Shown here in pieces: positions 1 to 36,381 of a DNA stretch of 36,381 bases. The notes beneath the pieces are model-generated. The model did no database searches and had not been told where the DNA came from. It was given only the letters and a program-made list of their open reading frames with translations. Origin of the DNA: an uncultured Bacteroides sp. (GTDB lineage: Bacteria > Bacteroidota > Bacteroidia > Bacteroidales > SM23-62). The translations under genes and the position numbers were made by a program. The stretch is from the NCBI GenBank assembly GCA_964642325.1, contig CAZXOJ010000004.1:1-36381 (forward strand), in the 5' to 3' direction. How positions within the stretch are numbered: the first letter of the stretch is position 1; the number at the start of each line of letters is the position of its first letter.

Positions 1-527
1 TCGGCCTTATAGAAGTCAGTAAATTCCTTGATCTCCGTAACGATGGGATCGCTGAATGTACCAGAGATAGCCATATGTTTCTTTGATTCCTCTGCAAGCT
101 TTTGCTGTTCTGCGTTGTGATAGTATATCACCGAACGATACTGGGGTCCATGATCATTCCCCTGCCGGTTCCAGGTTGTCGGGTCATGTGTATGCCAGAA
201 TACATCCAACAATTCTTCATAAGCTATGACCGTGGGGTCAAAGAAGATTTGGCAGACTTCAGCATGGCCTGTATGTCCTGAAGTAACTTCTTTATAAGAT
301 GGTTTCTTCACATGTCCGCCTGAATATCCGCTGACGACTCTATCCACTCCCTCAAGGCGCTCAAAGACAGCCTCGGTACACCAGAAACAGCCTGAACCAA
401 AGGTGGCTACTTCATATATTTTCTGTTTATTCATGGTATTTAAGTTCTCGTTATACCCAGTCATTTCTAGAAATGACCCATGTAAAAAAATTGTTCCTAC
501 GATAAAAACCAGCGCAACCCTCTTCAT
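1..527 (-). CDS. msrA: Peptide-methionine (S)-S-oxide reductase MsrA; C-terminus truncated by the window edge
   Basis: My reverse-strand translation reads MNKQKIYEVATFGSGCFWCTEAVFERLEGVDRVVSGYSGGH...HAEVCQIFFDP...HDPTTWNRQGNDHGPQYRS, which carries the GCFWC MsrA active-site motif. The frame stays open to base 1. An in-frame upstream ATG at 527 adds a hydrophobic leader (MKRVALVFIVGTIFLHGSF). The alternative start is at 434. Confidence 0.9.
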   Translation of the reverse strand, partial: MKRVALVFIVGTIFLHGSFLEMTGYNENLNTMNKQKIYEVATFGSGCFWCTEAVFERLEGVDRVVSGYSGGHVKKPSYKEVTSGHTGHAEVCQIFFDPTVIAYEELLDVFWHTHDPTTWNRQGNDHGPQYRSVIYYHNAEQQKLAEESKKHMAISGTFSDPIVTEIKEFTDFYKA

Positions 528-634
528 TGCATTTTATTATTTAGAACGATTCTAAGCTAATTAAATTTTATTTTGATGTATAACAATTCTTAATTATTGC
601 TGTTCAGTTATATATATCAACAAATATCAAAACC

Positions 635-1099
635 ATGAAAAAGAATCTAATAATTATAAGCATCCTCGTACTGCTGGCTGGACTCACAGAATCATGTAAA
701 AAGGATGAATGCACCGGAAAAATAACCATCTCTTACCAGACATTGGAAGCTTTCGGGGGAATTGATTGTGGTATCATTATCAATGAGCAGAGCAAAGGTC
801 TTAACTATGTGATTGACAATCACGGGGGACTCGAATCACTGGTCGAATGCACTACCCTCCCGGATATTGATTTTGATAAATACACCCTGTTGCTGGGCAG
901 TTATGAATCAGATAAGGACCTGGCCTACAAGAACCAGGCTGTAATCAGGGATTGTGAGACCATGACCGTGACTTTCAGGATAAGTTATGATTCCGAACAA
1001 AAAGATACAAGTATGCTGGTGGATTACCATGCAGTGATCCCAAAAATTCCTGCTGATTATGAGGTTCAGTTTGAGATCCAGACCTGGCAAATCAACTAG
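635..1099 (+). CDS. Hypothetical lipoprotein (154 aa)
   Basis: The ORF track N-terminus MKKNLIIISILVLLAGLTESC looks like a signal peptide with a lipobox-type Cys. I recognise no family. Confidence 0.65.
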   Translation: MKKNLIIISILVLLAGLTESCKKDECTGKITISYQTLEAFGGIDCGIIINEQSKGLNYVIDNHGGLESLVECTTLPDIDFDKYTLLLGSYESDKDLAYKNQAVIRDCETMTVTFRISYDSEQKDTSMLVDYHAVIPKIPADYEVQFEIQTWQIN

Positions 1100-1119
1100 A
1101 TGGATTTACAGGTAATGAA

Positions 1120-1641
1120 ATGGATATAAGGGAATTTCTCCAGATCGGAACTTCGAGGTTGAATGCTGATATCCTTGTGGATAAGATCGAAGAGGATACG
1201 GATATCTTCGAGATCGTCTGGCAGATCATGCTGGAAGATACTTATCCCCTGTCCATGCGAGCTTCCTGGGTAATCTGCCATTTCGCAAAGAAACATCCAT
1301 ATTATCTTGAGCCCCGCCTCGACGAGATTATTGACATACTGCCAGAAATCAAAACTGAATCGGTCTGGAGGAACTTGCTGAATATCATCAGCATCCTGTC
1401 TATCCCTGAAAAACACTACGGACATCTTTTTGACCTATGCTACGGGCTACTTGAGAGTCCGGGTACCGCTATTGCCATTAGGGCCTATGCAATGACTATT
1501 CTGTATAATATCTCCAATCAGGAGCCGGAACTCAAGCCCGAGTTGATCTCACTGTTTGAATCTCAGATGGATTCAGAATCTGCCGGTGTATATGCAAGGG
1601 CAAATATTTTATTAAAGAAGCTGTATAAGGAAATCACCTGA
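1120..1641 (+). CDS. Hypothetical protein, predicted all-alpha (HEAT/ARM-like) (173 aa)
   Basis: The ORF lies 20 nt downstream of the lipoprotein gene on the same strand. The composition is helical and Leu/Ile-rich, with no catalytic motif I recognise. Confidence 0.55.
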   Translation: MDIREFLQIGTSRLNADILVDKIEEDTDIFEIVWQIMLEDTYPLSMRASWVICHFAKKHPYYLEPRLDEIIDILPEIKTESVWRNLLNIISILSIPEKHYGHLFDLCYGLLESPGTAIAIRAYAMTILYNISNQEPELKPELISLFESQMDSESAGVYARANILLKKLYKEIT

Positions 1642-1693
1642 ACAGGAAAAGTGAAACCTGATCTGTAATATATGTTTTATCCCCGTGAGAATT

Positions 1694-3007
1694 TTATTTA
1701 TTGAACAGATCCATCGCCGCTTTAGCCATGGCTCGCACGCCGGTCTTATAGGTGGGGATAAAATCCGGATAAAACTCCGGGTTATGCAGTCCGGGTAAAG
1801 CCTCACCATGATCCAGGTGAGCCTCGTATTTCTCCGTGGAAACTGTCCCCAGCCAGAACATGGCTATTGGCACTCTTTCATCAGTCCTCCCATACCTGGC
1901 AAAATCTTCTCCTGCAGTTAGGGGTTCCACTTCTATTACATTCTCCGATCCAAGAATGGATATGAAAGAAGAAACAGCATCATTGGTGAGTTTCTCATGA
2001 TTGATAACTGGTGGTGTTTGTCCCAGGGAAGTAACTTCCGGATAGAGGTCTTCCGGTAATCCTGCAGATTCAGCAATACCATTGCTTATTCGTTTGAGAC
2101 CGGCGATGATACGTTCGTAGGTTTCATCATTGTAATACCTGATGGTAAGTTGCATCTTTACTTCGTCGGGTATGATATTATGTACTGTCCCGCCATGAAT
2201 GGAACCCACTGTTACCACTGCAGGTTCCAGGGGATTTATTTCCCTGCTCGGGATGGTTTGATAAGCCAGTACCATCCGGGAGGCCAGTACCACCGGATCT
2301 ACTGCTTGATGCGGCAAGGCCCCGTGTCCGCCGATACCATGCACGGTTATGTCGACGGAGCTTACCCCTGCCAGGAAGGGCCCCGGTCTGTAACCTATGC
2401 TTCCTGCAGGCAAAACAGCACTTACATGGTAAGCCAGGGCATAATCAGGAACAGGAAACCTGGTGAAGAGTCCATCAGCAATCATAGCATCTGCACCTCC
2501 ACTCTTCTCTTCTGCCTGTTGCGCTATCATCATCAGGGTACCTTTCCAATCTTCTCTCATTGCTGCAAGGATTTTAGCTGTCCCTAACCACACAGTCATA
2601 TGCATGTCGTGCCCGCAGGCTTGCATAACGGGCATCTCTATCCCATCTGCATCAGTCATAATCACTTTACTTGCAAAGGGAAGTCCGGTTTTTTCTATCA
2701 GGGGCAAGGCATCCAGATCAGTACGGATCATGATCACAGGTCCCGGTCCATTTTTCAATAAACCCACAAAACCATTGCCGCCTACATTCCGTGTTATATC
2801 AAAACCAAGCTTCTCCAGTTCATCAGACAATCTTTCGGCTGTCTTAAATTCCTTGAATGATAGTTCTGGATACTGATGGAAATGTTTGTAAATCATCTCA
2901 TGCTCTTCCAGGTTACCAGTGATATTGTCATCAATCCCTTCCACTGACTGGGCATTACTCAAAACACTCATCAGGGTGGCTGCCAGTACTAAAAATAATC
3001 TTAACAT
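1694..3007 (-). CDS. M20D-family amidohydrolase (hippurate hydrolase / aminoacylase-like), secreted
   Basis: N-terminal signal peptide MLRLFLVLAATLMSVLSNAQS. The metal-site motif MQACGHDMH is present, and the overall layout (HGGTVHNIIPDEV, GEDFA) matches M20D amidohydrolases. Confidence 0.85.
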   Translation of the reverse strand: MLRLFLVLAATLMSVLSNAQSVEGIDDNITGNLEEHEMIYKHFHQYPELSFKEFKTAERLSDELEKLGFDITRNVGGNGFVGLLKNGPGPVIMIRTDLDALPLIEKTGLPFASKVIMTDADGIEMPVMQACGHDMHMTVWLGTAKILAAMREDWKGTLMMIAQQAEEKSGGADAMIADGLFTRFPVPDYALAYHVSAVLPAGSIGYRPGPFLAGVSSVDITVHGIGGHGALPHQAVDPVVLASRMVLAYQTIPSREINPLEPAVVTVGSIHGGTVHNIIPDEVKMQLTIRYYNDETYERIIAGLKRISNGIAESAGLPEDLYPEVTSLGQTPPVINHEKLTNDAVSSFISILGSENVIEVEPLTAGEDFARYGRTDERVPIAMFWLGTVSTEKYEAHLDHGEALPGLHNPEFYPDFIPTYKTGVRAMAKAAMDLFNK

Positions 3008-3100
3008 GATGTGTTCATTTTAGGACTTAAATATAGTACTTAAAAATTGGTGGAGTTAAGTATTTTTTTAATATTTAAACGGCTGAAAAAAAACATACTA

Positions 3101-3841
3101 ATGAACAGATTGATTATCCTTACTGGTCCCTCCTGCATAGGTAAAAGTACCCTGGACAAAGCCCTTAAACGTTTTTATCCGGGTCTCCGGGAAAACATGC
3201 AAAAACTGGTATTATACAATAATCGTTCTCCCAGACCGGGAGAAATGGAAGGTGTTGATTATTATTTCCGCAAGAAGGAAGAGATTGAGGCATTCCGGCT
3301 CGATGCAAATTATATCGTAATGGGCGTGAGAGGTGATCTGCAGGCCCTCAACCTGAAGGAGCTGTCTGGCGTGCTTAAAAAGAACAATGTGTTTTTCGAG
3401 GGGAATCCCTACGTAGCCGAGATCCTCACTACCCATCCACAGCTAAAGGACTATCCTAAACTGAGTGTGTTTTTATCCCCCCTATCAGAAGAGGAAATAA
3501 GGTACTTTAAACATCCTCAGAGGAATGTCAGGCTGCCGGATTTTATCACGGAGATCATGCGGCGGAAGCAGCTTCGCAGGAAGACCAGGCAAAAAGTGGA
3601 ACTATCGATGCCTGACCTGGACGATATTGAGATAAGGGCATCGAGTGCCTACCGTGAAATGAAAATGGCCTGGCAATTTGATCATATCATTCCAAACCAT
3701 GATGGAGAGGACAGCGATAATTGGGAAGGATTTTATTACCCTGTAGGTGATGCCAGGAAAGCCATGCTCGCCTTTGTTGCACTTCTTCAGGGCGGCGAAG
3801 CCGAAGGAGTTGAGAAATGGGAAAAAGAAATTCTAAAATAG
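3101..3841 (+). CDS. Guanylate kinase-like P-loop nucleoside-monophosphate kinase (divergent paralogue)
   Basis: P-loop GPSCIGKST and GMP-site-like NRSPRPGEMEGVDYYF (compare TTRxPRxGExxGxDYxF). The ORF track begins at a TTG at 3047. I prefer the ATG at 3101, which sits immediately before the P-loop. Confidence 0.7.
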   Translation: MNRLIILTGPSCIGKSTLDKALKRFYPGLRENMQKLVLYNNRSPRPGEMEGVDYYFRKKEEIEAFRLDANYIVMGVRGDLQALNLKELSGVLKKNNVFFEGNPYVAEILTTHPQLKDYPKLSVFLSPLSEEEIRYFKHPQRNVRLPDFITEIMRRKQLRRKTRQKVELSMPDLDDIEIRASSAYREMKMAWQFDHIIPNHDGEDSDNWEGFYYPVGDARKAMLAFVALLQGGEAEGVEKWEKEILK

Positions 3842-3853
3842 TTCAACCACAAT

Positions 3854-4651
3854 ATGGATCGAAAAAAATTCCTACTAATCATTACAAGCACTTTACTCCT
3901 CATTTTTACTATCTCAGCACAAGCCCAGGACATGGATGTTTATCAAAAAAAGCTGTTCCTGAATAAAGGGGATACCCTGCCCTACCGCATCATGTATCCA
4001 CCTGATTTTGATGAGTCCGGCAAGTATCCCCTATTACTATTCCTTCACGGGGCAGGTGAGAGGGGAAATGATAATGAAAAACAGCTTGTTCATGGAGCAA
4101 GCTTCTTTGCAGATCCGTCAAACAGGAAGGATCATCCTGCAGTAGTCGTCTTTCCGCAATGTCCGGAGGATGACTGGTGGGCCAGGGTGGATGACTCTGT
4201 AGATCCTGATGGAAATCGGGTATTTACCTTCTACAGCAAGGGTACTCCAAAACCGGCCATGCGTCTTGTACTCGATCTGCTTGATGAGCTGGTAAACGAA
4301 TCATACATTGATGAGGACAGGGTATACCTGGGGGGGCTTTCCATGGGAGGTATGGGCACTTTCGACCTGCTGAGCCTGAGGCCCAAAACATTTGCTGCCG
4401 CCTTTCCCATTTGTGGAGGTGGCAATCCTAAAACTGCCAGGAAGATATCCAGGGTTACATCTTTCTGGATCTTTCACGGAGCAGATGATAAAGTAGTCAA
4501 CCCGCAATACTCAACAGGAATGGCAGAGGCAATAAAGAAACACAAAGGGAAAGTAAAGCTCACCATTTATCCAGGAACCGACCATAACAGTTGGGATAAT
4601 GCTTTTGCCGAACCTGAACTTCTCCCCTGGGTTTTTTCAAACCGAAGGTAA
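3854..4651 (+). CDS. Secreted alpha/beta-hydrolase esterase (phospholipase/carboxylesterase-type)
   Basis: Signal peptide, oxyanion region LLLFLHGAGERG, nucleophile elbow GLSMGG, then HGADD and a GTDHNSW His. Together these give a Ser-Asp-His triad layout. Confidence 0.8.
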   Translation: MDRKKFLLIITSTLLLIFTISAQAQDMDVYQKKLFLNKGDTLPYRIMYPPDFDESGKYPLLLFLHGAGERGNDNEKQLVHGASFFADPSNRKDHPAVVVFPQCPEDDWWARVDDSVDPDGNRVFTFYSKGTPKPAMRLVLDLLDELVNESYIDEDRVYLGGLSMGGMGTFDLLSLRPKTFAAAFPICGGGNPKTARKISRVTSFWIFHGADDKVVNPQYSTGMAEAIKKHKGKVKLTIYPGTDHNSWDNAFAEPELLPWVFSNRR

Positions 4652-5959
4652 TTTCCAGGGAGCCCGGTATTTCGCCTTCACCATATCATTGGCCTTTTCA
4701 TCATCTTTGAAATTACCTTTCTCTGCATCCCAATACAGTTTCTTCCCGGTTTTTAAGGCAATGTTACCCAGGTGCGCAATCCTGGCAATATGGCCGCCAA
4801 TTTCAATGCTGGCATTGGGTGTTTCCCTTGATCTGATACATTCCAAGAAATTTTGTGCGTGTAGGTTAAGTCCACTCGCTTCACCTTTCTTTGTCAGAGG
4901 GATTGCTTCCATCAAAGGTTTCCCCTGGGATACTTCAGGAATTACCTCCCATCCCTGTCGGTCTACAACCAGGGTTCCATTCTCTCCCAGGAAGGCTACA
5001 CCGTGCCCCCGGCCATAAGGTCCTCCCGAAATGCCTATGGTGGATTCCCAGACCAGAGCAAAATCATCGAAGTCATAATTGGCAAACTGCGTATCCGGGG
5101 TTTCGCGTGCATCTTCCGGAAAAGCATATTTCCCTCCTGTGGACATGACAGCGTTCGGCACGTACTGGTTCATTCCGTACAAGGCATAATCCAACAGGTG
5201 CACCCCCCAATCTGTCATTAGTCCCCCGGCATAATCCCAGAACCATCTGAAGTTAAAATGAAAACGATGCTCGTTAAAAGGATGCGCTGGCGCAGGTCCC
5301 AGCCAGAAATCATAATCCACTCCTTCCGGTACAGGCCCGTCCGGCACAGCCGGAAGTTCACCCTTCCATCCTATATAGGCCCAGGCCTTGACAGTACGTA
5401 TCTTTCCAAGGCTGCCTCCCTGTACATAATCAACAACTTTCTTCCAGTGTGGATCACTGCGCTGCCATTGCCCTACCTGAACAACCCTGTCGTATTTATC
5501 GGCCGCCTTGATCATAATATCACATTCCTGGATTGAATTGGCAAGGGGTTTTTCCACATATACATCCTTACCCGTCTCGCAGGCTTCGATCATTGGCAGG
5601 CAATGCCAATGGTCAGGCGTACCTATGATCACCGCATCAATATCCTTCCTGTCGAGTAATTTCCTGTAATCTCCATACAGATCCGGTTTCTTTCCCTGGA
5701 TATCGTTAGTTTCAGCAGCCCTTTTTTCAAGTACATTGCTATCTACATCACAAAGGGCAGCACATTCCACTCCTTCCTGCTGGAGGAAAGACCTAAGGTC
5801 AGACATACCCATACCATTTATACCAATGGCGCCTATGACCACTTTATCATTGGCGCCAAAGATCCTCCCAGTTGCATTTGCCGTACCTGGCAGTAAAGGT
5901 ATAATAGTGGCACCGGCCACTGCGGCCGTGGAACTTTTGATGAATTTTCTACGTTGCAT
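4637..5959 (-). CDS. TAT-exported Gfo/Idh/MocA family NAD(P)-dependent oxidoreductase (paralogue 1)
   Basis: Twin-arginine leader MQRRKFIKSSTAAVAGA...ANA, Rossmann segment VIGAIGINGMG, and the EKP motif in DVYVEKPLA. Its 3' end overlaps the convergent esterase gene by 15 nt. Confidence 0.9.
   Translation of the reverse strand: MQRRKFIKSSTAAVAGATIIPLLPGTANATGRIFGANDKVVIGAIGINGMGMSDLRSFLQQEGVECAALCDVDSNVLEKRAAETNDIQGKKPDLYGDYRKLLDRKDIDAVIIGTPDHWHCLPMIEACETGKDVYVEKPLANSIQECDIMIKAADKYDRVVQVGQWQRSDPHWKKVVDYVQGGSLGKIRTVKAWAYIGWKGELPAVPDGPVPEGVDYDFWLGPAPAHPFNEHRFHFNFRWFWDYAGGLMTDWGVHLLDYALYGMNQYVPNAVMSTGGKYAFPEDARETPDTQFANYDFDDFALVWESTIGISGGPYGRGHGVAFLGENGTLVVDRQGWEVIPEVSQGKPLMEAIPLTKKGEASGLNLHAQNFLECIRSRETPNASIEIGGHIARIAHLGNIALKTGKKLYWDAEKGNFKDDEKANDMVKAKYRAPWKLPSV
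4652..4774. repeat. Near-identical 123-nt tract shared by the tandem Gfo/Idh/MocA paralogues (copy 1, 3' end of the gene)
   Basis: By manual alignment it matches 5983..6105 at 121 of 123 positions. Flanking paralogous sequence is visibly more diverged. Confidence 0.85.
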
Positions 5960-5967
5960 GGTTTCTA

Positions 5968-7293
5968 TTAGATTGATGGTACTTTCCAGGGAGCACGGTA
6001 TTTCGCCTTCACCATATCATTGGCCTTTTCATCATCTTTGAAATTACCTTTCTCTGCATCCCAATACAGTTTCTTCCCGGTTCTTAAGGCAATGTTACCC
6101 AGGTGGGCAAACCTTGCAATATGGGCGCCAATTTCAATGTCTGCTTTCGGCTTTTCCCTCGTTTTTATGCATTCAAGAAAATTCTTAACATGAAGGTCTA
6201 GTCCACTTCCCCCGACCCGGGTTGTCAATGGAATCCCATCCATACGATGTTCATCTTTTGTACTATCAGGAATCACCTCCCAGCCCTGACGATCCACGAC
6301 AAGAGTCCCGTTTTCTCCAATGTAGGCAACCCCGTGATCCCGGCCATATGATCCACCGGATATTCCTATGGCAGATTCCCATACCAGCCCGAAATCATCG
6401 AATTCATATATGGCATACTGGGTATCCGGGGTCTCCTTGGCATCATCCGGATAAGCGTACTTTCCTCCGGATGACATCACGGAATTTGGCACGTATTCAT
6501 TCATTCCGTACAGGGCATAGTCCAGCAAATGAACCCCCCAGTCTGTCATGAGTCCCCCGGCATAATCCCAATACCACCTGAATGAAAAGTGAAACCGGTG
6601 CTTGTTAAACTCCCTCTTGGGTGCAGGTCCCAACCAGAAATCATAATCCACTCCCTCAGGTGCAGGCCCATCCGGAAGAACAGGCAGGTTCACTCCCATC
6701 CATCCCTGGTAGGCCCAAACCTTAACTGTTCTGATCTTGCCAAGCTTTCCTGTACGGACAAAATCAACTGCCTTCTGCCAGTGAGGATCACTGCGTTGCC
6801 ACTGGCCCACCTGAACAACCCTGTCATATTTGCGGGCCGCTTTGACCATGATATTACATTCCTCAATGGTATTGGCAATGGGTTTCTCGACATATACATC
6901 CTTTCCTGCCTGGCAGGCTTCCACCATAGGCATACAATGCCAGTGGTCTGGTGTACCTATGATCACTACATCAATATCCTTGCGTTCTATCAATTTTCTG
7001 TAATCTCCATACAGGTCAGGCTTTTTTCCCTGCAGTTCGGTTGTTTCTGCAGCTCTTTTTTCAAGCACATTCCGGTCTACATCACAAAGGGCAGCACATT
7101 CTACTCCATCCTGCTGAAGGAATGTTCTCAGATCGGCCATGCCCATACCATTAATACCGATTGCGCCAACAGTTACTTTTTCGTTAGCCCCGATTATTCT
7201 GGAGGCAGCCTGTGCAGTACCGGGTAAAATTGGAAGGATAGCGGCTCCGGCAGTAACTACACCTGATTTCTTAATGAATTTTCTTCTTTCCAT
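5968..7293 (-). CDS. TAT-exported Gfo/Idh/MocA family NAD(P)-dependent oxidoreductase (paralogue 2)
   Basis: Twin-arginine leader MERRKFIKKSGVVTAGA...AQA, then VGAIGINGMG and DVYVEKPIA. It is colinear with the downstream paralogue and about four-fifths identical to it by eye. Confidence 0.9.
   Translation of the reverse strand: MERRKFIKKSGVVTAGAAILPILPGTAQAASRIIGANEKVTVGAIGINGMGMADLRTFLQQDGVECAALCDVDRNVLEKRAAETTELQGKKPDLYGDYRKLIERKDIDVVIIGTPDHWHCMPMVEACQAGKDVYVEKPIANTIEECNIMVKAARKYDRVVQVGQWQRSDPHWQKAVDFVRTGKLGKIRTVKVWAYQGWMGVNLPVLPDGPAPEGVDYDFWLGPAPKREFNKHRFHFSFRWYWDYAGGLMTDWGVHLLDYALYGMNEYVPNSVMSSGGKYAYPDDAKETPDTQYAIYEFDDFGLVWESAIGISGGSYGRDHGVAYIGENGTLVVDRQGWEVIPDSTKDEHRMDGIPLTTRVGGSGLDLHVKNFLECIKTREKPKADIEIGAHIARFAHLGNIALRTGKKLYWDAEKGNFKDDEKANDMVKAKYRAPWKVPSI
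5983..6105. repeat. Near-identical 123-nt tract shared by the tandem Gfo/Idh/MocA paralogues (copy 2)
   Basis: Matches 4652..4774 at 121 of 123 positions. The mismatches are agcCcgg versus agcAcgg and ggttTtt versus ggttCtt. Confidence 0.85.
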
Positions 7294-7336
7294 GGGACTT
7301 ATGATTGGTTTTATTTAAAAATACTAAAATTCTTCC

Positions 7337-8131
7337 TTATTCAGGCTTGATCTTCCTGGCCAACCTGTAAAAAAGGCGAGGAAAAAACCTACGTATATGG
7401 ACCATCATCAATTCCTTTCCTCCTATCAAGACTTCAGGTTTTCGCTTATAGATGGCATCCAGGTATTTTTTGGCACAAATATCTGCCGGCATCCCGGTGG
7501 CCTGTCCCGGGTCCATCTTACCATGCGGCTTCCCGTCCCCGGTAAGGGCATTCAGGGATATATTGGTCTGCACCCTGCCAGGCATGGCGATGGTCACAGA
7601 GATATTCCTGTCGGCCAACTCTATGCCCAGTGTCTCGAAAAATCCCTGGGTGGCATGTTTTGAGGCAGCGTATGCAGAACGTAAGGGAAACCCAAATTTC
7701 CCGGTAATACTACTCGTGGCTGCAATATACCCCCCACCCTGTTCCATCATCTTAGGCAGCACGGCCTTTGTCAGTATGACGGCTCCAAAAAAATTGATAT
7801 TCATAATCTTAAGATCCACCTCAAGCGGAGTCTCCCAGGTCAGGGAACGCTGGCTTATCCCGCCGTTATTGATCAGGACATCCACCCTGCCAAAATGATC
7901 CATTGCTACCCTGACAGCCATTTCAATGGACGCTCGGGATGACAGGTCAAGGGGCAGATTTAAAACGCTGGCACCGGATGACTCACAGGTGGCGGCCACC
8001 TTTGACAATCCGGGTTCATCAATGTCACTGAGGATCAGTTTCCCCCCATATTCAACAGATTTATAGGCCAGTGCTTCACCAATTCCTGAAGCGGCACCTG
8101 TGATCCAGATGATTTTATCTTTGAATTTCAT
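7337..8131 (-). CDS. Short-chain dehydrogenase/reductase (SDR) family oxidoreductase
   Basis: Contains TGAASGIGEA (TGxxxGxG), NNGG, and YAASKHA (the YxxxK catalytic motif). Confidence 0.9.
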   Translation of the reverse strand: MKFKDKIIWITGAASGIGEALAYKSVEYGGKLILSDIDEPGLSKVAATCESSGASVLNLPLDLSSRASIEMAVRVAMDHFGRVDVLINNGGISQRSLTWETPLEVDLKIMNINFFGAVILTKAVLPKMMEQGGGYIAATSSITGKFGFPLRSAYAASKHATQGFFETLGIELADRNISVTIAMPGRVQTNISLNALTGDGKPHGKMDPGQATGMPADICAKKYLDAIYKRKPEVLIGGKELMMVHIRRFFPRLFYRLARKIKPE

Positions 8132-8197
8132 ACAGCGGGATTTTCTGCAGACCTAAAAGTATGAATTTATTTCCTTGATTCACTAAACTTAGTAATT

Positions 8198-8209
8198 TTA
8201 AGCGCTTAA
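8198..8209. promoter_or_regulatory. 12-bp perfect palindrome TTAAGCGCTTAA, 10 nt upstream of the ComB-like gene start
   Basis: Read directly from the sequence. It sits in the 87-nt divergent intergenic region, next to a TAATTTTA element that resembles the Bacteroidota -7 box TAnnTTTG. Confidence 0.25.
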
Positions 8210-8218
8210 TTTCAGTGT

Positions 8219-8917
8219 ATGAATATTGATATATTGCAACTGGTAAAAGGTGCCCGGGAAGCCAGGGGACTCACCGTTGTGATAGATGTTTTCAGGGCAT
8301 TTTCGGCAGCCTGCTATGTCGCGGGGAACGGCGCCCGGCAGATCATCTCGGTAGGCGGGGTTGAAACCGCTTTCGGGCTTAAAACCAAACACCCGGACTA
8401 CCTGTTGATGGGAGAAAGAAATGAAAGAATGGTAGAAGGATTCAATTATGGCAATTCACCCTTCCAGGTTGAAAATATTGATTTTAAGGGAAAAACGGTG
8501 GTTCATACTACAAGTGCAGGGACGCAGGGACTGGTCAATGCTGAGCATGCAGATGAAATACTAACTGGTGGTTTTGTCAATGCTGATGCCATAGTAAACT
8601 ATATCATATGCCAGTCTCCCGCCCAGGTATCCCTGGTCTGCATGGGATACGCAGCCCGTCATCCCATAGAAGAAGATACCCTTTGTGCAAAATACATACA
8701 GATGAAGTTGATGGGTGAGACTCCTGATTACGATGAAATGACAGAAACAATCAGGCAGACCAGCGGAAAAAGATTCTTTGTGGCCAGGCACCAGGACTAT
8801 GCCCCATCGACAGATTTCTATCTTTGCCTTGACCTTAACCGATTCGATTTCATATTGAAGGCAGAAAAGATCGCTGCCGATATGGTATCACTAAAACCTT
8901 TAAAGAATGAAAATTAA
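8219..8917 (+). CDS. 2-phosphosulfolactate phosphatase (ComB) family protein
   Basis: The N-terminal VVIDVFRAFSAA and later GERN...GFNYGNSP and TTSAGTQG resemble the ComB family signature. Recognised by eye only. Confidence 0.7.
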   Translation: MNIDILQLVKGAREARGLTVVIDVFRAFSAACYVAGNGARQIISVGGVETAFGLKTKHPDYLLMGERNERMVEGFNYGNSPFQVENIDFKGKTVVHTTSAGTQGLVNAEHADEILTGGFVNADAIVNYIICQSPAQVSLVCMGYAARHPIEEDTLCAKYIQMKLMGETPDYDEMTETIRQTSGKRFFVARHQDYAPSTDFYLCLDLNRFDFILKAEKIAADMVSLKPLKNEN

Positions 8918-9509
8918 AGAAAGGATACAAAATTACTTCAGGAGCAAATCACCTTTCCGGATCACTACCGACCTTCTTTTTTACCTGTTGATCCTTTCCC
9001 TGTTAATACCATTTTCCAGGAAATTCGTGGCCACGGGGATGAATAAACTGACCATGCACAGGCCTGCCATCATCAGGGAAGCCAGCCAGGTATCACTGCT
9101 TGATGCCGATTATGATTGGACATTAATGGACATCGAAGGAAGCTCTGTCTCCTTCAGCAAATTCAAGGGGGAGGTGGTTTTCCTCAGTATCTGGGCTACC
9201 TGGTGTCCCCCATGCCGGGCGGAAATGCCCAATATCCAGCACCTTTATGAACAATATGGAGACCGTGTAAGTTTTGTGCTGGCAAGCCAGGAGGATCCTG
9301 AAACCATACTCCGCTTCATGGAGGACCAAGGGTATAGCATGCCGGTATACAGGCTTGTGCAAAATCCTCCTGCCAAACTCAGCACCTCCTCCATTCCAAC
9401 CAGCTTCCTGATTTCACCGGAAGGGAAGATCCAGGTTAGGAAAACAGGTGCTGCCAGGTGGGACGGAAAGTTTTTTACTGCCTATTTAGACGAACTGCTT
9501 TCCCGGTAA
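8907..9509 (+). CDS. TlpA/ResA-like thiol:disulfide oxidoreductase (membrane-anchored thioredoxin fold)
   Basis: N-terminal TM helix and the redox motif WATWCPPCRAEMP. The start overlaps the ComB-like gene by 11 nt. Confidence 0.85.
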   Translation: MKIKERIQNYFRSKSPFRITTDLLFYLLILSLLIPFSRKFVATGMNKLTMHRPAIIREASQVSLLDADYDWTLMDIEGSSVSFSKFKGEVVFLSIWATWCPPCRAEMPNIQHLYEQYGDRVSFVLASQEDPETILRFMEDQGYSMPVYRLVQNPPAKLSTSSIPTSFLISPEGKIQVRKTGAARWDGKFFTAYLDELLSR

Positions 9510-9526
9510 GCTTTGCAGTCCTGAGA

Positions 9527-10642
9527 TCAAGCTGCTTTGCGGTATCTCCATGTGGCGAGGAAAAGCATGATTATGGCATAGGTTCCGAGGGCATAAAATT
9601 CCCGTGCTATATCGCTAAAACCCGATCCTTTCAACAGGATCATCCGGATCACCCGGATGAAATATGCCAGGGGATTGACTGTATTAAATTTGATTGCCCA
9701 GTCCGGCATGCTCTCCGCAGGGGTAAATATGCCCGACATTAAAACGAAGGTGATGAAAAAGAAAAAGACCAGGAACATTACCTGTATCTGTGAACTGGAT
9801 ATGGCAGAGAGGAAAAGTCCGATACTCATTGCCACCAGCAGGTAGACCGAAGCAAACAGGAACAAAAGGGGAAGGCTACCCACGGTGGGAAGGTTGAACA
9901 GGATCTTGCCCAGAAAGAGCCCAAAACTCAACTCCAAGAGGGCAATGATCCAAAAGGGAACCAGCTTCCCGATAATGAACTGGTACTTCCGGATGGGGGT
10001 CACATTGATCTGCTCTGCCGTACCCAGCTCCTTTTCCCTGACAAGGTTGAGTCCCGTGAGAATCATCCCAATCATGGTAACCAGGATCACCAGGATACCC
10101 GGCAGCATGAATATTTTATAATTCAGGTCGGGATTGTACCAGAAAGAATACCGCACCCTGACCTTCTGCATCTGGCCACTCACGGGCCCCAGCCGTTCCA
10201 CCAGGATACGCTCATTGAAATCCATGATCACAGCTGTTGCATATGCGTTGGAGAGACCCGCTGTCGTTGCATTGACAGCATCTGCAAGGACCTGCACCCG
10301 GGCAGCATTTTCACGATTTAAGGACCGCTCAAATCCCTGGGGGATATGTAGGACGATATCGGCATCATTGGATCGCAGTTTATCCTCCCCTTCCTCAATG
10401 GAGAAGGTGAAGTCCTTAATCTTAAAGAAGGGTGATGCTTCAAAGGCACCAACCATTCTGCGTGACACGTCTGACAGGTCTTTGTCCACCACCACCATTT
10501 CAATGTTCTTCATTTCCAGCGTGGCAGCAAATACTAGTACCACGAGTTGCACTATTGGAACAACAAAAATGATAGGAAGCATGAATTTGTTCCGAAAAAC
10601 CTGGATAAATTCTTTCTGCAGTATGTAGATGACCGTTCTCAT
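9527..10642 (-). CDS. ABC-2 type transporter permease (YbhR/YbhS-like)
   Basis: One N-terminal TM helix, a large extracytoplasmic loop, then about five C-terminal TM helices. The start forms an ATGA overlap with the upstream permease gene's stop. Confidence 0.85.
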   Translation of the reverse strand: MRTVIYILQKEFIQVFRNKFMLPIIFVVPIVQLVVLVFAATLEMKNIEMVVVDKDLSDVSRRMVGAFEASPFFKIKDFTFSIEEGEDKLRSNDADIVLHIPQGFERSLNRENAARVQVLADAVNATTAGLSNAYATAVIMDFNERILVERLGPVSGQMQKVRVRYSFWYNPDLNYKIFMLPGILVILVTMIGMILTGLNLVREKELGTAEQINVTPIRKYQFIIGKLVPFWIIALLELSFGLFLGKILFNLPTVGSLPLLFLFASVYLLVAMSIGLFLSAISSSQIQVMFLVFFFFITFVLMSGIFTPAESMPDWAIKFNTVNPLAYFIRVIRMILLKGSGFSDIAREFYALGTYAIIMLFLATWRYRKAA

Positions 10643-11745
10643 GCTAGCCTGATTTTAAACCTGCGAACACTATTGGCAATAAAAAACAGCATCATGAAAA
10701 CCAGGACCAGTGTCTCCTTCCAGACAAAGGCCATGCCTGTACCCTTTAGCATGATACTTTTTACGATGATGATGAAATACTTGGCAGGCACGATATGGCT
10801 TATCCATTGGAGAATCTCCGGCATATTCTCTACTGGAAAGATAAACCCGGAAAGCAGAATGGTCGGCAACATTAGCATCATCAAGGATAAAAACATGGCC
10901 ATCTGCTGGGTCTCCACAATAGTGGAGATAAAGATACCCAGGGTAAGCGCCACACTTATGAAAAGGAGGCATTCAAATAGTAAGAGGGCCAGGCTTCCAT
11001 GGACCGGCAACCCGAACACAAAATATCCTAGCACCACTATGGTGACGGCGTTGATAAATGAAAGTACCACATAGGGCGTGACTTTCCCGAGGATGATCTG
11101 CAAAGGCCTAAGGGGTGATACCAGCAAGGTTTCCATGGTCCCCATCTCTTTTTCCCTTGTGATGGTTATGGAGGTCATGAGGGCTGAAACGATCATCAGG
11201 ATGAGGGCCATAACGCCGGGCACAAACATGAAGGCACCCTTCATGCTTTCATTATACATCATCCTTATTTCCGGCTGTATCCTGAGCGGTCCCCCGGCAT
11301 CAGCCTGGAGTCCAAGGATATAATCCTGTATAATGGCGGAAGTATAATTTACCACCAGGTTGGCTGTATTAGCATCGGATGCATCTGCGATCAATTGGAT
11401 ATCGGCTGTTTTTTCCCGCATCAGTTTGTACCCGAAATCAGGTTCGAAGACTATGATCTGCTTTACCATACCTTCCTTGAACCTGGCTTCAATATCATCT
11501 GCGCTTTCCAGGTACCCGTCAAATATGAAATATTCAGAAGCCATGATCTTATTGGTAATGTCACGGGAGAACCTGTCGCGGGACTGGTCAAATACAGCCA
11601 CCCTTATATCTTTCAATTCATTGGTAACAGCATAACCAAAGATCAATAACTGCACAGCCGGAAGGGCAAACAAGATCAACAGGGTCCTGAAATCCCTGAT
11701 GATATGAACAAATTCCTTGATGACAAATCCTCTAAACCTCTTCAT
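10639..11745 (-). CDS. ABC-2 type transporter permease (YbhS/YbhR-like)
   Basis: Same topology as, and paralogous to, the downstream permease. Confidence 0.85.
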   Translation of the reverse strand: MKRFRGFVIKEFVHIIRDFRTLLILFALPAVQLLIFGYAVTNELKDIRVAVFDQSRDRFSRDITNKIMASEYFIFDGYLESADDIEARFKEGMVKQIIVFEPDFGYKLMREKTADIQLIADASDANTANLVVNYTSAIIQDYILGLQADAGGPLRIQPEIRMMYNESMKGAFMFVPGVMALILMIVSALMTSITITREKEMGTMETLLVSPLRPLQIILGKVTPYVVLSFINAVTIVVLGYFVFGLPVHGSLALLLFECLLFISVALTLGIFISTIVETQQMAMFLSLMMLMLPTILLSGFIFPVENMPEILQWISHIVPAKYFIIIVKSIMLKGTGMAFVWKETLVLVFMMLFFIANSVRRFKIRLA

Positions 11746-11755
11746 GCTTTGAAAT

Positions 11756-12484
11756 TTATCTGGCTATGGCTAAAAACACCTCATCCATATTCTTTACATT
11801 ATAAGTTGATTTCAGTCCCCCAGGAGAATCAATGGCTTCTATTTTTCCTGCATCCATGATACTTACCCGATCACAATATTCTGCTTCATCCATATAATGG
11901 GTTGTTACGAAGACTGTTATCCCATCATGAGATGCCTGGTAGATCAGGTCCCAGAACTGTCTGCGCGTTACAGGATCAACGCCTCCCGTCGGCTCATCCA
12001 GGAAAACAATCCTGGGCTGATGGAAGATGGCCACGGAAAAGGCAAGTTTCTGCCTCCATCCCAGTGGCAACTCCGTGATCAATTTGTTCCTGACATCCTG
12101 TAATCCCAATTTTTCAAGCAGTTGTTCAGTGCGTTCCTTGATATATTTCCTCCCCAGGCCATAGATCCCGGCATAGAACCGTATGTTCTCATATACTTTC
12201 AGGTCTTCATAGAGGGAGAATTTCTGGCTCATGTATCCTATGCTCTTCTTGATTTTTTCCCTGTCAGTATATATATTATATCCGGCCACCCTGATCTCTC
12301 CGCTGGTCGGGAGTGATAGTCCGCATAGTATCCTCAGCGCAGTGGTTTTACCAGCTCCGTTTGCTCCCAGGAATCCAAAAATCTCACCCTCACTGACATC
12401 AAATGTCAAATGGTCATTGGCAGTAAAATCTCCAAATTTTTTCACCATATCCCTGACGGCTATAACCTTATTATCCTGGTTCAT
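11756..12484 (-). CDS. ABC transporter ATP-binding protein with a non-canonical signature motif
   Basis: Walker A GANGAGKTT, Walker B IVFLDEPTGGVD, and signature position LPLGWRQKL in place of LSGGQ. I prefer the ATG at 12484 (MNQDNKVIAV...), which forms an ATGA overlap with the upstream gene's stop. The ORF track start at 12529 lies inside that upstream gene. Confidence 0.9.
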   Translation of the reverse strand: MNQDNKVIAVRDMVKKFGDFTANDHLTFDVSEGEIFGFLGANGAGKTTALRILCGLSLPTSGEIRVAGYNIYTDREKIKKSIGYMSQKFSLYEDLKVYENIRFYAGIYGLGRKYIKERTEQLLEKLGLQDVRNKLITELPLGWRQKLAFSVAIFHQPRIVFLDEPTGGVDPVTRRQFWDLIYQASHDGITVFVTTHYMDEAEYCDRVSIMDAGKIEAIDSPGGLKSTYNVKNMDEVFLAIAR

Positions 12485-13413
12485 TTTACCTGGTTTAGTT
12501 CTTCTTTTGACATCAGCTCCATAAAACAATCCTCCACACCTGGTTGTATGGATTCTATATGAATCTTTTTGTGTCCCATCTTTTCCAGCCAGGCCTGCAA
12601 TTTTTCCGGTCTATCTTCCTGTTTCAAAGTAATATGCAGATCCTGGCCGAAAAGAAATACACTCCGGGTATCAGCATATCCTGCCAGGTCATTCTTCACG
12701 CTGTACATATTCTCTGCCCTTAAAGCCCAGAGCTGTTGCTGAAAATCCTCCTTGATCCTGCCAGGGGTATTTACGGAAAGTAATTTCCCATCCTGCAGCA
12801 GGGCCACCCTGTCACATAATTCAGCTTCATCCATATAGGGTGTCGAAACCAGAATTGTCAGGTCAGATCCTTTCAGCCTGAGTAACATCTCCCAGAATTC
12901 TTTACGTGAAACTGCATCCACCCCTGTGGTCGGTTCATCCAGTATCAGTATCCTTGGTTTATGTATCAGGGCACAGGAAAGGGCCAGTTTCTGTTTCATC
13001 CCACCGGATAATTTGCCTGCCCGCCTTTTTCTAAAGGGTTCAATCTGGATGTATATATCTTTGATGAGGTCATAATTTTCCTCCACAGTAGTTCCGAAAA
13101 CAGTGGCATAAAAAGACAGGTTCTCCTCAACAGTCAAATCCTGGTAGAGAGAAAATCTTCCAGGCATATACCCGGTTATTTTCCTGATCTCCCTGAAATC
13201 CCTGTCCACATCAAATCCTTCCACCGTGGCAGTTCCTTCATCCGGCAGAAGGAGGGTCGTCAGTATCCTGAACAGGGAAGTCTTTCCTGCTCCATCAGGG
13301 CCAATCAATCCGAATAACTCACCCCCATTCACCTGGAAGCTGATGCTGTCAAGGGCCAGCACATCTTCATAGTGCTTGGAGACATCCCTGATATCAACAG
13401 ATATTTGGCTCAT
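12481..13413 (-). CDS. ABC transporter ATP-binding protein with a C-terminal extension
   Basis: Walker A GPDGAGKTS, canonical signature LSGGMKQKL, Walker B ILILDEPTTGVD. I prefer the ATG at 13413 (MSQISVDI...), which forms an ATGA overlap with the amidotransferase stop. The ORF track start at 13419 is a TTG. Confidence 0.9.
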   Translation of the reverse strand: MSQISVDIRDVSKHYEDVLALDSISFQVNGGELFGLIGPDGAGKTSLFRILTTLLLPDEGTATVEGFDVDRDFREIRKITGYMPGRFSLYQDLTVEENLSFYATVFGTTVEENYDLIKDIYIQIEPFRKRRAGKLSGGMKQKLALSCALIHKPRILILDEPTTGVDAVSRKEFWEMLLRLKGSDLTILVSTPYMDEAELCDRVALLQDGKLLSVNTPGRIKEDFQQQLWALRAENMYSVKNDLAGYADTRSVFLFGQDLHITLKQEDRPEKLQAWLEKMGHKKIHIESIQPGVEDCFMELMSKEELNQVK

Positions 13414-14123
13414 GTCCAATTATTTTTTTGTTCCGGATCCGGGAACCTATCCAGTAACTGAAATAAAATAAGTTTGTTCTCCGGGCAGTATTCCAGTCCT
13501 TCCTCTATCTCCGCGACTGACTGTACAAAGGCCCCCTCTGTCAGGTCATCCGCAGCATGCTGCAATAAGCCTTCTACTACCTGCAATGTGACTTCCAGGT
13601 GAAACTGCAGGGCAATCACATGATCGCCATAAAGGAATCCCTGGATGCGGCAGGCAGCTGAAGATCCCAGCAGGTTTGCCCCCTCCGGAAGATCAAAGGT
13701 TTCTCCATGCCAGTGCAAGGGTGTGAAGATCGCCGGGAATACCTGCTGTATTTCATTATCCTGAGGCTCTCCGTCCCGGTGTACCGGGAACCATCCGATT
13801 TCCTTCTCCCTGTTTTTGAATACCTTCTCACCCAGCGCATCAGCAATGAGCTGGGCCCCCAGGCAGATCCCGAGTACAGACTTTTGCTCCCGTATACAGG
13901 CCTTGATGAGTTCCTTCTCAGCGACCAGGAATGGATATCTTTCCTCTTCGTAGATATTCATAGGTCCGCCCATAATTACCAGCAGATCAATATCTTCAAT
14001 ATCCGGAAAGGAAAAATTCTCAAACAATTTCCAAACCTGCATGGAATGGCCACGCTGGTCCATCCAATCGGCAATGTAACCGGGTCCCTCGAAACCAATA
14101 TTCATCAGGCAGTGTGCTTTCAT
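13410..14123 (-). CDS. Class-I (type 1) glutamine amidotransferase-like protein, stand-alone
   Basis: Nucleophile elbow GICLGAQL and an HxE dyad in LQFHLE give an apparently intact Cys-His-Glu triad. The start is 3 nt after the HlyD stop, and the stop overlaps the ABC ATPase start. Confidence 0.85.
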   Translation of the reverse strand: MKAHCLMNIGFEGPGYIADWMDQRGHSMQVWKLFENFSFPDIEDIDLLVIMGGPMNIYEEERYPFLVAEKELIKACIREQKSVLGICLGAQLIADALGEKVFKNREKEIGWFPVHRDGEPQDNEIQQVFPAIFTPLHWHGETFDLPEGANLLGSSAACRIQGFLYGDHVIALQFHLEVTLQVVEGLLQHAADDLTEGAFVQSVAEIEEGLEYCPENKLILFQLLDRFPDPEQKNNWT

Positions 14124-14126
14124 GCC

Positions 14127-15023
14127 TTAATTTGCTGCTTGTTTTGAAAAATTAACTTCGCCTGGCATGCCGATTTTCAGCCGGCCGTCATTCAAGACCT
14201 CAACCTTGACAGCATATACCAGGTTTACTCTTTCCTCCTTTGTCTGTATGATTTTAGGGGTAAACTCTGATTTACCGGAGATCCATGTGACTTTTCCCTC
14301 GAGGGACTGCTGTCCCTCAGCACCCTGATCGATCAGCACCTCCACCTGCTGTCCCAATTTGACCTGGGCCAGTTGATTTCCTGAAATATATACACGCAAT
14401 ATCATGCTTTTCATATCAGCGATTTTGTATAAGGCTTTGCCAGCCATTGCCATTTCATAAGGTTCAGTGAATTTTTCCAGTACGGTTCCATCCATAGGGT
14501 TCACGATGATATTTCTATTCAACTGATCCACCACCATACTAACCTGTGCTTCCATGGCAGTCATCTCACTATCGATGGTCTCATAACTGGATTGCGTTGC
14601 AATGATTTGCTGCTCCAATGTATTCAGTTGTCCTTTCAGGTCATCCATCTGTTTGCCCGTGGCTGCATTGTCTCTCAGGAGGTTTTCAAGCCGCTTTTTC
14701 TCTACCAGCAAGGTCTGTTTCTGTGTTTTCTGCACCTGGATCTGTGCCCTGACGCCAGCTTTCTGAGCATTGATGGCTTTGATCTTCGCCTTCAGCTGTA
14801 TGACCTGGAGATGGAGGGGAATAGTGTCAATAAAGCCTACCGCCTGGCCGACAGAAAGGATATCGCCTTCATCCAGATCCAGCTCCAGGATCTTGCCACT
14901 TCCTTCAGCGGAGATCAGGTATTCTATGGTTTCAAAATTACCATAGGCATCGGAAAGGTCATCCCGGCCTGAACATCCTGCAATTAATACAAGCAACAAT
15001 ACTTGAATAATTCTATTTTTCAT
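14127..15023 (-). CDS. HlyD-family periplasmic adaptor (membrane fusion protein), lipoprotein
   Basis: Lipobox LIAGCS, a long coiled-coil segment (QKAGVRAQIQVQKTQKQTLLVEKKRLENLL...), and a C-terminal beta-barrel region with GMPGEV. Confidence 0.85.
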   Translation of the reverse strand: MKNRIIQVLLLVLIAGCSGRDDLSDAYGNFETIEYLISAEGSGKILELDLDEGDILSVGQAVGFIDTIPLHLQVIQLKAKIKAINAQKAGVRAQIQVQKTQKQTLLVEKKRLENLLRDNAATGKQMDDLKGQLNTLEQQIIATQSSYETIDSEMTAMEAQVSMVVDQLNRNIIVNPMDGTVLEKFTEPYEMAMAGKALYKIADMKSMILRVYISGNQLAQVKLGQQVEVLIDQGAEGQQSLEGKVTWISGKSEFTPKIIQTKEERVNLVYAVKVEVLNDGRLKIGMPGEVNFSKQAAN

Positions 15024-15041
15024 GATTTGAATATTATTGTT

Positions 15042-16310
15042 TTATATGATTCCTTTTGTAGTCAGGTAATTGATCTGTGCCTGCACCAGCTGGATCCGGT
15101 GGGTTTCAAGCCTGATCCTGGCTTCTGTTTCAGCATTCAGTTCAGTAATATAATCTGTTGTGGTGATCATTCCGTTTTCTAGCTGGGAGGCAGCACTTTT
15201 GCTGATCTTTTCACGTAGGAGAACTATTTCTTCATCACGGATGACAGCTTCACTGTATTTGGATATTTCAGCCTGTTTCTCTGACAGTTGAATGTTCAGG
15301 TTTTTATCAAAAGCTGCTTTCTGTGACCTGACAAGTTCCTGTTGTATGCTTATGTCCTGCTTGCTCCTGCTGGTCTTACTCCAATCCCATATATTCCATT
15401 GTAGTCCTGCCCCTACAACATAATATCCCCTGAGCTCATCCCGGAAGAAATTCAAACCGGGATTTCCATAGGCAAATGATCCGAATACATATGCCTTTGG
15501 ATGACGCTGTTTTGATACCAGATCCATACTTGCATCCAGGTTGAGGATCTGCAGGTCGTACAATACCTGCTCCGGCCTGGGTATTTCTACCAAAACCGCC
15601 ACATCAGATTGAGGCAATACCAGTACGGCCCCCTCCTGTATATCCATCATAGTAAGATTGCCAAGCATCTGGAATACAGATGATTTTGTAATGCTGATCT
15701 CAGACAGAAGCTGCTTCACCTTCAGGATCTCTGCCTTCATGATATCCAGGTCGGAATCCAGGAATATCTCGTTTCTTACCCCTGATTCAATGACCGTAAA
15801 CCTTTTCTCCAACTCATCCAGTTTTAGTTGAATGCTTTTCTCCTGCTGTTGCAAGGCCAGGATGTAAAAAAATAGCTGGTTCACCTGATCTTTCAACTGG
15901 TTAAGGCTCACTTCCACCTGCTGCTGGTTTATGAGCAGGGTGGACTCTTCAACCTTTTTACTGGATTTGGTAAAACCTCCATCATATATGGTTTGCTGGA
16001 TATCCAGGCTCAATTTATAATTATAATGAGGCATCAAGGGTGTTTCAAATCCCGGTATCTCAACAGGAATAGGCAGTTCAACCACTTCATTCTGCCAGGT
16101 GTATTTCCCGTTCAGATCCAGGCTTGGATACCAGTTTGCGGTATGATTCTTTGTTCTCAGTTCTGAAGATTGGGAATACAAATCCTTCTGTTTGAAATAA
16201 GGATGATTTTCAATGGCGGACTTGTGACAATCATACAGTTGAAGTGTATCCACCGGCTGGGCCAGGCAAATGCCTGAATAAAAAACCAGCATGCTAATGA
16301 TGTATCTCAT
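15042..16310 (-). CDS. TolC-family outer-membrane efflux protein
   Basis: Signal peptide, 422 aa, two-repeat helical/beta architecture. It sits directly upstream of the HlyD/ABC genes. Confidence 0.8.
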   Translation of the reverse strand: MRYIISMLVFYSGICLAQPVDTLQLYDCHKSAIENHPYFKQKDLYSQSSELRTKNHTANWYPSLDLNGKYTWQNEVVELPIPVEIPGFETPLMPHYNYKLSLDIQQTIYDGGFTKSSKKVEESTLLINQQQVEVSLNQLKDQVNQLFFYILALQQQEKSIQLKLDELEKRFTVIESGVRNEIFLDSDLDIMKAEILKVKQLLSEISITKSSVFQMLGNLTMMDIQEGAVLVLPQSDVAVLVEIPRPEQVLYDLQILNLDASMDLVSKQRHPKAYVFGSFAYGNPGLNFFRDELRGYYVVGAGLQWNIWDWSKTSRSKQDISIQQELVRSQKAAFDKNLNIQLSEKQAEISKYSEAVIRDEEIVLLREKISKSAASQLENGMITTTDYITELNAETEARIRLETHRIQLVQAQINYLTTKGII

Positions 16311-16330
16311 TTCTATAGATATTTCGTATT

Positions 16331-16963
16331 TTATTGATTATAACCCTGGAAGGCCATGCCGACGATTTCAGGCACATGCTTTTTCCTTTCCTCAAGAAAT
16401 TTTTCGTAGGCAGGCGCATCATCTTTGAATGCAACTTTTTGTAATAAAGCTCTGCCAATGTATGGGAAGATTACCATTCCCAGCAGGTTGGCAATCATAT
16501 GCCGCGGATCTATATCAACCATTCCAAGAGATTCCAGTTCCCTGGACAATCCTTTAATGGCTATATCCGGATCCAATCCGGTTTGTTGAATAATAACAGC
16601 CAGGCGGTCAGGGTTCAGCGATATCTCCTGGAATACAAATACTGGTAAATAAGGATTTTCCTTCAGCAATTCTGAATATGTATCAACGAAGATCTGCACT
16701 TTCTCAATAAAAGGCCTGTTTGATGCAAATGCCTCAACCATTGTAGGAAATACACGGGCAAGCACCTTTGCAAATATGGTATCGAAAAGCTTCTCCTTGT
16801 TCCTGAAATAATAATGCAGGAGGGTCCGGTTAATACCGGCCTCATCCGCAATATCCTGCATGCTTGCACCTAGCCTGCCCTTCTTCATGAAAACCTTGCC
16901 AGCTGCTTCAAGGATCTTTCGTTCAGTATCAGGCTCCAGGTTTTTCTTTTTATCAGTTACCAT
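16331..16963 (-). CDS. TetR/AcrR-family transcriptional regulator
   Basis: N-terminal helix-turn-helix SMQDIADEAGINRTLLHYYFRNKEKLF. It is the first gene of the efflux operon. Confidence 0.9.
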   Translation of the reverse strand: MVTDKKKNLEPDTERKILEAAGKVFMKKGRLGASMQDIADEAGINRTLLHYYFRNKEKLFDTIFAKVLARVFPTMVEAFASNRPFIEKVQIFVDTYSELLKENPYLPVFVFQEISLNPDRLAVIIQQTGLDPDIAIKGLSRELESLGMVDIDPRHMIANLLGMVIFPYIGRALLQKVAFKDDAPAYEKFLEERKKHVPEIVGMAFQGYNQ

Positions 16964-17015
16964 CTGATCAAGTATTTATTTCTTACTACAGTACTGACAA
17001 ATTCGTCAAACTATA

Positions 17016-17052
17016 GTGTTTAACAAACAAGTTTAACTATTTTGTTAAACAC
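17016..17052. promoter_or_regulatory. Candidate TetR operator: perfect 12-bp inverted repeat GTGTTTAACAAA-N13-TTTGTTAAACAC
   Basis: Read directly. The arms are at 17016..17027 and 17041..17052. The spacer holds a third GTTTAAC heptad at 17031..17037. The site lies 53-89 nt upstream of the tetR start in the divergent intergenic region. Confidence 0.5.
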
Positions 17053-17181
17053 AAGTGTAAAACTATGCTTTTTTTAAATACCTGTCAAGTTTTTTTGGAA
17101 TTTTTTTAACATTTGATTTAATACATATCATATCTAGGCATGTGAAATTATATATCTTTACCGCCTAATTTCCTTAAAATC

Positions 17182-18972
17182 ATGAGAAAAAGAATTTTTT
17201 CCATCCTCCCTCTGCTTCTGCTACTGGGATCCCTGGCATTTCCGGGATGCTCTTTCAATAAGGAGAACCCGGATATCACTACGGATGAATTGTTCCAACA
17301 TATCAGCTACCTGGCATCTGATTCTTTGAAGGGAAGGCTTCCTGGAACTGAAGAAGATCGGCTTGCAGCACTTTACATAGCTGATGAATTCAGTAAAGCG
17401 GGACTCCAACTGATGGCTGATGGTGGATTGCAGGCATTTGAAGTAATTACAGACCTGGAAACAGGCGCCGCTAATTACCTGAGGATTGGGAAAATGGATG
17501 CAGGATTATCAGACGATTTTGCCCCTTTCCCATTCACGGCAAATAAAGAATCATCCGCTGGAGTTGTTTTTGCAGGATACGGTTTTGAGATCGACAAAGA
17601 GGAGATCCAATGGAATGATTATGCAGGCCTCGATGTTACTGGCAAATGGGTGATGATCCTGCGGGGGAATGCAGAAATCGATTCCACAGTCTCTGTCTTC
17701 CATGCGTACAGCAATGAACGTGACAAAGCTATGCTGGCTAGTGATAAGGGAGCTGCAGGCGTATTGTTTATATCCGGACCGAACTTCGATCAGGAAGATA
17801 AGTTGATCAGCCTTGAAAGGCGGGAGGGTAAGGTAAGTATCCCGGCGATCCACATCAGCCGCAAAACAGCAGACCTCATCCTCTCATCCGCGGGGACCAG
17901 TGCAGGGGATATGGAAAATAAGCTCAACGCTTCCAGGGAACCTTCATCCTTCGGAATTGATATGACTGTTTCTGCAGGTGCAGAGGTTCAGCCAAGTACA
18001 ACCACAACATATAATGTTATAGCCTACCTGAAAGGAAGTAACCGGGAAACAGCAGATAAGCATATCGTCATAGGGGCCCATTATGACCATCTGGGGATGG
18101 GCGGAATGAGTAGTTCTTCAAGAAAACCGGATACCACAGCCGCCCATAACGGGGCTGATGATAATGCCTCAGGCGTGGCAGCCCTGCTTGAAATCGCTGA
18201 AGCAATTTCCCTGGGATCCGGGACAGCATCCAATTCCTACCTGTTTATCGCATTTGGTGCAGAAGAAATGGGCCTTCTGGGTTCAAAGTATTACGTAAAT
18301 AATCCCTTACTGCCCCTTGAAGAAATCAGGGTCATGATCAATCTTGACATGGTGGGACGCCTGCGGAACCAGCAACTCCAGGTCGGTGGTATCGGTACAG
18401 CCAAAGAAAGTGAAGAGATAGTCACCAGCCTCATACAGCATGACAGCCTGGATCTCAGTACTACCATGGAAGGATTTGGTGCTTCTGACCACAGCAGCTT
18501 CTATGGCAAGGATATCCCGGTATTGTTCCTGACAACTGGTGCCCACACAGATTATCACACCCCGGAGGATGATATAGAACAAATCAACCTTCAGGGGATG
18601 GTCAACATTTCAGATTATACCACCATGATAGCGCAGCATATCGACCAGATGGATTCATCCCTGAGTTACCAGGAAGCAGGACCGAAAGTCCGGTTTCAGG
18701 GACGCAGGGGTGGCCGGATCACACTGGGGATTATGCCGGATTTTACCGATAGTGACGACCAGGATGGAATGAGGGTTGATTTTGTAACACCTGGAAAACC
18801 AGCTTACAACGGAGGAATGAAGCAAGGGGATTACATCATGGCCATTGAAGGCCAGCCCGTCAACGGTATATATGATTATATGTACCGCCTTAAAAGTGTT
18901 AATAAGGGACAGATCATAGTGGTCACCGTCAAAAGAGATGAACAGGAACTGGATCTGCTGGTCCAGCTATAA
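17182..18972 (+). CDS. M28-family zinc aminopeptidase lipoprotein with PA domain and C-terminal PDZ domain
   Basis: Lipobox AFPGCS. M28 metal ligands HYDHLG, GADDNASG, GAEEMGLLGS, NLDMVG and SDHSSF. PDZ-like GGMKQGDYIMAIEGQPV. Confidence 0.85.
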   Translation: MRKRIFSILPLLLLLGSLAFPGCSFNKENPDITTDELFQHISYLASDSLKGRLPGTEEDRLAALYIADEFSKAGLQLMADGGLQAFEVITDLETGAANYLRIGKMDAGLSDDFAPFPFTANKESSAGVVFAGYGFEIDKEEIQWNDYAGLDVTGKWVMILRGNAEIDSTVSVFHAYSNERDKAMLASDKGAAGVLFISGPNFDQEDKLISLERREGKVSIPAIHISRKTADLILSSAGTSAGDMENKLNASREPSSFGIDMTVSAGAEVQPSTTTTYNVIAYLKGSNRETADKHIVIGAHYDHLGMGGMSSSSRKPDTTAAHNGADDNASGVAALLEIAEAISLGSGTASNSYLFIAFGAEEMGLLGSKYYVNNPLLPLEEIRVMINLDMVGRLRNQQLQVGGIGTAKESEEIVTSLIQHDSLDLSTTMEGFGASDHSSFYGKDIPVLFLTTGAHTDYHTPEDDIEQINLQGMVNISDYTTMIAQHIDQMDSSLSYQEAGPKVRFQGRRGGRITLGIMPDFTDSDDQDGMRVDFVTPGKPAYNGGMKQGDYIMAIEGQPVNGIYDYMYRLKSVNKGQIIVVTVKRDEQELDLLVQL

Positions 18973-18987
18973 TTATAAAATAATAAG

Positions 18988-19809
18988 ATGAAGAAAAAAA
19001 CGATATTCTGGATCCTGGCTGTTGTGATCACCATAGCCACGGTCATATACCAACGGAAAACGGGACCAACATATCCTGTAGACCGTAACATCGAGATAGG
19101 CACTACAAAAATCGAGGCTAGCCTTCCCAGGAGCCATGGCGGAAGTACAGAAAGGGAAATCAGCGTCACAGTTCCAGGGGATGATATCGAGGGTATGATC
19201 ATCTATAAAAGATATAAAACAGCTGATCCTCTTGACACCGTCCGGATGGTGATGCAGGGACAGGAGCTTATCGGCTTCCTGCCCAGCCAGCCACCTGCTG
19301 GTAAGCTGGAGTATACCGTCGTCCTGTTAAGCAATAACCAGGCTTACCCCGTTAACAAGGTGCCTGTTGTTATCCGATTTAAGGGATCTGTGCCGGCATT
19401 TGTATTGATACCGCATATCCTTTTTATTTTCACAGCCCAGTTGCTATCACTTGTAGCTGGACTTTTTGCTGTTTACCGTCTTCGCAGGTATAAATTATAC
19501 GGGATCCTCACCATTGTCTTCCTGTTTGTCGGCGGTTTTGTACTCGGACCCGTCATACAGAAATATGCTTTCGGTGCATACTGGACCGGTTTTCCTTTCG
19601 GACAGGACATGACGGACAACAAGGTGCTGGTTGCCCTGTTATTCTGGATCCTGGCTGTTGTGATGAACATCCGCAAAGACAGACCGGCGTATGCATGGAT
19701 TGCTGCCCTTGTTTTTTTCCTCGTAAATATGATCCCCCACAGCATGTTCGGGTCAGAGCTTGACTATGAAACAGGCGTGGTCAACACCGGTATGATGTTG
19801 CTCTTCTGA
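18988..19809 (+). CDS. Hypothetical integral membrane protein (273 aa)
   Basis: N-terminal anchor, a soluble segment of about 120 aa, then 4-5 TM helices. The start is 15 nt after the peptidase stop. Confidence 0.65.
   Translation: MKKKTIFWILAVVITIATVIYQRKTGPTYPVDRNIEIGTTKIEASLPRSHGGSTEREISVTVPGDDIEGMIIYKRYKTADPLDTVRMVMQGQELIGFLPSQPPAGKLEYTVVLLSNNQAYPVNKVPVVIRFKGSVPAFVLIPHILFIFTAQLLSLVAGLFAVYRLRRYKLYGILTIVFLFVGGFVLGPVIQKYAFGAYWTGFPFGQDMTDNKVLVALLFWILAVVMNIRKDRPAYAWIAALVFFLVNMIPHSMFGSELDYETGVVNTGMMLLF
19005..19028. repeat. 24-nt perfect direct repeat, copy 1 (ATTCTGGATCCTGGCTGTTGTGAT)
   Basis: Identical to 19641..19664. Both copies are in the same codon phase of the same gene and encode FWILAVV. 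Confidence 0.9.
19641..19664. repeat. 24-nt perfect direct repeat, copy 2
   Basis: Identical to 19005..19028. The offset is 636 nt (212 codons). Confidence 0.9.
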
Positions 19810-19900
19810 GCATTGTGTGGGACTGCTAGATGATTCTGCCTTTTTTTTTTCGTAATTTGCAGCAGAAAGAAATAAGTACTCGTCTTTATACCAGAATTGA

Positions 19901-20458
19901 ATGGCAAAAGAGCCAGCGTATCCCAATATTCATCAGGATCTAATAGACAAATGCAGGGACAAAGACCGGAGCGCTCAGTTTGAGATCTACGGTTTGTATT
20001 ACAAGGCCATGTATAATACAAGTCTCAGGATGGTCAAAGATCCGGGTGAAGCAGAGGATATCATGCAGGAATCCTTTTTGTCAGCCTTTGAAAAGATTGA
20101 AACGTACAGCGGTACGGTGAGTTTCGGGGCCTGGTTAAAAAAAATCGTAATCAACCGGTCCCTCGACAGCCTGAAAAAGCGCAGACTGTCATTTGAAATA
20201 CTGGAAGAAAGAAATATTCCGGACCGGGATGAGGGTAGTGATGATGATTACATCAGTGACAGGATAGAAGAGATAAGGGAAGCCATCATGAGACTGCCGG
20301 ACGGATTCAGGGTGGTGCTTACCCTCTACCTGCTCGAGGGTTATGACCACGAGGAGATAGCACAGATCCTGGATATCAACCCTTCCACATCCAGGTCACA
20401 ATTCACAAGGGCCAGGCAGAAACTGGTAGAAATGCTAAAAAAAAGTAGCCATGAATAA
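19901..20458 (+). CDS. ECF-type RNA polymerase sigma-70 factor
   Basis: Region 2 (DIMQESFLSAF, AWLKKIVINRSLD) and region 4 helix-turn-helix (EEIAQILDINPSTSRSQFTRARQKL). Confidence 0.9.
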   Translation: MAKEPAYPNIHQDLIDKCRDKDRSAQFEIYGLYYKAMYNTSLRMVKDPGEAEDIMQESFLSAFEKIETYSGTVSFGAWLKKIVINRSLDSLKKRRLSFEILEERNIPDRDEGSDDDYISDRIEEIREAIMRLPDGFRVVLTLYLLEGYDHEEIAQILDINPSTSRSQFTRARQKLVEMLKKSSHE

Positions 20459-21011
20459 GCTTGAGAAGCAAATACAGGAAAATCGGCAGAGATTTGACAG
20501 CCAGGAGCCATCTTCAGGTCACATGGAAAGGTTTGAGCAAAAATTGCACAAACAGAAGTCCAGGTCCCTCTTCTCCCGCATTCCATACGTCCTGAAAGCA
20601 GCTGTTGTTTTACTTTTAGTCGCCTTGTCCAGCATTCTCATATATGAACAGGCCCGAATTTACTATCAGGACCAGCGGGTATTATCCCTTCAGGATATAT
20701 CCCAGGAGTTCGGTGAGGCTGAATTCTACTATACCTCTTTGATAAACAATAAGTACCAGGAGATCAACAAGCTTAACATTGATAATCCTAAACAAAGGGA
20801 AATGCTGATGTTTGAATTAGAGGAAATGGACAAATTGTTCCATTCTCTTCAGAAAGACTTCCAGTCCAATCCCAACGATCAGCGGGTCATCAATGCAATG
20901 ATCTCACATTACCAGCTTAAGTTGGAGGTAATGAGCCAGATTATAAGTCAATTGGAAGAAGTAAACCAGGTAAATAATAAATATAAAAATCATGAAAGCA
21001 AAGAAATTTAA
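20451..21011 (+). CDS. Putative anti-sigma factor (single-pass membrane protein)
   Basis: Overlaps the sigma gene stop by 8 nt. It has a short cytoplasmic N-terminus, one TM helix (VLKAAVVLLLVALSSILIY) and a coiled-coil C-terminus. No HxxxCxxC zinc motif is visible. The function is assigned from position only. Confidence 0.5.
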   Translation: MNKLEKQIQENRQRFDSQEPSSGHMERFEQKLHKQKSRSLFSRIPYVLKAAVVLLLVALSSILIYEQARIYYQDQRVLSLQDISQEFGEAEFYYTSLINNKYQEINKLNIDNPKQREMLMFELEEMDKLFHSLQKDFQSNPNDQRVINAMISHYQLKLEVMSQIISQLEEVNQVNNKYKNHESKEI

Positions 21012-22062
21012 CATTCTGTTGCTTGGCGTTCTCTTAGGATTAACACCGATCTTAACCAGCGCCCAGGATCAAGTAACAAAAGAGTTTCACGAAGAATATG
21101 GAACAGCGGATTATTCCAAACTGATCCTGCATAATAAATATGGTAATGTTGACATCCAGAACTGGGACTCGCAAAAGATCAAGATCGATGTTATCGTGAA
21201 AGTTAAAAACTCGAATGAAGACAGGGCACAAAAGATGCTTGATCAGATCAATGTCAAGTTCAGTACAGAAGGCAAATCGGTTAAAGCTGAAACTGTATTC
21301 GAAGACAGGTTCAGGTCCAACAACGGGAACAATGAGTTCGAGATCAATTATGCGGTCCAGATACCGAAAGACCTCGACCTGGAACTCAGTAATAAATACG
21401 GCCATGCCTTCCTGGATGAACTTAGTGGCCATGCCCAGATTGAAATAAGGTATGGTAAACTGACAGTTAATAAGCTAACCAGGGGACAGGTAAAACCGTT
21501 GAATACAGTCACCCTGGCTTATGCCAGTGGCAGCAATATAGGTGAGTGCAGCTGGCTCAAGGCTAATATCAAATATTCAAGCCTGGATATTAAGAAGGCA
21601 AAGGCTTTTGTTGGCTATACCAGTTATATGAAACTCAGCATTGAAGAGGCCAGTTCTGTTGTCATAGAAGGCAAATATGACGGCTACAAATTCGGTAAAT
21701 TATCCAATCTTGTTGTCAAATCAAGTTATTCAGACATCGAAGCTGACGAATTAAGCAAAAAACTGGAGGCTGATACCAGGTATTCAAAATGCGAGATCGA
21801 GTATATGCCACCTACATTCGAATCAGTCAATGTTGAGGCCAAATACGGGGGATATAAAATCGGACTGGACGAGAAGGCCTCATATGAACTGGACGGTGAG
21901 ACATCCTACGCAAAGATCAGCTATCATGACAGCGGTGGCAAGATTAGCAGGATACAGGAAAGCAATAAAATGAAGGTTTATGGCAACATAGGCGCAGATG
22001 AGAATCCTTCGGCTACTGTAAATGTTAATACGAGCTACGCCAATGTGAGGCTAGACTATTAG
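20992..22062 (+). CDS. Secreted beta-solenoid repeat protein (DUF4097/putative-adhesin-like)
   Basis: Signal peptide, plus at least 10 periodic Tyr-centred repeats (KYGNVDI, KYGHAFL, RYGKLTV, KYSSLDI, SYMKLSI, SYSDIEA, RYSKCEI, KYGGYKI, SYAKISY, SYANVRL). Overlaps the anti-sigma gene by 20 nt. Confidence 0.6.
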   Translation: MKAKKFNILLLGVLLGLTPILTSAQDQVTKEFHEEYGTADYSKLILHNKYGNVDIQNWDSQKIKIDVIVKVKNSNEDRAQKMLDQINVKFSTEGKSVKAETVFEDRFRSNNGNNEFEINYAVQIPKDLDLELSNKYGHAFLDELSGHAQIEIRYGKLTVNKLTRGQVKPLNTVTLAYASGSNIGECSWLKANIKYSSLDIKKAKAFVGYTSYMKLSIEEASSVVIEGKYDGYKFGKLSNLVVKSSYSDIEADELSKKLEADTRYSKCEIEYMPPTFESVNVEAKYGGYKIGLDEKASYELDGETSYAKISYHDSGGKISRIQESNKMKVYGNIGADENPSATVNVNTSYANVRLDY

Positions 22063-22082
22063 GATATCAAGTAAATTCTTGT

Positions 22083-22135
22083 ACCCGTCAGGCAAACCCA
22101 GTGTAAAACAGGGTAAGGCTTGACGGGTTTTTTTT
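22083..22135 (+). terminator. Rho-independent terminator candidate after the ECF module
   Basis: ACCCGTCAGGC (22083..22093) pairs with GCTTGACGGGT (22118..22128), giving an 11-bp stem with one G-U pair. There is an inner CCC/GGG pairing in the 24-nt loop. The stem is followed by a run of eight T. Confidence 0.6.
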
Positions 22136-22149
22136 GTAATTTAACCATC

Positions 22150-22170
22150 TAAAGTACTAATTGTACTTTA
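22150..22170. promoter_or_regulatory. 21-nt palindrome TAAAGTAC-TAATT-GTACTTTA, 14 nt upstream of the next gene
   Basis: Perfect 8-bp arms read directly from the sequence. It lies between the terminator and the ATG at 22184. Confidence 0.25.
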
Positions 22171-22183
22171 ACTAGTCTGGTTC

Positions 22184-24412
22184 ATGAAATTTCACCCCCT
22201 GCCCTGCCTTATCTGTTTATTATGCTTTCCGGCAACGGTCCTGGGATATCCTGATCTCGATTACATTTATGAGCACCAGGAAACCACAGATCCAATCACC
22301 ATTGATGGGATACTCTCTGAAGAGATCTGGAGCAGGTTGCCGGTGGCCGGTGGATTCTGGATGAGCTACCCGGTGGATGACCGGAGGGTGGAGGTAGACC
22401 TGCGTACCGAAGTAAGGGTCACATTTGATAAGCAGTTCCTGTATATTGGAGCAGAATGCTATGGAACAGATGATTATGTGATCAAAACCCTTAAAAGGGA
22501 TGCAGAGTTCTGGGACGGAGATGGATTTGGGGTGGTCATAGATCCTGTAAACGAAAAGACCAATGGCTTTACTTTTGGGGTTTCTCCTGCCGGGGTCCAG
22601 ACCGAATACCTGGTAACAGGGCAAACGGGGAGAAGGACAGATCCCGAACCTGGCCGAAGCCGGCGGGGGGTCAATATGGCCTGGGATAACAAATGGTTTT
22701 GCGAGGTAAGCAACCATTCCGACCGTTGGATCGTGGAGATTGCCATTCCGTATAAAACCCTGCGTTTCGATAAAGAAAAAGACCAGTGGGGAATCAATTT
22801 TTTCCGAAGGGATGCGAGATCGAACAGCATTCATACCTGGGCACCGGTCCCCATAGAATTTAATGAAGAAGACCTGGGGTATTTGGGTGTATTAAACTGG
22901 AATGAACCTCCGGCAAAAGCCAGCAGGAACTTTGCTCTGATTCCCTATGTACGTGGTACCACAGCTAAGGATTATGAGGCAGACACACCGGCGGAATATG
23001 ACTTCCAGGCCGGACTTGATGCCAAGGTTCCTGTTACCTCCAGCCTGAACCTGGATCTAACAGTAAACCCGGATTTTTCACAGGTCGAGGTGGATGAACA
23101 GGTGATTAACCTTACGCTATTTGACATCCGCCTTCCCGAAAAACGTGTCTTCTTTCTGGAAAACAGCGATGTCTTTGAAGATTTCGGGATTCCTCCCATG
23201 AAACCGTTCTTCTCCCGGAGGATAGGATTGGATAATGATGGAAATCCCATCCCCATCCTCTACGGAGCAAGGTTAAGCGGCAATGTAAACCAGAATCTCC
23301 GCATCGGAGCCATGAACCTGCAGACCAGGGAAACGGAACAATTCCTTCCCCAGAATTATACCGTGGCAGCCTTCCATCAGCAGGTGCTTGAACGGTCTGT
23401 AATCAAGGGATATTTCCATAACAGGGATGCCCTGCGAAGTGAGCATCCCGATTATAACCGTAACATGGGACTTGAGTTCCAGTACCGCTCTGCCGACGGA
23501 CGTTTCCAAACCTTTGCAGGGTATTCCAAATCTTTCAGTCCGGGTCTAAAAAAGAAAGATTATTTCTACAACACAGGTATAGGATATGACAACCGGAACC
23601 TGAGTATTTACTCCAACCTGGCGGGACTTGGGAAGAACTACAGGGCGGACATGGGGTATATTCGGGGACAAAAATACTATGATGCTGAAAGGGATACCTC
23701 TGTCTATATCGGTTTTAACCACTGGTATACCCGGTTTTCTTATACTTTCTATCCGGAAAAGAATGACCGGATCATCTCCCACGTGATCAATGCAAGATAT
23801 TCCTATGACAGCGATACAACATTTTCACTGCTGAACAGCGATATCGAAGCCGGATATACACTTAAATTCTCCTCCACCGCCAACGTAGGGATATCCTACA
23901 ATTACAATGTGGTCAACCTCCTCTTTCCTTTTACTTTTATTAATAATGAACCCTTACCGGCTGGCATATATCCCTATGGCCAGGCAAAGATCAGGCTACA
24001 GTCAGACCAGCGCAGATTGTTCAGTATCATGGGGAGTGTATCCTATGGGGGATTTTTTAACGGGACACAGCTACAATATATCCTGGGGGTCAAGTTCCGG
24101 GCCCAGCCCTGGGGTAATTTCTCAGTGAATGTTGAACAAAACGACCTGTCGTTTCCGGAACCATATGGAAAAGACAGATTACTCCTTATCAGTCCCCGTA
24201 CAGAGATCAACTTCTCCAGGAAGCTTTTCTGGACAACTTTTCTTCAGTACAATACCCAGGATGATAATTTTAACATCAACAGCCGCTTACAGTGGCGCTT
24301 CAAGCCCATGTCAGACCTGTATATCGTCTACACGGACAACTATGCCGTTGAATTCTGGGGACCCAAGCACAGGGCGCTGACCATCAAACTGAATTACTGG
24401 TTCAATATGTAA
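22184..24412 (+). CDS. CBM9-like/DUF5916-type outer-membrane-associated protein (742 aa)
   Basis: Signal peptide. The N-terminal segment (DGILSEEIW...FLYIGAECY...DGFGVVIDP) resembles the carbohydrate-binding family 9-like domain. The long C-terminal region is rich in alternating aromatic beta-strand patterns and ends in an aromatic-rich YWFNM. Recognised by eye. Confidence 0.6.
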   Translation: MKFHPLPCLICLLCFPATVLGYPDLDYIYEHQETTDPITIDGILSEEIWSRLPVAGGFWMSYPVDDRRVEVDLRTEVRVTFDKQFLYIGAECYGTDDYVIKTLKRDAEFWDGDGFGVVIDPVNEKTNGFTFGVSPAGVQTEYLVTGQTGRRTDPEPGRSRRGVNMAWDNKWFCEVSNHSDRWIVEIAIPYKTLRFDKEKDQWGINFFRRDARSNSIHTWAPVPIEFNEEDLGYLGVLNWNEPPAKASRNFALIPYVRGTTAKDYEADTPAEYDFQAGLDAKVPVTSSLNLDLTVNPDFSQVEVDEQVINLTLFDIRLPEKRVFFLENSDVFEDFGIPPMKPFFSRRIGLDNDGNPIPILYGARLSGNVNQNLRIGAMNLQTRETEQFLPQNYTVAAFHQQVLERSVIKGYFHNRDALRSEHPDYNRNMGLEFQYRSADGRFQTFAGYSKSFSPGLKKKDYFYNTGIGYDNRNLSIYSNLAGLGKNYRADMGYIRGQKYYDAERDTSVYIGFNHWYTRFSYTFYPEKNDRIISHVINARYSYDSDTTFSLLNSDIEAGYTLKFSSTANVGISYNYNVVNLLFPFTFINNEPLPAGIYPYGQAKIRLQSDQRRLFSIMGSVSYGGFFNGTQLQYILGVKFRAQPWGNFSVNVEQNDLSFPEPYGKDRLLLISPRTEINFSRKLFWTTFLQYNTQDDNFNINSRLQWRFKPMSDLYIVYTDNYAVEFWGPKHRALTIKLNYWFNM

Positions 24413-24443
24413 TCCCATAGAACTCACGTTAAGTTTATGTATT

Positions 24444-25409
24444 ATGAAAACATCCCTGATAGCCTTGATAACCATTTTAAGCCTCCAGTTTTCCCTCGGC
24501 CAGGAAAAACCCGCGTACGCCATTGTCATCCACGGAGGCGCCGGGAATATCAGTCCCCAGTTCATCTCCTCCGAAAGGGCCGAAGCCCTGTCTGAGAAAT
24601 TGACTGAAGTCCTGGAAAAGGGCATCACGATACTGGACTCAGGAGGAACAAGCCTGGATGCAGTTGAAGCTGTCATTCGTATCATGGAGGATTCGCCCCT
24701 GTTCAATGCTGGAAAGGGTGCCGTATTCACACATGAAGGTAAAAACGAGATGGATGCTTCCATTATGGATGGTAAAACCTTAAATACCGGAGCGGTAGCC
24801 GGTATAGGGGATATCAAAAATCCCATCTCAGCCGCCCGGATAGTGATGGAAAAATCACCCCACGTTTTGCTCAGTGGCAAAGGGGCATCCCGCTTTGTGG
24901 CCAGCCAGGGCGGAGTCGTTGTGGACAGCAATTATTTCTATACCGAAAGACGCTGGAAACAGCTGCAGCAACAACTTGAAAAAGCCCAGGTAGAAAAGTA
25001 TGGCACTGTCGGATGTGTGGCACTTGACAGGGATGGGAACCTGGCGGCCGGAACATCCACGGGCGGAATGAGCAATAAACGCTATGGAAGGATTGGGGAC
25101 TCCCCCATCATTGGTGCCGGAAATTATGCCAATAACAATAGCTGCGCTGTTTCAGCTACCGGTCATGGAGAATTCTTTATCCGGTATACCGTGGCACATG
25201 ACATCTCCGCAATGATGCAATACGGTGGTCTTACCTTGCAGGAAGCCACCTCCGCAGTCATCCAGGATAAGCTCAAGGAAGCCGGGGGCAAAGGGGGCGT
25301 AATTTGTGTTGACAGACAGGGAAATATAGCCATGGAATTCAATACTTCCGGAATGCTCAGGGCATATGCCACCGCCCATGGAGAAAAAGCGGTTAAGGTG
25401 TTCGAGTAA
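24444..25409 (+). CDS. iaaA: Isoaspartyl peptidase / L-asparaginase (Ntn hydrolase), secreted
   Basis: Signal peptide, IVIHGGAGN, the autoprocessing site GTVGCVALD (Thr nucleophile), and GAGNYA. Confidence 0.9.
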   Translation: MKTSLIALITILSLQFSLGQEKPAYAIVIHGGAGNISPQFISSERAEALSEKLTEVLEKGITILDSGGTSLDAVEAVIRIMEDSPLFNAGKGAVFTHEGKNEMDASIMDGKTLNTGAVAGIGDIKNPISAARIVMEKSPHVLLSGKGASRFVASQGGVVVDSNYFYTERRWKQLQQQLEKAQVEKYGTVGCVALDRDGNLAAGTSTGGMSNKRYGRIGDSPIIGAGNYANNNSCAVSATGHGEFFIRYTVAHDISAMMQYGGLTLQEATSAVIQDKLKEAGGKGGVICVDRQGNIAMEFNTSGMLRAYATAHGEKAVKVFE

Positions 25410-26214
25410 CGATGAACCATGGATTGAAAAGATCTTCCTTATTGTAGGAAAGGTCATCTTCCTTATTATGGATCTTAACCGAACATCCTGAGGCCCGGGC
25501 TATGGCATGGCCGGCTGCAGTGTCCCATTCCATTGTGGGACCGAAACGGGGGTATATATCCGCTGTCCCTTCAGCCATAAGGCAAAATTTCAGGGAGCTG
25601 CCGGTGGAGACAAACTTGAGGCCGGGATGGTCTTTTTGCAGCCCTTTGATAAACATATCCGTCTGCTCATTCCTGTGTGATCGGCTGGCTATAGCTGTAT
25701 ACGGTCTGCGAGGAATTTTTCCTGGTAATTTTTCTGCATGTTCCATCAAATTATCCAGGTTTTGAATAGATCCGTCCTTTTTTGAATACGCTGTTATCCT
25801 GAACGCACCGATGAGATCTGAAGCAAAATACATGGTATCCTGGCAGGGTGCATAAATAACACCCATTACTGGTACCTGCTCCTCTATCAATGCTATGTTC
25901 ACTGTAAATTCATCATTTCTTCGGATGAACTCCTTGGTACCGTCCAGGGGATCGACCAGCCAGAACTTTTTCCACTGTTTCCTGACCTGATAAGGGACTT
26001 CTTTCCCTTCTTCTGACAGGATGGGTATAGCTGAGGGATCCAAATGCGCTGTAATGATCCTGTGGGAGGCATAATCTGCTTCGGTAACCGGTGAAAGATC
26101 TTTCTTCAATTCAGTCTCAAATACATTTTTCCTGTAGACTTCCATGATGGACAGTCCACCTGCAAAAGCAGTATGTACCGCTAACAACATGTGTTCTTGT
26201 GATCGCTCCATCAT
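25393..26214 (-). CDS. cysQ: 3'(2'),5'-bisphosphate nucleotidase CysQ (inositol monophosphatase superfamily)
   Basis: Motifs LSEEG, WLVDPLDGTKEF and WDTAAGHAI. The 3' end overlaps the convergent asparaginase gene by 17 nt. Confidence 0.85.
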   Translation of the reverse strand: MMERSQEHMLLAVHTAFAGGLSIMEVYRKNVFETELKKDLSPVTEADYASHRIITAHLDPSAIPILSEEGKEVPYQVRKQWKKFWLVDPLDGTKEFIRRNDEFTVNIALIEEQVPVMGVIYAPCQDTMYFASDLIGAFRITAYSKKDGSIQNLDNLMEHAEKLPGKIPRRPYTAIASRSHRNEQTDMFIKGLQKDHPGLKFVSTGSSLKFCLMAEGTADIYPRFGPTMEWDTAAGHAIARASGCSVKIHNKEDDLSYNKEDLFNPWFIVTRTP

Positions 26215-26223
26215 GTAAAATGG

Positions 26224-28002
26224 TTAAACGTAGATAAATGAAAGAATGGTTATGCACACCACCATGTATAGAAATGTCAAGGGGGCTCCGATACGAAAGA
26301 AATCGTTAAAGGAGTAACCACCAGGACCATAAACCATGAGGTTGGTCTGGAAACCAACCGGTGTCATAAAATTGGCAGATGAAGCATAAGCGGTGATCAG
26401 GATAAATGGCATGGGATCCATGCTCAGGTTGATCGCCGTGGTAAGTGCAATAGGGAAGATGATGGCAGCTGCAGCCTTGCTGGTAATATATGCCGCCAGG
26501 ATGGTGGTGATCAGGTAGATACCTGTGAGTATCCCGATCACCCCGAGCGGCTGAAAAAGCCTGATCACACCGTCCGCCACCAGGTCAGCCGTCCCGGTCT
26601 TTATCATAGCAGTCCCAAGTGCCAGCGAAAGCACAATGATCAATGCCAGGTTATAATCGATGGCCCCGGGCAATTCCCTGGGATGTGTGATACGCATGGC
26701 CATTGAAAGCACCAGTAACAACAAGAGGGAAATGAAGAGTGGGAATAAATTCAGCGCAGCCAATAGGATGGCCAGTATCAATCCACCCAGCAGGATAACA
26801 CTCTTGTACCATTCAAGCTTGACCATCTCACTGACCTTGGAAATGAAATAAAAATCCTTGGTGGCCACAGTCCTGGCAACAAAATTTTCCCCGGTAAAAA
26901 GCAGCAGTACATCACCCGCCTTCAGGATCACCTCACCCACCTTTCCCTTGATGAGTTCCCCGTTCCTGTGTACCGAGACAATGGCAGCGTCATACTTGCT
27001 CCTGAAATTGGCTTCCCTAACAGTCTTATTGGTGATAGTAGAATTTTGTGAAACAACAACTTCAACTATTTCTGTCCGCGATTTCTTGCTCAGCATCCCT
27101 ACTTCCGGGATGTTCAGTCCTGACCTTGATTTGACCATGTCCGCAATGGCTTCAGTTTCACCCGCAAGAATGAGGATATCACCCCTGTCCAGCAGGAAAT
27201 CTGCCCCGAAAACTGATATCTTATAGCCCCGTCTCCAGATTTCCACGATATGAAATCCCGGTTGGTTCCGCAATCCGGCATCTTCAATGGTTTTTCCGAT
27301 GAGGGGGGACTTATGTACTACCTTGGCCTCAACCATGTACTCCCTTCGTCCCAATGATAACTGAGCGAGGGTATCCGGCTTGGTGGGCAGCAATCGCTCA
27401 CCAAAAAAAAGCAGGTATAGGCTACCAACCACTATCATGGGAACGCCTACCACGGCAAAGTCAAATATCTTCAAAGGTTCCAGGTCGGGGATAATGGTCT
27501 GATCCACTATCAGTCCATTTACGATCAGGTTTGTGGAAGTCCCTATCAGGGTGGCAGATCCCCCGAGGATGGCTGCATACGAGAGGGGTATAAGAAATTT
27601 TGACGGAGAGATATTATTCCGTTTGCACCAGGAGTGTACATAAGGGATCATCACCGCAACAAGGGGTGTATTGTTCAGGAAGGCTGAAAACCCGGCGATC
27701 AGTAAGGTCATACGGCTCATGAACCCTCGATAACTGCGGGCCGATTTAAACAAGCGGTCGAAGATCACCTCCACCACAGCGGTCCGGCGTATCACGTCCC
27801 CGATTAATAGCAACATGATGACTACAGCAATTTGCTCATTCCCAAAACCTTTTAAGATCTCCGCAGGGGTAAGAACACCGAATATGCCCAATACAATCAC
27901 ACCGACCAGGAAAGTAAACGCAGGGCCGAGGATCTCCCTGTAGAGGGAAATGAGGATGAACACTAGGACAATAAAGACAAGTATCTGGTCGAAACTCAGC
28001 AT
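26224..28002 (-). CDS. SLC13/DASS-family anion permease with two central TrkA-C domains
   Basis: 592 aa with multiple TM helices at both ends. The cytoplasmic middle has two repeats of a TrkA-C-like pattern (GKTIEDAGLR...GDILILAG and NKTVREANFR...GDVLLLFTG). It ends 9 nt upstream of cysQ. Confidence 0.85.
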   Translation of the reverse strand: MLSFDQILVFIVLVFILISLYREILGPAFTFLVGVIVLGIFGVLTPAEILKGFGNEQIAVVIMLLLIGDVIRRTAVVEVIFDRLFKSARSYRGFMSRMTLLIAGFSAFLNNTPLVAVMIPYVHSWCKRNNISPSKFLIPLSYAAILGGSATLIGTSTNLIVNGLIVDQTIIPDLEPLKIFDFAVVGVPMIVVGSLYLLFFGERLLPTKPDTLAQLSLGRREYMVEAKVVHKSPLIGKTIEDAGLRNQPGFHIVEIWRRGYKISVFGADFLLDRGDILILAGETEAIADMVKSRSGLNIPEVGMLSKKSRTEIVEVVVSQNSTITNKTVREANFRSKYDAAIVSVHRNGELIKGKVGEVILKAGDVLLLFTGENFVARTVATKDFYFISKVSEMVKLEWYKSVILLGGLILAILLAALNLFPLFISLLLLLVLSMAMRITHPRELPGAIDYNLALIIVLSLALGTAMIKTGTADLVADGVIRLFQPLGVIGILTGIYLITTILAAYITSKAAAAIIFPIALTTAINLSMDPMPFILITAYASSANFMTPVGFQTNLMVYGPGGYSFNDFFRIGAPLTFLYMVVCITILSFIYV

Positions 28003-28062
28003 AATTCACATGCCGGTAGCTGAATCTATAAAGTAAAGAAAATTAATGAACAGATAAAAATT

Positions 28063-28605
28063 TTAAACCTGGAGACGGCTCTTAAAGGGCAGGAATGTCA
28101 TAAAATCTGCGTGATGTACAATGTATGCCTCAACCGAACGGTTGACATGATCCCCTTCCCCGGCATGAGCTGCAATAATGTGGCATACCTCGGGAGGAAC
28201 ATCACAGGATTCCGCCAGGGATACGCCGGAAAATGGGTGGCGCAGGTATTTACCATAGCTACCCTGTACAACTTTTCCATCTTTCTTCTCGTACTCCAGG
28301 AGTTTTCCCACATCGGCCAGTATGGCTCCGGCAATCAGAACATCCATGTTTACCGGGAGCTCTCCTCCAAAATGTGACTGGATTTGTTTTCCACTATCCC
28401 TGGCAATGTGAACCACACATCTTTTATGTGCCATGAAACTAACATCCAGGTCTTCAACCAGGAGGGTAAATGGGATCTCATCCAGGTCTTTAGCAGACAA
28501 AGCACTTTTTGACAATGCCAGCTCCCAGGTCCTGGCTGTATTCTGACGCAGGTCAGGATCTTTGATCCATTCCAGTTCAGGCCAGAGTTCATTTACTTCC
28601 ATCAT
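28063..28605 (-). CDS. HD-domain-like protein with a degenerate HD dyad
   Basis: The pattern AHKRCVVHIA ... ILADVGK ... IIAAHAGEGD ... IVHHADF follows the HD-domain layout. The canonical LHDxGK reads LADVGK here. Aligned by eye. Confidence 0.55.
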   Translation of the reverse strand: MMEVNELWPELEWIKDPDLRQNTARTWELALSKSALSAKDLDEIPFTLLVEDLDVSFMAHKRCVVHIARDSGKQIQSHFGGELPVNMDVLIAGAILADVGKLLEYEKKDGKVVQGSYGKYLRHPFSGVSLAESCDVPPEVCHIIAAHAGEGDHVNRSVEAYIVHHADFMTFLPFKSRLQV

Positions 28606-28650
28606 AGCTTTTTCATTTTGATTGGTAATTAATACCTGTTCGGTTCAATG

Positions 28651-29841
28651 CTACAGGGCTGCAATGATGGCATCTGCCATTTCAGTGGTAGAAGCAGCAC
28701 CCTTCTGAAGGACATCTTGCCTGCCCGTCAGTTTGAGCATATCATATGTCCGTGCCTCTCCATGGCTTACCACCCTTCCAATAGCCGACCTGATCCGGCC
28801 TGCAATATCGTTCTCGCCCAGGTGGTCAAGCATCATACATGCCGATTCAACCATGGCGATGGGATTTACAATACCAACAGGATAATCGGCATATTTTGGA
28901 GCTGAACCATGCGTTGGCTCAAAAACTGCCACTTCTTCTCCTATATTTGCACTACATGCAAAACCGAGTCCCCCGATAAGTCCCGCAAAACCATCGGAAA
29001 CAATGTCCCCAAACATGTTCCCTGCTACAATAACACCATAATCTTCAGGATTCTTGGTTAGCCACATCATCTGGGCATCAATATTTGTATTCCACAGTTC
29101 AATATCGGAAAAATGCGATTTCTGGATCTCCTTGGCCAGCCTGAACATGAGGCCAGAAGTCTCCCTGATGACATTTGGTTTTTCACATACTGTCACTGAC
29201 CTGTACTGATACTTCCTGGCATATTCGAAAGCAGCCAATAATATCCGTTTCGTGGCCCCAACGGTGAAGATCCTGGTCGAAACTGCCAGCTCAGCCTTCG
29301 GAACATTTGAAAAGTTCTTTTGAAATTTTGGATGGCTGAGCAGGGCTTCGTATACACTATCAGGAGGATCTGACCATTCAACACCACCATAGAGACCCTC
29401 TGTATTCTGCCTGAAAATCACCACATCTATTTCCGGCTCTTCAACCGTGTTGTTCGGTCCCTTGCGAATAAAATTAAGGGGATTACCCTTATAGGTACGG
29501 CAGGGCCGGATACATACATCCAGGTTGAAGTGTTGCCTTAATCCCACAATCGGACTGGAATAGACCAGTCCTTTTCCCAGCAGCGAGGGATCCAGTTCCT
29601 CGGCAGCTTCTTCCTTGGGTTTCGATGTAATCGCCCCAAAAAGCCCAATTTTATGCCTGGCCAGCAGATCAATGGTCCGGTCTGGCAGGGGATTTCCTTC
29701 AGCTCTCCAAAATTCCCAGCCAATATCAGCATTTACATATGCTGCCTTGAATCCCGCAGTATCCAGGATGCGTAGTGTTTCTTCCAAAACTATTTTCCCT
29801 ATGCCATCACCCGGCATGGTAACTATGGTCCTTTTGCTCAT
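28651..29841 (-). CDS. Isocitrate/isopropylmalate dehydrogenase family protein (IDH-like, probably NADP-dependent)
   Basis: Contains GDGIG, SSPIVGLRQHFNLDVCIRP, FRQNTEGLY, NMFGDIVSD and HGSAPKYA (the Lys-Tyr pair resembles the NADP-specificity pair of E. coli IDH). Confidence 0.85.
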   Translation of the reverse strand: MSKRTIVTMPGDGIGKIVLEETLRILDTAGFKAAYVNADIGWEFWRAEGNPLPDRTIDLLARHKIGLFGAITSKPKEEAAEELDPSLLGKGLVYSSPIVGLRQHFNLDVCIRPCRTYKGNPLNFIRKGPNNTVEEPEIDVVIFRQNTEGLYGGVEWSDPPDSVYEALLSHPKFQKNFSNVPKAELAVSTRIFTVGATKRILLAAFEYARKYQYRSVTVCEKPNVIRETSGLMFRLAKEIQKSHFSDIELWNTNIDAQMMWLTKNPEDYGVIVAGNMFGDIVSDGFAGLIGGLGFACSANIGEEVAVFEPTHGSAPKYADYPVGIVNPIAMVESACMMLDHLGENDIAGRIRSAIGRVVSHGEARTYDMLKLTGRQDVLQKGAASTTEMADAIIAAL

Positions 29842-29969
29842 TTTCTAATTCGGCTTTGAGGATATTTAAAAGAAGCTTAAAAATAGGAGAAAAAAACAAG
29901 ATCCATTTTGTCGGGGATGTGTTATTTATCACTTATTTTATAAAACATTTACCTATCCCGAACATCTCA

Positions 29970-31433
29970 ATGAATCCACTATCAGACCTTGACAATGCAC
30001 TTCTGTGGAAATATTTTGAAGATATTTGCAGAATCCCGAGGCTATCCAGGAATGAAGGTCAGGTCATAGATTTCCTGCTGGCATTTGCCCACGAACATAA
30101 GCTTCAAGCCAGGAAAGACAAAACAGGCAATGTATTGATCTCCAAACCTGCCAGTCCCGGAATGGAAAATCGGAAAACAGTCATCCTTCAGAGCCACATG
30201 GATATGGTGGGTGAGAAGGACCAGGACAGTCCACATGATTTTAGCCAGGATCCCATTGTCCCAATAATCGATGGTGAGTGGATTAGGGCCAGTGGTACCA
30301 CCCTGGGGGCCGATGACGGCATCGGCATAGCGGCCCAGATGCTTATCCTTTCAGACCGAAACCTGGAGCATGGCCCCATTGAATGCCTATTTACGATGGA
30401 TGAGGAATCCGGTATGACCGGTGCACAAAACCTCGAACCTGGTTTTATGACCGGTGAGATCCTGATCAACCTTGATTCTGAGGACGAAGGTGAGTTGTTT
30501 ATCGGTTGTGCCGGTGGCATTGATACAATCGGCACGTTTACATTTAAAACGAAAAAAACCAATGAGGGATCAGTTGCTTACAAAATGTCTGTAGCTGGAC
30601 TGAAGGGGGGGCACTCAGGAGACGAGATCCATAAAAGTCCGGGTAATGCCATCAAGATCATGAATAGGTTCTTATGGAATGCCGGCAATGATTTCCGGCT
30701 CGCCCTTTCAAATTTCGATGGGGGAAATCTGCGGAATGCAATTCCAAGGGAAGCTTTTGCCATATTTACCATACCGGCTGATTTGGTGAGAGATTTTGAG
30801 GATTATTATCAAGAATTTACCGATGCCCTCCTGCTGGAACTAAAGGATTTTGAACCGGAGCTAAGCATCCAGCTTTCCAGGTCAGAACTGCCGGAAACCA
30901 TCCTGACCCGAAAAAAACAACTTGGTTTATTACGTGCGCTTTATGCATGTCCCCATGGGGTCATTACCTGGAGTCCTACCCTGAAAGGCCTCGTGGAAAC
31001 ATCCACCAACCTGGCATCAATAAAATTTACAGAACCCAGCAGGGCCATTGTTTTAACTTCCCAGAGATCTTCGGTTGATACTGCCAAGAAAGATATTGGT
31101 GACCGTGTGGCCAGCTGCCTTGCCCTTGGTGGAGCCATTGTTGAACACAGTGATGGTTACCCTGGATGGACCCAAAACCAGGATTCGGAGATCCTGAATA
31201 TCACCAAAGGGATTTATGCCGGGCTGTTTGGACAGGAACCCATTGTGAGGGCTATTCATGCTGGATTGGAATGCGGGTTGATCCTTGAAAAATACCCGGG
31301 ACTGGATATGCTTTCTTTTGGTCCAACCATTAAAGGAGCCCATACACCATCAGAGAAAATCAACATTCACACTACTGGAAAATTCTGGAAGCTTTTGTTG
31401 GAGGTCCTCGAAAGAATTCCTGAGAAAAAGTAG
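29970..31433 (+). CDS. pepD: Aminoacyl-histidine dipeptidase PepD (M20C)
   Basis: Contains LQSHMDMVGEK, GADDGIG and DEESGMTGA. I prefer the ATG at 29970 (MNPLSDLDNALLWKYFEDICRIPR). The 38 residues the ORF track adds upstream look non-coding. Confidence 0.9.
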   Translation: MNPLSDLDNALLWKYFEDICRIPRLSRNEGQVIDFLLAFAHEHKLQARKDKTGNVLISKPASPGMENRKTVILQSHMDMVGEKDQDSPHDFSQDPIVPIIDGEWIRASGTTLGADDGIGIAAQMLILSDRNLEHGPIECLFTMDEESGMTGAQNLEPGFMTGEILINLDSEDEGELFIGCAGGIDTIGTFTFKTKKTNEGSVAYKMSVAGLKGGHSGDEIHKSPGNAIKIMNRFLWNAGNDFRLALSNFDGGNLRNAIPREAFAIFTIPADLVRDFEDYYQEFTDALLLELKDFEPELSIQLSRSELPETILTRKKQLGLLRALYACPHGVITWSPTLKGLVETSTNLASIKFTEPSRAIVLTSQRSSVDTAKKDIGDRVASCLALGGAIVEHSDGYPGWTQNQDSEILNITKGIYAGLFGQEPIVRAIHAGLECGLILEKYPGLDMLSFGPTIKGAHTPSEKINIHTTGKFWKLLLEVLERIPEKK

Positions 31434-31438
31434 TTTAT

Positions 31439-31603
31439 TTACCAGTCATCTTCCACAAATTCTGATTTACCAACCCCACATACCGGGCATTCCCAGTCCT
31501 CCGGTATATCATTAAAGTCTGTCCCGGGATTGATCCCTCCGTCAGGATCTCCTTCCACAGGGTCATATACAAAGCCGCAGATGGTACAGCGGTATTTTTT
31601 CAT
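31439..31603 (-). CDS. Rubredoxin (54 aa); absent from the supplied ORF track because it is under 60 aa
   Basis: My translation is [54 protein letters not shown]. It has two CxxCG knuckles (CTICG, CPVCG) and conserved aromatic residues. Confidence 0.9.
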
Positions 31604-31695
31604 AATTTGAAATTTTGCCGTAATTATACTAATTAAATTTTTGATAATAAGGAGAGAATAACATTTATTAAAGAAATGATTTATCTTTACGATTA

Positions 31696-32484
31696 ATGGC
31701 TATGGATTCGAAAAATATTCGGGAGGTGATGCAACAGTTTGATCCGGTTTCCCTCGGGGAAATGGATGCTGTTAAACTGATGAACCGCACTGACACCAAA
31801 TTTGTATTCCATACCTCCAAACTGGCAGATCTTCTCAGGCTATCAATGGAACAGTATCAGGTACTTCAGATAGGGGAGAACCGAGACTTCATGTACAATT
31901 CCCTTTACTATGATACAGCAGGACTGGACCTGTATCTGGACCACCACAACGGAAAGAGGCCCAGGTTCAAGGTCAGGTTCAGGGAATACCTGGAAACAGG
32001 GACGGTATTCCTGGAGGTCAAACGAAAAACCAATAAGAACCGAACTCGTAAATCCAGGATTCAGGTGGAGGAGATTGAAATGGAACTATCCGGAAAATCC
32101 ATTCAGTATATTGAAAAAGTGGCTCCCCTTAAGGTAGCATTCCTCAAGCCGGCAGCATGGACCATTTTTCGCCGGATCACACTGGTTGGGAAAAACAGTC
32201 CCGAACGAATCACCATAGACTACGAACTATCGTTCCGGCAGGGAGATCAGGAAAAACACCTCCCCTTCTATACCATTTGTGAAGTCAAACGGGATAGCTT
32301 GTCGGGCCATTCTGCATTTATCAAAACCCTGAGAGGATTGTCCATTTTTCCCGGGAATAGCAGCAAATATTGTCTTGGAACTGTCCTGCTGAATGAAGGT
32401 ATCAAGAACAATCGCTTTAAAGGCACCCTATTAAAAATAAAAAAACTCGAAAATGTTAACAGATCTTATCCTGCTGCAGGCTGA
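31696..32484 (+). CDS. VTC-domain protein (triphosphate-tunnel, polyphosphate-polymerase-like)
   Basis: Alternating charged beta-strand motifs typical of the VTC/CYTH tunnel: [28 protein letters not shown] and ICEVKRD. No TM segment. Confidence 0.8.
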
Positions 32485-33142
32485 GCAGCTTCCTCCAGAT
32501 TTATTTGATACGAAAGCATTATTGAACTTAGTGGTTCGCTTTTCATTTAATTTGCTGGTCGTTAGTATCATTGTAAGGGGCTTATATTACACCATTACCC
32601 GCAAAAAGAATTACATGTTTTCTTTCATGCTGATAGGTGTCGTTGTTTTCCTGGTCTGCTTCCTGATGAATAAGCTAGGGATAGGCATGGCATTTGCCTT
32701 GGGACTTTTCGCCATATTCGGGATCATCCGTTACCGCACCAATCCTATCCCCATCAAGGAGATGACCTACCTTTTTGTGATCATTGGTGTATCTGTTATC
32801 AATGGTCTCACCACAAAGAATGTCACTTATTTTGAACTGGTTTTTGCCAACATCATGATCATCCTCGTAGTCTATATCCTTGAGCGGGTATGGTTGATGA
32901 AAAATGAATCAAAGAAAGTGATTGACTATGAAAAAATTGATCTGATACGGCCGGATAAAAGGGCCGAACTTGTGGAAGATCTTAAGCAACGAACAGGATT
33001 GCCGATCAACCGTGTGGAAATCGGTCGGATCAATTTCCTGCGCGACACTGTCAGGCTGCTCATCTATTACCAGGAAGATCGGAGCAATAATATTGTCGAT
33101 GATGTTGAGGTAGGCACCTATGAAGACGGCAGGATGGATTAG
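32453..33142 (+). CDS. DUF4956-like integral membrane protein
   Basis: 4-5 TM helices including GLFAIFGIIRYRTNPIPIKEMTY (DUF4956-like core), then a soluble tail of about 80 aa. The start overlaps the VTC gene by 32 nt. Confidence 0.7.
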   Translation: MLTDLILLQAEQLPPDLFDTKALLNLVVRFSFNLLVVSIIVRGLYYTITRKKNYMFSFMLIGVVVFLVCFLMNKLGIGMAFALGLFAIFGIIRYRTNPIPIKEMTYLFVIIGVSVINGLTTKNVTYFELVFANIMIILVVYILERVWLMKNESKKVIDYEKIDLIRPDKRAELVEDLKQRTGLPINRVEIGRINFLRDTVRLLIYYQEDRSNNIVDDVEVGTYEDGRMD

Positions 33143-33149
33143 CCTGGCA

Positions 33150-34706
33150 CTATTCCACCTGCCAGACAGCATCCAGCAGGGTGCCATCCACCCATTTCAC
33201 AACAGCCACAACTTTATCGGTAAACCCGGGCTTATCCGGTATCCCGCAGATTTTTTCGGCCTCCTCCTTCAATTCTTCCAGGCTTCGGAGAGGCAGGTCT
33301 GAACCTTTCACTTTTTCAAGCAGGTCTTTCCTCAGTGGATTGATGGCTATGCCCCGCTCGGTGACGACGACATCTATCAGTTCACCAGGACCGCAGAGGG
33401 TGGTGACCTCATCACGGATTACAGGGATCCTGTCCCTGAACAAAGGTACAGGAAGGATCACTGTTTTGCTGAAGAGGCAATTCTGCCAACCGCCTATCCC
33501 GTGCAGCAATACCCCATCAGAATGGGTAACCACATTGGCGTTGAAACTGGTATCTATCTCCGTGGCACCGAGGACGACCACGTCCACCATGCCCGCAAAA
33601 TTCCCCTTGCCATGGTAATTGTAACTGGTTAAAGGGCTGGTCCATATATGTTGTGGGTTCTCCCTCATGGAACGCACACCATCCAGGTCAAAGGTCTGCC
33701 CGTCAAGGATGTATTCCACAAGCCCTTCTTCAAGCATGGATACCAGGTAACGGTTACTTCCCCCGCGTGCAAACCTTGCCTTTATCCCTTTTTCCAGCAT
33801 GATCTTTTTGAAGTATTCCCCTACAGCCAGGGAGGTCCCACCTGCCCCACTCTGGAAGGAAAATCCATCCTTAATGATACCGGTCACATCGCAAAACCTG
33901 GCTGTCAGCTCTGCCAGGTAGAGCCTGTCGGGACTCCTGGTGATCCTGGTTGTCCCGGAAATGATTTTCTCAGGATCACCGATATGTTCCATTTCCAGTG
34001 TAAAATCCACATGGTTTCCCTGGATCTGCCAGGGTATGCAAGGAAACTCTACCATATTGTCCGTGGCAACAATGACTTTTTCGGCATACTGGGAATCTGC
34101 CAGGGCAAAACCCAGTAAACCACTGGCCGAAGATCCTTCAAGTCCATTTGCATTCCCAAAGGGATCAGCACATCCGGCCCCGATCACGGCAATATCGATA
34201 TGTATTTCTCCATCCTGAATGGCCTGGTACCTTCCCCCGTGTGAGCGCAGCACTCCCTGTCCCTTCATTTTCCCATCTGAGGTAAATCGTCCCAATGGCC
34301 CATTCATGCTCCCTTCGATATGGTGAATGGTCCCGTCCTCCAGGTATGGTATCAAATGCTGATGGCAAGGAAAAGAAGCCGAAGGGAACCAGACCAGGTC
34401 CTTTACTCCTAATTCATGCGCAGTATCAAAAACCTGGTTCGCCAGCAAGTCGCCATCCCTGAAATGATGATGCGTGGAAATGGTCATCCCATCCTTTAAT
34501 CCGCATTTCTTTAAGGCATCTTTTAATGAAGCTGCCCTTTTATCCCCCCCTGAGGGAAAATTGTTACTGGAACTTATCAGGGGACCATATTTTCTGCCTT
34601 CCGGTATAAATTTTCCAACTCCCTGGTATGGGACCTGCGCTGATCCGTTTACCTCTTTTGGGACCTCTCTGCCAGCTGCATTGATAACTGTTTCTTGCTT
34701 ACTCAT
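33150..34706 (-). CDS. citF: Citrate lyase alpha subunit (citrate CoA-transferase)
   Basis: Colinear with my recollection of E. coli CitF: ISTHHHFRDGD, SHGGR, FGNANG, SFQSGAGGTSLAV, LGATEIDTSFNANV, and the C-terminal FTDKVVAVVKWVDGTLLDAVWQV. Confidence 0.9.
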   Translation of the reverse strand: MSKQETVINAAGREVPKEVNGSAQVPYQGVGKFIPEGRKYGPLISSSNNFPSGGDKRAASLKDALKKCGLKDGMTISTHHHFRDGDLLANQVFDTAHELGVKDLVWFPSASFPCHQHLIPYLEDGTIHHIEGSMNGPLGRFTSDGKMKGQGVLRSHGGRYQAIQDGEIHIDIAVIGAGCADPFGNANGLEGSSASGLLGFALADSQYAEKVIVATDNMVEFPCIPWQIQGNHVDFTLEMEHIGDPEKIISGTTRITRSPDRLYLAELTARFCDVTGIIKDGFSFQSGAGGTSLAVGEYFKKIMLEKGIKARFARGGSNRYLVSMLEEGLVEYILDGQTFDLDGVRSMRENPQHIWTSPLTSYNYHGKGNFAGMVDVVVLGATEIDTSFNANVVTHSDGVLLHGIGGWQNCLFSKTVILPVPLFRDRIPVIRDEVTTLCGPGELIDVVVTERGIAINPLRKDLLEKVKGSDLPLRSLEELKEEAEKICGIPDKPGFTDKVVAVVKWVDGTLLDAVWQVE

Positions 34707-35895
34707 CTCTCCAGTTTTCAGGTATTAAATTCATGGACAAAGCCAGATCGATGGTATGAAGGGCCCGTTTCACCACCGGGGCATCTATCATCTTGCTGCC
34801 CAGGCTCACTACTCCCAATCCCTTCTTCTCAGCCTTCTCATAGGCATGCACAATCATTTTGGCCCTGATGATCTCCTTTTCACCGGGCTTAAAAACATCA
34901 TGGATCACCTGTATCTGCCTGGGATGTATGCAGCCCATCCCTTCAAAACCAAGCCCTTTAGAAATACGGGCCGTATCTCTCAATCCCTCTTCATTTCCAA
35001 CATCAGAATAAACTGAATCTATGGCTTGTATCCCGGCTGCCTTGCATGCATTCACCAGGCGGGTCCTGGCATACAGGGATTCATCCCCGGATGATGTGCG
35101 CCCTACCCCTAGATCGGCTGTATAGTCTTCCAGTCCAATGGCCATGGCGACTATATTTTCAGCCGAACCTGCAATCTCAAAGGCATGTTCCACCCCAAGG
35201 GCAGATTCAACAATGGGCATCAGGTAGATCTCATGACTCCCGGCCAGTTTTTCAATGTGTTCATTAACTTTATGAATTTCACCAGGTGATTCAACCTTGG
35301 GAATAAGAATGAGCTCCGGTTTCATGGGTACGACATAGTCCAGATCAGTTAATCCATCTGGCAGTTGGTTTATCCTCACCATCCTTTCCGCACCATAAAA
35401 ATCAACAGATTGCAGGGCATTCCGAACCAGGAACCGGGCTTCCTGCTTTTTTGCAGGCGCAACAGCATCTTCCAGGTCAAGAATAATTCCACAGGGATCA
35501 TGGACGCCAGCATTCAACATCATACTGGGGGTATTTCCAGGCAGGTACAAACGGGTGAAGCGGAACCTGTCACGCCGACCTCTTGCGGAACGTTGTACTT
35601 TGCTGTCGAGCAGGTACGCCCTGTCACTGTCAATTACCTGTTTCAGGGCTGCTTCAAGCCTGGCGGCAAGCACAAATTCCAGTGCCCCGCTATCCTGGAT
35701 CTCCACCCGGGCATGGGCCACTTGGAAATTCTCCAGCATCCTTATCGCCAGCTCCCGAATCGAACGTCCGTAGAGTTTTTCAACTTTACTGTCAAGGTTT
35801 ATTGTAATGCCCCCGGAACTTACTCTTTCTACCTCTACCAGGCAGTCCGACCTGATCCTGTCTCCTGCATTCCCGGCTATACCAATTTTCGCCAT
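34699..35895 (-). CDS. citDE: Fused citrate lyase gamma (acyl carrier, CitD) and beta (citryl-CoA lyase, CitE) subunits
   Basis: The N-terminal ~100 aa (IGIAGNAGDRIRSDCLVEV...SKVEKLYG...DSGALEFVLAARLEAAL) match the CitD pattern. The rest (LYLPGNTPSMM...ILDLEDAV, EMPIVES-like MPIVESA, GLEDYTADLG, GCIHPRQI) matches CitE/HpcH-type lyase. I prefer the ATG at 35895 (MAKIGIAG). The stop overlaps the citF start by 8 nt. Confidence 0.85.
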   Translation of the reverse strand: MAKIGIAGNAGDRIRSDCLVEVERVSSGGITINLDSKVEKLYGRSIRELAIRMLENFQVAHARVEIQDSGALEFVLAARLEAALKQVIDSDRAYLLDSKVQRSARGRRDRFRFTRLYLPGNTPSMMLNAGVHDPCGIILDLEDAVAPAKKQEARFLVRNALQSVDFYGAERMVRINQLPDGLTDLDYVVPMKPELILIPKVESPGEIHKVNEHIEKLAGSHEIYLMPIVESALGVEHAFEIAGSAENIVAMAIGLEDYTADLGVGRTSSGDESLYARTRLVNACKAAGIQAIDSVYSDVGNEEGLRDTARISKGLGFEGMGCIHPRQIQVIHDVFKPGEKEIIRAKMIVHAYEKAEKKGLGVVSLGSKMIDAPVVKRALHTIDLALSMNLIPENWRDE

Positions 35896-36066
35896 TTGAT
35901 GATCATTTCCACCAAAGATAGCAAGAGTTTTTTTCAAAGGGGAAGGACGGGATATGCTTAACAATATGATCTACGCTACTATATGATTAAATTAAATTAC
36001 ATAGCATTGATAATTTGGAGATTTGTCTAATTTAGTGAGGCATATTATAGCCCACACAGAATTTTA

Positions 36067-36381
36067 ATGAAAAGGATGATTTACAAACATGCAAAAATAA
36101 CTAAATGGATTTTTTGTGTTGCGTTTTTTATGTATTCAGCCGCTCTTCAGTCTCAAAGATTGAATAGTAATTCAACTCAAAAAGCAGAAATAAAAGATCT
36201 GTACCACTATAGTTCTGTATTTTCTGCGCAAAGAAATTATCGGATTTTTTTACCTCCTGGTTACAATGAGAATATTACGAAAAGATATCCTGTCATTTAT
36301 TTTTTTCATGGTTGGGCACAGCGTTATTTTGGATCAATGGGAAAGGGCTATTCCGATTATGACAAAGGCGACGAAAACAAT
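36067..36381 (+). CDS. Putative esterase-family alpha/beta hydrolase; N-terminal fragment running off the window
   Basis: My translation is MKRMIYKHAKITKWIFCVAFFMYSAALQSQ...RIFLPPGYNENITKRYPVIYFFHGW..., with a signal peptide and a PVIYFFHG oxyanion region. The frame is open to base 36381. Confidence 0.6.
   Translation, partial: MKRMIYKHAKITKWIFCVAFFMYSAALQSQRLNSNSTQKAEIKDLYHYSSVFSAQRNYRIFLPPGYNENITKRYPVIYFFHGWAQRYFGSMGKGYSDYDKGDENN

Follow-up and report, generated by a model that had tools for sequence, protein, structure and literature searches.

Reviews of polyphosphate (polyP) metabolism, including PMC10657179, assign VTC to eukaryotes and PPK to prokaryotes as their respective types of polyP machinery. 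In the yeast VTC complex (Vtc4/Vtc3/Vtc1; PDB 3G3Q/3G3R, 7YTJ, 8I6V), nine residues of the tunnel protein Vtc4 are critical for polyP synthesis (Liu et al.). One of them, the catalytic lysine K458, is replaced by Ile or Leu in the inactive Vtc2 and Vtc3, and the substitution Y359F leaves yeast Vtc4 producing less polyP (Liu et al.). Eight-stranded tunnels are also the hallmark of TTM/CYTH enzymes such as YgiF, AtTTM3, Sulfolobus TTM and the class IV adenylate cyclases. In hydrolytic TTMs, four Glu residues make up a second metal site at positions that are basic in Vtc4, the equivalent of Vtc4 K428 is Glu, and Asp in place of a Glu of this patch impairs the enzymes (Martinez et al.). A Vtc4-like tunnel centre is no guarantee of polymerase activity, as AtTTM3 has one and does not polymerise; in this hydrolase, the equivalent of K458 is dispensable (Martinez et al.).

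Known bacterial counterparts of the genes considered here are accessory to exopolysaccharide loci. Beside Gram-positive pel operons lie cotH-VTC('PPP')-DUF4956(-DUF4832) genes (Whitfield et al., bioRxiv 10.1101/768473). In Streptococcus intermedius (SIR_1594-1592), the VTC protein has a Vtc4-like AF2 model with the catalytic residues present and is adjoined by a DUF4956 homologue described as a 4-TM protein with an ACT domain, the authors' guess being that polyP is kept in the cytoplasm (bioRxiv 10.1101/2024.04.20.589940). Neither of the Pel-operon papers reports an experiment on the VTC/DUF4956 genes or proposes a role in translocation. The sequence-only reading that preceded this analysis had stated that no bacterial VTC protein or DUF4956 partner is known to have an experimentally defined function; none was found in the literature searched, and NCBIfam holds no model for either protein of our pair.

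A VTC/DUF4956 gene pair in a Bacteroidales genome

The pair described here lies in a 36,381-nt stretch of DNA (hereafter the window) from a Gram-negative member of the Bacteroidales (Table 1). It shares with the Gram-positive pel accessory genes and with NELoc-2 of Clostridium perfringens the adjacency of the same two families, but is accompanied by neither CotH, a Pel locus nor DUF4832. With a probability of about 0.4, we read the pair as a membrane-coupled VTC-type polyP polymerase that possibly exports its product, a reading in which polymerase activity, contact between the two proteins and translocation of the chain are the elements that we infer.

Open reading frames bear out the earlier observation that the second gene starts 32 nt inside the first, and Pfam matches agree with the flanking genes that it had named, a divergent rubredoxin gene (PF00301) and a convergent gene for the alpha subunit of citrate lyase, CitF (PF04223). 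The N-terminus of the DUF4956 protein (MxTDLxLLQA) is kept among its homologues, and the upstream, overlapping start is therefore supported. The region between the rubredoxin and VTC genes is presumed to hold the promoter by its position, since scans gave no convincing site: no convincing sigma-70 promoter was seen there, sigma-70-type sites being no commoner than in shuffles, and a scan upstream of the pair for the Bacteroidota-type -33/-7 promoter (TTTG...TAnnTTTG) yielded no match. Likewise, a terminator scan 3' of the pair returned none.

Table 1. Features of the VTC/DUF4956 locus (positions in the window).
Feature	Position	Strand	Remarks
VTC gene	31696..32484	+	262-aa ORF, ATG start; candidate polyP polymerase
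DUF4956 gene	32453..33142	+	229-aa ORF, ATG start; polytopic membrane protein
Overlap of VTC and DUF4956 genes, 32 nt	32453..32484	+	Candidate translational coupling
Divergent intergenic region, AT-rich, 92 nt, rubredoxin/VTC gene	31604..31695		Presumed promoter, by position only
Beta-1 motif R31-T-D33-T-K35	31786..31800	+	K35 = Vtc4 K200, R31 = R196; each 151/151
RFKVRFREY strand	31963..31989	+	K92 = Vtc4 R264, R94 = R266
E107-V-K109	32014..32022	+	K109 = Vtc4 K281, E107 = E279; 151/151
F158-R-R160	32167..32175	+	F158 = Vtc4 Y359 (changed), R160 = R361; R160 151/151
E196-V-K198	32281..32289	+	E196 = Vtc4 E426 (Mn2+ ligand), K198 = K428
S223-K224	32362..32367	+	Vtc4 S457-K458; K224 151/151, S223 150/151
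DUF4956 signature G84-LFAIFGII-R93-Y-R95-T-NPIPIKE-M104-TYLF108	32702..32776	+	Helix 3 end, basic cytoplasmic loop, helix 4 start
DUF4956 C-terminal soluble domain, residues 152-207	32906..33073	+	Possibly ACT-like; low-confidence AF2 model

The first protein belongs to the VTC family and has the Vtc4 fold

The sole significant Pfam match of the 262-aa protein is the VTC domain (PF09359; E 1.9e-26, 93.5 bits for a cut-off of 23, model positions 1-233 of 235), and no CYTH match appears at E up to 1. Its AF2 model (pLDDT 88.8, pTM 0.87) finds its best Foldseek match in the catalytic domain of Vtc4 (3g3r_A, E 1.6e-13, TM 0.62); the top 13 matches are all Vtc4, Vtc3 or Vtc2, and YgiF and other TTM hydrolases rank below Vtc4 with E-values 4 to 8 orders of magnitude weaker. 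The beta-strand motifs on which the sequence-only reading had based the domain, RTDTKF (31-36), RFKVRFREY (90-98), FLEVKRK (105-111) and ICEVKRD (194-200), all occur in the translation. Recognition of the relationship to Vtc4 needed the Pfam HMM, the fold search and hhalign; searching PDB sequences with the single sequence or with a narrow profile gave marginal matches to Vtc4/Vtc2 (E 0.012 and 5.9e-4), and a search with the C-terminal fragment found nothing relevant.

The protein shares with the eukaryotic VTC complex the Pfam domain, the tunnel fold and the combination of a soluble tunnel enzyme with a membrane component. However, it lacks the N-terminal SPX sensor domain and the fused C-terminal DUF202 transmembrane domain, the components here lie on two genes, and the membrane partner, DUF4956, is unrelated to Vtc1/DUF202. 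It has no hydrophobic segment, carries a net charge of +14 and differs from Vtc4 by an N-terminal extension of about 29 residues that is conserved and bacterial-specific. TTM/CYTH enzymes, unlike the VTC protein, have no dedicated membrane partner, and PPK1/PPK2, for which the proposed product would be the same (polyP from ATP), are unrelated to it in fold and mechanism. The protein typifies a large family that has yet to be characterised; its profile matches 8,691 clusters at 50% identity.

The catalytic residues of Vtc4 are conserved in the tunnel

Residues were mapped to Vtc4 by hhalign (E 7.7e-6, 206 columns), and conservation in the family was counted over 151 representatives. The reference was a near-complete Saccharomyces Vtc4 (L081) taken from a frameshifted Logan contig, on which the numbering was checked; a homologue search with a Vtc4 fragment had brought up short gene fragments only. 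Adding Vtc4 to the family alignment with MAFFT --add was rejected, as the C-terminal half was mis-aligned and R264/R266 were shifted. We therefore preferred the hhalign mapping, which agrees with phmmer and with motif spacing.

Seven of the nine critical residues of Vtc4, including E426 and K458, are identical in the VTC protein, R264 being conservatively replaced by Lys and Y359 by Phe (K200=K35, R264=K92, R266=R94, K281=K109, Y359=F158, R361=R160, E426=E196, S457=S223 and K458=K224). The tunnel Lys, Arg and Glu residues thus survive profile alignment to Vtc4, and the nine mapped positions are conserved in 150-151 of the 151 representatives, F/Y158 excepted. K224 stands within a conserved SKY motif, and R90 (150/151), R96 and Y98 are further invariant or near-invariant residues. 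As in TTM/CYTH enzymes, the site-1 metal Glu and the triphosphate-binding Arg/Lys are present.

Instead of the ExExK motif and four-Glu patch of the hydrolases, the VTC protein has R31-x-D33-x-K35. When the patch positions were mapped (Vtc4 R196/T198/K428), R31 and K198 proved basic as in Vtc4 and D33 acidic; because D33 is the only acidic residue of the three, the four-Glu patch of the hydrolases is not formed. R171 (Vtc4 R373) adds another basic residue to an exit path that is basic as in eukaryotic VTC. E170 is conserved in 145 of the 151 representatives.

Two features of the tunnel speak against our main reading. The acidic D33, which takes the place of the second Glu in the ExExK motif of hydrolases, corresponds to Thr in Vtc4 (T198) and is acidic in every representative (D 141, E 10). 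The Phe at the position of Y359 is shared by 108 of the 151 representatives, the others having Tyr (42) or Cys (1).

The membrane partner

The second protein matches the whole of the DUF4956 model (PF16316; E 2.4e-52, 177.5 bits for a cut-off of 30.6, positions 1-169 of 169), so that both families named by the sequence-only reading were recovered with significant HMM scores. Five helices are predicted (residues 20-148), followed by a cytoplasmic domain of beta-alpha-beta-beta type (152-207) and a disordered tail of acidic character, and the loop charges favour an N-out/C-in topology. Loops L1 and L3 each contain about three Lys/Arg, and L3 holds the invariant R93-Y-R95. The signature around this loop (Table 1) is invariant in 24 close homologues, and G84LFA, F89, R93YRT96 and M104TYLF108 remain invariant in 73 DUF4956 partners of VTC genes. 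The acidic C-terminal tail was considered as a regulatory element of the whole family and rejected, the tail being variable and missing in many homologues.

Comparison with solved structures (Foldseek and a PDB profile search) gave no significant match for the DUF4956 protein, and the ACT-domain matches of its C-terminal domain in Foldseek are weak and non-significant. Homology to the VTC channel domain was ruled out by hhalign, which gave a probability of 0.4% against the transmembrane domain of Vtc4. We make no claim of a pore, given the low confidence of the AF2 model (pLDDT 63) and the uninformative results from Foldseek and the PDB profile search. The lack of kinship between DUF4956 and the VTC channel and the absence of envelope accessory genes from the window are further points against our main reading.

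Conservation of the pair and its neighbours

Among Bacteroidota, the VTC gene has an adjacent DUF4956 gene at 75 of 77 informative genome loci: out of 80 loci, DUF4956 lies directly downstream on the same strand at 73 and on the opposite strand, no farther than 1.5 kb away, at 2 more; 3 stop at a contig edge. At the two loci without DUF4956, the VTC gene sits beside a CotH-like gene or a cellulose-synthase-like GT2 gene (L053). In reverse look-ups that started at DUF4956, all 5 places had VTC upstream. A homologous locus is also present in the BT3498-3499 region of Bacteroides thetaiotaomicron. The pair extends to Aminobacter (Alphaproteobacteria), where the order is reversed, and to Deinococcus, where CotH accompanies it. 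These counts bear out the predicted co-occurrence of both genes in relatives, which is almost without exception. Spacing was measured in 72 related loci, with start codons estimated: 50 have overlapping genes and 15 others a gap of up to 30 nt (65/72 at 30 nt or less), and overlaps of 32, 26 and 11 nt recur in independently called pairs. No VTC-DUF4956 fusion protein was seen among the top 150 of the 8,691 representatives.

At about half of the Bacteroidota loci, the added genes encode exclusively envelope or secreted proteins. DUF2490 (40 loci), a lipoprotein (37), a secreted repeat protein (29) and CotH (15) recur, and the CotH kinase of these 15 loci has a T9SS C-terminal domain. The earlier statement that CotH often accompanies such pairs is upheld by these loci and by Deinococcus, and so is its reported absence here: four HMMs run on all ORFs of the window detected neither CotH nor DUF2490, the lipoprotein or the secreted repeat protein. 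The closest relatives likewise have the pair without envelope accessory genes nearby. The description of the pair as self-contained thus applies to the window's lineage, in which it stands alone among housekeeping genes, but not to the roughly one half of the other Bacteroidota loci that sit within an envelope-gene cluster.

Proposed mechanism and alternative readings

According to our main reading, both genes would contribute to one machine at the inner membrane. The VTC protein would be a cytoplasmic tunnel enzyme of the Vtc4 type, binding ATP-Mn2+ in its basic beta-barrel tunnel, where E196 would hold the metal and K35, K92, R94, K109, R160, S223 and K224 the triphosphate. As its residues suggest, it would act as a polymerase, transferring the gamma-phosphate to a growing polyP chain that would leave by an exit lined with the basic residues R31, K119, R121, R171 and K198. 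DUF4956, presumably made in step with the enzyme from the overlapping frame, would tether it to the membrane through a protein of five helices with two invariant-arginine loops and the C-terminal domain on the cytoplasmic side. The chain would most likely be handed to an oligomer of DUF4956, which would guide it into the membrane or through to the other side. The outer-membrane DUF2490, the lipoprotein and the secreted CotH kinase of many relatives may be what the product meets next. The split polyP polymerase/translocase that the sequence-only reading had envisaged is supported as regards domains, tunnel residues and pairing, and stays a proposal in its functional core, a polymerase that works together with a DUF4956 channel.

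Whether the enzyme polymerises at all is the point on which one competing explanation turns. The VTC protein could be a membrane-tethered enzyme that cleaves triphosphates or transfers phosphoryl or pyrophosphoryl groups, for instance by hydrolysing tripolyphosphate or NTPs, or by transfer to an acceptor, lipid or glycan, that DUF4956 handles. TTM enzymes with near-identical tunnel centres differ widely in activity, as the failure of AtTTM3 to polymerise illustrates; D/E33 at the ExExK position, the conserved E170 and the Phe in place of Y359 point the same way, as do the presence of YgiF and other hydrolases among the fold neighbours and the association with exopolysaccharide genes (Pel and the GT2 of L053). 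This explanation nonetheless has to accommodate a patch that is acidic at one of three mapped positions, and there by an Asp, which impairs hydrolases. The equivalent of K458 is invariant here, though dispensable in AtTTM3, the Pfam match is to VTC and not to CYTH, and in the Foldseek ranking no hydrolase has an E-value within four orders of magnitude of that of Vtc4. We consider it unlikely that the enzyme is something other than a polymerase.

The same catalytic residues would equally suit a true polymerase whose product stays inside the cell as a PPK-independent store, DUF4956 being a mere anchor or an ACT-like allosteric regulator. ACT domains are usually ligand sensors, and the soluble C-terminal domain of DUF4956 with its weak ACT-like matches would suit such a role, as would the pair's solitary position in the window's lineage and the failure to detect either a pore or kinship with the VTC channel. 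PolyP in the cytoplasm is also what the S. intermedius preprint proposes (bioRxiv 10.1101/2024.04.20.589940). However, an internal store hardly explains why every recurrent neighbour in other lineages is an envelope or secreted protein, and five helices, with the most invariant motif in and between those in the membrane, are more than an anchor needs; moreover, polyP made outside the vacuole is toxic in yeast (PMC10657179). A purely cytoplasmic store is rather improbable in our judgement. That the two genes are mere neighbours with unlinked functions, as the lack of any common domain and the unrelated flanks of the window might suggest, is effectively refuted by the conservation of the pairing, which holds at nearly all Bacteroidota loci, persists inverted in Alphaproteobacteria and is kept in Deinococcota, together with the conserved overlap and the concordant reverse look-ups.

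Significance

To our knowledge, there is no accepted machinery for placing bacterial polyP outside the cytoplasm. The broadest extension of our main reading, which we regard as doubtful, is that the pair represents a third bacterial polyP route, independent of PPK1/PPK2, in which a Vtc4-type polymerase seated on a DUF4956 oligomer threads the chain out of the cytoplasm and, in many lineages, onward via DUF2490. If this were true, cells would gain polyP at their surface or outside it, where it might serve, for instance, as a polyanion or as the phosphoryl donor of secreted CotH kinases, which have no ATP supply outside the cell, and the module would parallel the eukaryotic VTC machine while using an unrelated membrane protein as partner.

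The module is very widespread, as the number of clusters matched by the VTC profile attests, keeps the catalytic set of Vtc4 and is tied to a membrane protein. If active, the VTC protein would be a new bacterial polyP synthase, functions would follow for DUF4956, DUF2490 and the non-sporulation CotH kinases, and the question of how the eukaryotic VTC complex arose would be affected. Judged from its genes and their neighbourhoods, the pair points to a way, so far unstudied, in which bacteria may make polyphosphate and perhaps export it.

The VTC-Domain Protein Is a Vtc4-Type Tunnel Enzyme

The two ORFs proposed by the sequence-only reading, their overlap (the ATG of the second gene lies 32 nt inside the first, on the same strand) and the four motifs quoted from them are all present in the translation of the window (see table). 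Pfam bears out both family assignments: the first protein matches VTC (PF09359; E 1.9e-26, 93.5 bits against a gathering score of 23) over nearly the whole model, and the second matches DUF4956 (PF16316; E 2.4e-52) over the full model. No NCBIfam model matches either protein.

Coordinates of the pair and adjoining features
Feature	Position	Strand	Remarks
VTC ORF	31696..32484	+	262 aa
VTC residues 1-29, N-terminal extension	31696-31782	+	conserved, bacterial-specific; F15, L20, E22-M-D24, V26, L28-M-N30; ahead of Pfam VTC domain
VTC D33	31792-31794		acidic
DUF4956 ORF	32453..33142	+	229 aa
DUF4956 residues 209-229, C-terminal tail	33077-33139	+	acidic, disordered; 8 Asp/Glu in 21 residues
citF	33150-34706	-	8-nt overlap with fusion gene
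Citrate lyase fusion gene	34699-35964	-	8-nt overlap with citF

The AlphaFold2 model of the VTC protein, built from a 24-sequence alignment (pLDDT 88.8, pTM 0.87), consists of alternating beta-strands flanked by helices. Tunnel domains of yeast Vtc4, Vtc3 or Vtc2 fill the first 13 places among its Foldseek matches in the PDB, led by Vtc4 with AppNHp-Mn2+ (3g3r_A; E 1.6e-13, TM ~0.62, 20% identity). CYTH/TTM hydrolases and cyclases come next, among them E. coli YgiF (E 1.9e-9). The protein lacks a hydrophobic segment and has a net charge of +14, and is thus a soluble cytoplasmic protein. Nothing in the part of Vtc4 that was aligned corresponds to the protein's N-terminal extension, which could serve in docking to DUF4956.

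The Vtc4 reference was taken from a Logan contig (SRR31481546, 1778-3941), in which apparent assembly frameshifts break Saccharomyces VTC4 into three called genes, so that the homologue search returned only short Vtc4 fragments. The sequence is ~98% identical to S. cerevisiae over the queried fragment, and the recovered numbering reproduces K200, R264, R266, K281, Y359, R361, R373, E426, S457 and K458. Alignment of the 24-sequence profile to the Vtc4 tunnel domain by hhalign (206 columns, E 7.7e-6, probability 84%) agrees with partial phmmer alignments. Nine Vtc4 residues bind Mn2+-triphosphate, and their mutation cuts cellular polyP (Liu et al., bioRxiv 10.1101/2023.01.27.525886). On the hhalign map seven of them are identical in the window protein (K200, R266, K281, R361, E426, S457 and K458 correspond to K35, R94, K109, R160, E196, S223 and K224), one is conservatively replaced (R264 by K92) and one is changed (Y359 to F158). 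K458 sets active Vtc4 apart from inactive Vtc2 and Vtc3 (bioRxiv 10.1101/2023.01.27.525886), and the hydrolase AtTTM3 can do without the equivalent lysine (PMC4641920).

Four glutamates form a second metal site in hydrolytic TTMs, where Vtc4 instead has basic residues that guide the chain out (PMC4641920). Three of these four positions can be mapped by hhalign in the window protein. Two are basic as in Vtc4 (R31 for R196, K198 for K428). The third is the acidic D33, which aligns with T198 of Vtc4 and with the second Glu of the hydrolase ExExK motif, and at position 33 alone the bacterial family is thereby intermediate between Vtc4 and hydrolytic TTMs. Further basic exit residues are R171 (Vtc4 R373) and K119/R121 (Vtc4 K294/R296). 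These results identify the VTC protein as a tunnel enzyme of Vtc4 type, with a basic exit and nearly all of the polymerase residues.

The family is large, and the locus is typical of it. When 1.84 billion representatives were searched exhaustively with the VTC-protein profile by HMMER, 8,691 clusters matched at E <=1e-3 and 2,315 at E <=1e-30. Across the window protein and the top 150 clusters, which share 34-94% identity with it (median 39%), the residues K35, K92, R94, K109, K119, R121, R160, E196, K198 and K224 are present in 151/151 and S223 in 150/151, so the tunnel Lys, Arg and Glu residues that the sequence-only reading had wished to see checked are kept. In the same sample position 33 is Asp in 141 and Glu in 10, with nothing else, and position 158 is Phe in 108 and Tyr in 42.

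Pairing With DUF4956 and Genomic Context

Scanning a single genome for each GTDB species gave at least 595 confirmed loci; 80 of these were retained. The co-occurrence expected in related genomes was found: a DUF4956 gene lies directly downstream of the VTC gene on the same strand in 73/80, and on the opposite strand, at most 1.5 kb away, in two; in three more the contig runs out. Only two loci, L043 and L053, lack DUF4956 despite room; VTC lies beside a CotH-like gene in the one and beside a cellulose-synthase-like GT2 gene with a response regulator in the other. The latter two precede VTC in L053 (5356-8765), a context that parallels the Pel-operon association reported for Gram-positives. 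With start codons estimated, 50 of 72 loci show the two genes overlapping and 15 more have them <=30 nt apart, and reverse look-up from three DUF4956 proteins found an overlapping VTC gene directly upstream in 5/5 places. The VTC gene is genetically locked to DUF4956.

In other phyla the pair is found on plasmids and secondary replicons. Deinococcus has the order CotH-VTC-DUF4956, and Aminobacter sp. SR38 plasmid pSR1 (L082:4090-8709) the reversed order, DUF4956 then VTC, still overlapping. Because adjacency survives order permutation across phyla, it is strong evidence for a functional unit. On the plasmid an 'esterase-like activity of phytase' protein follows the pair, and an ECF sigma/anti-sigma pair and an S8 peptidase precede it, another phosphate- and envelope-flavoured context. 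Pairs ~40% identical to those of Bacteroidota occur on contigs assigned to Candidatus Methanoperedens (L079), Akkermansia (L066), Arenicella (L077) and Anaerolineae (L041/L072) MAGs, reflecting either horizontal transfer or mis-binning.

Annotation of the neighbours confirmed the two flanks that had been named. The divergent rubredoxin gene shares its side with genes for an M20 dipeptidase and a protein of the isocitrate/isopropylmalate-dehydrogenase family, and the convergent gene for the citrate lyase alpha subunit (CitF) shares the other with a fused ACP-plus-beta-subunit gene. Wider synteny is kept in the window's lineage (CitMHS transporter, dehydrogenase, dipeptidase, rubredoxin, pair, citrate lyase). 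The fused 421-aa protein joins acyl-carrier (gamma, PF06857) and beta (HpcH_HpaI) parts, a fusion shared by two relatives (L084 and L087). Running towards each other, the DUF4956 and citF genes end in stop codons only 7 nt apart (33142-33150), and no intrinsic terminator was detected for either.

When the neighbouring genes at the 80 loci were clustered, four accessory families recurred, every one extracytoplasmic: DUF2490, which has a signal peptide and is presumed to be an outer-membrane protein (40/80 loci), a small lipoprotein of ~140 aa (37/80), a secreted repeat protein of ~160 aa (29/80), and a CotH kinase that carries both a lamin-tail domain and a C-terminal T9SS sorting domain (15/80). 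The usual order is CotH, lipoprotein, repeat protein, VTC, DUF4956, DUF2490, as part of a larger cluster in about half of Bacteroidota loci (for example L005:1775-2909, L009, L011 with CotH at 3533-5824, L014, L022 and L023). None of the four families occurs in the window, and its closest relatives lack them around the pair. The pair is thus self-contained, as the sequence-only reading held, in the window and these relatives, but not in about half of Bacteroidota loci; the absence of CotH from the window and its frequent company elsewhere both stand.

The DUF4956 Membrane Protein

The AlphaFold2 model of the DUF4956 protein, of low confidence (pLDDT 63, pTM 0.41), predicts five helices within residues 20-148 and a beta-alpha-beta-beta domain at 152-207, followed by the acidic tail. 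Loops 45-53 and 93-102 carry ~3 Lys/Arg each and the N-tail is acidic. This charge pattern agrees with an N-out, C-in topology, in which the two basic loops and the C-terminal domain would face the cytoplasm. In 73 proteins encoded beside VTC genes, a core that runs from the end of helix 3 through a short basic loop to the start of helix 4 is invariant (G84-LFA, F89, R93-Y-R95-T96, M104-TYLF108), as are R180-T-G182 and D198 in the soluble domain.

Foldseek with this low-confidence model gave no significant match (best E 0.19). The C-terminal domain gave weak, repeated matches to ACT domains over ~56-60 columns, echoing the ACT assignment published for a Streptococcus homologue. DUF4956 as a diverged Vtc1 was rejected, the hhalign probability of its profile against the Vtc4 transmembrane (DUF202) domain being 0.4%, and the family profile showed no relationship to PDB sequences; any channel role would therefore be analogous, not homologous. 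The acidic tail recalls the acidic loop with which Vtc3 binds the Vtc4 tunnel at its basic exit. As a family feature it was rejected, since it is variable and missing from many homologues.

Possible Function and Implications

Reviews assign VTC to eukaryotes and PPK to prokaryotes as polyP polymerases. The bacterial family is already annotated as 'polyphosphate polymerase domain-containing protein', and the gene association is already in print: Gram-positive pel operons have accessory cotH, 'poly-phosphate polymerase', DUF4956 and DUF4832 genes beside them (Whitfield et al., bioRxiv 10.1101/768473), genes of these types are also present in C. perfringens NELoc-2, and B. thetaiotaomicron BT3498-3499 (DUF4956, DUF2490) are entries in an iron-stimulon table. 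A 2024 preprint on S. intermedius describes a Vtc4-like AF2 model with catalytic residues present and an adjoining 4-TM/ACT protein (bioRxiv 10.1101/2024.04.20.589940). Our literature search found no experiment on the bacterial VTC or DUF4956 proteins in the publications mentioning them.

We propose that the VTC protein polymerises phosphate from ATP, with a probability of about 0.6. That it forms a functional unit with DUF4956 is highly probable, and the two would touch. The rather unlikely alternative of a tunnel enzyme that is not a polymerase would draw on the acidic D33, on Phe158 in place of Tyr and on the AtTTM3 precedent; the near-complete Vtc4 residue set and basic exit argue for polymerase activity. 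The product may also cross the membrane, and coupled translocation or export is a tentative reading, somewhat short of an even chance. The envelope-only accessory set, DUF2490 included, points to an outward-directed product. A cytoplasmic polymerase with DUF4956 as its anchor or regulator seems slightly less likely than a non-polymerase enzyme; the S. intermedius preprint guesses that polyP remains cytoplasmic (bioRxiv 10.1101/2024.04.20.589940).

Beyond what was in print, these analyses quantify the obligatory VTC-DUF4956 pairing across phyla, separate DUF4956 from Vtc1 and identify an accessory set made up of envelope proteins only, DUF2490 among them. At the residue level, they make a case that polymerase competence may extend across the VTC family.
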